DNA of 35,595 bases from Thermotogota bacterium. GTDB lineage: Bacteria; Bipolaricaulota; Bipolaricaulia; UBA7950; UBA9294. Made by a program: the position numbers and the translations under genes. The notes under the pieces are model-generated. The model ran no database searches. It saw nothing but the letters and a program-made list of their open reading frames with translations, and was not told the DNA's origin. The stretch spans positions 1 through 35,595 of the forward strand of contig JBDKUT010000087.1 in the NCBI GenBank assembly GCA_039679545.1, given 5' to 3'. Positions within the stretch are counted from its first letter, which is position 1. Each line of letters begins with the position of its first letter. Shown piece after piece: positions 1 through 35,595 of the stretch.

Positions 1-104
1 ACAAAGTGGCGCGCATCGCCGCAGCCAGGAAGCTTCTACTGCTGGCGCATGCTATCTACGAAAGTGGCGAGCCGTTCAGGGCTCCGGCCGAGGAGGTGAC
101 TTGA
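1..104 (+). CDS. IS110-family transposase/recombinase, C-terminal fragment (truncated by window start)
   Basis: Not in the ORF track. Frame starting at nt 3 reads KVARIAAARKLLLLAHAIYESGEPFRAPAEEVT* (TGA 102-104), matching the typical IS110 C-terminal pattern 'A.vA.ARKL....y.....g.py'. Confidence 0.75.
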   Translation, partial: KVARIAAARKLLLLAHAIYESGEPFRAPAEEVT

Positions 105-121
105 CATTCGATACAGCATCT
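1..121 (+). mobile_element. Right end of an IS110-family insertion sequence
   Basis: Transposase tail followed by a short end TTGACATTCGATACAGCATCT (101-121) with a perfect -35 box (TTGACA 101-106) and a terminal CT, as expected for IS110 right ends and core dinucleotide. Exact boundary is inferred. Confidence 0.6.
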
Positions 122-157
122 GACCCCATCGCCCCGAAGCAGAACCCGCGGTGCCTG

Positions 158-2395
158 TCACCAGTCGAACTCGTACGTGTAGATGCTTCCATATCCCTCT
201 AGCGTTTCGCTGATCTCGTGGACCGGAACGTCGCCTGCTACCACAGCCAGCTTGAAGCCTTGTGGCATGGCCTGACCGCACTCGTCGTAGCAGTACACCT
301 TGACGGTGTACGTACCGTGCAGAGCCGTGCCGGGATCCCAGTACACGCTCTCATCCGGATCAGCGACTTGATTCAGGCACATCCTATTCGCGTCATGCTC
401 CCAGTGCGCTCCCGCCGGCAGCGAACCATTGCCGTAGTAGATGTGGCTCCCAGCCGGGTCCCACACATGAAGGTCAAGATCGGCTCCGCTTCTCCACGAC
501 AGACGCACGCTGATGTCGCCCGACGCGAAGTAGCGTACCTCATAGGCCTCGTCCTCGATACCGACTTCTCCATAGCCGATTCGGCAGTATCCGTTCTCCC
601 CCCAGCTGGTTCCCCATGAGTTGCGCACGATCCAGCATCCGCCTTTACTGTCTCCGCCGTCGTCGAATCCGACGACTGCAACGGCATGTCCTCCGTACAG
701 GCCGAAGATGCCGTCGATGAAGGGGTCAGCATCAGGACGGCGGTACACGCCACTCTTGTAGTACATGAAGTCGCTATAGACCCACATGCGCGTGAGGACG
801 GGTCCATTCTCCACAAGACTCTGCTTGATGGCCTCGCGTGAAGTGAGCCTCCGAGCAATGCTTAGTTTGATCATGCTCGAATCCGTGTAGCATCCGCTAC
901 TGCACGGAGTAGTGACGGGGACGTACGGAAGAACGCTCTCGTTGGGTACGCCATGTTGAAGCAGCCAGACCAACGCACCCTGTAGTGACCAGCCCGTGTT
1001 GCAGCCTTTCCCGCAGCCGCACGAGAACAGACACTGCTCAGAGAGGTCAAGCCGCAAGTGCGGGTCATCCTTGGCAATCTCGGCAACGCTCTCGAGGACA
1101 GCTAGAGCCGCGTGTGACACACACGAACTGCATCTACCCTGATCGCGTATGGGGGCAGTCCAGTCGTACCCGTCCTTGTCTCGCCAGTCGAAGTGCCGCG
1201 GCGTGAACACAAGAGGGTTTACCATGCGTGTCGGGAAGAAGGCGGTCTGCGGGGATGGCTCAGCGCCGGTCAATTGCCTGGCTTCCAAGCTAGTCTTCAA
1301 GCCTGAGACGTCGGTCGGTCCGGCTTGCCAAGAGAGGTCATGCCGCGCGATCATGGCAGTGATCTGATCGATCGTCTGCTGTTCGGTGGGGAGGAGTGCC
1401 GAAACGTCTGACAACACAATCGTGCCCCTGTAGTCTGCGGAGGCAAGAAGCGTGCCATTCGGCGAGAAAGCAACTGCCCAGACCATGTTGCGATGCTCCT
1501 CCGAAGTGCTTAGCAGCCGCTTCCCGGTGCGCACATCCCACAGCTTCACTTGCCCGGTGTTGTGCCCCCGCGACGTGCTAAACGTGCCCACACCTCCCGC
1601 GGCAAGGAGACTTCCGTCTGGGGAGAAGGCTATCGCATCCACCCAGCTATAATGATTCAGCAGCCGCTTCCTCGTACTCGAACCAAGATCCCACACCAGT
1701 ACTGCCCCATCGTGGGCTCCTGCCGCTACGGTTTTCCCGTCTGGAGAGAAGGCGATGGAAGTGACGGTGTCGATGTGCTCAGCGAGGGTCTGCTGGAGCG
1801 CGCCCGTGACAATGTTCCAGATCTGGACTGCGTGGTTCGGGGACGCTGTGGCCAGCAGGGCTCCGTCCGGAGAGAAGGCCACCGGACAACCAGGCATGGA
1901 GGTGTCCGGACCCACTGCGTCCGTCTCAAATGAGCGCACGAGTTCGCTCGTCGCAAGGTCCCAGAGGCTGATGGTTCCGTCTTGGGAGCCACCTGCGAGG
2001 CTCCTACCGTCAGGAGAGAAAGCAACGGAGACCACCGGACCGCTATGGCCGTAGAGCTTCCCCATGGGCTCCCAGTTGGCCGTGCTCAGGAGTGTGACAA
2101 CGCCGTCCAACGAGCCTTCAGCGAGAATACTCCCATCTGGAGAGAAAGCTACGCAAATGATTGGTCTGGTCTCCCATTCACCGTAGACGCGGCGCAGGAG
2201 TTGCCCCGTCGCCGGATCCCACAGCTCAACCGCGTAGTTGTTTGCAGCGGCAAGCAGCCTCCCGTCTGGTGAGAAGGAGATGGAATCCGTCGCCATTTCT
2301 TGGGTTCCTACAAGCGTCAGCGGACCCCGTGCATGACAAGAGACAGCACCAATTGCGGCACACAGCACAACAAGGACAAGGCCCCTATGTCTCAT
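158..2395 (-). CDS. Secreted multidomain protein: 7x WD40 beta-propeller + papain-like C1A cysteine peptidase + YfaP/DUF2135-like C-terminal domain
   Basis: Hydrophobic signal peptide (possible lipobox AVSC); seven [VI][AS]FSP[DN]G WD40 repeats; C1A motifs FDWRD, DQGRCSSC (Gln, Cys), GGHAVAVVGF (His), RNSWGTSWGENGY (Asn); tail GDISVRLSW...DLDLHVWDP. ATG 2395 preceded by GAGGAG. Confidence 0.85.
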   Translation of the reverse strand: MRHRGLVLVVLCAAIGAVSCHARGPLTLVGTQEMATDSISFSPDGRLLAAANNYAVELWDPATGQLLRRVYGEWETRPIICVAFSPDGSILAEGSLDGVVTLLSTANWEPMGKLYGHSGPVVSVAFSPDGRSLAGGSQDGTISLWDLATSELVRSFETDAVGPDTSMPGCPVAFSPDGALLATASPNHAVQIWNIVTGALQQTLAEHIDTVTSIAFSPDGKTVAAGAHDGAVLVWDLGSSTRKRLLNHYSWVDAIAFSPDGSLLAAGGVGTFSTSRGHNTGQVKLWDVRTGKRLLSTSEEHRNMVWAVAFSPNGTLLASADYRGTIVLSDVSALLPTEQQTIDQITAMIARHDLSWQAGPTDVSGLKTSLEARQLTGAEPSPQTAFFPTRMVNPLVFTPRHFDWRDKDGYDWTAPIRDQGRCSSCVSHAALAVLESVAEIAKDDPHLRLDLSEQCLFSCGCGKGCNTGWSLQGALVWLLQHGVPNESVLPYVPVTTPCSSGCYTDSSMIKLSIARRLTSREAIKQSLVENGPVLTRMWVYSDFMYYKSGVYRRPDADPFIDGIFGLYGGHAVAVVGFDDGGDSKGGCWIVRNSWGTSWGENGYCRIGYGEVGIEDEAYEVRYFASGDISVRLSWRSGADLDLHVWDPAGSHIYYGNGSLPAGAHWEHDANRMCLNQVADPDESVYWDPGTALHGTYTVKVYCYDECGQAMPQGFKLAVVAGDVPVHEISETLEGYGSIYTYEFDW

Positions 2396-2425
2396 CCCTC
2401 TCCTCACATTGACGAAGAGTGTTAC

Positions 2426-2454
2426 AGCCTAGGGATTCATGCACCACGAGTCAA
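2426..2454 (-). promoter_or_regulatory. Putative sigma70 promoter of the WD40-protease gene
   Basis: Minus strand TTGACT (2454-2449), 17-nt spacer, TAGGCT (2431-2426), about 30 nt upstream of the ATG. Confidence 0.5.
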
Positions 2455-2591
2455 CCTCTCGCTCTGCCTCGCCGAAGCGGGTACGCCTGACGTCACCATA
2501 CCAAGAACTTTCGTGAGGCAGTTCTCGGTACACCTCTAGGTAGTGCGCTTTCTGAGCACAGAACCAGTCACTCCAACTTCAGTACGGCGCC

Positions 2592-2601
2592 GGGGTCAGA
2601 T
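2592..2601. repeat. GGGGTCAGAT motif, perfect inverted copy of ATCTGACCCC at 118-127; possible REP-like/IS110 target motif
   Basis: Direct sequence comparison; both copies are intergenic and bracket the WD40-protease gene. Confidence 0.4.
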
Positions 2602-2858
2602 CTTCACTTTTGGCCTTTGCCCCATCCAGGTAGCCGCTCTGTCCTTGCGGGAAGCCGCTGAGTCGCCCGCGTGCTGTTGCGAAGTGGCGCTCGCCGCCTT
2701 CGATCTCCCACTCAAGACTCTTCAGCGACCGAATGTCACCATCGTTGCAGTGCTGCAACCTGTCAGCGGCTGCGAGGCTCTCGCGATGAGACGATGTGAG
2801 GACGAATGGCAGCGATCCTTGTCTCGGCTCGGTGGCGTTGAGCAGGGAGGACGAAACG

Positions 2859-3614
2859 GTGGAAGAGAGGGTCTTCATCGATTGCGGCGGCAAGAAGCTC
2901 AGCGCGATTCACCGAACCTGCGGTGGAGCATCGAAGGCGCTCGTGATCATGGTGCACGGCGGGCCGGGCGGCGACAAGCGCGGGCCTCTTGGGCTGTTCG
3001 ATGTCCTCGCGGAGAAGCTGGAAGCAGAGCTTGGGCTCTCGAGTCTGCGCTTCGACTTCATGGGGTACGGCGAGAGCGATGGGACGCCGCTTGACATGAC
3101 GCTTCACTTGCGTGCCGAGGAGCTCGGCTGTGTCGTGGAGTGGGCGCGGGAGCAGGGGTACGAGAAGCTGGCGCTCGTCGCGGAGAGCCTCGGCGCATCG
3201 GTGGCACTGAAGGCCGAGCGGCCGGAGATTGATGTGCTCGTCTTCCTGTGGCCGGCGGTCGTTCTCTCGGACACGGACCTCAAGGCGTACTTCAGCCCAG
3301 AGCGGCAGGCCGAACTTTCCGAGCGCGGATACCTTCTCGAGGGGGATATCCCGGTTTGCGCGGAGTTCGTGCGCGAATGCCGCGACGAGGACCTCGTTCC
3401 AGCGCTCGGCCGGATACTCGTCCCGACCCTCATCGTGCACGGCGACGCCGACCAGTGCGTTCCCGTCGCTCAGGCGAAGATGGTGCACGAGCGAATCAAG
3501 GCGCCGAAGAGGCTCGTCATCGTGCCCGGTGGCGGCCACAGCCTGGGCCGCCCGGCAGAACGCGCGATCGTCCTCGAGGCCACGCTTGGCTGGCTGGAGA
3601 AGCACTTGCTGTAG
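2859..3614 (+). CDS. Alpha/beta-fold hydrolase
   Basis: VHGGPG oxyanion region, RFDFMGYGESDG, nucleophile elbow AESLG, HGDADQCVP (Asp), GGGHSL (His). GTG 2859 preceded by GGGAGG. Confidence 0.85.
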   Translation: MEERVFIDCGGKKLSAIHRTCGGASKALVIMVHGGPGGDKRGPLGLFDVLAEKLEAELGLSSLRFDFMGYGESDGTPLDMTLHLRAEELGCVVEWAREQGYEKLALVAESLGASVALKAERPEIDVLVFLWPAVVLSDTDLKAYFSPERQAELSERGYLLEGDIPVCAEFVRECRDEDLVPALGRILVPTLIVHGDADQCVPVAQAKMVHERIKAPKRLVIVPGGGHSLGRPAERAIVLEATLGWLEKHLL

Positions 3615-3701
3615 AGGGGGCTCCGGGGGCACGGCCGGGCCTAGCGATCCCGCATCAATCGACTCGACAAGGCATCGAGCGCACGGCGATTTGTGTTCTA
3701 C

Positions 3702-3730
3702 TTGTCTCGGAACGGGGTACTGTTTAGCAT
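3702..3730 (+). promoter_or_regulatory. Putative sigma70 promoter of the fic gene
   Basis: TTGTCT (3702-3707), 17-nt spacer, TAGCAT (3725-3730) in a locally AT-rich intergenic stretch. Confidence 0.4.
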
Positions 3731-3795
3731 TGCAGGCCTAAGTCTTAATAGTGAGAGCGGCTATTCAGAGTTTGTGAACAGAAGGCCGGGGTGTC

Positions 3796-4956
3796 GTGGA
3801 ACGAGGAGAGACAGGTCGTTACGAGATCACCAACGCCGGAGGCGAGAAAGTGCGCGCCTTCGTCCCCGCCCCTTTGCCGCCTGTTCCACCTCTTGTGCTT
3901 GGTGGGTCACTCGGACAGGAGCTGGAGTCGGCGGTCCTCGCTCTGGGGCGACTCGACGGGGTCTCCGCATTGCTCCCCGACAAGACGCTCTTCCTCTATT
4001 CCTATGTGCGCAGAGAAGCCATTCTCTCCTCTCAGATCGAGGGTACACAGTCGTCGTTTTCCGATCTCCTTCTCGTTGAGCTTGATGAGGCGCCGGGCGT
4101 TCCCCTCGATGACGTCCTTGAGGTGTCGAACTACGTTGCCGCTCTTGAGTATGGGCTGGAGCGCCTCCGCGGAGGGTTTCCGCTCTCCAACCGCCTGATC
4201 CGCGAGATCCACAGCGTCCTCCTCTCCCGCGGACGAGGGAGCGAGAGAAGCTCGGGGGAGTTCCGCCGCTCGCAGAACTGGATCGGCGGCACGCGGCCGG
4301 GCAACGCGGTCTTTGTCCCGCCTCCTCACCTGGAGGTCCCCAACTCCATGGGCGCGTTGGAGCAGTTCCTTCACGCCAGGGATGACGGCCTGCCTGTCCT
4401 CGCCCGGGCGGGGCTCGCGCACGTGCAGTTCGAGACGATCCACCCGTTCCTCGATGGCAATGGCCGTGTAGGGAGGTTGCTCATCACATTCTTGCTCTGC
4501 CATGCCGGCCTTCTGCAGGAGCCGCTTCTGTATCTGAGCCTCTACTTGAAAGAGAACCGAAGCACGTACTACGAACTCCTCGACCGCGTGCGCCGCACGG
4601 GGGACTGGGAGGTGTGGCTTGCCTTCTTCTTTGCCGGGGTGAAAGCCACGGCTGAGGGTGCGGTCTCGACGTCGCATCGCCTGGGAGAGCTGTTCCGAGA
4701 GGATCGGGCGAAGATCGAGCCGAGCGGACGCCGTGTTGGATCCGCGCTCCGTGTACACGAAGCCTTGAAGGCCCGCCCGATCCTGTCTCTACCCCAAGCC
4801 CACCTCGACACGGGCCTGTCCTTCCCGGCGGTATCCTCCGCGATGGATCTCCTTGCCGAACTGGGCATTGCGCGTGAGTTCACGGGCAAGCGGCGGAACC
4901 GTCTGTTTGTGTATGACCGCTATCTCGCCATCCTGAACGAAGGGATGACCGCATAG
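3796..4956 (+). CDS. Fic family protein (AMPylase-type motif) with N-terminal inhibitory helix and probable C-terminal wHTH
   Basis: Canonical HPFLDGNGRVGR motif; SSQIEG fits the (S/T)xxxE(G/N) inhibitory motif; GEFRRSQNWIGG; tail TGKRRNRLFVYDRYL. Confidence 0.92.
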   Translation: MERGETGRYEITNAGGEKVRAFVPAPLPPVPPLVLGGSLGQELESAVLALGRLDGVSALLPDKTLFLYSYVRREAILSSQIEGTQSSFSDLLLVELDEAPGVPLDDVLEVSNYVAALEYGLERLRGGFPLSNRLIREIHSVLLSRGRGSERSSGEFRRSQNWIGGTRPGNAVFVPPPHLEVPNSMGALEQFLHARDDGLPVLARAGLAHVQFETIHPFLDGNGRVGRLLITFLLCHAGLLQEPLLYLSLYLKENRSTYYELLDRVRRTGDWEVWLAFFFAGVKATAEGAVSTSHRLGELFREDRAKIEPSGRRVGSALRVHEALKARPILSLPQAHLDTGLSFPAVSSAMDLLAELGIAREFTGKRRNRLFVYDRYLAILNEGMTA

Positions 4957-4992
4957 CCTCTTAGGCTCCTCAGGACTCAGTCTTGGCCAGCT

Positions 4993-5448
4993 CTACTCGG
5001 CGGCCCCGGCCAGCTTCTCTCCCAGCTCCCGGCAGGCGCGCAGCACGGCGGCCGTCGGCTTGCCGCGCGACTCGATGGTCTCGCCCACTTGCTTGCCGCC
5101 GACGTACTTGAACAGCTTCTCGAACGGCTCGCGCACGTTGCCACCGCCCCCGTGTGAGTAGAAGAGTCCGTACGGTTTCCCTTCGAGGCCCTGCCGATCC
5201 TTCCCTTTGGCGATGTACCAATCGTCGGCGAAGGTCTTCAGCCCGCCGGCGACGTACCCGAAGTAGTCGGGCGTTCCGAATGCCACGGCGTCCGTCTTGC
5301 GGTACTGGTCCGGGTCGAAGCGGTGCTCGTTCGTGTTGACCAGCTTGACCTTGGCTCCCGCTTCGCGGGCGCCCTCCGCCACGGCCTCGGCCATGGCCTG
5401 GGTGTTGCCGTGCTCTTGTGAGTGGTAGAGAACGAGGACGAGACTCAT
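4993..5448 (-). CDS. Flavodoxin / WrbA-like NAD(P)H-dependent FMN protein
   Basis: FMN phosphate loop YHSQEHGNTQAMAEAVAEG, FGTPDYFG, FYSHGGGG; ATG 5448 preceded by AAGGAGG. Confidence 0.85.
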   Translation of the reverse strand: MSLVLVLYHSQEHGNTQAMAEAVAEGAREAGAKVKLVNTNEHRFDPDQYRKTDAVAFGTPDYFGYVAGGLKTFADDWYIAKGKDRQGLEGKPYGLFYSHGGGGNVREPFEKLFKYVGGKQVGETIESRGKPTAAVLRACRELGEKLAGAAE

Positions 5449-5589
5449 TCCGGCCTCCTTGTCAGTCAATCTTGATTTGTCTGCAAGAGAGTATCGAACT
5501 TTCGAATCGGCGCGAATCCCGCCCGCGACGATGCCTCTGTCGTGACGGGGATCGGGGCGTGTCCGCGATCGACCGTGCGTGCCCTGTTC

Positions 5590-5675
5590 AACCATCCGAC
5601 GCAGGCTGTATTACGTTCCAGTACCTGGCGGACCCGGAAGACAGCGCAATCGAGATCCAGCGCCAGGAGCGCTGA
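5590..5675 (+). pseudogene. Probable remnant (C-terminus only) of a VOC/glyoxalase family gene
   Basis: Reads DAGCITFQYLADPEDSAIEIQRQER*, resembling the VOC terminal motif 'F.Y..DPEGN.IE.Q'; no credible N-terminus or start. Confidence 0.4.
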
Positions 5676-5918
5676 AGCGCTACGCCCTGCAAGCGCACGG
5701 CCGGCGCCGCCAACATGCTTTTGATGGCTGATCTCCTCAGGCCCAGCGACTGAAGCGCACCGCCTTCCTCCGGCGGACTCCGAAGGGCCTTCCGCGCGTC
5801 CGAAAACAGCGACTGGGCTGCTGCGGCGGCAGGTGCACAGAGGGGCAATCCTTCATCGTCGGGGCCCTTGTTCGTTGTAGAATTGCGAAGCGAGGTCGAC
5901 AGCGGAAGGGGATGAAGT

Positions 5919-6377
5919 ATGGCAGGTGAAGTGCGTTACGGCCCGAATCGGGATGAGATCGTTGCGAAGGTCCTCGATGGCGAAGCCATCATGATCAACC
6001 TGGCGAAAGGCATCTACTACAGCCTCGATGGCGCCGGGGGAAGGATCTGGGAACTTCTTGAGGACGGGAGAAGCGCAGACGAGATCGCCGCCGTGATCGC
6101 TTCCGAGTTCGACGTCATGGCAGAACGTGCACAGGTCGACGTCAACTGCATCCTTCGTGAGCTGCAGAGAGAGGGCCTTCTGCGAGCCGCCCCCAGCAGC
6201 GAGCCGGCGCCGTCTGAGGCGCCAAGTTGCGGACAACTCCATGGAAGGCAGTCCTACCGTAAGCCGAAGCTTACGGTGTATCGAGACATGGCTGATCTGC
6301 TCGCCCTTGAACCCCCCACGCCCGGAACCGATCAAGAGGAGCTCTGGCAGGGCTTCGAGAAGAAGGCAGGTGGCTAG
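5919..6377 (+). CDS. PqqD family / RiPP recognition element (RRE) protein with C-terminal leader-peptide-like extension
   Basis: PqqD pattern DGEAIMINL..GIYYSLD..G.RIWELL..G.S..EI...I..EFDV.......DV...L..L...GLL, a linker, then YRKPKLTVYRDMADLLALEPP. Confidence 0.88.
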   Translation: MAGEVRYGPNRDEIVAKVLDGEAIMINLAKGIYYSLDGAGGRIWELLEDGRSADEIAAVIASEFDVMAERAQVDVNCILRELQREGLLRAAPSSEPAPSEAPSCGQLHGRQSYRKPKLTVYRDMADLLALEPPTPGTDQEELWQGFEKKAGG

Positions 6378-6394
6378 CCCCGCGGCGCTATGGA

Positions 6395-7114
6395 ATGCCC
6401 GAAGACCTGAGAGGGCCACGTATCAGTTGCATCATCCCGACCTTCAATACCGCGCCGTTTCTTGGAGAGGCCATCGAGAGCGTGCTTGAGCAAACCTATC
6501 CTCTCCTGGAGATCCTCGTCGTCGATGACGGGTCCACGGATCGCACCGCGGACGTCGTGCGATCGTTCGGCACCAGGCTCGCCTACTTGGCTCGGCCGCA
6601 CTTGGGAGCGTCGGCGGCGATGAATGCAGGGATTCGCGCTGCCTGCGGCGCGTACATTGCCTTCCTCGACGCGGACGATCTTTGGCATCGAGAGAAGCTG
6701 TCGCGGCAGATGGACTGGCTCGCCCAGAGGGGTGAAGTCGATCTCTGTTTCACTCAGTACCGCAACTTCTGGGTCTCCGAACTCGCCGAGGAAGAGAGGC
6801 TGTACGAAGGAAGCCTCCTCGCTCGGCCCACGTCAGGGTGGAGCGTCTCCACCCTGTTGACCCGCCGGGAGATCTTCGAGCGCTTTGGTTTCTTCGAAGA
6901 GAGCGTGGAAGAGAAGCACCTACAACTCATCTGGGCTCTGCGAGCTGCGCAGCAGGGGGCGGTTGTGGACGTGATTCCCGAGGTCCTCATGGACAGACGG
7001 CTGCACCCTGGGAACATCTCGCGGAGTTGGACAATGGATGAGGGCTTCTTCCGGCTTCTCAGGACCTGGCGGGACTTCAAGACGAAAGAGGCCGAGGCGT
7101 CAGATGAGGAGTAA
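6395..7114 (+). CDS. Glycosyltransferase family 2 (GT-A fold)
   Basis: ISCIIPTFN, EAIESVLEQT, VVDDGSTD, AFLDADDLW. Confidence 0.9.
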   Translation: MPEDLRGPRISCIIPTFNTAPFLGEAIESVLEQTYPLLEILVVDDGSTDRTADVVRSFGTRLAYLARPHLGASAAMNAGIRAACGAYIAFLDADDLWHREKLSRQMDWLAQRGEVDLCFTQYRNFWVSELAEEERLYEGSLLARPTSGWSVSTLLTRREIFERFGFFEESVEEKHLQLIWALRAAQQGAVVDVIPEVLMDRRLHPGNISRSWTMDEGFFRLLRTWRDFKTKEAEASDEE

Positions 7115-7225
7115 CCACCGTGGGAGGCCGGGACGTTCGTACGCCTCGCGGCGATGTCGTTGCGGAGGGGCGAGTCGGGCACGAAGACACCTGGGGAGTC
7201 GACCGCTCAAGCGAGGAGGCGGCCG

Positions 7226-8350
7226 ATGCGCGTGATGTTCTGGTCCGCGGTCTTCTGGCCCTCCATCGGCGGAGTGCAGACCATGGCAGGCGACCTACTC
7301 ATCGCTCTGCGGGAGCGCGGCCATGAGTTTGTCGTGGTCACGGAGCGGGACAGGCCCGACCTGCCGGCGGAGGACCAGTACGAGGGGATTCCCGTCTATC
7401 GATTCCCGTTTGCAGCGGTTCTGAGAAACGCCGAGCGGTTGATGAGGGTTCGAAGCGAGGTCATCCGGCTGAAGCGCGAGTTCGCCGCCGATCTCTTCCA
7501 CTCCTTTGCCGTGAGTGCCAACGATTTTCTGCACCACACGACTCAGGATGTGCATCCTGCTCCTTGGCTTGTCACTCTTCATGGCGCGTGGCCGGACAGC
7601 TGTGACTCCTTCGTTCGAAGGACCCTCACGAGCGCGAACTGGGTCGTCGGCTGCTCGGCGGCGATCCTGGAGCGGGGGCGCGAGCTAGCACCGGAGATCT
7701 CCTCTCACTCCTCCGTGATCTACAACGCGCAGGAGCCCGGTTCCTACCGACCGAGTCCCCTACGGCTTGATCCGCCCGTCTTGCTCTACGTTGGAAGGCT
7801 CTCTCGAGAAAAAGGGGTCGACGTCGCACTCGAGGCTCTCGCCATCCTGGTCCCTCGGTTTCCGAGGATTCGGCTGGTCATCGCGGGCGACGGACCGGAG
7901 CAAGGCGCGCTCCTGCAGCAGATGGATCGGTTGAAGCTGGGATCTGCCGTTCAGTTCCTAGGATGGGTCGCCCCCGAACGGGTGCCGGCACTCCTCGATG
8001 AGGCTTCCATGGTGATCCTGCCCTCTCGGGAGGAGTCCTTCCCCGTCGTTGGATTGCAGGCGGCTCTCATGGAACGGCCGGCCGTAGCGACGCGCACCGG
8101 AGGAGTCCCCGAGATGATTCGGAACCGGAAGACAGGCCTCCTCGTTGAGAGAGAGAATCCCAAGGCACTTGCGGACGCCGTGGTCAGCCTGCTCGGACGC
8201 CCTGACGATGCGCGGCGGATGGGGAGCGCTGCACGGAGGCGGGCGGTCGAGGTGTTCAACTTCGAGAAGCACGTCCGGGCGTACGACGAGTTGTACCACA
8301 TGCTTGTGCCCAACAAGGGCGAAAAGAATGCCGGCAGGCGATCGCTGTGA
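7226..8350 (+). CDS. Glycosyltransferase family 4 (GT-B fold)
   Basis: FWPSIGGVQ, YVGRLSREKG, IAGDGPE, LPSREESFPVVGLQA, GGVPEMI...TGLLV; ATG 7226 preceded by GAGGAGG. Confidence 0.9.
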   Translation: MRVMFWSAVFWPSIGGVQTMAGDLLIALRERGHEFVVVTERDRPDLPAEDQYEGIPVYRFPFAAVLRNAERLMRVRSEVIRLKREFAADLFHSFAVSANDFLHHTTQDVHPAPWLVTLHGAWPDSCDSFVRRTLTSANWVVGCSAAILERGRELAPEISSHSSVIYNAQEPGSYRPSPLRLDPPVLLYVGRLSREKGVDVALEALAILVPRFPRIRLVIAGDGPEQGALLQQMDRLKLGSAVQFLGWVAPERVPALLDEASMVILPSREESFPVVGLQAALMERPAVATRTGGVPEMIRNRKTGLLVERENPKALADAVVSLLGRPDDARRMGSAARRRAVEVFNFEKHVRAYDELYHMLVPNKGEKNAGRRSL

Positions 8351-8423
8351 CGGTGAAGGCGGGGGCGGCTCTCCGAGTGACGCTTCGGCCTCCGACGTCT
8401 CCGGCGCCTGTTTGAGGAGAGCC

Positions 8424-9497
8424 GTGCCTGCGTGGACCGATGAGCAGAGACACGAGCGGATGGGGGTCGCGCACGCGCAAGCGACGCGGTTGTGTCCTGA
8501 CCGAATCCATGAAACGTGGTATACGTTCGGCGGCCGCGTGGTTCGAATGCGCATCGTCGGACATCAACTTGCGGAGCGGCTCGCCTTGCCGTTCGCTCAC
8601 CTCCGGCGCCGGAAGGCTGTGCCTTCCGACGCGAGACTCACCATCGACCTCTGGGATGAGCTGGAAACCGGAGTTCCGGCTGACACGGACCTGCGTCCCG
8701 TCGTCGAGGGCTCCAGCTTCTCGGCGTCGCGAGACGGGAGGTTCGCGACGAGCGTGCTGCAGCACTCGATAAGCAGCCTCGATCGACAGGGAGAGAGCAT
8801 CGTTGGCGTTGCTCTCGATGCTGACCGGCTCTCGGTCTACGAATGCGGTCGCCCGCTGCACGTGCCGCTCAGTCTCTGGTATAACGATCGCGGCGTTCCA
8901 TTGATCCACGCCGCTCTCGTCTCGCATCAGGGAGATGGGGTTCTCTTGGCGGGTCCCAGCGGAGCGGGAAAGACGACGTCGGCTTTGTCCTGCCTGTTTG
9001 CCGGTTTCCATTACTTGGCGGACGACCTGGCTGGGCTGGAGATCCCCGCTGATGGTGCCGCTTGGGGACACAGCGTCTATGGCTCGGCGTTGGTTGACCA
9101 GGGAACGCTCCTCCACCTGCCGACCCTCAGACCCCACGCCATTCTTGGGAACCACGGGCGCGGAGACAAGCGGCTCGTCTTCATCTCCCAGGTCAGCCCG
9201 ACCGAACTCGCAGGAAAGACAAGGATCCGCGCCATCGGCCTCGTACGTGTCGCCAACGCAGCTTGTTCTCACGTCCGGCCTGCCGCGAAGGGCGAGTCAT
9301 TGATGACCATGATTCGGAGTACGCTGCAGGGTGGAGCGCTCAGCCCGGGCAGACAGGGATTCGAGCTGTTGGGACGTCTATGCGGCGACGTTCCGTCGTT
9401 CTGGTTGGAGCTGGGACGCGGCGTCGAGGATGTCCCACGGTGTATCCTCGAGCTTCTCGTGGGCCGTGGGGAGTTCCCAGGAGGTAGAGTTCCGTGA
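8424..9497 (+). CDS. HPr kinase-related P-loop kinase (copy 1)
   Basis: IHAALV, Walker A GPSGAGKTT, YLADD. Start uncertain: GTG 8424 after GAGGAG, or ATG 8328 / 8460. Confidence 0.8.
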   Translation: MPAWTDEQRHERMGVAHAQATRLCPDRIHETWYTFGGRVVRMRIVGHQLAERLALPFAHLRRRKAVPSDARLTIDLWDELETGVPADTDLRPVVEGSSFSASRDGRFATSVLQHSISSLDRQGESIVGVALDADRLSVYECGRPLHVPLSLWYNDRGVPLIHAALVSHQGDGVLLAGPSGAGKTTSALSCLFAGFHYLADDLAGLEIPADGAAWGHSVYGSALVDQGTLLHLPTLRPHAILGNHGRGDKRLVFISQVSPTELAGKTRIRAIGLVRVANAACSHVRPAAKGESLMTMIRSTLQGGALSPGRQGFELLGRLCGDVPSFWLELGRGVEDVPRCILELLVGRGEFPGGRVP

Positions 9498-10615
9498 CAC
9501 CCGGGCCCGTGGGCTTCAGAGCGGCGTCGGTGTCCTGCGGCCGAAGTGGAGAGGTGGCGTTCTCCGCCATGCGGGAGACGTACGGGAAAGCGCTCCGCGC
9601 CAAGCCCGGTGAGGTCTCGACGACCCGCTTCGTCCTGGCGGACGCACCCGTCTCCCTGAGGATCGTGGGGAGCCGCCTGGCTACGTTGATCGGTGCCTCT
9701 TTTCGCCATCTGTTGAGCCACTCAGATGTAGGGATCTCTCCCCGCCTCACAATCGATTTGTGGGATGAGCGCGCCGCAGGGATTGGGTGTCCCCGCGCTG
9801 CGAGGGAAGCGGGGGAGAGGGGAGAGGCGAGACAAGAAGAAGATACAGGGATTGCGGTTGGGGCAGCAGAGGATCGCTATGTGGGGCACCTTCGTCCGGG
9901 AATCCGTTTGTGGATGGATCGCCGCGCCGCTCACGTGGTCGGCTGTGTGACGAGCACTGACGAGCTTACGATCCAAGATCGAGGAAAGCCGTTGTACTTC
10001 CCGTTGCTTCTGTGGCATGCGGATCGAGGGGTGCCCGTCATCCACGCGGCGCTGGTATCCACTCGCGGTGGAGGAGCTCTACTGGTCGGGAAGGGAGGGA
10101 GGGGGAAGACCACCGTCGCTCTCGCCTGCGTGCTTGGCGGCCTTGGCTTCCTCGGCGACGACTACATCGGGCTCGAGCAAGCAGGAGCCTGTCGGTTCGT
10201 AGGCCACAGCCTCTACGATTCCGTGTGGCTCACCGCGGACGGTGAAGCCCGCTTCCCTGCCCTTGTCCCGTATGCCGAGCCGCCGGAGCGTTCGAGTTCC
10301 ATGGCTCGACGCCTGCTTCATATGTCCGATGCCACGCCTGATAGGCTCGGGCGCTCAGTCCCGATTCGCGCCGTCGTGGCTACCGTCCTCAGCACCGAGC
10401 AATCCTCCTCTCTTCAGCCCGTCTCGCAGGCTGCAGCCCTTCTCGCGCTGGCTCCGAGTTCCATGCTTCGTCTTCCCGTCTCAGGAACGGCCTTCTTCGA
10501 ACGGATGTCGCGGTTGGTTGAACACGTACCGACCTACGAGCTGGCGGTTGGACTGAACACAACCACTCTGGTCCCCCTCGTGAGGAGGCTGCTTGAGCTG
10601 GAGGACCCGCGCTGA
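9494..10615 (+). CDS. HPr kinase-related P-loop kinase (copy 2)
   Basis: IHAALV, Walker A GKGGRGKTT, FLGDD; GTG overlaps the upstream TGA (GTGA) with GGAGG upstream. Confidence 0.82.
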   Translation: MTPGPVGFRAASVSCGRSGEVAFSAMRETYGKALRAKPGEVSTTRFVLADAPVSLRIVGSRLATLIGASFRHLLSHSDVGISPRLTIDLWDERAAGIGCPRAAREAGERGEARQEEDTGIAVGAAEDRYVGHLRPGIRLWMDRRAAHVVGCVTSTDELTIQDRGKPLYFPLLLWHADRGVPVIHAALVSTRGGGALLVGKGGRGKTTVALACVLGGLGFLGDDYIGLEQAGACRFVGHSLYDSVWLTADGEARFPALVPYAEPPERSSSMARRLLHMSDATPDRLGRSVPIRAVVATVLSTEQSSSLQPVSQAAALLALAPSSMLRLPVSGTAFFERMSRLVEHVPTYELAVGLNTTTLVPLVRRLLELEDPR

Positions 10616-10634
10616 AAACTCTGGGGAGACGCGG

Positions 10635-13016
10635 ATGAGGCCAGTCCTGTCCGATACGCTCTCGGTTCTTCTTCCGACAGAGGAGGAGACGCTCCTGCTG
10701 CGCGCTTGCCTGTGCTCCCCCGACGTGGCCGAGGAGGCATGGCGCGCGTGGCTGAGGGGCGTCGGGGATCCGAAGAAAGAGCTCTTGCAACGTCGCCCCG
10801 TCCTCGTGCACCTTCTTCCACTCTTGCACTCGTCGATGAGGCGCTGGGATGCTGAGCTCCAGAGCGAATTCGGTTTCTGCCTTCGCGCCGCGCACTTCCG
10901 TGAGGAGCTGCGCAGTCATGCCTATCGAGACATCCTCCGGAGGGTTCTTCGGACTCTGGCAGACGAAGGGATCGAGGTCACGGTCCTCAAGGGTGCTGCA
11001 CTTGCGGCCACGGTCTACGGCGACTGGTCCCTTCGTCACTGTCATGACATCGATCTCCTCCTTGATCAGGTGAGTCTTGCGGCGGCATCCAGAGTCCTGC
11101 AAGACACCGGCGCCGCACAGAGGTGCGGCCCCGGGCGAGCGTCGCGAGACGTTCGGCTTCTTCACAAGAGCGGCCTCCCGATTGAGCTTCAGGCGGATCT
11201 CTTCGGCCATCCCTTCTACCAGAGGGGGGCGGCCCGATTGGTAGACTGCAGCCGGAGGGCGGAGATCGTCGGGGTTCCGACGCGTGTGTTGTCGCCCGCA
11301 GCAACGCTTCTGCACATCTGCGGGCATGCGTCGTACTCGGAGAGCCGCGCCAGCCTCCGGTGGGTAACAGACGCATGGACCCTCACGGCGAGGTGTGCCG
11401 ATCTTGATTGGGCCGCCTTCCTCTCGGATGCTCGACAGGTGAATCTCTCGTTGCCTCTTCATGTGATGCTCGAGTATCTCGGCGTCGGACTCGGCGTCGC
11501 GATCCCTCCTTCTGTCCTGCAGACCCTCGCACGGGATGCTCGACACGTGGGAGCCACCGCCCGCGAAGCGGCCCTGGTGGGAGTACACGAGAATGACCGA
11601 AAACTCCGTACGGCGACACGAGACTGGAGATCGAGAGCGGTCCTCTGGAGATGGGCTCTCCTTCCGTCGCCCTCCTCCCAGCGGTGGACCTGCGACGCAC
11701 GCCCGAGACGTGAAGTCCTTCTTCTTCATCTCAACCAGGGGGCACGCTTCGCTGCCCGACGCGCGCGGCTTGCGCTGGCACGGTCCGATAGGGATCGGCG
11801 AACAAAGCGGCTCCCCTCTGGAGAGAACGAAATGAGAGACGGGATGAGTGTCGTGGAAAAGCGTCCGTGGATCCCCACAGAGCGGCAGGCGCTCTTGGTC
11901 CGGTCCGCCCTCCTCGAGCGCGAGCCGGCGATTGACGCATGGAACCGATGGAACGCGACCGGCGGTCTTGAACGCATCGACGACGGCTCGTCAGCTCTGC
12001 TGCCGATCGTCTACCGAAACCTTGCCGGGTATGGAGTGAGCGATTCCGCGCTGAAACGCGCCCAGCAGGCCTACAAGACCACGTGGCTTGAGAACGAACG
12101 GCGCTTCCATGAGATCGCCGCCGTCCTCGAGGCTCTCAACGCGGCCGGAATCGAGACGATGATCCTGAAAGGCGCTGCCCTCGCGCTCCTCTACTACCGA
12201 GATCTCGGTCTTCGTTCCATGGGCGATGTCGATCTGCTCGTGCATCCTCGGCAGCTGCACGAAGCGCTCGCCGTCCTTCGCGACGCCGGATTCTGCATTG
12301 TGGGACGCCCCCCGGAGTTGCTGACGGACGTCTACCTGTTCTCTCGCAAGGCCATCAACCTGGCCTCGGCGGGCATGTCCATGCTTGACCTCCACTGGCG
12401 AGCCATTCAGGAAGTTCGCTCTGAAAGCGAAGAGAAGGCGTTCTGGGACGGGGCGACGACGGTCAGTCTCCACGACGTACCGACTCAGGCGATGAGTGCG
12501 GCGGACCAAGTCCTCCATGTCTGTGAGCACGAAACCCGATGGTGCCCGTCTCCCCTTCCGCGGTGGATGGTCGATCTCGTCATGATCTTCCGAGTCGCGG
12601 GGGATGCGTTCGACTCCGATCGCACCCTGGACCGCGCGCGGAGCCTTGAGCTGGTCAGCCCGCTTGCCGAAGCGCTTGAGTGTTTGGACACGGTCGTTCC
12701 TCACGAGGTCCCCCAGGAGCTGCTGCAGGGGGTGCGTCTCGCTCGCGCGACGCGCCGGGACCGACGAGACTACGAAGCGCGATGCCGCAGACCCGGGCCT
12801 CTACAAACGTTGCGTGACGAGTATCGCGTCCATTGCGATCGAACCGTCGACCAGAGCAGAATCCGTCGCTGCTTGGGCTTCCTGCAACACGTTCAGGCCC
12901 TGTGGGGACTAGAGCGACTTTGGCAGCTGGTGCCGCGCCTCTGGATGTGGGTGTGGCACACCGCCTGTCGGATCGTGTCGGAAAGCGACGGGCGAGCGCA
13001 CGGCGGCCAGAGGTGA
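10635..13016 (+). CDS. Nucleotidyltransferase family protein (NTP_transf_5-like), two tandem domains
   Basis: Two copies of the signature: VLKGAALAATVYGDWSLRHCHDIDLLL and ILKGAALALLYYRDLGLRSMGDVDLLV; each half opens with PTE...LL.R..L. ATG 10635 preceded by GGGGAG. Confidence 0.85.
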   Translation: MRPVLSDTLSVLLPTEEETLLLRACLCSPDVAEEAWRAWLRGVGDPKKELLQRRPVLVHLLPLLHSSMRRWDAELQSEFGFCLRAAHFREELRSHAYRDILRRVLRTLADEGIEVTVLKGAALAATVYGDWSLRHCHDIDLLLDQVSLAAASRVLQDTGAAQRCGPGRASRDVRLLHKSGLPIELQADLFGHPFYQRGAARLVDCSRRAEIVGVPTRVLSPAATLLHICGHASYSESRASLRWVTDAWTLTARCADLDWAAFLSDARQVNLSLPLHVMLEYLGVGLGVAIPPSVLQTLARDARHVGATAREAALVGVHENDRKLRTATRDWRSRAVLWRWALLPSPSSQRWTCDARPRREVLLLHLNQGARFAARRARLALARSDRDRRTKRLPSGENEMRDGMSVVEKRPWIPTERQALLVRSALLEREPAIDAWNRWNATGGLERIDDGSSALLPIVYRNLAGYGVSDSALKRAQQAYKTTWLENERRFHEIAAVLEALNAAGIETMILKGAALALLYYRDLGLRSMGDVDLLVHPRQLHEALAVLRDAGFCIVGRPPELLTDVYLFSRKAINLASAGMSMLDLHWRAIQEVRSESEEKAFWDGATTVSLHDVPTQAMSAADQVLHVCEHETRWCPSPLPRWMVDLVMIFRVAGDAFDSDRTLDRARSLELVSPLAEALECLDTVVPHEVPQELLQGVRLARATRRDRRDYEARCRRPGPLQTLRDEYRVHCDRTVDQSRIRRCLGFLQHVQALWGLERLWQLVPRLWMWVWHTACRIVSESDGRAHGGQR

Positions 13017-13133
13017 AGGTTTCCTGCCAGCACTCGGGATCGTTGGGAAAGGCATGTGCAACTTCAGCTGTAACGCCGCGTCGGTATTGGAACTCATATC
13101 GACAGAAACACCGCGCAAGCTCGAGGAGGACAC

Positions 13134-14369
13134 CTAGACGGACTCGTCGACCCGCTTTCCTTGTGCGGCCGACGGTCGCCACGCGATGAGCGCGAGCGCC
13201 GCGAGAAGTGCCACTCCCGCGCCGAAGTAAAACGGAGACGGAGCCCCGAACCGGTCCCACAGAGCCCCGGCCAGAATCGAGGCGGGGAGTCCGATGACAC
13301 CGATGACGGTGTTGTAGATCCCGTAAGCGGTGCCGCGTGAGTCGACGGGGACGAGATCCGCGACGAGCGCGCGCGCCGTGCCGTAGGCCGTTCCGTAGTA
13401 GACCCCGTAGATGAGGTACAGGAGCCACATCGTCCACTGTGCGTGGGCGATAGCGATGCCGAAGTAGATGGCCGCGTAGAGAAGCCAACCGCCGACAATC
13501 AGCTTCTTGCGGGGAATGCGGTCGGAGAGGGCGCCCGCCGGCGCGGCGACGAGCGCGTCGACAAGGCGAAAGAGGGCGAGCATCCCGAGGGTGGCGAGCA
13601 GGTTCGCCCCGAGCGAGCGAGCGCGAAGGATGATGAACGCGTCGGCCGAGTTGCCGAGCTGGAACAACGCGACGATGACGAGGAAGAGGAAGAACGGGCG
13701 TCCGAGGGACCGTTTCGTCGCTGTGCGATCCACTTTTGGAAGCGAGACGTCGTGTGCCCCGATGGCGAGCGCGAGGACGGAGAGAGCGGCGGGGACGACG
13801 CTGATAATCACAATGATGGAGAACGTGTGGGCCTGCAACTCGGCGGCCGCGCCCTGCGTAAACCAAACAGCGAGCATCGCGACGACGATGCCGAGCATCG
13901 TTCCGCCGGCATCCGCCGCTCGTTGGAAGCCGAACGCAAGCCCGTGCTTCTCTCTCTTGACCGAGTCGGCGACGAGCGCGTCGCGCGGCGCGGCGCGAAC
14001 CCCTTTTCCGACGCGGTCGACCCAGCGTGAAAGGGCGACCGTCGTCCAGGAGTTCGCAAAGAGGAAGACGGGGCGGACCGCGGCGGAAATTCCGTAACCG
14101 AGCACGGCCAGCCACTTCCGCTTCCCGAGGCGGTCGGACCACCAACCGGAGACGACGCGCAGGAGGGACGCCGTCGACTCCGCTCCACCTTCGATTAGGC
14201 CGATGAACGTCGGCTTCACCCCAAGCACGCTCGAGAGGAAGAGCGGAAGGACGGTTAGGACCATCTCCGACGACACGTCCATCAGGAAGCTCGTGATCGA
14301 GAGCGTCCAGATGTTCCTCGGAAGGCGGCGGGATTCCTCATGAGCGGTGCGCCCCAGGCTGGCGGTCAT
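13134..14369 (-). CDS. MFS transporter
   Basis: About 12 hydrophobic segments; SFLMDVSSEM, motif A GWWSDRLGKRK, DRVGKGVRAAPRDALVADS. Confidence 0.92.
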   Translation of the reverse strand: MTASLGRTAHEESRRLPRNIWTLSITSFLMDVSSEMVLTVLPLFLSSVLGVKPTFIGLIEGGAESTASLLRVVSGWWSDRLGKRKWLAVLGYGISAAVRPVFLFANSWTTVALSRWVDRVGKGVRAAPRDALVADSVKREKHGLAFGFQRAADAGGTMLGIVVAMLAVWFTQGAAAELQAHTFSIIVIISVVPAALSVLALAIGAHDVSLPKVDRTATKRSLGRPFFLFLVIVALFQLGNSADAFIILRARSLGANLLATLGMLALFRLVDALVAAPAGALSDRIPRKKLIVGGWLLYAAIYFGIAIAHAQWTMWLLYLIYGVYYGTAYGTARALVADLVPVDSRGTAYGIYNTVIGVIGLPASILAGALWDRFGAPSPFYFGAGVALLAALALIAWRPSAAQGKRVDESV

Positions 14370-14668
14370 GAGAAACGGCGCGTGTCGCGGAGACTTGCTC
14401 CTCCGGCACTTCGTCGGCCATGTCTTTTGTAGTCTGCGCGCTTGCCTCTCGGGAGACCTGTTCGCATCGTCGTCATGTCGAGACCCTGTCTGAGGACATC
14501 ATACTCGGGGCGCTCGTTTCTGCACCTGCCCGAGGCCAATAGGTACGCGCTCAAAACTATGCCCCAGGAATCGCGCGTGCAAGCTATGTCTACGACGCTC
14601 GGACTGGGTCGGCGCCGAGGCTCCGGGTGCTGCGGTGCTGAGCTGAACTCCTTCTCGGCAATGTGAGT

Positions 14669-14696
14669 TTGAAGTGGCCCAGCGAAGCGCTATAGT
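14669..14696 (+). promoter_or_regulatory. Putative sigma70 promoter of pit-DUF47
   Basis: TTGAAG (14669-14674), 16-nt spacer, TATAGT (14691-14696), 34 nt before the ATG. Confidence 0.45.
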
Positions 14697-14730
14697 CACT
14701 ACATACTCCACGGGAGAGACGATACGGGTT

Positions 14731-15663
14731 ATGTGGACACTCGTGGCAGGGATCTTCATGGGTTGGTCTCTCGGCGCAGACGCCGCTGCCAGCCTGTTCG
14801 GACCGACCGTCAGAAGCGGAGCGATGCGCTTCTGGACGGCGGCGATCTTGGCTTCGATCTTCGTTCTTATCGGCGCGATGACGGTCGGAAGCGGCTGCTT
14901 CGCGACCTACGACGCAATCGGCACCCAGACGCTCCTGTCGGCGTTCCTCGTGGCGCTCGCCGCCGGCTTGACCATCACGCTGATGGCGGCCCTCGGACTT
15001 CCGGTTTCGAGCACACAGGCCGTGGTCGGAGCCATTCTTGGCGTGGGGCTCCTCTCGGGTGGAGTGTCGGTCGCACCGCTCACCAAGATCGGACTGTCTT
15101 GGGTCCTGACACCGATCGGCGGCCTGGTTGCCGCCTACATCCCGTACAAACTCCTCGTCCTCTTTCCGCAAGCCTTGCCAAGTCGGCTTGTAAACCGGGT
15201 CGGCGTGATCCGCGTCGGCCTCGTCCTCGTAACCTGCTACAGCGCGTACGCGCTCGGCGCGAACAACGTGGCGAACGTTACCGGGGTCTTCGTATCGAGT
15301 GGGCTTCTCTCCCCCACCCTTGGGGCGCTGATTGGCGCGCTTGCGATCGGTTTGGGTATCCTGACCTTCAGCCGACGGGTGATTGAGACGGTAGGGAGCG
15401 CCCTGGTGCGGCTTGACGCGGTGACGGCGCTGATCGCGATCCTCGCGGAGGCGATCACGCTCAATGTGTACGCCGTCATCGGCATCCCGGTATCCGCTTC
15501 GCAGGCCATCGTCGGGGCGGTGATCGGGATCGGGCTCGTCAAGGGCGTGAAGACGATCGACGGCCGCGTTCTCTTGCGCGTCCTGTTTGGATGGGTGGGG
15601 ACTCCGACGATTGCTGGACTCCTCTCGGCGGGACTGGTTCTGGGGGCGCGCCTTGTGGCGTAG
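14731..15663 (+). CDS. Inorganic phosphate transporter, PiT (PHO4) family
   Basis: GWSLGADAAA and LGANNVAN repeats, GLPVSSTQAVVGA and GIPVSASQAIVGA motifs; adjacent DUF47 gene. Confidence 0.88.
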   Translation: MWTLVAGIFMGWSLGADAAASLFGPTVRSGAMRFWTAAILASIFVLIGAMTVGSGCFATYDAIGTQTLLSAFLVALAAGLTITLMAALGLPVSSTQAVVGAILGVGLLSGGVSVAPLTKIGLSWVLTPIGGLVAAYIPYKLLVLFPQALPSRLVNRVGVIRVGLVLVTCYSAYALGANNVANVTGVFVSSGLLSPTLGALIGALAIGLGILTFSRRVIETVGSALVRLDAVTALIAILAEAITLNVYAVIGIPVSASQAIVGAVIGIGLVKGVKTIDGRVLLRVLFGWVGTPTIAGLLSAGLVLGARLVA

Positions 15664-15694
15664 GCGGCGGGGGCGCCGCCGCGGGGGTGGTTCG

Positions 15695-16345
15695 ATGCTC
15701 GGGTTCTGGAAGCGCGGGGAACAGGTCAACGACCTCATTCTCAGGCACTTGGCTCACGTGCGACAGGCGATGTCCCTGTTCGGTGACGCCACGCGTGCCT
15801 ACTTCGTGGAGAAGGACGTGGAGAAGGCAAGACGGCTGATGGTCGAGACCCACAAAGCGGAGAGCCTCGCCGACGACGTCCGCCGTGAGGTCGAGAAGAC
15901 CCTCGTTCAGGGGGCTCTCCTTGCTCCGTCCCGTAGGCAGCTTCTGTTGATCGTCGACGGCATTGACACGCTCGCCAACGCGGCCCAGGGGACGCTCCAC
16001 TATCTGGTCAACCAGTCCGTGGATGTTCCGCCCGAAGTGGAGCCGTTCGCCCTGAAGATCCTCGAGGAGAGCGAGACCCTGTTCGAGGACGTCGATTGCG
16101 GCGTCCGCTCGCTGCTCGCGGGGGACGCGAAGACATCGCTCGACTGCGCCGAGCGCATCGATCGGCACGAGAGCGCTGTCGATCGCTTTGACGCTGAGGC
16201 GACGAGAACGCTATTCGCGCTCAACATCGAGCTTGCTCGGAAGATGCATGTCCGCGGGTATTTCGCAGTCCTCGCACTGATCTCGGACCGGGCCGAAGAC
16301 CTCGCCGATCAGGTGGCTCTCGTCGCCGCCGAACGGGCTCTGTAA
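15695..16345 (+). CDS. DUF47 family (PhoU-like) phosphate transport regulator
   Basis: All-helical with ESLADDVRREV, ESAVD and ISDRAEDLAD motifs; directly after pit. Confidence 0.85.
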   Translation: MLGFWKRGEQVNDLILRHLAHVRQAMSLFGDATRAYFVEKDVEKARRLMVETHKAESLADDVRREVEKTLVQGALLAPSRRQLLLIVDGIDTLANAAQGTLHYLVNQSVDVPPEVEPFALKILEESETLFEDVDCGVRSLLAGDAKTSLDCAERIDRHESAVDRFDAEATRTLFALNIELARKMHVRGYFAVLALISDRAEDLADQVALVAAERAL

Positions 16346-16363
16346 AACTCCATTCAGGGTCTT

Positions 16364-17545
16364 CTACGCTTCGTGGCCTTCTGCGACGGCGTTCAGTTTC
16401 CGTCGCCGCGCGAGGTATCCGAGCGTCCCGGCGAAGGCGACGATAAGCAATCCGGTGGTGACGACAGGGACAGCGGCCGGGCCGGTGACGGGGAGGAGGC
16501 GACCGGTGAGCCACGGGAAGGTCATCCCCCCCAAGCACGAAGCGATGATGATGGTCGACACGAACCGCGCCGAAAGCGGTCGGCCGCGGCCGAAGAGGAT
16601 GATGGTCGTCGGGTAGATTGACGCTATCGCAGCGCAGACCCCCGCGGCACCGATCCAGATTGCCCAGTCGGCGCCGGGCAGGGCGAGAAGCGGGACGACG
16701 AAGAGCAGGCTCGCGGCGTAGTCCACGGCGAGGATTCGGGAAGGCGACGTGCGGCGCGCGACGACTACGCCGGCCAGCCGAGAGAGACTGAACGCCGCCC
16801 ATGAGGCTCCGGAGACGTTGGTCGCCATCGTCGCCCCGGCATGGCTGTCAACGAACGTGTAGAGCCAGCTCGTGAAGACCGCCTCCGCTCCTCCGTACAG
16901 GAACACGATCGCTGTGGGCAGCGCCGTGATGCGGGTCACCGGAGCGTCGGCGCTGCGGTCAGCTTCACTCTTGTGCGTCGGGGGCGGAACGCGAAACAGC
17001 ACGAGGGCCACGGGGACGGGGATGACGGCCAGCGTCCAGTACGTCCACGACAGCGGCGCGTTCGGCGTCGCAACCGCGGCAACGAGAAACGGCGCGGCGA
17101 GAGCCCCGAGGCCGTACGAGAAGTGCAGCGCGTTCAGGTACGGGGCCGATCGTTTGCCGTACCGCCGCAAGAGGAGTGTGTTCGCTCCAACATCGAGCGC
17201 CGCCAGCATGCACCCCATGACGGCCATGATCGGGAGGAGCGTCCCCAGCGATCGAGCGATCGGAACGAGCGCGAGGGCGACCCCGGCGCCAAGAAGAGCC
17301 ACAGCGATCCCGCGGTGGGTGTTCCAGCGCTCGATCAGGCGACCGGCTCCGACGGCGCCGATCAGGTAGCCGAACGAGCGTGCCGAGAGGGCCACGCCGA
17401 TTGTCGAAAGCCCGATTCCCGTCTGGGCGGCGAGCGGTGCAAGCGTCGGTCCCACCGACCCGCCGACGAGGCCGATCAGACCGACCGAGGCGAAGTACGA
17501 GGCGGTCGTGAGAATCCGTGCGCGAAGATCGTCGGGCGAAGCCAT
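16364..17545 (-). CDS. MFS transporter (FucP/TsgA-like)
   Basis: Hydrophobic 12-TM pattern; GPTL, LDVGANTLL, YLNALHFSYGLGALAAP, LYGGAE, ASIYPT. Start placed at ATG 17545, downstream of the glyQS stop. Confidence 0.85.
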   Translation of the reverse strand: MASPDDLRARILTTASYFASVGLIGLVGGSVGPTLAPLAAQTGIGLSTIGVALSARSFGYLIGAVGAGRLIERWNTHRGIAVALLGAGVALALVPIARSLGTLLPIMAVMGCMLAALDVGANTLLLRRYGKRSAPYLNALHFSYGLGALAAPFLVAAVATPNAPLSWTYWTLAVIPVPVALVLFRVPPPTHKSEADRSADAPVTRITALPTAIVFLYGGAEAVFTSWLYTFVDSHAGATMATNVSGASWAAFSLSRLAGVVVARRTSPSRILAVDYAASLLFVVPLLALPGADWAIWIGAAGVCAAIASIYPTTIILFGRGRPLSARFVSTIIIASCLGGMTFPWLTGRLLPVTGPAAVPVVTTGLLIVAFAGTLGYLARRRKLNAVAEGHEA

Positions 17546-17574
17546 GGGGATCCTTCGGTGCATTCTACGTCTGC

Positions 17575-19041
17575 CTACGCCCTCATGCGCTCGGCGATGA
17601 TCGACTCGAGTTCGGCGATCTTCACGCGCTCCTGGGTCGTTGCGTCGCGGTCGCGCAGAGTCACGGTTCTGTCGATCGCCGACTGGTGATCCACGGTGAC
17701 GCAGAACGGCGTCCCCGACTCGTCCTGGCGTCGATAGCGCTTGCCGATCGAGCCCTTCTCGTCGTAGAAGACGTTCCACCGCCTCTTGAGGTCGCGGTAG
17801 ATGTCGGCTGCCATCTCAGGCTGCCCGTCCTTCTTCACGAGCGGGAAGACGGCGACCTTGATCGGGGCGAGGCGGGGGTGCAGGCGAAGCACGACGCGCT
17901 CCTGGGGAACGCCGTTCTCGTCCGGGATCGAGTCCTCGTCGTAGGCCTCGCACAGGAAGGCGAGGGCGGCGCGGTCGGCGCCCGCCGACGGCTCAATGAC
18001 GTGCGGGATGAACTTCTGCTGCGTCGCCTCGTCGAAGTACGAGAGGTCCTTGCCGCTCCCCGGATACTTTGGGGCGCCCGACTCGTCCTTCTCGACGACG
18101 AGAAGGTCGCCCTGCTTGACGAGCTTTCCTTCCATATGGCTGCGCAGGTCGAAGTCGCTGCGGTGCGACACGCCCTCGAGTTCGCCGAAGTCGCCGTCGG
18201 CGCAGAACGGGAACGCGTACTCGATGTCGGCCGTGCCGCATGAGTAGTGGGCGCGCTCCTCCGTCGTGTGCTCGCGCAAGCGAAGCCGATCGCTCGCCAG
18301 ACCGAGCGACACGTACCACGCCATGCGGCGATCGCGCCAGTAGCGGTACCAGTCCTGCGACTGCTCCGGAGCGCAGAAGAACTCGATCTCCATCTGCTCG
18401 AATTCGCGCGACCGGAAGGTGAAGTTGCGCGGCGTGATCTCGTTGCGGAACGACTTCCCGATCTGCCCGATCCCGAACGGAACCTTCACGCGCGAGGTCG
18501 AGACGACGTTCTTGAAGTTCACAAAGATCCCTTGAGCCGTCTCGGGGCGGAGGTACGCCTCGGCCGTTGGGTCGATGAGTGCGCCGACGTAGGTCTTGAA
18601 CATCAGGTTGAACTCGCGCGGCTCGGTAAGCGCGCACTCCGTGTGCTCGCCGGGGCGCTTGCTCGGCTTCTTCGGGCACGCGCTGTCCTTGACTTGGTCG
18701 ACGCGGAACCGCCCCTTGCACGTCTTGCAGTCGACGAACAGGTCGTAGAAGAGGTCGAAGTGGCCGCTCGCCTTCCAGACTTGCGGATGCATGACGATGG
18801 TCGAGTCGATCCCGACCATCTCGTACGCCGACGGCGCGCCGGCGGGGGCTTGCGTGTCATCGTGGCCGGACACCATGTCGCGCCACCACGCCTCTTTCAC
18901 GTTGCGCTTGAACTCAACGCCGAGAGGACCGTAGTCCCAAAACCCGCCGATCCCACCGTAGATCTCACTCGACGGAAAGATGAACCCGCGTCGCTTGCAC
19001 AGCGCGACGACCTTCTCCATGGTTGAGGCATCCTTCTGCAT
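17575..19041 (-). CDS. glyQS: Glycine--tRNA ligase, homodimeric (alpha2) type
   Basis: CKRRGFIFPSSEIYGG, DYGPLG, FNLMF, LRPETAQGIF, GKSFRNEITP, FRSREFEQME, HVIEPSAG, and anticodon-binding SIGKRYRRQDE.GTP. Confidence 0.97.
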   Translation of the reverse strand: MQKDASTMEKVVALCKRRGFIFPSSEIYGGIGGFWDYGPLGVEFKRNVKEAWWRDMVSGHDDTQAPAGAPSAYEMVGIDSTIVMHPQVWKASGHFDLFYDLFVDCKTCKGRFRVDQVKDSACPKKPSKRPGEHTECALTEPREFNLMFKTYVGALIDPTAEAYLRPETAQGIFVNFKNVVSTSRVKVPFGIGQIGKSFRNEITPRNFTFRSREFEQMEIEFFCAPEQSQDWYRYWRDRRMAWYVSLGLASDRLRLREHTTEERAHYSCGTADIEYAFPFCADGDFGELEGVSHRSDFDLRSHMEGKLVKQGDLLVVEKDESGAPKYPGSGKDLSYFDEATQQKFIPHVIEPSAGADRAALAFLCEAYDEDSIPDENGVPQERVVLRLHPRLAPIKVAVFPLVKKDGQPEMAADIYRDLKRRWNVFYDEKGSIGKRYRRQDESGTPFCVTVDHQSAIDRTVTLRDRDATTQERVKIAELESIIAERMRA

Positions 19042-19140
19042 GACGTCCTCCGCGAATTCGGGATCTGCGTCCTCTTCGGCAAGAGGCGCGAGGAGGCATT
19101 ATACCGTGGCTACCGAAGAGCGCCGCCGTCGTCTGGCCAA

Positions 19141-19899
19141 CTAAACGTGGAGGCGGGAGAGGAAGTTGCGCACAACGGGCACGACGAGGTCCGGGCGCTC
19201 GATCGTCTCTCCGTGCGTGAGGCCGGGAAGCGAGACGAACCGCGCGTTCGGGATGCCTGCTGCCGCCTTTTCCGCCAGCGCGTGGACTCCGTCCCTCTCC
19301 CCAGCAAAGAGGAGGCAGGGGACGTGAAGTCCCGGGAGAATGGCTTCGAGCCCCTCCCGGTCCTGTGCCGCAGCGACCATTGCCGTGAAGTCGTAACGTC
19401 GCATGCGCTCTTTCTCCGCCGCGGAGAGCGGCCGAACCTCGCGCTCCCAGAAGTCGATGAATGCCCGCGCGCCGTCCTTCTCTCCCACGCGAAGCCACTC
19501 CCGTGCGCCTTCCATCGTCTGAGCGTACGGGTGCTGGCCGCCGAGGATGAACGCGGAGAAGCGCTCCGGCGCCCACTTCGCGCAGGCGAACCCGATCCAC
19601 CCGCCCATCGAGAACCCGAAGAACGTCGCGCGATCGATCCCGGCTGCGTTCAGCACGGCGACGACGTCGGCGACCCGCGGCTCGGGGCGGTACGCCGCCT
19701 CGTCGTGGGGCGCGTCGCTTTTCCCGTGCCCACGGGAGTCGATCAGGATGAGGCGATGGTCGGAGGCCAGCGCGTCGACGTAGCCCAGCTCGTACCACGC
19801 GTCGAGCGACGAGAAGGTCCAGTGATGAAGGAGGAGAGGGGATCCCGCCCCTTCGTTCTCGTAGTGAATGCGCACGTTGCGGTTCGTCGCGTAGGGCAT
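19141..19899 (-). CDS. Alpha/beta-fold hydrolase
   Basis: IDSRGHGKSD, nucleophile elbow GFSMGG, AGERD, LTHG. Confidence 0.9.
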   Translation of the reverse strand: MPYATNRNVRIHYENEGAGSPLLLHHWTFSSLDAWYELGYVDALASDHRLILIDSRGHGKSDAPHDEAAYRPEPRVADVVAVLNAAGIDRATFFGFSMGGWIGFACAKWAPERFSAFILGGQHPYAQTMEGAREWLRVGEKDGARAFIDFWEREVRPLSAAEKERMRRYDFTAMVAAAQDREGLEAILPGLHVPCLLFAGERDGVHALAEKAAAGIPNARFVSLPGLTHGETIERPDLVVPVVRNFLSRLHV

Positions 19900-19924
19900 C
19901 TTGGTTGCCTCGAATCGGGCGATC

Positions 19925-20437
19925 CTACGCTGTGTCGTCGCGCGTCGCCAGAGGCTCCTCGATGGGCGTGAAGCCGAGCGATCGGTACAAGTTCTGCGCG
20001 GGTTCGTTGCCGTCCGTCACGACGAGCGTCAGGCGAGCGTACCTCGCGTCGAGGAGGGCATTCATCGACCGCCCGAGAACGTTCCTCGCGAGCCCGCGGC
20101 GTTTGGCCTCAGGGCGGGTCATCAGGAAGACGACGAGCGGCGCGTCGTGCGGCTCAAAGAAGGTGACAAGGCAGGCCGAGGCGAGGAACTCGCCGGCCTC
20201 GATGACGAACGAGCACTCGGGAAGGAAGCGACCGTAGTCGTCACGGAAGGTCTTCTCGATCTCCGCGAGCGCGTCGGCGAACGAGTCGCCCTCGTCGTCA
20301 ATCGTCCCCCGATAGGCGGCGAAGAGGAGGATGGCAAGAGCCTCTTTGTCGCTCGGCGTGACGGCGCGCGAGGCGAAGCAGTTCGGAAGCGTCCGGCGCA
20401 CGAGCGCTGTCTCCATCGGGATACGTCGCCGCGTCAT
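19925..20437 (-). CDS. GNAT family N-acetyltransferase
   Basis: Acetyl-CoA motif KRRGLAR and LVVTDGNEPAQNLYRSLGF; start overlaps the tex stop (alternative ATG 20416). Confidence 0.85.
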   Translation of the reverse strand: MTRRRIPMETALVRRTLPNCFASRAVTPSDKEALAILLFAAYRGTIDDEGDSFADALAEIEKTFRDDYGRFLPECSFVIEAGEFLASACLVTFFEPHDAPLVVFLMTRPEAKRRGLARNVLGRSMNALLDARYARLTLVVTDGNEPAQNLYRSLGFTPIEEPLATRDDTA

Positions 20438-22641
20438 CGTCCTGTCGACTCCTTGCGAGGCCGGCTTCGGGTTGGATCGGCCTTCGCAGCCGGTGACGCC
20501 GCGTCGTGCGGCTTGCGCAACGACAGGGAGATCCTTCGCCGCTCGATGTCGACCTCGAGGACGAACGCGATCACGCGTTGCCCGACCTTAACGACCTTCG
20601 ACGGGTGCTCGACGAAGCGATCGGCGAGTTGGCTGACGTGAACGAGGCCGTCCTGGTGAACGCCGACGTCGACGAACGCGCCGAAGTCGACGACGTTGGT
20701 CACGATTCCCGGGAGCTTCATCCCCGGCCGGAGATCGTCGATCTCGTGGACGTCGTCGGAGAACGCGAACGCCTCGAATCGCTCTCGCGGATCGCGGCCG
20801 GGCTTCGCGAGCTCGGCGAGGATGTCGGTGAGCGTGGGAAGCCCGACGGTGTCCGTGACGTAGCGGTCGAGGTCGATCTTCGCGCGTAGGTCGGCGCTTC
20901 TCATCAGGTCCTCCACCGTGCACCCGAGGTCCGCCGCCATGCGGCGGACGATGACGTAGCTCTCCGGGTGGACGGCGCTCGCGTCGAGCGGGTCGTCGCC
21001 GTCTCGAATGCGGAGGAAACCCGCCGCCTGCTCGAACGCCTTGGGTCCCAGTCGCGGCACCTTCTTCAGCTCGGCGCGACGACGGAAGGGTCCGTTCTCG
21101 TCGCGGTAGCTGACGATCGTCTCCGCCAGTTTGGGCCCGAGGCCTGACACGCGCGACAGGAGCGGAGCGCTCGCCGTGTTCACCTCGACGCCCACCGCGT
21201 TGACGCAATGCTCGACGACGTCAGCCAGACTCTGGTGCAGGAGGTTCTGGTCGACGTCGTGCTGGTACTGGCCGACGCCGATCGCCTTCGGATCGATCTT
21301 GACCAATTCGGCGAGCGGGTCGACGAGTCGCCGTCCGATGGAGACGGCGCCGCGGACGGTGACGTCCTGGTTTGGCAGCTCGGCACGAGCGACATCGGAC
21401 GCCGAGTAGATCGACGCTCCGCTCTCGTTCACGAGAACCACAGGGATCGCGCGGCCGAAGTCGATCGAGCGTACGAACGTCTCGGTCTCGCGGCTGGCGG
21501 TCCCGTTTCCGATGGCGATGGCCTCCACGGCGTACGCCTTCGCAAGCTCTTCGAGCTTGCGAAGAGCCTCCACCCGTTGGGCGGCGGACCCGGTCGCGTA
21601 GATCACGTCGTGCGTCAAGAGCTTTCCCTGGGCGTCGAGACAGACGACCTTGCCGCCGGTTCGGTAGCCGGGATCGATGGCGAGAACGCGCTTCTGCCCG
21701 AGCGGCGGTGCAAGGAGCAGCTGACGCACGTTGTCGGCGAAGACGCGCACGGCCTCGCGGTCCGCTTTCTCCTTGAGCTGGGCGCGGATCTCGGTCTCGA
21801 TCGACGGCGCCATGAGGCGTTCGTAGCCGTCTTCGATGGCCAGGGCAACCTGCTGTGCGCACGGTCCTCCGCCCTGCACAAACTGGCGCTTCAGAAACGC
21901 GAGGGCCGCGCCTTCGTCAGGCCGAGCCGAGAGGCGGATGATACCCTCCCGCTCGGCGCGCAGGAGGGCCAACACGCGGTAGCTCGGCGCGTCGGCGAGC
22001 GGCTCCTGCCAGTCGAAGTAGTCACGGTACGTTGCTCCCTCGGGCTCCTTCCCCGCGATGACCGACGAGCGCAGGATGCCTCGTTTCGCGAAGAGTTCTC
22101 GAATCTCTCCTCGAGCGTCGGCCGACTCGCTCACCCGCTCGGCGAGGATGTCACGCGCGCCGGCGAGGGCATCGACCTCGTTCTCGACGCCCTTCTCCGG
22201 ACGGACGAACGCCACGGCCGCTTGGTTCGGGTCGACGGATGGATCCTGATCGAAGAGCAGGTCCGCGAGCGGCTCAAGCCCCTTCTCACGCGCGATCATC
22301 GCCCGCGTGCGCCGCTTTGGGCGGTACGGGATGTAGACGTCTTCGAGCACCGCCATCGTCTCCGCGGCTTCAACGGCGCCCGCAAGCTCGGCGGTCAGAA
22401 GGTTCCGTTCTTTGAGCGAGGCGAGGATCGCCTCACGGCGATCGTCCAGCGCGACGAGCTGCTTCATTCGGTTGCGGATCGCCATGATCGCTACCTCATC
22501 GAGCGATCCGGTCTTCTCCTTGCGGTAGCGAGCGATGAACGGCACCGTGGCCCCCTCGTCAAGCAGGGCCGCAACGGCGCTCACCTGGCCGTGGGAGATG
22601 CCGAGCTCGGCGGCCGCCGTGCGGGCGTAATCGTGGGACAT
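20434..22641 (-). CDS. tex: Tex family RNA-binding transcriptional accessory protein
   Basis: GATVPFIARYRKE, AIDPGYRTG, IGNGTASRET, VNESGASIYSAS, IGVGQYQHDV, HhH repeats and C-terminal S1 domain FGAFVDVGVHQDGLVHVS. Confidence 0.96.
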   Translation of the reverse strand: MSHDYARTAAAELGISHGQVSAVAALLDEGATVPFIARYRKEKTGSLDEVAIMAIRNRMKQLVALDDRREAILASLKERNLLTAELAGAVEAAETMAVLEDVYIPYRPKRRTRAMIAREKGLEPLADLLFDQDPSVDPNQAAVAFVRPEKGVENEVDALAGARDILAERVSESADARGEIRELFAKRGILRSSVIAGKEPEGATYRDYFDWQEPLADAPSYRVLALLRAEREGIIRLSARPDEGAALAFLKRQFVQGGGPCAQQVALAIEDGYERLMAPSIETEIRAQLKEKADREAVRVFADNVRQLLLAPPLGQKRVLAIDPGYRTGGKVVCLDAQGKLLTHDVIYATGSAAQRVEALRKLEELAKAYAVEAIAIGNGTASRETETFVRSIDFGRAIPVVLVNESGASIYSASDVARAELPNQDVTVRGAVSIGRRLVDPLAELVKIDPKAIGVGQYQHDVDQNLLHQSLADVVEHCVNAVGVEVNTASAPLLSRVSGLGPKLAETIVSYRDENGPFRRRAELKKVPRLGPKAFEQAAGFLRIRDGDDPLDASAVHPESYVIVRRMAADLGCTVEDLMRSADLRAKIDLDRYVTDTVGLPTLTDILAELAKPGRDPRERFEAFAFSDDVHEIDDLRPGMKLPGIVTNVVDFGAFVDVGVHQDGLVHVSQLADRFVEHPSKVVKVGQRVIAFVLEVDIERRRISLSLRKPHDAASPAAKADPTRSRPRKESTGR

Positions 22642-22713
22642 GAACGGCCTCCTTGGGAGCGCGAAACCGTAAGCGGGGCGTGTCGCTCCGTCAACCTGGG
22701 TTTCGTCCTGCCG

Positions 22714-24048
22714 CTACTTCTGCTCCTTGCTCGCGACCTGCGCCCGCGCATCCCGCCCGGCGCGCTCGTCCACGAGCAGGAGAAGCGCCGTGCCGATCAC
22801 CAGGAACGCGAGGATCGAGAGGACCGCCGCTCGCTGTCCGACTTGCTCGGCAAGGACCGACTCCGTCCCTCGGTTCTGGAGTGCGATGGCGACGCGGGCG
22901 GCCACGATCCCGTACACGGTCGGGCCGATGAATGACGACGTTCGCCCGGCGACAGAGAAGAAACCGAAGAACTCGGCGCTTCGTCCTTCGGGGGCGAGAA
23001 GTCCGATCATCGTCCGGCTCACCGACTGGACTCCCGTCAGCGCGAATCCAGCGACGGCGCCGATCACATAGAACGAAACGAGCGACCGATTGAAGTACAT
23101 CCACACGATCGCGCCGACCATCAGGACCAGGGAGCCGAGGAGTGCCGCGCGCGCCCCCGTGCGGTCGGTGATCCGACCGAGGACGTAGGCACCGGGGACG
23201 CTCGTGGCCTGAACGAGAATCATGAACAGGACGAGCTGCATCTGGTTCAGGTTGAACAGTACCGTCCCGAGGATCGCCGCAAAGCTGAGCGTCATGAGAA
23301 TCCCGTCGTTGTAGACGAGGAAGGCGATCATGAACTTACCGAACTCCTTGTAGTGGCGGATGGCCCGGAATGTCTCGGCGATGCGGCGGAACGGCAGTGC
23401 AAGGAGTTCACGTCCCTTAGGGAGAGGCTGCGGCGTCCCCCGCTCGCGCAGCCAAGCGAAGATCGGAATCGCAAAGGTCGCGTAGAAGACAGCGGTTAAC
23501 ACGAGGGACGCGCGCGTGACCCACGGGGCCTTTACCCACTGCGTCAGCGCGATGACAAGGACGAGAACGAGGATGCCCCCCGCGGATCCGATCGCCCACC
23601 CGTTTCCGGAGACCCGGCCGATCTCCGATTCGGTGGCGATCTCAGGAAGGAGGGCGTCGTAGAAGACCTGGGCGCTACGGTAGCCGATCTCGGCGAGAAT
23701 GAAGAAGAGCATCCCAGTGACAATGGAGCCCTTTGTCACGAAGAAGAGGGCCGCCGTAAAGACGCACGACATCGCGGTGAAGGCGAAGAGAAACCGTTTC
23801 TTCGATCCGGCCGCATCGGCGAACGCTCCGAGGATTGGCGACAGGATCGCGACGACGAGCGTCGCAAGGCCCACGGAGAGGCCCCACAGAAACGATCCTC
23901 TGGCCCCTCCGACGACGGTCTCCTTGAAATAGGCGGCGTACACGGCGAGGAGAACGACCGATGCGTATGCCGAGTTCCCGAAGTCATACAGGTACCACGC
24001 GCGTCGCTCCCGCCGTGCGACGGGAGGATGGACCAGTTTCTCATTCAT
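22714..24048 (-). CDS. MFS transporter, UMF1/Atg22-like
   Basis: AWYLYDFGNSAY, VFYDALLP, FLVYNDG, QSVSR, EFFGFF; ATG 24048 preceded by AAGGAG and overlapping the upstream stop. Confidence 0.9.
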   Translation of the reverse strand: MNEKLVHPPVARRERRAWYLYDFGNSAYASVVLLAVYAAYFKETVVGGARGSFLWGLSVGLATLVVAILSPILGAFADAAGSKKRFLFAFTAMSCVFTAALFFVTKGSIVTGMLFFILAEIGYRSAQVFYDALLPEIATESEIGRVSGNGWAIGSAGGILVLVLVIALTQWVKAPWVTRASLVLTAVFYATFAIPIFAWLRERGTPQPLPKGRELLALPFRRIAETFRAIRHYKEFGKFMIAFLVYNDGILMTLSFAAILGTVLFNLNQMQLVLFMILVQATSVPGAYVLGRITDRTGARAALLGSLVLMVGAIVWMYFNRSLVSFYVIGAVAGFALTGVQSVSRTMIGLLAPEGRSAEFFGFFSVAGRTSSFIGPTVYGIVAARVAIALQNRGTESVLAEQVGQRAAVLSILAFLVIGTALLLLVDERAGRDARAQVASKEQK

Positions 24049-24850
24049 GGGGTTCTCCTTCTCTTGTTGGGGACTGCGAACGCTGCGCCGTACGCCGGTT
24101 CGCTCGCTCCCACGGGTAGGCGGCAACTGCCTCCGCCTTCTGACGGATGTCCGGGTCGGTCGAGTACACGCCCCGCCGATCCTCGGGAATCAGCCCGGCC
24201 ACTGCGCGCATCGCGGTGTCGCCGATGGCGTCGAGCCGGTCCCGCCCTGGTCGGCCGGTGCCCTTCATCCGGAACGGGCCGATCGGAGCGCCAATCCGCA
24301 CCGTGACCGGCTGACGGCGGAAGCGACGGAGCGATGGGAAGATCCCGTCGGTGCCGTCAATGCCGACCGGCAGCACACACACCCCCGTGCGCGAGGCGAG
24401 GAACGCCGTGCCTGGACGGGGACGCCGAAGGACGTTCGTCCAGCTGCCTCCCTCCGGGAAGATCCCGACGACGCCGCCCTCGAGAAGCGTTGACTCCGCT
24501 CCGCGAAGCGCAGCGCGTGCGAACCCCTCCTCCCCGCGGGGAACTCGATAGAGACCCCACAGGCGAGGAAGAAGACGTACGGACGCGGGCGCAAACGGCA
24601 TGCGGAACCCGCCGATGAAATCCAAGGGCCGCCGCACGGCGTGGATGACGGCGAGGGGATCCGTAAAGTGAAAGTGGTTTGCGACGACGAGAAATGGGCC
24701 TTCCTGGGGGATGTTCTCTTGGCCCTCGACGTGGAATCGTGTGAGAAGCGCGAAGGCGACTCGAATTAGCGCGGCGAGGAACCGCCGCATGACCCGACGC
24801 CGCGGACGCCACCCGGTCGAGCCGTCCGTCCGAATCCCCATGGCGGCCAT
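24041..24850 (-). CDS. Lysophospholipid acyltransferase (PlsC-like)
   Basis: NHFHFTD (HxxxxD), IFPEG, LPVGIDG, VRIGAP. Start uncertain (24850, 24841 or 24790). Confidence 0.88.
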   Translation of the reverse strand: MAAMGIRTDGSTGWRPRRRVMRRFLAALIRVAFALLTRFHVEGQENIPQEGPFLVVANHFHFTDPLAVIHAVRRPLDFIGGFRMPFAPASVRLLPRLWGLYRVPRGEEGFARAALRGAESTLLEGGVVGIFPEGGSWTNVLRRPRPGTAFLASRTGVCVLPVGIDGTDGIFPSLRRFRRQPVTVRIGAPIGPFRMKGTGRPGRDRLDAIGDTAMRAVAGLIPEDRRGVYSTDPDIRQKAEAVAAYPWERANRRTAQRSQSPTREGEPHE

Positions 24851-25118
24851 CTTACCGGAAGAAGGGGAGAACGTGCACTCGGGCCGCTCACCGATCCTTG
24901 CTGTCCTGTAGGTTGATTTCGTGGGTGAGCTCTCGTACCTTTCCGCTCCGAGTTCTCGTTAACTCCTCTCGTGTCGGTGGACACAGTCTAGGTCGTTTCT
25001 TGACGGTCGAGCACAAGATCGCCACAGTAGCCTTGCGAGACTGGATACGGACAACGACAAGGGCACCCGCGCATTGGCGGTATGGGACGAGGACGGAAGC
25101 GCGCGGAGGCGACGGACG

Positions 25119-27212
25119 ATGAAGACAACACCAATTGAACGCATACGCAACGTGGGCGTCATGGCCCACATCGACGCCGGCAAGACCACGGTGAGCGAGC
25201 GCATTCTCTTCTTCACGGGAAAGCGCCACAAGATCGGCGAGGTCCACGACGGCGAAGCGAAGATGGATTGGATGATCCAAGAGCAGGAGAGAGGGATCAC
25301 CATCTCCTCTGCGGCGACGACCACGTACTGGCGCGACCATCGGATCAATTTGATTGACACCCCCGGACACGTCGACTTCACGGCCGAGGTCGAGCGAAGC
25401 CTCCGTGTTCTTGACGGCACAGTGGCTCTGTTCTGCGCTGTCGGGGGCGTTCAGCCGCAGGCCGAGACGGTGTGGCGGCAGGCGGAGAAGTACGGCGTGC
25501 CGCGGATTGCCTTCATCAACAAGATGGACCGAACCGGCGCAGATTTCGACCGCGTCGTCCTCGAGATCCGCGAGGAACTGGGAGCCAACGCCGTGCCCGT
25601 GGTCATCCCAATCGGTGCCGAGGCCGACTTTCGCGGGATCATCGACTTGGTCGAGATGAAGGCCATCTACTTCGACGACGCACCGACGGGTGCGACGATC
25701 CGCGAAGAGCCGATCCCCGACGAATGGAAGACGCGGGCGCGCGAGGCGGAAGCCGCGATGATCGAGCGGATCAGCGAGCAGGACGATCCTCTGATGGAGA
25801 AGTTCATCGAGGGAATCACGCCGGAGCGGGATGAGATCGTCCAGGCGATTCGCAAGGCGACCATCGACGGCCGGTTCATCCCCGTTCTCTGTGGTGCAGC
25901 GTTCAAGAACAAGGGAGTTCGGAAGCTTCTCGACGCGATCGTCGACTACCTCCCGTCTCCGATCGACCTGCCGCCCGTGATCGGTACCAGCTTGGAGTCG
26001 AGCCAAGAGCTCATCCGCCGCCCCCGCGACGACGCGCCCCTCGCGGCGCTGGCGTTCAAGATCCAGAGCGACAAACACATGGGCAAGCTCACGTACGTCC
26101 GCGTCTACTCGGGGACGCTTGAGCTGGGAGCCCAGGTCTACAACTCGAGCGTCGACAAGATCCAGCGGGTCGGGAGGTTGTTCGAGATGCATGCTAACGA
26201 TCGGGAGCCCATCGAGGTCCTGCACACCGGGGAGGTCGGCACGGTCGTAGGCCTGTCGGACACCCTCACCGGGCATACGCTGTGCAGTCGGGAGCACCCG
26301 ATTTTGCTTGAATCGATCGAATTTCCGACGCCCGTCATCGGCATCGCGGTCTCGCCGGCGTCGACCGATGATCGCGACAAGCTGGCGCACGCCCTCCATC
26401 GGCTCGCCGACGAGGACCCGACGTTCGTTGTCCGCTCCAATCAGGAAACGGGTGAAGTGATCATCTCCGGGATGGGGGAGCTTCACCTTGAGATCATCCT
26501 CGACCGTCTGAAGCGCGAGTTTGGCGTCTCCGTGATCTCCGATCGACCTCAGGTCGCCTACCGCGAGACGATCCTCGCCCCGGTCGATCACGAATACAGA
26601 CACATCAAGCAGACCGGTGGGCGTGGGCAGTACGCACACATGGTCTTTCGGGTTGAGCCGACGGAGCCCGGCTCGGGATTCCAGTTTGAGGACGAGGTCA
26701 CTGGCGGGAAGATCTCGCGCGAGTACCTGGCGGCGATTGAACGTGGGATCGTCGAAGAGATGAGCCAGGGTCCGTACGCCGGTTTCCCGATCGTCGACTT
26801 GCTTGTCACCGTCTACGACGGTTCGATGCACGATGTCGACTCCTCGGAGCAAGCGTTTCGCACCTGCGGACGAATGGGGTTTCGGGAGGCCTGTCTCAAG
26901 GCCGGACTCGAGCTCCTTGAGCCGATCATGAGCGTCGAAGCCACGGTACCGGAGGAACACACCGGCGCCGTGACCGGGAACCTGTGCAGCAAGCGCGGCC
27001 GGATCACAGGAATGGAATCGAGAGCGAACGCGACGGTTCTGCAGGCCATGGTGCCGCTCGCGGAGATGTTCGGCTACGCGTCGGAGATCCGGAACCTCAC
27101 CAGCGGCCGCGGCACGTTCACCATGCAGTTCGAGCACTACGAGTCGGTGCCCTACACGATCGCCGAAAAGATCGTCGAGGAACGGAAGGAAGCCCGCGCC
27201 GCGAGAATGTAG
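25119..27212 (+). CDS. fusA: Elongation factor G, stand-alone copy
   Basis: [56 protein letters not shown]...R..T.GRG; ATG 25119 preceded by GGAGG. Confidence 0.96.
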
Positions 27213-27425
27213 AGAACCGAGCGCGCGTGCCGCGGAGTCGCTCCGGCTTTCTATCGGTGCCGCCTCACGGTGTGACCAGCTTGCAGAGCCACGCGGCCGG
27301 CTACGTCAGGGATGCGGTGCGTCACAGGCACGCGCCGCTCGCCCCTGGCTTTGGTGCGCCAAGCGGTGAGAAACCGCCGGAATAGGAAGGCCGCGCCATG
27401 CGGTAGAACGATGACGCCGCGACGT

Positions 27426-27878
27426 CTATCGAGCGCCGTCGGCGCCGCTCGCCGATGCGTGACGGGTCATCCAACGGCTCGGCTTCTCGATCGCCCCGAA
27501 GCCGCCGTACTCCTTGTACAGACCCTGAGCGTCGCGCGTCGCAAGGATCATGAGTCGAAGATCACGGAGCGTTGGATGATCCACGACCGCCTGGACAAGA
27601 CGTTTCCCGATTCCTCGGCCGCGATGTGGTTCGAGGACGAACACATCGCACAGCCAGGCGAACGTCGCGTAGTCGGTGACCACGCGGGCGAACCCGACCT
27701 CACGGCGTCCTTCGTACGCGCCGAAGCAGAGGGAGTTCTCGATTGACGTGCGCACTTGTTCGAGGGAACGGCCCCGAGCCCAATACGAGGAGCGGCTGAG
27801 GAAGTCGTGGATGAGTTGAACGTCAAGACAAGCCTTGTCCGTACTGATCGTACAGGTTTCGTCTGGATGCTCCTTCAT
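27426..27878 (-). CDS. GNAT family N-acetyltransferase
   Basis: SIENSLCFG, GFARVVTDYATFAWLCDVFV, HRGRGIGK, LATRDAQGLY. Confidence 0.9.
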   Translation of the reverse strand: MKEHPDETCTISTDKACLDVQLIHDFLSRSSYWARGRSLEQVRTSIENSLCFGAYEGRREVGFARVVTDYATFAWLCDVFVLEPHRGRGIGKRLVQAVVDHPTLRDLRLMILATRDAQGLYKEYGGFGAIEKPSRWMTRHASASGADGAR

Positions 27879-28035
27879 CGAATGCCTCCTCGGATCAGTT
27901 CACGACGAAGACTGTACATGACTCAGCCGGGCGAAAGGTTCACCGGACCTCTTGTCTATGCGGAAACGCTGCGAGCTTGCATATTGTGCACAGATGACTT
28001 GGTTTCCCGTAGTTTCTTGCGAGGAAACGCCTACA

Positions 28036-29643
28036 ATGGATTCCAGGATGGAGGGGCGGAAGGATGGTGACGAGGGCTCTCACGGCTTGGGCAGGCCGGC
28101 GGAGAGCAGCGGCGGCGTGGGCAGGACTCGGCGAGGAGAGAAAGACGACGGTCCGTTGTCGGAGACAATCCTCCGGCTCAGCCGGTGCACTCGCGTCGAT
28201 GAGATCTGCGAGCTTGTTGCCGCCGCGGTCCACGGGCTTCTGCCGACCGCCTATGTGATCGTTACGCTGTACGACCCGGCGGTTGGCGCCGTTCGTTGGC
28301 GTTGTGACCGCGGCCTCGAACATCACGAGGAGTTCCTCAAGAGGCTCGTCGGGACAGACCGCACGGCGAGGGTTTTCGTCCGCCCGAAGGCCGTAGGAAG
28401 GACTGACACCGCCGATTCGAGCGGACGACTGGTCGCCTGTCCGGGAGGAATCTTTGACCTTCTCGGCGGCGTGGTCTCCGAATCCATCTGCACCCTCTTC
28501 CGGCGAACGCTGCGCATTGGGGCGGTGTACCACGTCGCGTTCTCGCTCGACGGCAAGCCAGTGGGCGGCGTCACGCTGCTGTTGCATCGGGGAACCCAGC
28601 TCGATCACGCGGCGACCATCGAAGGCATCGTGCGCCACGCCTCCGTCGAGATCCTTCGGTTGGATGCCAAGGAGGAGATTAGCCGGATCGCTGGCCGCCT
28701 GGCTCTCGCCACCGAGTCCGCGCGGATCGGAGTCTGGGACCTGGATCTAGCTCACGACCACCTCGAGTGGGATTCCCGAATGTTTGAGCTGTACGGCATC
28801 TCCGCCGCCGACTTCGCGGGCTCGTACGACGCGTGGCGGCGGGCGCTTCATCCCGACGATGCCCGGTCCATCGAGGGAGCCCTTAAGGCCGCCATTCGGG
28901 GAGAGCGAGAATTCCACACGCACTTTCGAGTCTGCTGGCCCAGTGGGACTGTGCGTCACATCGAGGCCCACGGCATGGTCCTTCGCGCTGCGGACGGCAC
29001 TCCCGAACGCGTCATCGGAGTCAATTGGGACGTGACGGATCGAGCGCTGGCCGAGGAGCGTCTGAAAGCGAGGCTGGAAGGGACGGTTCGCGTTGTTGCT
29101 GCATTGACCGACCTGCGCGACCCGTACACGGCCGGCCATCAGCATGAAGTCACGCGACTGGCTTGCGCGGTGGCCGAGGCCCTGGGCCTCGCGGCGGATC
29201 GTCTGGAAGGGTTGCGGGTCGCCGCTTCGTTGCACGACATCGGCAAGATCTCTGTTCCAGCGGAGATCCTCGCCAAGCCGAGCGAGCTGACCGCGGCGGA
29301 GTTCGGCCTGATTCGGGCCCATCCACGGGCCGCGCACGATGTTCTGAAAGGGATCGACTTTCCATGGCCGGTCGCCGACATCGTCCTTCAGCATCACGAG
29401 TGGCTCGATGGATCTGGGTACCCGCAGGGGCTCCGTGGCGACGATATTCTTCTTGAGGCGCGGATCCTCGCTGTGGCGGACGTTGTGGAAGCGATGTGCT
29501 CCCATCGCCCGTACCGCCCCGCCATGGGGCTCCAAGCGGCCCTCGACGAGCTACGGAAGAACCGTGGCGTTCTCTACGATCCGGCCGTCGTCGATACCTG
29601 CATCGACGTCTTTTCGCGAGGGGGATTCGCGTTTGGCGCCTAG
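28036..29643 (+). CDS. PAS + HD-GYP domain protein (putative cyclic-dinucleotide phosphodiesterase) with N-terminal GAF-like region
   Basis: IGVWDLD...WDSRMFELYG...LHPDD...VIGVNWDVT (PAS/PAC); RDPYTAGH, LHDIGK, HHEWLDGSGYP, AVADVVEAM.SHRPYR. Start uncertain. Confidence 0.9.
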   Translation: MDSRMEGRKDGDEGSHGLGRPAESSGGVGRTRRGEKDDGPLSETILRLSRCTRVDEICELVAAAVHGLLPTAYVIVTLYDPAVGAVRWRCDRGLEHHEEFLKRLVGTDRTARVFVRPKAVGRTDTADSSGRLVACPGGIFDLLGGVVSESICTLFRRTLRIGAVYHVAFSLDGKPVGGVTLLLHRGTQLDHAATIEGIVRHASVEILRLDAKEEISRIAGRLALATESARIGVWDLDLAHDHLEWDSRMFELYGISAADFAGSYDAWRRALHPDDARSIEGALKAAIRGEREFHTHFRVCWPSGTVRHIEAHGMVLRAADGTPERVIGVNWDVTDRALAEERLKARLEGTVRVVAALTDLRDPYTAGHQHEVTRLACAVAEALGLAADRLEGLRVAASLHDIGKISVPAEILAKPSELTAAEFGLIRAHPRAAHDVLKGIDFPWPVADIVLQHHEWLDGSGYPQGLRGDDILLEARILAVADVVEAMCSHRPYRPAMGLQAALDELRKNRGVLYDPAVVDTCIDVFSRGGFAFGA

Positions 29644-29712
29644 CCACGACCAGCACATTCTGTGTGAAGCCAATTGGAATCAGACTTCTCGTCCTCGCAG
29701 GTCTGTGTGGCC

Positions 29713-29741
29713 TTGACGAATGCGTCTCGCTCGCCTATGGT
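29713..29741 (+). promoter_or_regulatory. Putative sigma70 promoter of the thr operon leader
   Basis: TTGACG (29713-29718), 17-nt spacer, TATGGT (29736-29741). Confidence 0.6.
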
Positions 29742-29786
29742 AAGCGTATCATGACCGAACTCGTGAGAGGTCCCGAGAGCGCAGGA

Positions 29787-29846
29787 ATGACCGTTTCCGC
29801 CTCGGTACTGATGGGTCTCGGTACGACGACGATCGTGGCCGTCTAA
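29787..29846 (+). CDS. Putative thr operon leader peptide MTVSASVLMGLGTTTIVAV
   Basis: Short ORF with ACG ACG ACG ATC (Thr3-Ile, 29823-29834) between the promoter and a terminator upstream of hom. In-frame alternative ATGs at 29751 and 29811. Confidence 0.65.
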   Translation: MTVSASVLMGLGTTTIVAV

Positions 29847-29878
29847 CTCCGCGTTCGAGCGGAGCTGGATGGCTTGTG

Positions 29879-29913
29879 AGACTGCAGGCAATGCCTGCGG
29901 TCTTTTCTTTTTT
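29879..29913 (+). terminator. Intrinsic terminator (attenuator) upstream of hom
   Basis: AGACTGCAGGC-AAT-GCCTGCGGTCT stem-loop (one G-U pair) followed by TTTCTTTTTT, ending immediately before the hom RBS GGGGAGG. Confidence 0.8.
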
Positions 29914-29929
29914 GGGGAGGTAGACCGAG

Positions 29930-30994
29930 GTGCTGAGGGAAACGGACACAGTCATGGACGTAGCGGTTGTGGGGTTGGGCCGCGTGGGGAGGGCCTTCGC
30001 GAGACAGCTCTTCAACGTCGACCTACGCGTGCGCCTTGTCGCGCTGGCCGATCGGCGAGGACACCTTGTGTGTCCGGAAGGGTTTGCGGCTTCGGTCGTC
30101 GAGCGAATTCTCTCGGCGAAAGCCGACGGCGGGGCAATCTCCGACGTTGCCGAAGCGACGCCGGGAGCGTTGCCTGTCTTCCGGATGGCCACAGCGGGGA
30201 CGACGTTCGTCGACACAACCGCGGCGGCGGGAATGGCTCCCGTGTGGGAAGCCGCGCTCGATGCCGGGGCGGGCGTCGTCCTGGCAAACAAGCTCCCACT
30301 CAGCGAGGCGTACGTGACCTCCGCGGCGCTCTTTGCCGCTCCGAGGCTGCGGTATGAGGCGACCGTGGGAGCCGGGCTTCCGGTGCTGTCTACCCTCCGC
30401 ACGTTGCGCCTCACCGGAGACTCCATTGTGCGGATCGACGCCGCCGTCAGCGGCACGTTGGGGTTCATTGCAGGGAGAGTGCGGGAAGGACATCGCCTGT
30501 CCCAGGCGGTCTCCGATGCGATCGACCTCGGCTTTGCGGAGCCGGATCCTCGAGAGGACCTCCTCGGGCGCGACGTCGCCCGCAAGGCTCTGATCCTCGG
30601 ACGCTCGGCCGGCTGGCCGCTCGAGGAGGTCGACCTTGACGTCACTCCCTTTGTGCGGGGAAAAGGTTCCTTCGGCGCTTCGCAGTTCTTGGCACGGATT
30701 GCAGAGGAAGACGCCGGCGTTGCGGCACAGTTCCGGGAGGCGGAGCGGAAGGGCGAGACGCTCGTGTACCGGGCATCGATTCAGGCAAGCGGGGCGGCGA
30801 TCGGCCTCGCGTCCGTTCCGTCAGCCGATCCGCTTGCTGGACTTCGGGGCGGCGAGAACCGCGTCGCCTTCTTCACGCGCCGTTGCCCCGAGTCTCCCGT
30901 CTCGATTGCCGGGCCCGGTGCCGGTCCAGAGGTCACAGCGGCGGGCGTTCTCGGCGATCTCATCGACCTGGCTGCGAGGGAGGAACGACGATGA
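29930..30994 (+). CDS. hom: Homoserine dehydrogenase (ThrA-domain-like, no ACT domain)
   Basis: VVGLGRVG, VLANK, YEATVGAGLP, SGTL, EPDPREDL.G.DVARK, GPGAGPEVTAAGV. Confidence 0.92.
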   Translation: MLRETDTVMDVAVVGLGRVGRAFARQLFNVDLRVRLVALADRRGHLVCPEGFAASVVERILSAKADGGAISDVAEATPGALPVFRMATAGTTFVDTTAAAGMAPVWEAALDAGAGVVLANKLPLSEAYVTSAALFAAPRLRYEATVGAGLPVLSTLRTLRLTGDSIVRIDAAVSGTLGFIAGRVREGHRLSQAVSDAIDLGFAEPDPREDLLGRDVARKALILGRSAGWPLEEVDLDVTPFVRGKGSFGASQFLARIAEEDAGVAAQFREAERKGETLVYRASIQASGAAIGLASVPSADPLAGLRGGENRVAFFTRRCPESPVSIAGPGAGPEVTAAGVLGDLIDLAAREERR

Positions 30995-32391
30995 CCACAC
31001 TCGTTCTGAAGTTCGGAGGCACCTCGGTTGGAAACGCTGACGCGATATTGCGTGCGGCGGATCTTGTGCTTGAACGCGTCCGTGCCGGCAACGGAGTCGC
31101 CGTGGTGGTCTCTGCAATGAGCGGCGTCACCGACGCGCTGACGCAAGGGATCCAAGCCGCGGCCATCGGAGACGACGAACTCCCTCGTCGTGTGGCAGCC
31201 GATGTTCTGGAACGACATTTCGTTGCCGCAGAAGTCCTCGGGGTCGAGAACGCGTCCGAGTTGAACGCCGCGGCCCAGGAGACAATGGACGAGTACCTGG
31301 CCGTCTGCGACAGCGTCCGCGTGCTCGGCGAAGCGACGCCACGCGCCCTCGACCGGGCAACGTCGCGCGGCGAACCGCTCCTGGCCCGGCTGCTGGCGGC
31401 GGTGCTTGCCGCGAGGGGAGTTGAGGCCGTCGCGATCGATCCTACGGAGGTCATCGTCACGGACTCAACGTATCAGAACGCGACGCCGGAGCTCGAGGAG
31501 ACGCGCGAGCGGGCAACGCGAACCCTGCGGCCGCTCATCGCTGCCGGCGTGATCCCCGTCGTAGCAGGCTTCATGGGCGGCACCCGTGACGGTGTGACGA
31601 CGACGCTCGGACGGGGAGGCAGTGACTTCTCTGCGGCAATTCTTGGGTACGCACTCCGAGCGGAGGAGGTTCTGATCTGGACGGACGTGGACGGCGTGAT
31701 GACCGCGGATCCGCGCCTTGTGCCCACGGCGCGCGTCATCCCCGTCCTGTCCTACGGCGAAGTCGGCGAACTTGCCTACTTCGGCGCGAAGGTCCTTCAC
31801 CCGCGCACGATTCGGCCCCTTGTCGACGAACAAATTCCCTTGCGCATCCTGAACACCTTCCGGCCCGAGTGCCCGGGAACTCGCATTCAGCCTGAGGCGG
31901 ACCTCGCGCCGGGCACTGTCAAGGCGGTGACCGACATTCGTGGGCTGTCGCTTGTCACCGTAGAGGGGCGCGGGATGCTCGGTGTGCCTGGAATCGCGGC
32001 GCGTACGTTCGACAGCGTAGCCCGCTGCTGCGCGAATGTGCTGATGATTTCTCAGGCGTCGTCGGAGCAGTCGATCTGCTTCGTGGTGCCGGGTGAGGCC
32101 GCGGCCCAGGTGAAAGCGGAGTTGGACGAGGAGTTCGCGCTGGAGCTGGCCCGCCGGGCGATCGACGAGGTTCGCGTCGTCCCCGACGTGGTCGTCGTGA
32201 CGGCTCTGGGGGCGGGGATGCGCGGGGCCATCGGCGCGGTGGGAAAGGTGCTCGATGCCGTAGGGAGGCGGGGCGTCGACGTGATGGCTCTTGCCCAGGG
32301 CTCGTCGGAGTGGAGCGTTTCGATGGCCGTGACCGCGTCGGACCGAGAGGCGGCCGTGCGTGCCATCCACGATGAGGTGATTGCGCGATGA
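30991..32391 (+). CDS. lysC: Aspartate kinase with two ACT domains
   Basis: VLKFGGTSV, VVVSAMSGVTD, TTLGRGGSDFSA, WTDVDGVMTADP, YFGAKVLHP, SQASSE and AQGSSE. ATG overlaps the hom stop (ATGA). Confidence 0.93.
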   Translation: MTTLVLKFGGTSVGNADAILRAADLVLERVRAGNGVAVVVSAMSGVTDALTQGIQAAAIGDDELPRRVAADVLERHFVAAEVLGVENASELNAAAQETMDEYLAVCDSVRVLGEATPRALDRATSRGEPLLARLLAAVLAARGVEAVAIDPTEVIVTDSTYQNATPELEETRERATRTLRPLIAAGVIPVVAGFMGGTRDGVTTTLGRGGSDFSAAILGYALRAEEVLIWTDVDGVMTADPRLVPTARVIPVLSYGEVGELAYFGAKVLHPRTIRPLVDEQIPLRILNTFRPECPGTRIQPEADLAPGTVKAVTDIRGLSLVTVEGRGMLGVPGIAARTFDSVARCCANVLMISQASSEQSICFVVPGEAAAQVKAELDEEFALELARRAIDEVRVVPDVVVVTALGAGMRGAIGAVGKVLDAVGRRGVDVMALAQGSSEWSVSMAVTASDREAAVRAIHDEVIAR

Positions 32392-33443
32392 AACGGATTC
32401 AAGTAGGGATTCTGGGAGCCACGGGGACCGTCGGGCAGGGATTTGTTCGACTCCTCGCTGGTCACCCGTGGTTCGAGGTTGCGGCGGTGGCCGCCTCGGA
32501 GCGTAGCGCTGGAAAGTCGTTCGGGGAAGCCTGTCGTTGGCGCCTTTCCGCTCCGCTTCCCGATCGGGTCGGACGCCTTCCCGTCCTTCCGCTCGACCCG
32601 CGTGGGATGGCCGGAATCCCACTCGTGTTCTCCGCACTTCCGGCAGACGTGGCGTGCGACGTCGAGCCCAGCTTCGTTGCGGAGGGGTTCGCGGTCTCCT
32701 CGAACGCGTCCTCGTACCGACAGCAGTCCGACGTTCCGCTCGTTATCCCGGAGGTCAACCCGGACCATCTGAGGCTGATCGACCTCCAGCGGCGGGTGCC
32801 CGGAAAAGGGGGCTTCCTCGTTACGAACCCCAACTGCACGACCACAGGGATTGCGCTTGCGCTGAAACCTCTTCACGATGCGTTCGAACTGAGCAGCGTC
32901 GTGGCCACGTCGATGCAAGCGGTGTCCGGAGCCGGCTACCCGGGCGTGGCCTCGCTCGACATCCTGGACAACGTGGTTCCGTGGATCTTCGGCGAGGAGG
33001 AGAAGATTGAGACCGAAACCCGGCTTCTGCTGGGTCACATCGATGGGCGCGGCAAGGTGAAGGCGGAATTCGAGGTGAGCGCGCACGCCAATCGTGTTTC
33101 GGTTCTCGACGGGCACACGGTCTGCCTCTCGCTCGGTTTCCAGCGTCCGTGCGCTCCGCGCGACGCGATCGATGTCCTACACATGTTCCGTGGAGCCAGC
33201 GTGGACTTGGACCTTCCCAGCGCCCCGGAGCGGCCCGTTCTCGTTCGCGAGGAGGGAGACCGGCCGCAACCGCGCCTCGACCGGGATGCTGGCCGAGGAA
33301 TGACGGTGACGGTCGGTCGAGTCCGCACGTGCTCGGTGCTCGACCTCAAGTTGGTCCTCGTTGTCCACAACACGGTGCGTGGGGCTGCGGGGGGGTCGAT
33401 CGAGAACGGCGAACTGCTCGTCCGAGGGGGGTGGTTGTCATGA
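32388..33443 (+). CDS. asd: Aspartate-semialdehyde dehydrogenase (archaeal/fungal-like subtype)
   Basis: GILGATGTVGQ, VPLVIPEVN, NPNCTT (catalytic Cys), MQAVSGAGYPG, PQPRLDR, HNTVRGAAG. Confidence 0.95.
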   Translation: MKRIQVGILGATGTVGQGFVRLLAGHPWFEVAAVAASERSAGKSFGEACRWRLSAPLPDRVGRLPVLPLDPRGMAGIPLVFSALPADVACDVEPSFVAEGFAVSSNASSYRQQSDVPLVIPEVNPDHLRLIDLQRRVPGKGGFLVTNPNCTTTGIALALKPLHDAFELSSVVATSMQAVSGAGYPGVASLDILDNVVPWIFGEEEKIETETRLLLGHIDGRGKVKAEFEVSAHANRVSVLDGHTVCLSLGFQRPCAPRDAIDVLHMFRGASVDLDLPSAPERPVLVREEGDRPQPRLDRDAGRGMTVTVGRVRTCSVLDLKLVLVVHNTVRGAAGGSIENGELLVRGGWLS

Positions 33444-34558
33444 GGTTTCGAGGAGAGGGAACTATCCAGGACGTCGTCGGGGATCTTCTCCTCTACCGGA
33501 ATCTCGTTCCGGTGGACCGGCGTCTCCCCGGGATCGACGAGCTTCGAAAGAGGCTCGGGATCCTCGCCGGGGAGCACCCGCGGAAGGGAACGGAGCGGCA
33601 TGCCCGCGTGGTTGCCGAGATCGTCCAGGCGGCGGGGAGGCAAGCGGGGACGGCGGACGATCTCGCGCGATGGATCTACGTGGGGGATACGCGGCAGAGC
33701 GACGGTGCGACCTTCCGGGGATTGTGTCGAGTCACGGGGCGTCCTGGGTGGGCGTTCATCGCCGGCGAGTCCGACGTGCCGGGCTCGGAGGAGAGCCACG
33801 CAGACAGCCACCTCGTGTTTGGCCATCGTTGGGCGGAGATTGACGCGTTCTTCGCCGCGGCCGGCGCAGCGGGGTTCGGTTGCGGTCCCAACACCGCGGT
33901 CATTGTGGATCTCGACAAGACGCTCCTCGGGGCTCGCGGACGCAACGACCACGTCGTCGATAATGCCCGCACTGCGGCAGCCCTGTCCGTGGTGGGCGAA
34001 GCCGTCGGCTCGACGGAGTCAGCGGGGTTGGCGGACATCTATGCGGAGATCAACCACTCCCGGTTTCGGGACTTCGTGGAGGACAACCAGGACGTCGTCG
34101 TTTACCTCTCGACGCTCGTCGTTTCCGGATCCGTGTCGTTGTCCGACCTTGAGGTCCGTAGGACCGATCAAGCGGACAAGGGATTCCGCGCGTTCCTTGA
34201 GGAGGTCAACCGACGGCGAAGGAGCCTCTCTCCGGGCATGCGTTCGTTCCACGATGACGTCTACGGCCGCGCGTCGGCGGGGTGTCCCACGCTCGTTCCC
34301 GCGTTTCGCCGTGCCGAGTACCGAGAGACCGTCGCGCGCATGTCGAATGCGGCCGCCGACGCGCCGGTCGGTCGGCTTTTGGAGGAGCGGGTAGCGATCA
34401 CGGGGGAAGTCTGGGACGTTCTTCGGGCGTGGCGGGAGCGCGGTGCGCTCATCTTCGCGTTGTCGGACAAACCGGACGAGGCGGCGTTCCCGTCGGCGGG
34501 GGCGCCGGTCGACGCGCGGCCGATCCACGCTACGCCGACCTGCATCATCGGAGGATGA
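33440..34558 (+). CDS. Uncharacterised protein; probable circularly permuted HAD-superfamily phosphatase/phosphotransferase
   Basis: ATG overlaps the asd stop (ATGA) and its stop is 2 nt before thrC. HAD-like motifs occur in the order PRK (III), WIYVGDTRQSD (IV), VIVDLDKTL (I), LIFALSDKP (II). Confidence 0.7.
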   Translation: MRFRGEGTIQDVVGDLLLYRNLVPVDRRLPGIDELRKRLGILAGEHPRKGTERHARVVAEIVQAAGRQAGTADDLARWIYVGDTRQSDGATFRGLCRVTGRPGWAFIAGESDVPGSEESHADSHLVFGHRWAEIDAFFAAAGAAGFGCGPNTAVIVDLDKTLLGARGRNDHVVDNARTAAALSVVGEAVGSTESAGLADIYAEINHSRFRDFVEDNQDVVVYLSTLVVSGSVSLSDLEVRRTDQADKGFRAFLEEVNRRRRSLSPGMRSFHDDVYGRASAGCPTLVPAFRRAEYRETVARMSNAAADAPVGRLLEERVAITGEVWDVLRAWRERGALIFALSDKPDEAAFPSAGAPVDARPIHATPTCIIGG

Positions 34559-34560
34559 AC

Positions 34561-35595
34561 ATGGCGAAACGGCTCTCGTGCTGGTACGCGTGCGTTCGCG
34601 GCTGTGAGGGAAGAGTCCCGATGGGCGGGACGGTGTACGAGTGTCCCCGGTGCGGCGGCCTCGTCGACGTCGAGCATGACCTCGACGCCCTGAAGGAGCG
34701 GTCCGCGGAGGAGTGGAAGAGCCTGTTCCGCGAGCGGGCCGCGGCCGCCGCGTGGCCGATGTCGAGCGGGGTCTGGAGTCGCCGCGAGCTGGTCCTGCCC
34801 TCGATTCGTGACGAGCACATCGTGTCGCTCGGAGAGGGGCGGACGCCCCTCGTCCCGCTTCCGCGACTTGCCCGCACCCTCGCACTTCGGGAGCTGTGGG
34901 TCAAGCAGTGCGGGACGAGCGCGACCGGATCGTTCAAGGATCTCGGGATGACCGTCCTCGTCTCCGCCGTGCGGCAGGCCATCTCCGACGGTGCGCCCCT
35001 CCGGGCCATCGCGTGCGCGTCGACGGGAGACACGTCAGCGGCGCTCGCGGCATACGGCGCGGCGGCCGGCATCCCCACGATCGTCTTCCTCCCGCGGGGC
35101 AAGGTCACACCTGCGCAGCTCGTGCAGCCGCGGGCCAACGGGGCCATCGTGCTTGCCCTCGACGGGGACTTCGACGACTGCATGCGCGTTGTTCGAGACG
35201 TCACGGCTGACCGGACGATCTACCTTGCCAACTCCCTGAACGCGCTCCGAATCGAGGGGCAGAAGACGGTGGCGATCGAGATCGCTGAGCAGCTCGGCTG
35301 GAGTGTGCCAGACTGGGTCGTCGTCCCGTGCGGAAACCTCGGCAACGTGGCGGCGATCGGAAAGGGGTTTCTCCTGCTCCGCGAGCTCAATTTGATTGAC
35401 CGCCTCCCCCGAATTGCGGCCGCACAGGCAGAGAACGCCGACCCGCTCTACCGGAGCTACCAGACCGACTTCCGGAGATTCGATCCGCAACAGGCTCGGG
35501 CGACGCTTGCAACGGCTATCCAGATCGGGAATCCCGTCAGCTACGAGCGGGCGGTGCTCGTCCTGCGTCAGTTGGACGGAGTCGTCGAGCATGCA
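34561..35595 (+). CDS. thrC: Threonine synthase, truncated by window end
   Basis: Not in the ORF track (no stop in window). From ATG 34561 (GGAGG upstream): YECPRCGG, SLGEGRTPL, TGSFKDLGM (PLP lysine), ASTGDTSAALAAY, LANSLNALRIEGQKT, PCGNLGN, TLATAIQIGNPVS. Confidence 0.95.
   Translation, partial: MAKRLSCWYACVRGCEGRVPMGGTVYECPRCGGLVDVEHDLDALKERSAEEWKSLFRERAAAAAWPMSSGVWSRRELVLPSIRDEHIVSLGEGRTPLVPLPRLARTLALRELWVKQCGTSATGSFKDLGMTVLVSAVRQAISDGAPLRAIACASTGDTSAALAAYGAAAGIPTIVFLPRGKVTPAQLVQPRANGAIVLALDGDFDDCMRVVRDVTADRTIYLANSLNALRIEGQKTVAIEIAEQLGWSVPDWVVVPCGNLGNVAAIGKGFLLLRELNLIDRLPRIAAAQAENADPLYRSYQTDFRRFDPQQARATLATAIQIGNPVSYERAVLVLRQLDGVVEHA

What the first reader, a model, noticed from the sequence alone, without database searches (positions are those of the whole stretch)
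5919..6377. RRE (PqqD) domain carrying its own lasso-type leader motif in cis
Seen: after the roughly 90-aa PqqD fold and a Pro/Ser/Ala linker comes YRKPKL (from nt 6255), then TVYRDMADLLALEPPTPGTDQEELWQGFEKKAGG. Established: YxxPxL is the lasso leader motif bound by RRE/B1 proteins. Inference: this is an RRE-precursor fusion whose tail is the substrate (Thr/Tyr/Asp/Glu available), or a self-occupied RRE acting as a scaffold for the downstream enzymes. I found no separate precursor ORF nearby.
Basis: partly seen in the sequence, partly recalled or inferred. Interest (0 to 1): 0.75.

Follow-up and report, generated by a model that had tools for sequence, protein, structure and literature searches.

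The report
Peptide-binding protein carrying its own leader
This small bacterial protein joins a peptide-binding domain to a strongly conserved tail that resembles the peptide such domains normally grab, and it sits with a kinase and sugar-adding enzymes in many unrelated bacteria, where it likely serves as a built-in, uncut substrate or docking piece for a sugar-building pathway that has not been studied.

Summary
ORF 5919-6377 is a lasso/LPP-type RRE (PF05402), a variable linker and YRKPKL at 6255. The tail is better conserved than the RRE itself, changes mostly at silent positions, and is modelled with high confidence (pLDDT 95 at residues 111-120). Across 74 genome loci from at least 15 phyla it travels with a short GT2 (68), an HprK/PEPCK-like kinase (63), PF14907 (53) and GT4 (47), and never with a B2 or S26 leader peptidase (0 of 74). 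One homologue fuses RRE-tail and kinase in one chain; tandem homologues give each first RRE its own leader motif. A sister family ending LEKLIxSGE occurs both as free precursor (28 loci) and RRE-fused (26), so such fusions are natural. Only an acid-Pro pair (E131-P132) is near-invariant, within one residue of the LPP phosphoserine position. Best reading: a self-occupied RRE presenting that acid to the kinase as an uncleaved glycan carrier (0.45); rival: unmodified scaffold (0.33). No paper found in seven searches. The scan noted this cassette before on other DNA.

The parts
5919..6377 (+). RRE-linker-leader-tail fusion protein, 152 aa (P0001)
5931..6191 (+). RRE (PqqD/B1-type) domain, residues 5-91; D74 aligns with LppB D70 (Tyr pocket), D37 with LppB N33
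   Evidence: PF05402; best fold matches TbiB1 Z 12.1, rmsd 2.3 over 88 residues, TfuB1 Z 10.9; residue mapping read from the alignment with numbering from PMC13381572
6192..6254 (+). Variable Pro/Ala/Ser linker; 17-27 residues across the family
   Evidence: mean top-residue fraction 0.22, lengths; pLDDT 57
6255..6272 (+). YRKPKL, the YxxPxL RRE-binding motif (113-118)
   Evidence: pLDDT 95 for residues 111-120
6273..6302 (+). Rest of the leader-like segment TVYRDMADLL (119-128); predicted strand 119-121, helix 124-128; Leu where lasso and LPP leaders have Thr
6303..6323 (+). ALEPPTP (129-135) with near-invariant acid-Pro pair E131-P132 (nt 6309-6314), candidate modified site
   Evidence: D or E in 74 of 74 family loci; D/E in 141 of 144 anchored cluster representatives
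6345..6347 (+). Conserved but dispensable Trp143
   Evidence: W in 64 of 75 rows; some tails end before it
6395..7114 (+). Short GT2 glycosyltransferase, DADD motif at 6668
   Evidence: PF00535 E 5.5e-34
7226..8350 (+). GT4 glycosyltransferase (start 7226 likely, 7154 possible)
   Evidence: PF00534 E 1.9e-39
8328..9497 (+). HprK/PEPCK-like kinase 1; His (8907), Walker A Lys (8970), Asp-Asp (9021-9026) intact
9494..10615 (+). HprK/PEPCK-like kinase 2, 32% identical to kinase 1; IHAAL, GKTT, GDDY present
10635..13016 (+). Tandem PF14907 nucleotidyltransferase-like protein, two domains each with LKG and DxD
   Evidence: PF14907 E 1.7e-75, two stretches

Best explanation
The protein is an RRE fused through a variable linker to a conserved leader-like tail, encoded with a kinase, a PF14907 transferase and glycosyltransferases; the tail is predicted to fill its own RRE cleft and likely presents its invariant acid (E131, Asp in most relatives) to the kinase as an uncleaved carrier on which a sugar chain would be built. 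Steps. (1) Shown: domain order, conservation, gene partners, no leader peptidase nearby. (2) Predicted: YRKPKL binds the protein's own RRE in cis, making a pre-loaded RRE-leader unit. (3) Inferred: the DMxDLL helix docks the unit on the kinase. (4) Inferred, weakest: the kinase phosphorylates the E131/D carboxylate. Its relatives already add phosphate to phosphate, so anhydride-forming chemistry has precedent. (5) Inferred by analogy with PsmN: the PF14907 protein places a first sugar on that phosphate and GT2/GT4 extend it. (6) Speculative: the labile link lets the glycan pass to an exporter or surface polymer while the protein is reused.
For: Cis binding: pLDDT 95 at 111-120 between segments at 57 and 53-69; pocket residue D74 in 102 of 108 representatives with Tyr in 104; Tyr goes with Asp/Asn74 in 51 and Phe with another residue in 14 of 68 rows, 3 exceptions; in 8 of 8 tandem-RRE proteins with a terminal tail the first RRE is followed by its own [YF]xxPx(hydrophobic) motif without the D-M...D-P extension. 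Kinase link: kinase is the next gene in 40 of 74 loci and within the locus in 63; 4 of 5 genomes whose locus lacked it hold a family kinase, two of them 13-26 kb downstream on the same contig; P0241 fuses RRE-tail, two more RREs and the kinase (E 3e-91 to the family kinase model). Tail descends from a precursor type: sister family free in 28 and fused in 26 of 95 pattern hits. Acid position: counted from the anchoring Tyr, E131 is residue 19, as is LppA phospho-Ser3 (PMC13381572). Polyphosphorylation by ThcoK/SyanK (PMC9266682) and hexose on phosphate requiring PsmN (PMC6993621). Glycan context: epimerases, Wzm/Wzt and MsbA-type exporters, sulfotransferases in subsets of loci.
Against: In the sister family the Ser is residue 18, aligning with invariant Leu130, not with E131, and LppA has a bulge in its leader, so the register is uncertain by one residue. 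One representative has Asn at 131 (P0176). The Tyr-Asp74 covariation is mostly one clade split: only 1 independent pair on starred branches, no significance possible. I could not inspect model coordinates, so docking is read from pLDDT and DSSP only. The kinase fusion is a single sequence from one 3-kb contig. GT2 is as frequent a neighbour as the kinase, and one GT4-RRE-tail fusion also exists. One genome (G018) showed no family kinase. An RRE-only quick tree places the sister family outside this family, so descent from it is not shown.
Confidence: 0.45

Rival explanations
1. The self-occupied RRE is an unmodified scaffold or activating subunit. The DMxDLLxLDP segment is a docking or pseudo-substrate motif (the acid mimicking phosphoserine) that holds kinase, transferase and glycosyltransferases in an active state, and the true acceptor is a sugar, lipid or another protein.
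For: No conserved hydroxyl in the tail; Leu at the sister family's Ser position; no peptidase; tail internal in P0241 and P0281; tandem RRE-leader repeats look structural; kinase folds like PEP carboxykinase, a small-molecule enzyme (TM about 0.5, E 5e-11); Asn tolerated once at 131.
Against: A pure docking motif would not obviously need an acid fixed within one residue of the known phospho-site; no other conserved acceptor gene recurs in the loci; the sister family's fused forms keep Ser and peptidase and look like substrates.
Confidence: 0.33
2. The tail is modified and then released as a short phospho-glycopeptide (a true fused RiPP precursor), by a protease encoded elsewhere or by cleavage of the acid-Pro bond, which could also link the protein to a glycan through an Asp anhydride.
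For: Leader-like register; fused precursors with an adjacent S26 peptidase exist in the sister family; Asp-Pro cleavage to an anhydride that esterifies a glycan is known for ITH3 (PMC8267560 passages).
Against: 0 of 74 loci hold B2 or S26; B2 genes in 48 searched genomes lie elsewhere, mostly beside other short RREs, the nearest about 12 kb away on the other strand; the Thr of lasso/LPP leaders is Leu; this protein has Glu-Pro, not Asp-Pro; C-termini are variable; the animal example is an analogy only.
Confidence: 0.12
3. The tail is an auto-inhibitory or stabilising plug that is displaced by a separate precursor encoded elsewhere in the genome.
For: Some RREs are insoluble without leader (LppB); genomes are incomplete.
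Against: No candidate in this 93.55% complete genome; no recurring small leader ORF in the 74 loci (+ strand ATG-led scan); the 9 short database hits to the tail all begin within helix 3 or the linker and read as fragments of the fusion; a plug would not need D-P 13 residues past the binding motif.
Confidence: 0.07
4. The tail is a functionless remnant of a read-through fusion.
For: The cassette is patchy: found in 2 of 40 relatives searched; no RNA evidence.
Against: Strong purifying selection on the tail and conservation across at least 15 phyla.
Confidence: 0.03

Closest known systems
Linear polyphosphorylated peptides (LPP; LppA/B/K/S/N/D) of Bacillota, PMC13381572
   Same: Discrete-type RRE with the D70 pocket residue, YxxPx leader, HprK-like kinase, NTP transferase, no cyclase, glycosyltransferase-rich surroundings; 9x8z_B matched at E 2.7e-9.
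   Different: RRE and leader are one chain; no SpI/S26 peptidase (0 of 74); no Ser at the phospho-site (Leu-acid-Pro instead); short GT2 and GT4 are core genes; exporter only in a minority of loci; found in other phyla.
Paeninodin / pseudomycoidin phospho(glyco)sylated lasso peptides (PadeK, ThcoK, PsmK, PsmN), PMC6993621, PMC9266682
   Same: B1-like RRE fold (TbiB1, TfuB1, PbaB1); kinase His-Lys-Asp-Asp set intact; PF14907-type protein with DxD.
   Different: No B2 peptidase, no conserved lasso cyclase, no penultimate Thr, no C-terminal Ser, no separate precursor.
Unnamed LEKLIxSGE family found here (L073, L117, L135-L229)
   Same: RRE plus leader with the same spacing of Y, P, L, F/Y and L/M; fused in 26 loci; kinase, PF14907 and GT4 nearby.
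   Different: Keeps Ser (or Cys) and an adjacent S26 peptidase, also occurs as a free peptide, and forms its own branch (support 98, quick tree).
HPr-rel-A / HprK-related kinase B / SynChlorMet PqqD cassettes (TIGR04352-5, TIGR04248-9)
   Same: PqqD-like chaperone beside an HprK-like kinase.
   Different: All scores far below the curated cut-offs (kinase 29-32 bits against 200; RRE 24 against 100).
Leader-fused enzymes and fused precursors (engineered ConFusion enzymes; borosin methyltransferase-precursor fusions); recalled, from no call
   Same: A recognition peptide tethered in cis to the protein that binds it.
   Different: Here the tethered partner is a non-catalytic RRE and the enzymes act in trans.

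Membership tests
RRE / PqqD domain (B1-type) | PF05402 above cut-off and three-strand, three-helix fold | tested here: met
   58 bits against 23.4; model and matches to TbiB1/TfuB1
RRE / PqqD domain (B1-type) | Binds a YxxPxL leader in the cleft | tested here: inconclusive
   pLDDT 95, pocket Asp kept, one motif per first RRE in tandem proteins; no coordinates or binding assay
Lasso peptide | B2 transglutaminase-like leader peptidase | tested here: not met
   none in own genome; 0 of 74 loci with a 13-sequence local model
Lasso peptide | Macrolactam synthetase in the cluster | tested here: not met
   none among the operon's five enzymes; the Asn-synthase family in 5 of 79 loci carries a GATase domain in both members scanned, as AsnB-type amidotransferases do
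Lasso peptide | Penultimate Thr of the leader | tested here: not met
   position 128 is L65, I7, V2, F1; an Ile exception is reported (PMC10368454, search listing only)
LPP | RRE + HprK-like kinase + NTP transferase, no cyclase | tested here: met
LPP | SpI-like (S26) leader peptidase in the cluster | tested here: not met
   0 of 74 loci with a 5-sequence local model that found S26 in 65 of 95 sister-family pattern hits
LPP | Separate precursor with YxxPxVLxHQxIxFETxxS and phospho-Ser3 | tested here: not met
   tail is fused; no Ser at 18 or 19; 37 of 74 tails have no Ser after the leader
LPP | MsbA-like exporter | tested here: inconclusive
   none in the window operon; ABC ATPases of mixed kinds in 15 of 79 loci
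LPP | Kinase-dependent polyphosphorylation of the peptide | not testable with these tools
   needs co-expression and MS
HPr-rel-A / SynChlorMet / GeoRSP cassettes | NCBIfam models above cut-off | tested here: not met

The most novel reading that the evidence does not exclude
RiPP recognition machinery has been turned into a reusable carrier protein for glycan synthesis: a permanently self-loaded RRE presents an Asp/Glu carboxylate that a PEPCK/HprK-like kinase activates, and a phospho-oligosaccharide is built on it and handed on without any proteolysis, much as an acyl carrier protein serves fatty-acid synthesis.
Probability: 0.25. Interest if true: 0.9.

Novelty: new variant of a known kind. 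Interest (0 to 1): 0.68.

Why it matters
The RRE + HprK-like kinase + PF14907 module sits in polysaccharide-rich loci, and its final product and role are unknown even for LPP and paeninodin (PMC13381572). This family strips the module to a soluble six-gene set in which recognition domain and leader are one chain, so the open question of what these enzymes build can be tested with no precursor hunt. It also explains part of the 21% of PF05402 proteins that are longer than a discrete RRE and have no other annotation (PMC12710340). If the acid is the acceptor, it would be new kinase chemistry and a new way to prime a glycan.

Tried and rejected
Complex prediction of kinase 1 with the RRE-tail was not available, so nothing is known from it. 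No sigma-70-like promoter at 5550-6500. Covariation test of Y113 with D74: right direction, too few independent pairs. Metagenome scan with the single protein L117 found nothing; the DNA pattern scan did, but it fixes the SGE letters, so their constancy is no evidence; 37 of its 95 hits lacked the exact tail (12 were leader-bearing CGE variants, most others chance). Pfam scans of 194 of 303 unassigned neighbouring ORFs at E 1e-7 showed no S24/S26 or B2 family and no recurring further enzyme. Ser/Thr of the linker as acceptor: 72 of 74 linkers hold one, but at 14% content and no fixed position; not pursued. Thr/Tyr of the tail as acceptor: rejected. Rows left out of family counts: L069, L071, L073, L078 (short RRE, sister family) and L074 (sister-family fusion; it is included in the 75-row tables); L039 left out of trees. 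In one search, 6 of 150 proteins had no anchorable tail, and of the 3 non-acid rows one is a mis-anchor (P0243) and one looks frameshifted (P0222). The 150 representatives were ranked by a profile that contains the tail, so their conservation is partly circular; the DPIH clade, reached through the RRE pattern, is the more independent check. Atlas search named only PqqD clusters.

Full report
Observation. The ORF at 5919-6377 encodes 152 aa as quoted. Residues 22-88 match PF05402 at E 1.2e-15; all NCBIfam PqqD sub-family scores are below cut-off. YRKPKL starts at 6255. The motif would arise in 2.9% of shuffles, so its weight comes from conservation.

Conservation. The first search gave 169 homologues, 120 listed; 120 of 121 proteins hold the full tail motif. 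A scan of species genomes gave 78 loci, 74 with the window counted as the family, from at least 15 phyla by record title; the nearest are titled Candidatus Bipolaricaulota. Mean top-residue fraction is 0.53 for the RRE, 0.22 for the linker, 0.66 for 113-128 and 0.76 for 129-135. Codon comparison with seven relatives shows mostly silent change in the tail and free change in the linker. Two tail types exist, DM[AG]DLLALDPPxP and DMQ[DE]LLLLDP[IV]H; this protein belongs to a small Glu-Pro branch of the first. A profile search over 50%-identity representatives gave 213 at E 1e-30 or better; among 144 of the best 150 with an anchorable tail, 123 is D in 139, 131 is D/E in 141, 132 is P in 141, while 126 varies.

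Does the tail bind its own RRE? The AlphaFold2 model has pLDDT 93-96 over the RRE, 57 in the linker, 95 at 111-120 and a strand at 119-121; coordinates could not be inspected. The fold is closest to lasso B1 proteins solved with leaders. Reading the alignment with the numbering of PMC13381572, D74 corresponds to LppB D70, which bonds the leader Tyr. Tyr goes with Asp/Asn74 in 51 rows and Phe with another residue in 14, 3 exceptions, but this is mostly one clade split and cannot reach significance. Better evidence: in 8 of 8 tandem-RRE proteins with a terminal tail the first RRE is followed by its own [YF]xxPx motif and then the next RRE, and the D-M...D-P extension comes only once. So RRE plus short motif behaves as one unit and the extension is a separate function. 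I put cis occupancy at about 0.85-0.9.

Partners. In the window five genes follow on the same strand with short or overlapping junctions: GT2, GT4, two HprK-like kinases and a double PF14907 protein. Local profiles find GT2 in 68, kinase in 63, PF14907 in 53 and GT4 in 47 of 74 loci, B2 and S26 peptidases in 0 (flanks up to 10 kb, 49 loci of 14 kb or more). The next gene is the kinase in 40, GT2 in 23. Catalytic motifs are intact, including the His-Lys-Asp-Asp set described for lasso kinases. Kinase 1 folds like PEP carboxykinase over its length, with HprK also matched. Natural fusions link the parts: kinase with GT2 (L051, L056, L066), GT4 with RRE-tail (P0131), and RRE-tail-RRE-RRE-kinase (P0241, single sequence). 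In P0241 and P0281 the tail is internal. Variable extras are sugar enzymes and exporters: epimerases, N-acylglucosamine epimerase, Wzm/Wzt, MsbA-type ABC, radical SAM, sulfotransferases. The cassette is accessory: 2 of 40 relatives searched, both of the same genus.

No separate precursor. Own genome: one RRE, no B2, no tail-like short ORF. Loci: no recurring small leader ORF. Database, 30-80 aa: 9 hits, all reading as fragments of the fusion.

A sister family shows how such fusions arise. Loci L069/71/73/78 hold a 94-aa RRE; in L073 it overlaps a 49-aa peptide ending YEPPKLVKFDKLEKLIVSGE, near an S26 peptidase, kinase and GT4. L117 has the same tail fused to the RRE, and L074 a fused tail without Ser. 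A pattern scan gave 95 metagenome loci: 26 fused, 28 free, 4 unclear, 37 without the exact tail; S26 in 65. The RRE-only tree keeps this family apart from the window's and needs several switches between fused and free (quick method, 86 columns). So RRE-precursor fusion is natural and repeated, but the window's family is not shown to descend from this one.

What is the tail for? No Ser, Thr or Tyr is fixed: 18 of 74 tails lack Ser/Thr after the leader and 37 lack Ser. Counting from the anchoring Tyr, E131 is residue 19, like LppA phospho-Ser3; the sister family's Ser is residue 18, which is Leu here. Related kinases add phosphate to phosphate and PsmN is needed for hexose on phosphate. I therefore favour activation of the 131 carboxylate and glycan building on an uncleaved carrier (0.45) over an unmodified scaffold (0.33), a released peptide (0.12), a displaced plug (0.07) and a remnant (0.03). 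Against the favoured reading: LppK is strict for Ser, one representative has Asn at 131, and the register is uncertain by one.

Comparison and novelty. It works like the LPP/pseudomycoidin tailoring module but fails membership of LPP (no S26, no Ser, no free precursor) and of lasso peptides. Seven full-text searches returned no description of an RRE fused to its own leader; most subscription papers are not covered. Read: PMC13381572 abstract, passages and Results parts 1, 2 and 4 of 4, no supplements; PMC12710340 passages and a six-term search of its one held supplement (no hits; its datasets were not held); bioRxiv 2020.03.14.992123 and 2023.03.08.531785 passages, supplements not seen; PMC6993621, PMC9266682, PMC13352647, PMC8267560 passages; PMC10368454 listing only. 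Unseen RRE datasets may list these proteins. The scan's own notes describe the same cassette on other DNA; I saw them after forming this reading and they are not independent support. One locus in the counts (L039, G027) is from an unpublished genome; no conclusion depends on it.

Noticed in passing
L117:667-1056 (G016:C5), L073:8969-9118, L135-L229: Unnamed LPP-like family with a nearly core-less precursor ending LEKLI[VL]SGE (12 pattern hits have CGE), free in 28 and RRE-fused in 26 loci, beside an S26 peptidase, kinase, PF14907 and GT4.
   Followed up: partly
P0241, P0281, P0132, P0134, P0136, P0138, P0141, P0150, P0225, P0243: Proteins with two or three tandem RRE-leader units; P0241 continues into the family kinase.
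   Followed up: partly
L006:2709-3152, 8150-8593, 10736-11179: Three copies of the RRE-tail gene with identical tails within 9 kb of a glycosyltransferase cluster; kinases lie 17-26 kb further on.
   Followed up: no
L115:5910-6326 (G004:C91): Another fused RRE tail type (FSDPVLLKHDEPL...LHPFDPQLPLAE) between a family kinase and a GT2.
   Followed up: no
L074:7208-7603: Sister-family fusion that has lost the Ser (ends LEKLIIAAV) yet keeps the adjacent S26 peptidase gene.
   Followed up: partly
window 6018-6026 (residue S35 region): Ser35 in strand 3 of the RRE (YYS) is Ser/Thr in 72 of 75 rows; role unknown.
   Followed up: no
window 158-2407 (-): 749-aa protein with an apparent signal peptide, WD40 propeller and papain-family C1 peptidase domain.
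   Followed up: no
window 3796-4956 (+): Fic/DOC family gene with Fic_N domain upstream of the cassette; flavodoxin-like gene at 4993-5595 (-) and alpha/beta hydrolase at 2796-3614 (+).
   Followed up: no
window 13134-14369 (-): MFS transporter converging on the end of the cassette; no sign that it belongs to it.
   Followed up: no

Follow-up and report, generated by a model that had tools for sequence, protein, structure and literature searches.

What do the enzymes of a RiPP-like operon modify when it encodes an RRE protein, two kinases, a double nucleotidyltransferase and two glycosyltransferases, and neither a cyclase nor a peptidase? The operon in question occupies positions 5919..13016 of the window, the whole 35,595-nucleotide stretch analysed here (contig JBDKUT010000087.1 of the Thermotogota bacterium assembly GCA_039679545.1). 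A preliminary description had placed six co-oriented, closely spaced genes between a divergent flavodoxin gene and a convergent MFS gene, and the open reading frames and Pfam annotation confirm this layout at that position, with all six frames open:

4993..5595, minus strand: flavodoxin-like gene, divergent, left boundary and outside the cassette (ORF and Pfam annotation)
5919..6377, plus strand: RRE (PqqD/B1-like) protein, 152 amino acids, with its own leader as C-terminal tail (Pfam PqqD; nearest folds TbiB1 and TfuB1; tail motif)
5934..6191, plus strand: RRE domain, residues 6-91 (fold model, alignment and complex model)
6192..6248, plus strand: variable linker, residues 92-110 (mean conservation 0.24; pLDDT 62-66)
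6255..6305, plus strand: leader-like segment Y113-A129, YxxPxLxxYxDMxDLLx (residue counts, pLDDT and predicted interface)
6306..6374, plus strand: core-like segment L130-G152, L[DE]PPxPG...W (residue counts; register from the accessible parts of PMC13381572 and PMC10368454)
6395..7114, plus strand: GT2 glycosyltransferase, short and soluble, 239 amino acids (Pfam; clade tied to the cassette)
7226..8350, plus strand: GT4 glycosyltransferase, 374 amino acids, longest ORF from 7154 (Pfam; clade tied to the cassette)
8424..9497, plus strand: HprK/PEPCK-fold kinase 1, 357 amino acids (profile against HprK structures; motif; fold and complex models)
9494..10615, plus strand: HprK-like kinase 2, 373 amino acids (sub-cut-off Pfam match; catalytic motif intact)
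10635..13016, plus strand: double NTP_transf_5 nucleotidyltransferase, 793 amino acids (two PF14907 domains; both DxD motifs intact)
13134..14369, minus strand: MFS transporter gene, convergent, right boundary (ORF and Pfam annotation)

Ribosome-binding sites and homologue starts make 7226, 8424 and 10635 likelier than the longest-ORF starts for GT4, kinase 1 and the nucleotidyltransferase, and with these revised starts the intergenic gaps measure, in gene order, 17, 111, 73, -4 and 19 bases. The operon is similar to its flanks in GC content, a promoter scan of it returned no site, terminator-like sites occur near chance (9 versus 5.9 +/- 2.4), and its lack of cover in three expression runs of one study carries no weight either way. 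None of the six products has a clear membrane segment, and no exporter or flippase gene lies within the operon. Upstream of the cassette in the close relatives L005 and L006 is an epimerase gene, not a flavodoxin gene; the MFS gene also adjoins the cassette in L005 (74% identical) and is no recurring neighbour elsewhere.

The RRE, GT2, GT4 and double nucleotidyltransferase of the preliminary description all match Pfam above cut-off: PqqD over residues 22-88 of the RRE protein (58 bits, cut-off 23.4), GT2 with 117.9 bits, GT4 with 135.4 bits, and two PF14907 domains in one protein with 135.5 and 129.7 bits. The nucleotidyltransferase joins two paralogues, which many other loci encode as separate genes; both of its DxD motifs (D138/D140 and D531/D533) are intact, the KG..DxD pattern occurs in only 41/75 nucleotidyltransferase-like ORFs, and no solved relative was found by sequence. 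Although the Hpr_kinase_C matches of the two proposed HPrK-like kinases fall under the Pfam cut-off (23.3 and 23.9 versus 33.3), their identity holds because a profile of 54 kinase relatives matches HprK structures (E 8e-7) and the His, Walker A lysine and Asp-Asp residues are kept: H162, K183 (the Walker A lysine), D200 and D201 in kinase 1, an intact motif in kinase 2, and H 54/54, K 54/54, D 50/54 and D 53/54 across the relatives. A score of about 23 bits against the TIGR00679 cut-off of 240 places them outside the HprK/P family, and the two-domain model of kinase 1 as a whole matches PEP carboxykinase (TM 0.56). Both kinases also match TIGR04352 and TIGR04355 (HprK-related kinase A and B) too weakly to be members, with 22-32 bits where the cut-offs are 200; we take these two families to mark PqqD-kinase cassettes without an assigned role.

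Could the operon be a decayed lasso cluster, or glycosyltransferase genes lying beside a PqqD gene by chance? Its RRE domain is nearest to lasso B1 proteins, with TbiB1 and TfuB1 as the closest folds, and a B2 peptidase match exists somewhere in 24/49 relatives' genomes, two points in favour of such an origin. Yet none of 37 B2 matches is found within 10 kb of one of the 65 RREs that carry the tail described below, the nearest being weak and 12.7 kb off, whereas several strong B2 matches adjoin untailed RREs; kinase, GT2, GT4 and nucleotidyltransferase are all present in 27/38 long loci; and the six frames are open with intact catalytic motifs. Chance or decay is thus hardly credible, and the decayed cluster, which the preliminary description had named as the case that would overturn it, is refuted by the unlinked B2 genes, the recurring cassette and the intact genes. 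The lack of a cyclase and a B2 peptidase first noted for this operon extends throughout the family near tailed RREs.

The genome itself agrees, although absences from an assembly of 2.35 Mb that is 93.55% complete are not proof. A B2 peptidase (PF13471) has no match in it, and the search for a lasso cyclase returned one Asn_synthase match only, on another contig, which by eye reads as a glutamine-dependent NAD synthetase. The sole PqqD match is the RRE protein of the operon, so the genome yielded no second RRE, and the sole S24/S26 gene (contig C131) is presumably the signal peptidase of housekeeping function. No SipW-like (SpI) leader peptidase is encoded in the window, and the S24/S26-like cluster of untailed loci is matched by 0/63 tailed loci in BLAST, by which distant forms could be missed. 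AsnB-like genes occur in 5/63 tailed loci, mostly with a Met-Cys start and glutaminase domains, whereas the cyclase of a control lasso locus is Cys-less.

The combination of RRE, kinase, nucleotidyltransferase, GT2 and GT4 is found again and again in many phyla, and the tailed-RRE family comprises at least 217 clusters at 50% identity. In 49 genomes searched, a tailed RRE lies no more than 10 kb from the best GT2 match in 41/45 genomes with a match and from the best GT4 match in 36/39, with up to 8 GT2 and 7 GT4 matches per genome. Around the cassette, 63 tailed loci have glycan genes as neighbours (ABC 20, SDR/epimerase 16, AGE epimerase 6, Wzm 5, AsnB 5, sulfotransferase 4, Wzx 3); locus L044 (genome G028) was excluded from these counts and from those of B2 matches, of linked genes and of RRE and tail conservation. 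We conclude that the operon represents a gene set that is widespread in bacteria and was not found in the literature searched.

The preliminary description had proposed a modification system for a linear peptide or protein; the tailoring set stands, and what that description missed is a leader fused to the RRE. The RRE protein, labelled only 'PqqD family protein' in a protein atlas, has about 60 extra C-terminal residues holding the lasso-type leader motif YxxPxLxxYxDMxDLLxL[DE]P, present in 120/120 homologues among the matches listed, and mean conservation is higher in tail residues 122-133 (0.94) than in the RRE (0.65) or the linker (0.24). In a profile alignment the leader-like segment keeps Y in 321/343, P in 338/346, L in 324/345 and D in 333/339 tails; position 19 (leader Tyr = 1) is D in 296, E in 40 and N in 1 of 337, position 20 is P in 334/337, and conservation continues beyond the leader register at P20, P21, P23 and W30. 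Leu occupies both the -2 and +1 registers, where lasso precursors require Thr or Ile and a small residue, respectively. Because the leader is fused to the RRE, a separate peptide gene is not needed; a noisy small-ORF scan near the cassette, judged by eye amid many chance matches, found no recurring motif family besides the tail itself, and the tail profile matches nothing else in the genome below E 0.1. A literature search made mostly outside subscription journals yielded no description of an RRE with its own leader attached; the supplements of PMC13381572, PMC7470986 and PMC12710340 could list such proteins.

The fold model of the tail is ordered, with a strand at 118-121 and pLDDT 95 over 111-120, and D74 of the RRE domain, kept in 288/313 full-tail RREs, aligns with the tyrosine-binding D70 of LppB. 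From pLDDT, secondary structure, the complex interface described below and analogy, the tail likely folds back into the groove of its own RRE, and we regard binding of the leader in cis as very probable. In tandem-RRE proteins a YxxPxL-like segment follows most repeats (by eye), so that the leader strand acts like an element of the RRE domain. The tail might instead be a placeholder, there to stabilise or gate the RRE until a remote Ser-containing precursor displaces it, as in a linear polyphosphorylated peptide (LPP) system with a distant precursor: peptide serines are the targets of characterised kinases of the same kind, and leader-free RREs are unstable, LppB being insoluble and PbaB1 marginally folded in the accessible part of PMC13381572. 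Neither the small-ORF scan nor the tail profile produced such a precursor, however, and the strong conservation of 12 residues past the binding strand would be needless for a placeholder, which makes this explanation improbable.

In the predicted complex of kinase 1 with the RRE protein, the score is 0.78 versus 0.01 for the best of 3 controls; the mark used is reached by 116/157 solved pairs and 2/215 mismatched pairs, figures that hold only roughly because our own alignments and ligands were used in the modelling. Contacts agree in at least 44% between runs, and partner pLDDT is at least 72. The model, which covers kinase 1 only and is confident of no tail position beyond residue 123, docks kinase helices 288-321 on an exposed sheet face of the RRE domain (E22, I24, I26, Y33, S35), with E22, I26, Y33, S35, Y121 and D123 of the RRE protein in the interface. 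I26, Y33 and S35 align with L22, L29 and K31 of LppB, which contact LppS in the published model and of which L22 and L29 yield poorly cleaving mutants (accessible part of PMC13381572). Kinase 1 thus probably docks on the RRE, and the RRE dependence at issue in the preliminary description gains support from this model as far as the kinase is concerned.

Among the Ser/Thr residues of the RRE protein, S35 alone is nearly invariant (S in 296 and T in 8 of 313), and in tandem-RRE proteins it is kept in 9/10 full-tail repeats versus 3/16 other repeats. It might therefore be the phospho-acceptor, like Ser46 in HPr, with the folded protein as carrier. In the model, however, S35 packs against kinase residue 294 of a docking helix, and the catalytic residues 162, 183, 200 and 201 are absent from the confident interface; LppB has Lys and TbiB1 has Gly at this position, as would suit a packing site specific to each partner, and an acceptor role for S35 is very unlikely.

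Further proteins join the RRE to its presumed partners: P0219 carries three RREs fused to the kinase, and a tailed RRE is fused to GT4 in one protein and to a C5-epimerase in another. Each of the three fusion proteins is a single cluster and might stem from faulty gene calling; fusions are also under-sampled, since no more than 7994 candidates were scored for longer forms, with 2 found. In P0219 and P0269 the full tail lies inside the protein and not at its C-terminus.

Among known systems, the Bacillota LPP clusters (lppA/K/B/S/D/N; Popov et al., 2026, PMC13381572) come close. In the accessible part of that paper, they share with the operon an RRE, a kinase resembling HprK, an NTP transferase and the lack of a cyclase, a YxxP leader held by a conserved Asp, and enzyme helices docking on the RRE-leader sheet (predicted here), and like the operon family they are sited among polysaccharide genes. 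They differ in having a discrete RRE with a separate precursor (YxxPxVLxHQxIxFETxxS, a motif unlike that of the fused leader), a SipW-like peptidase where tailed loci have no linked peptidase, an MsbA-like exporter, which is absent from the window, whereas an ABC gene occurs in 20/63 tailed loci, and an essential Ser+3 where the tail has Asp/Glu-Pro and no Ser/Thr at positions 18-21; GT2 and GT4, moreover, are core members in the operon family, unlike in LPP. As the preliminary description had it, the tailoring enzymes are of paeninodin/pseudomycoidin type, to which the LPP set can now be added: as far as the sources were accessible, paeninodin (PadeK), pseudomycoidin (PsmK, PsmN) and Bradymonas bsf share a B1-type RRE, a His-Lys-Asp-Asp kinase, a DxD nucleotidyltransferase, and a YxxPxL leader whose -2 register is hydrophobic as in BsfA, and BsfK is accelerated by BsfB1 (PMC6993621, PMC10368454, PMC8498205, PMC9266682). 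Compared with these kinase-containing lasso clusters, the operon has no B2, cyclase, separate precursor or conserved Ser, and has two kinases and two fused nucleotidyltransferase domains. We conclude that the operon is a variant of the LPP/paeninodin tailoring set, without a separate peptide, cutting or ring-closing enzyme, and that its product is likely phosphate-linked sugar chains.

For the acceptor we favour, at a little under even chances, a tailed RRE that is a permanently loaded adaptor for a soluble kinase-nucleotidyltransferase-glycosyltransferase set, whose phosphate-linked oligosaccharide would be built on some acceptor other than a tail serine. The leader motif forms one protein with the RRE, and the cassette travels without separate precursor, peptidase or cyclase. 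The tail strand is predicted to complete the RRE sheet, and the C-terminal helices of the kinase to pack on the face that binds the peptidase in LppB. By analogy with PadeK, PsmK, BsfK and LppK, the kinases would add one or more phosphates to a hydroxyl; the nucleotidyltransferase domains would, as in PsmN, place the first sugar on that phosphate; and GT2 and GT4 would extend the chain into a cell-envelope glycan or glycoconjugate. As a guess, the tail Asp/Glu would stand in for the phosphoserine that a true precursor has, with the growing sugar chain or a Ser/Thr of a protein encoded elsewhere as acceptor. We rate such phospho-glycosylation chemistry as fairly likely by analogy, and an acceptor outside the tail as marginally the better bet.

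The loaded adaptor is supported by the conserved tail, the leader strand as part of the domain, the kept D74, the kinase 1 complex and the fusions, by the glycan genes around tailed loci and the multiple glycosyltransferase matches per genome, and by PlpY as a precedent for an activator RRE: in the accessible part of PMC11414181, PlpY/PcpY and ConFusions use a machinery-supplied leader or leader-like element to activate an enzyme for leaderless substrates, though these are radical SAM spliceases or engineered enzymes, whereas the operon holds a natural lasso-type leader-RRE fusion. Its weaknesses are that the complex is a model of kinase 1 only, that the fusions are possibly artefacts, that the KG..DxD pattern is incomplete across the family, that the operon lacks an exporter or flippase, and that its outside acceptor is hypothetical. 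We know of no characterised kinase of the HprK-like RiPP kind that phosphorylates a sugar.

The core that an RRE usually delivers is the one attached to the leader it binds, and in this protein the tail is that core. The protein may be an RRE-precursor fusion with its tail as substrate, and be itself the product or a reusable carrier; this has an appreciable though lesser chance and is close to the loaded adaptor. The docked kinase would phosphorylate either the conserved Asp/Glu of [DE]P, giving an acyl phosphate, or a variable Ser/Thr close by (T134 in the window), and a glycan would be built on the tail phosphate by the nucleotidyltransferase, GT2 and GT4. The register fits: LPP precursors have their acceptor Ser at position 19 and Bsf precursors at 20, and these positions are [DE]P in the family (D/E 336/337) and E131-P132 in the window, one of 40/337 tails with Glu-Pro instead of Asp-Pro. 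The conservation past the leader register is what a substrate might show, the genome holds one tail only, the window's tail has T134 and T137, and S35 is kept mainly in full-tail repeats, as if docking mattered where the core-like part sits. Tail subtype also follows kinase clade in a quick tree (DP[IV]H tails in 13/14 rows of one clade, [DE]PP in 38/39 loci of the other), a single split that therefore shows joint inheritance, not co-evolution. Weighing against a substrate tail, and for the adaptor, is the lack of a conserved hydroxyl: Ser/Thr is absent at tail positions 11, 12, 15, 16 and 18-21, and 45/334 tails have none after position 10, whereas LppK requires Ser, rejecting both Thr and Tyr, and BsfK accepts Ser or Thr (accessible parts of PMC13381572 and PMC10368454). 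The full tail is, besides, internal in P0219 and P0269, and no peptidase travels with the cassette to free a core. To our knowledge, no acyl-phosphate product is on record for the HprK-like RiPP kinase family. A more specific version is rather unlikely, in which the tailed RRE is a reusable cytoplasmic carrier: the kinase phosphorylates the [DE]P carboxylate, GT2 and GT4 build the chain, and the nucleotidyltransferase domains load it and later pass it on. Asp-Pro self-cleavage coupled to glycan cross-linking is speculation by analogy. Between peptide or protein modification and glycan modification with the RRE as scaffold, the two options of the preliminary description, the enzyme set stands and the choice is still close, with a slight tilt to the scaffold because the tail has no conserved Ser/Thr.

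In RiPP logic a separate precursor is caught through its leader by the RRE, and a leader that is part of the RRE departs from that logic. Tailed RREs may explain some of the longer unannotated PqqD proteins, which make up 21% of PF05402 matches (accessible part of PMC12710340). The compact six-gene set suits a direct test of the role of PF14907 proteins (cf. PsmN, BsfN and LppN). If the carrier reading were true, glycans would be assembled on a protein phosphate replacing lipid phosphate across many bacterial phyla, by a RiPP-derived system with chaperone, leader and substrate in one chain. If the tailed RRE is a loaded adaptor, RiPP parts would have been recruited for cell-envelope glycans, which would bear on the siting of paeninodin and LPP clusters in capsule loci.

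Using ORF and Pfam scans, we recovered the six co-oriented genes of the preliminary description (5919..13016, forward strand) between a divergent flavodoxin gene and a convergent MFS gene, with the predicted content and the following refined starts:

5919, + strand, PqqD/RRE gene
6395, + strand, GT2 gene
7226, + strand, GT4 gene
8424, + strand, HprK-like kinase 1 gene
9494, + strand, HprK-like kinase 2 gene
10635, + strand, double NTP_transf_5 nucleotidyltransferase gene

None of the six proteins has a clear membrane segment (highest 19-residue hydropathy mean, 1.59), and close homologues carry the name Candidatus Bipolaricaulota. Genome-wide searches of the 93.55% complete assembly revealed a single PqqD match, one signal peptidase gene located away from the operon, and neither a B2 leader peptidase nor a lasso cyclase, extending to the genome what had been described for the operon. 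The window also encodes a 749-aa fusion of WD40 repeats with a papain-family (C1) peptidase (158-2407, reverse strand), which lies outside the operon and was not observed to recur beside the cassette, and, directly past the flavodoxin gene, a Fic_N and Fic protein whose Fic motif looks intact (3796-4956, forward strand). Elsewhere in the genome, a glycan locus (L103, G000:C32:1361-14457) encodes an ABC-2 permease and ATPase, a UDP-GlcNAc 2-epimerase, an NAD-dependent epimerase, a SIS and NTP-transferase protein and a GHMP kinase; its ATPase is 51% identical to that immediately upstream of the cassette at locus L007, and it is a possible source of sugar and export for the cassette.

The PqqD domain underlying the earlier RRE assignment is present, but a leader-like C-terminal tail had been overlooked. 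The domain stops at about residue 91 of 152 and is followed by a variable linker and then the tail, whose motif, YxxPxLxxYxDMxDLLxL[DE]PPxPG...W, occurs in 120 of 120 listed homologues, a sample biased by a query that included the tail. Residues 122-133 have a mean conservation of 0.94, compared with 0.65 for the RRE and 0.24 for the linker. YxxPxL is the motif reported to be bound by discrete lasso RREs (PMC12710340, PMC13381572), and a structure search placed TbiB1 and TfuB1 nearest to the RRE domain. In the model, residues 111-120 reach pLDDT 95, with a strand at 118-121, and the linker 62-66. D74, present in 288 of 313 full-tail RREs, aligns with LppB D70, which is reported to bind the leader Tyr (PMC13381572), and ten tandem-RRE proteins carry a YxxPxL-like segment after most repeats, of which at most one is followed by the full tail. 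Based on motif, conservation, model order, D74 and repeat pattern, we infer a leader bound in cis. The literature searched gave no description of an RRE joined to its own leader, a result on which the supplements of, for example, PMC13381572, PMC7470986 and PMC12710340 may bear. Two or three RRE repeats occur in the proteins P0219, P0130, P0139, P0269, P0121-P0127, P0211 and P0231, one of which is also fused to the kinase. At E below 0.1, a tail profile matched only this tail in the own genome. In a Planctomycetales bin, an RRE next to an S24/S26-like gene (L071:7208-7603) has a third type of tail, which is short, of the YxxPxV type, and stops soon after that motif.

The architecture of the cassette is well supported. 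A profile search among 1.84 billion representatives gave 217 clusters at E ≤1e-30, and the 75 loci collected span Gemmatimonadota, Acidobacteriota, Pseudomonadota, Planctomycetota, Actinomycetota, Bacteroidota, Nitrospirota and others. With L044 set aside, 74 were counted, of which 63 satisfied a strict tail pattern; three others belong to the second tail subtype, and a further one carries a frameshift. Among the 63, GT2 occurs in 58, GT4 in 55, a kinase in 53 and a nucleotidyltransferase in 46; in the 38 that extend over 15 kb or more, the numbers are 38, 34, 34 and 33, with all four present in 27. Of 49 genomes searched, 45 had a match to the window GT2, and in 41 of them the best one lay within 10 kb of a tailed RRE; for the window GT4, 39 had a match and the best one was that close in 36, so neither is a chance neighbour. 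Two tail subtypes, [DE]PP and DP[IV]H, track the main split of the kinases into two clades. Within the own phylum, matches occur in 6 of 151 genomes (five covering the tail), and the other subtype is present in two genomes of the window's own family, which suggests separate gains. L005 and L007 share with the window the two kinases and the fused double nucleotidyltransferase, but have three GT4 genes against one here. Three tailed RREs of equal score lie within 9 kb at L010:2709-11182 (G005:C13), and their genome has 8 GT2 and 7 GT4 matches; the three copies are either a real amplification or an assembly artefact. A radical SAM protein accompanies 8 of the 63 tailed loci (L011, L014, L026, L033, L034, L040, L072, L010), with a SPASM domain in the single scanned representative of the larger group.

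That the operon is a decayed lasso cluster, the refuting case raised in the preliminary description, is most improbable: B2 matches are present in 24 of the 49 genomes, but none of the 37 comes within 10 kb of a tailed RRE. Several adjoin untailed RREs, one within a plain lasso-type cluster. AsnB-like genes, found in 5 of 63 tailed loci, look like amidotransferases. Our control, L097:7857-11884 (G003:C11), holds a lasso-type B1, B2, methyltransferase and cyclase, and a small-ORF scan found no precursor gene in it. Loci L065, L067, L069, L073 and L075, from Thermodesulfobacteriota/Dadabacteria-type genomes, are LPP-like clusters (linear polyphosphorylated peptide) outside Bacillota, with untailed RRE pairs, several GTs, an S24/S26-like protein and an HprK-like kinase of another kind.

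The fold predicted for kinase 1 (pLDDT 94) resembles PEP carboxykinase across its two domains (TM 0.56), and the P-loop region of the kinase matches HprK. Both kinases keep the His-Lys-Asp-Asp motif reported for lasso kinases (PMC9266682, PMC10368454), and both halves of the nucleotidyltransferase keep DxD; PsmN is reported to need D134/D136 to add hexoses to phosphoserine (PMC6993621). A predicted complex of kinase 1 and the RRE protein had a score of 0.78, against 0.01 for the highest of three controls, with at least 44% contact agreement between runs and partner pLDDT of at least 72. Among 157 solved pairs 116 came up to the score mark, and among 215 mismatched pairs 2 did, counts that hold only roughly since our own alignments and ATP/Mg were supplied. 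The complex supports binding as a model, not as proof. In it, kinase helices 288-321 lie over RRE residues 15-35 and tail residues Y121 and D123, an interface that would set the tail strand alongside the sheet and explain many of the invariant residues. I26, Y33 and S35 align with LppB L22, L29 and K31, the face reported to bind the LPP peptidase (PMC13381572); the cassette lacks a peptidase, and in the predicted complex that face is taken by the kinase. BsfB1 is reported to accelerate BsfK (PMC10368454), and the top matches listed in structure searches included no solved RRE-kinase complex.

Counting from the leader Tyr (Y113 here), the phosphorylated Ser is reported at position 19 in LppA (Tyr-16, Ser+3; PMC13381572) and 20 in BsfA (Tyr-17, Ser+3; PMC10368454). 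In the tails, position 19 is Asp in 296, Glu in 40 and Asn in 1 (n=337), position 20 is Pro in 334 of 337, no Ser/Thr occurs at positions 18-21, and 45 of 334 lack any Ser/Thr past position 10. Since LppK reportedly takes Ser only (PMC13381572) and BsfK Ser or Thr (PMC10368454), the tail is not an ordinary core. For chemistry and acceptor we infer, tentatively and at a little under an even chance, that the acidic residue would be a phosphomimic and the RRE protein an adaptor for an acceptor elsewhere; glycan-type genes neighbouring tailed RREs, GT numbers varying between genomes, fusions of tailed RREs to GT4, C5-epimerase and kinase, and the PlpY precedent reported in PMC11414181 all point this way. 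Somewhat less probably, the tail itself is modified, on the acidic residue or a variable Thr, as its acidic residue sits at the precursors' acceptor register, it is conserved as far as W30, and S35 accompanies 9 of 10 full-tail repeats but 3 of 16 others in tandem-RRE proteins. We consider a remote precursor encoded elsewhere unlikely, and S35 of the RRE domain as phospho-acceptor slightly more so.

Lacking a separate precursor, peptidase, cyclase and acceptor Ser, the cassette belongs neither to the LPP nor to the kinase-type lasso clusters. We conclude that it is real, intact and widespread, and that it works like the tailoring half of the LPP clusters (as described in PMC13381572) and of the paeninodin, pseudomycoidin and bsf lasso clusters (as described in PMC6993621, PMC10368454, PMC8498205, PMC9266682).

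What the first reader, a model, noticed from the sequence alone, without database searches (positions are those of the whole stretch)
33440..34558. Circularly permuted HAD enzyme in the homoserine-kinase slot of the thr operon
Seen: the ORF is coupled between asd and thrC; hom, AK, asd and thrC are present but no thrB is in the window. All four HAD motifs are readable in permuted order: III Lys (PRK, 33584), IV WIYVGDTRQSD (33671-33703), I VIVDLDKTL (DxDxT, 33908-33922), a long helical cap-like region, then 'EVWDVLRAWRERGALIFALSDKP' with motif II Ser (34463). Established: canonical order is I-II-III-IV, and Pseudomonas ThrH is a HAD phosphoserine:homoserine phosphotransferase that can replace ThrB. 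Inference: a new, permuted HAD family that supplies O-phosphohomoserine, likely missed by standard HAD profiles. It could instead be a phosphatase balancing Thr and Met flux.
Basis: partly seen in the sequence, partly recalled or inferred. Interest (0 to 1): 0.82.

Follow-up and report, generated by a model that had tools for sequence, protein, structure and literature searches.

The report
Rearranged HAD enzyme replaces homoserine kinase
An unnamed gene inside the threonine operon carries the four catalytic motifs of HAD phosphoryl-transfer enzymes in rearranged order and occurs almost only in genomes lacking the usual homoserine kinase, so it likely performs that missing step, possibly using the pathway's own aspartyl phosphate as phosphate donor.

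Summary
Confirmed. The 372-aa ORF (33440-34558) lies in hom-AK-asd-X-thrC in a Bipolaricaulota-like genome and has no Pfam or NCBIfam hit. HAD motifs stand in the order III-IV-I-II and are near-invariant. With the cap removed, the order I-II-III-IV is the best of 24 against canonical HADs (hhalign 96.6%). In 301 Anaerolineae-class genomes, X and thrB share 2 genomes, against 51 expected (135 X only, 111 thrB only). Among 240 with thrC, 12 have neither, and 7 of these carry ThrH. The host genome has no detectable ThrB, HomK or ThrH. X is most likely a new non-orthologous O-phosphohomoserine-forming phosphotransferase; a phosphatase role is unlikely. The donor may be beta-aspartyl phosphate: X abuts AK/asd in 51 of 60 loci (thrB is within 5 kb of them in 1 of 40), is fused to AK in one lineage, and a sister clade sits beside receiver-domain genes. 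Against: no activity data; fold searches gave no significant HAD match; 9 of 68 X genomes also carry a ThrH-like gene. The scan noted this family before in three other genomes; my paper searches found no description.

The parts
29930..30994 (+). hom, homoserine dehydrogenase (start codon uncertain)
   Evidence: PF00742 E 8e-38
30991..32391 (+). aspartate kinase with two ACT domains; ATG overlaps the hom stop
   Evidence: PF00696, ACT_9; TIGR00657 over cut-off
32388..33443 (+). asd, aspartate-semialdehyde dehydrogenase (archaeal type); ATG overlaps the AK stop
   Evidence: TIGR00978 and NF006416 over cut-off
33440..34558 (+). X: circularly permuted HAD-type enzyme, 372 aa, candidate homoserine phosphotransferase
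33578..33586 (+). P-R-K49, HAD motif III lysine, before helix 52-69
   Evidence: K 61/61; aligns with the motif III K of canonical HADs
33683..33703 (+). G82-D83-x4-D88, HAD motif IV, after strand 77-82
33908..33922 (+). D157-L-D159-K-T161, HAD motif I, at the end of strand 152-157; D157 is the predicted nucleophile
   Evidence: D, D, K, T each 61/61
33947..34390 (+). all-helical cap (about residues 170-317) in the C1 position, with conserved R177, D215-N-Q-D218 and T284-x4-F-R290-x2-E293; predicted substrate-binding lid
   Evidence: no likeness to ThrH or HAD_2 caps
34463..34474 (+). S342-D-K-P, HAD motif II, at the end of strand 337-341
   Evidence: S/T 61/61, D 61/61, P 61/61
34561..35595 (+). 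thrC, threonine synthase, cut by the contig end; its ribosome site lies in the last codons of X
   Evidence: TIGR00260 over cut-off

Best explanation
X is a circularly permuted HAD-type enzyme that likely replaces homoserine kinase: it is predicted to take a phosphoryl group onto Asp157 and hand it to homoserine, giving O-phosphohomoserine for threonine synthase. The chain begins at what is the middle of a normal HAD (motifs III, IV), runs through the old C-terminal helix into motif I, a large helical cap and motif II. Shown: the motifs, their order, the operon position and the exclusion of thrB. Inferred from HAD chemistry: Mg2+ bound by motifs I and IV, and a ping-pong reaction through a phospho-Asp157 intermediate with Asp159 as acid/base. 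Inferred and weakest: the donor. I favour beta-aspartyl phosphate made by the neighbouring aspartate kinase (about 0.4), ahead of phosphoserine (about 0.25) and other donors (about 0.2). It is a high-energy acyl phosphate with the same four-carbon amino-acid frame as O-phosphohomoserine, so one pocket could serve both half-reactions and aspartate would be recycled. In some lineages the product probably also feeds methionine synthesis.
For: (1) Exclusion: in 301 Anaerolineae-class genomes X only 135, thrB only 111, both 2, neither 53; 51 shared expected. Among the 240 with thrC: 129/97/2/12; among the 61 without: X 6, thrB 14, neither 41. (2) 7 of those 12 gaps hold ThrH over cut-off. (3) It is not one inherited split: on a ThrC tree of 87 hand-picked rows the thrB label needs 7 changes, 5 forced by starred branches; X sits beside three ThrC types. 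(4) In 61 Bipolaricaulia genomes thrB is over cut-off in 0; X is in 13; HomK at >=431 bits is in 12 others and in none of the 13. In the host family 11 genomes have X plus the window-type thrC, 2 X alone, 2 thrC alone, 22 neither. (5) 68 of 68 X genomes tested have hom; 0 of 68 have ThrB_alt over cut-off. (6) Re-ordered cap-less profile against 22 canonical HADs: 96.6%, E 5e-10, 112 columns, best of 24 orders; native order 89%, 47 columns; controls AK, asd, hom under 1%. (7) In 7 of 7 tested Anaerolineae loci of the form CGS-like gene-AK-(asd)-X, a SAM-I riboswitch heads the operon. (8) For the donor: X is within 400 nt of AK or asd in 51 of 60 loci and within 5 kb of thrC in 8; thrB is within 5 kb of AK/asd in 1 of 40 and of thrC in 18. 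An AK-X fusion is held in 5 records. A sister clade keeping most cap residues lies beside histidine-kinase or receiver genes in 9 of 10 loci; receivers carry phospho-aspartate (established knowledge).
Against: No activity or genetic data. Foldseek and VIA-align on the full model gave no HAD match (best Z 7.3, generic alpha/beta); on the motif I-cap-motif II half, HADs were only weak rows (E about 1-4, TM up to 0.34). The segment limits for the re-ordered alignment were my choice. 9 of 68 X genomes also carry a ThrH-like gene, 5 over cut-off, and G206 has HomK plus X, so some hosts do not need X for this step. 8 X genomes had no thrC at my threshold (6 Anaerolineae, G006, G007). 5 thrC genomes have none of X, thrB or ThrH, and G023 has thrC without X. 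Diverged HomK can score as a phosphoglycerate mutase (GapMind 2026), and such copies were not excluded in most X genomes. Against the donor idea: the fusion records are 98.6-100% identical, so one event; AK/asd adjacency may be inherited gene order; serA is over cut-off in 4 of 5 X genomes tested, so phosphoserine is available. The window's own copy departs from the family consensus at several cap positions (213, 282, 285-287).
Confidence: 0.82

Rival explanations
1. Same role (ThrB replacement) but ThrH-like chemistry: phosphoserine is the donor and X doubles as a phosphoserine phosphatase. This is a variant of the best explanation and its share lies inside that 0.82.
For: ThrH is the one proven HAD that does this (PMC1079889 passage); GapMind 2026 speculates the same donor for HomK; serA is over cut-off in 4 of 5 X genomes and the host has a short PGDH-like gene.
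Against: No serA or serC family turned up among the recurrent neighbours I annotated from 60 X loci; X shows no profile likeness to ThrH in core or cap; linkage is to AK/asd.
Confidence: 0.25
2. X is a phosphatase (of O-phosphohomoserine or aspartyl phosphate) that balances threonine against methionine or removes excess intermediate; homoserine is phosphorylated by some other, unseen enzyme.
For: Most HADs are hydrolases (established knowledge); X lies in SAM-riboswitch operons in one clade; 9 of 68 X genomes also have ThrH-like genes.
Against: A phosphatase of O-phosphohomoserine should accompany its kinase, yet X and thrB share 2 of 301 genomes; 59 of 68 X genomes tested have no ThrH, ThrB_alt or ThrB match at family level.
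Confidence: 0.08
3. X is an accessory or regulatory partner of aspartate kinase/Asd or of the long ThrC type, and its exclusion with thrB reflects two inherited operon types.
For: 106 of 135 X-only genomes carry the window-type ThrC, while 72 of 111 thrB-only genomes carry the short type; tight linkage and one fusion to AK; the sister clade sits in signalling operons.
Against: Exclusion holds within ThrC types (mid type: X 19, thrB 18, both 0, neither 3); thrB clades are nested inside X clades; it leaves about 130 genomes with hom and thrC without a kinase; the full catalytic motif set is invariant.
Confidence: 0.06
4. X is a true ATP-dependent homoserine kinase on a HAD core, with the large cap binding the nucleotide as in P-type ATPases. 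Also a variant inside the best explanation.
For: The cap (about 150 residues) is larger than usual C1 caps and has its own conserved Arg, Asp and Lys residues.
Against: No nucleotide-binding family was hit; ThrH was shown not to be ATP-dependent.
Confidence: 0.08

Closest known systems
ThrH of Pseudomonas aeruginosa (TIGR02137; phosphoserine:homoserine phosphotransferase / phosphoserine phosphatase)
   Same: HAD motifs, a cap in the C1 position, and a predicted phospho-Asp ping-pong transfer to homoserine in place of ThrB; ThrH fills 7 of the 12 thrC genomes that lack both X and thrB.
   Different: X is 372 aa against about 205, has permuted motif order and an unrelated cap, does not hit TIGR02137, has about 1% hhalign probability to ThrH, and is operon-linked to AK/asd.
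HomK / ThrB2 (TIGR02535, BT2402)
   Same: Non-orthologous ThrB replacement found in thr operons; donor unknown; excludes X across Bipolaricaulia.
   Different: Phosphoglycerate-mutase-like metalloenzyme with a catalytic serine; no hit to X.
HAD_2 / phosphoglycolate-phosphatase-like HADs (PF13419, PF00702; PDB 2hcf)
   Same: Closest core by profile: all four motif segments align once re-ordered; 2hcf is the top PDB sequence hit (E 0.087), in three pieces in permuted order.
   Different: Circular permutation with new ends between the strand after motif II and motif III; a much larger, unrelated cap; motif I DxDKT; four residues between the motif IV aspartates.
ThrB (GHMP kinase, TIGR00191) and ThrB_alt (APH type, TIGR00938)
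   Same: Same predicted pathway step; complementary distribution with thrB.
   Different: Different folds, ATP-dependent; thrB clusters with thrC, X with AK/asd.

Membership tests
HAD superfamily | Motif I DxDxT at the end of a core strand | tested here: met
   D157/D159/T161 61/61; strand 152-157; aligns to motif I
HAD superfamily | Motif II Ser/Thr at the end of the strand after the cap | tested here: met
   S/T342 61/61; strand 337-341
HAD superfamily | Motif III Lys before a helix | tested here: met
   K49 61/61; helix 52-69; aligns to the canonical Lys
HAD superfamily | Motif IV GD-x3/4-D after a strand | tested here: met
   G82 61, D83 59, D88 61 of 61; strand 77-82
HAD superfamily | Canonical linear order I-II-III-IV | tested here: not met
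   Order is III-IV-I-II in sequence; I-II-III-IV is the best-scoring re-ordering. Hence filed as a permuted variant.
HAD superfamily | Rossmannoid core with the four motifs meeting in one active site | tested here: inconclusive
HAD superfamily | Mg2+-dependent phospho-aspartyl intermediate | not testable with these tools
   needs biochemistry
ThrH (TIGR02137) | Score above the family cut-off; profile likeness of core and cap | tested here: not met
   no hit; hhalign 0.6-1.4% against 6 ThrH proteins
ThrH (TIGR02137) | Phosphoserine to homoserine transfer | not testable with these tools
   needs assay
ThrB / ThrB_alt / HomK | Match to TIGR00191, TIGR00938 or TIGR02535 | tested here: not met
   0 NCBIfam families at E<=1
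Non-orthologous ThrB replacements (functional class) | Co-occurs with hom and thrC, excludes thrB, lies in thr operons | tested here: met
Non-orthologous ThrB replacements (functional class) | Complements a thrB mutant | not testable with these tools
   needs experiment

The most novel reading that the evidence does not exclude
X is an aspartyl-phosphate:homoserine phosphotransferase. Aspartate kinase charges aspartate, and X moves that phosphate onto homoserine and returns aspartate, so one ATP-using kinase powers both phosphorylations of the threonine pathway. The permuted family as a whole specialises in beta-aspartyl phosphates, with a sister clade acting in two-component signalling operons.
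Probability: 0.35. Interest if true: 0.87.

Novelty: new variant of a known kind. Interest (0 to 1): 0.72.

Why it matters
Homoserine kinase is one of four steps that make up most remaining gaps in amino-acid pathway annotation (missing in 16 of 208 prototrophs; GapMind 2026 passage). X would be a further, independent solution, found in 137 of 301 Anaerolineae-class genomes and in Bipolaricaulota, Roseiflexaceae and one Acidobacteria record; these would now be scored as lacking the step. Whether it explains any of GapMind's 16 cases was not tested. It is also a natural circular permutation of the HAD fold that Pfam, NCBIfam, Foldseek and VIA-align all missed here. A single complementation test decides the role. 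If aspartyl phosphate is the donor, the pathway logic itself is new.

Tried and rejected
Pfam, NCBIfam and PDB sequence searches with the single protein gave nothing. The 5.8-billion-protein word search could not be made. The Atlas gave only unnamed clusters at >=0.97 and HAD clusters at 0.77-0.78, a lead only, and nothing for residues 147-372. Fold searches with the full model gave no HAD; the half model gave only weak HAD rows; the wide VIA search of the half model was never run because the machine stayed busy. A predicted AK + X complex returned no answer (score 0.00), which is no evidence either way. ThrH kinship was rejected. The weak TIGR00191 hits in Bipolaricaulia and in G061-G065 (up to 64 bits) are below cut-off; the best, in G063, is IspE. 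The host's APH-like ORF (41 bits) is far below the ThrB_alt cut-off. TIGR00260 alone was not used for the thrC count because it also matched genomes where the window ThrC finds only a distant paralogue (268 against 240 of 301). Two paralogous rows were dropped from the ThrC tree, and only the quick tree finished. No Rfam hit was found in the window. The AK-X fusion was downgraded to one event. Paper searches that found no description of this family in their listings: (0 papers).

Full report
Observation. The ORF 33440-34558 encodes 372 aa in a tightly coupled run hom-AK-asd-X-thrC. The protein has no Pfam, NCBIfam or PDB sequence hit. The nearest named record is a Candidatus Bipolaricaulis contig with the same operon at 88% identity.

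Family. HMMER over 1.84 billion representatives found 272 relatives at E<=0.001 (the best 150 were listed and used). Copies occur in Bipolaricaulota, Anaerolineae, Roseiflexaceae and one Acidobacteria record. In 61 full-length copies from genomes, K49, G82, D88, D157, D159, K160, T161, D343 and P345 are invariant; D83 is 59/61 and position 342 is always S or T. A second invariant set lies in the cap: R168, N169, R177, D215, N216, D218, T284, F289, R290.

Fold. AlphaFold2 gave pLDDT 95.5 and pTM 0.93. Each motif sits where a HAD puts it: K49 before a helix, GD at the end of strand 77-82, D157 at the end of strand 152-157, then a helical cap, a helix, and S342 at the end of strand 337-341. A family profile searched against the PDB returned a HAD (2hcf) first, weakly (E 0.087), in three pieces in permuted order. 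Against 22 canonical HADs, the native-order profile aligned over 49 columns (19%); joining the C-terminal part to the N-terminal part gave 102 columns across the junction (75-78%). With caps removed, I-II-III-IV was the best of all 24 segment orders (96.6%, E 5e-10, 112 columns; next 95.6%, 94 columns; native order 89%, 47 columns). Controls with AK, asd and hom alignments gave under 1%, and ThrH 0.6-1.4%. I chose the segment limits. Against: Foldseek and VIA-align found no HAD for the full model and only non-significant HAD rows for the half model. That fits a permutation but does not prove it; active-site distances were not measured.

Role. The host assembly (93.6% complete) has no ThrB, HomK or ThrH match and only a weak APH-like ORF. 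In 61 Bipolaricaulia genomes X is in 13, all in the host family; thrB is over cut-off in none; HomK at 431 bits or more (8 over cut-off) is in 12 genomes of other families, none with X. That is close to a single contrast. Within the host family (37 genomes) X and the window-type thrC coincide in 11, with 2 and 2 exceptions and 22 lacking both; one exception has thrC at a contig start. In 301 genomes of the class of G061 (an Anaerolineales record; 90% completeness was requested, the tool gave no quality figures), X is in 137 and thrB in 113 (112 over cut-off), both in 2, against 51 expected. Of 240 with a ThrC match at E<=1e-45, 129 have X only, 97 thrB only, 2 both and 12 neither; 7 of the 12 carry ThrH over cut-off. 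All 68 X genomes tested have hom. Kin are not independent, so I give no P value. On a quick ThrC gene tree of 87 hand-picked rows, enriched for exceptions, the thrB label needs 7 changes and 5 are forced by starred branches, with thrB clades nested among X carriers. X lies beside short, mid and long ThrC types, and within the mid type the split is X 19, thrB 18, both 0, neither 3.

Results against. 9 of 68 X genomes (51 of the 137 Anaerolineae ones picked by hand, plus 17 others) also have a ThrH-like gene, 5 over cut-off. G206 has HomK and X. 8 X genomes lack a thrC match at my threshold, and 5 thrC genomes lack X, thrB and ThrH. Mutase-like HomK homologues near 290 bits are common in the host family and could hide a diverged HomK, though the host itself has none. 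The window copy deviates from the consensus at cap positions 213, 282 and 285-287.

Methionine link. In 7 Anaerolineae loci X ends a run of cystathionine-gamma-synthase-like gene, AK, (asd), X; all 7 are headed by a SAM-I riboswitch. These X proteins fall in one clade, so this is about one event. G007 has the same gene run, no riboswitch hit and no window-type thrC. A similar CGS-like gene with a SAM riboswitch lies next to thrC and thrB in 5 of 5 thrB loci scanned. Plant CGS uses O-phosphohomoserine (recalled), so this fits X making that compound.

Donor. X lies within 400 nt of AK or asd in 51 of 60 loci (58 genomes, picked for long contigs) but within 5 kb of thrC in only 8; thrB lies within 5 kb of AK/asd in 1 of 40 and of thrC in 18. 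One Anaerolineaceae lineage has X fused behind AK (5 records, 98.6-100% identical). A divergent sister clade keeps the core and most cap residues but changes K160, H271 and H363 (20 sequences). It has no thr genes nearby and lies beside histidine-kinase or receiver genes in 9 of 10 metagenome loci. Beta-aspartyl phosphate and O-phosphohomoserine differ only by a carbonyl at C4, and the transfer is downhill (chemical reasoning, not a call). I therefore favour aspartyl phosphate, at about 0.4. Inherited gene order explains the linkage equally well, HomK also clusters with AK-hom in Bacteroidetes (PMC9026213 passage), and serA is present in 4 of 5 X genomes tested.

Known systems. ThrH is a HAD phosphoserine:homoserine phosphotransferase without ATP-dependent kinase activity (PMC1079889, passages). 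HomK was confirmed by thrB complementation, and thrB is still missing in 16 of 208 prototrophs (10.1101/2024.10.14.618325: passages, and Appendix 3 in full; its supplements were not available and might list further candidates). I also saw passages of PMC7311316, PMC9026213 and PMC6957218. Singh 2004 and Burroughs 2006 were seen only as citations; the motif definitions are recalled. Seven searches showed no paper on this family in their listings; subscription journals are not covered. Three earlier notes of this scan report the same family in Chloroflexota genomes, found after my own tests; they are not independent support. A word search for the aspartyl-phosphate donor idea found no note.

Verdict. 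A real, widespread, circularly permuted HAD-type family that very likely supplies O-phosphohomoserine where ThrB is absent (0.82). It works like ThrH but is not a member of that family. New variant of a known kind; interest 0.72, higher if the donor is aspartyl phosphate.

Noticed in passing
L299-L308; P0086, P0097, P0101, P0108, P0136: Sister clade of X (motif I DxD[Q/H/N]T; about 380 aa, or about 600 aa with an unnamed N-terminal extension) in operons with a GAF-HATPase histidine kinase and receiver-domain genes in 9 of 10 loci; some have Mrr-like, TIR or DUF6119 neighbours. Possibly a signalling or conflict system.
   Followed up: partly
P0045; L144:6593-8239: X fused to a C-terminal Prok-JAB domain in two near relatives; G206, which has this fusion, also has HomK. 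JAB-type Mec acts in the sulfur-carrier route from O-phosphohomoserine to homocysteine (route seen; the JAB link is recalled).
   Followed up: partly
P0094: 816-aa protein with an X-like domain behind about 430 unannotated residues; no Pfam hit.
   Followed up: no
L006, L008: Record titles say uncultured Klebsiella, but gene order and identities match the Roseiflexaceae/Chloroflexota loci L005, L007, L009; probably mislabelled titles.
   Followed up: no
G000 contig C76, 9132-9268: A second thrC 3' part, 86% identical in DNA to the window's end, begins at the edge of C76; probably the continuation from a related strain merged in this bin.
   Followed up: partly
G000 whole genome: tblastn with a CGS-like query found no Cys/Met PLP enzyme at E<=1e-4; the host may lack de novo methionine synthesis or the gene is unassembled.
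   Followed up: no
L221-L225: In five thrB genomes a mutase-like HomK homologue (30-31% to HomK) sits directly beside the window-type thrC.
   Followed up: no
G090, G094, G232, G336, G365: Anaerolineae-class genomes with thrC but no X, thrB, ThrH, HomK or ThrB_alt over cut-off: incomplete assemblies or a further unknown enzyme.
   Followed up: no
L041:8967-10355 (G007): Divergent X copy (31%, long branch, changed residues near motifs II and IV) in a CGS-like-AK-asd-X run without thrC.
   Followed up: partly
L120, L124, L147, L107, L123: Five X copies outside any aspartate-pathway cluster; two are second copies in their genomes and branch early.
   Followed up: no
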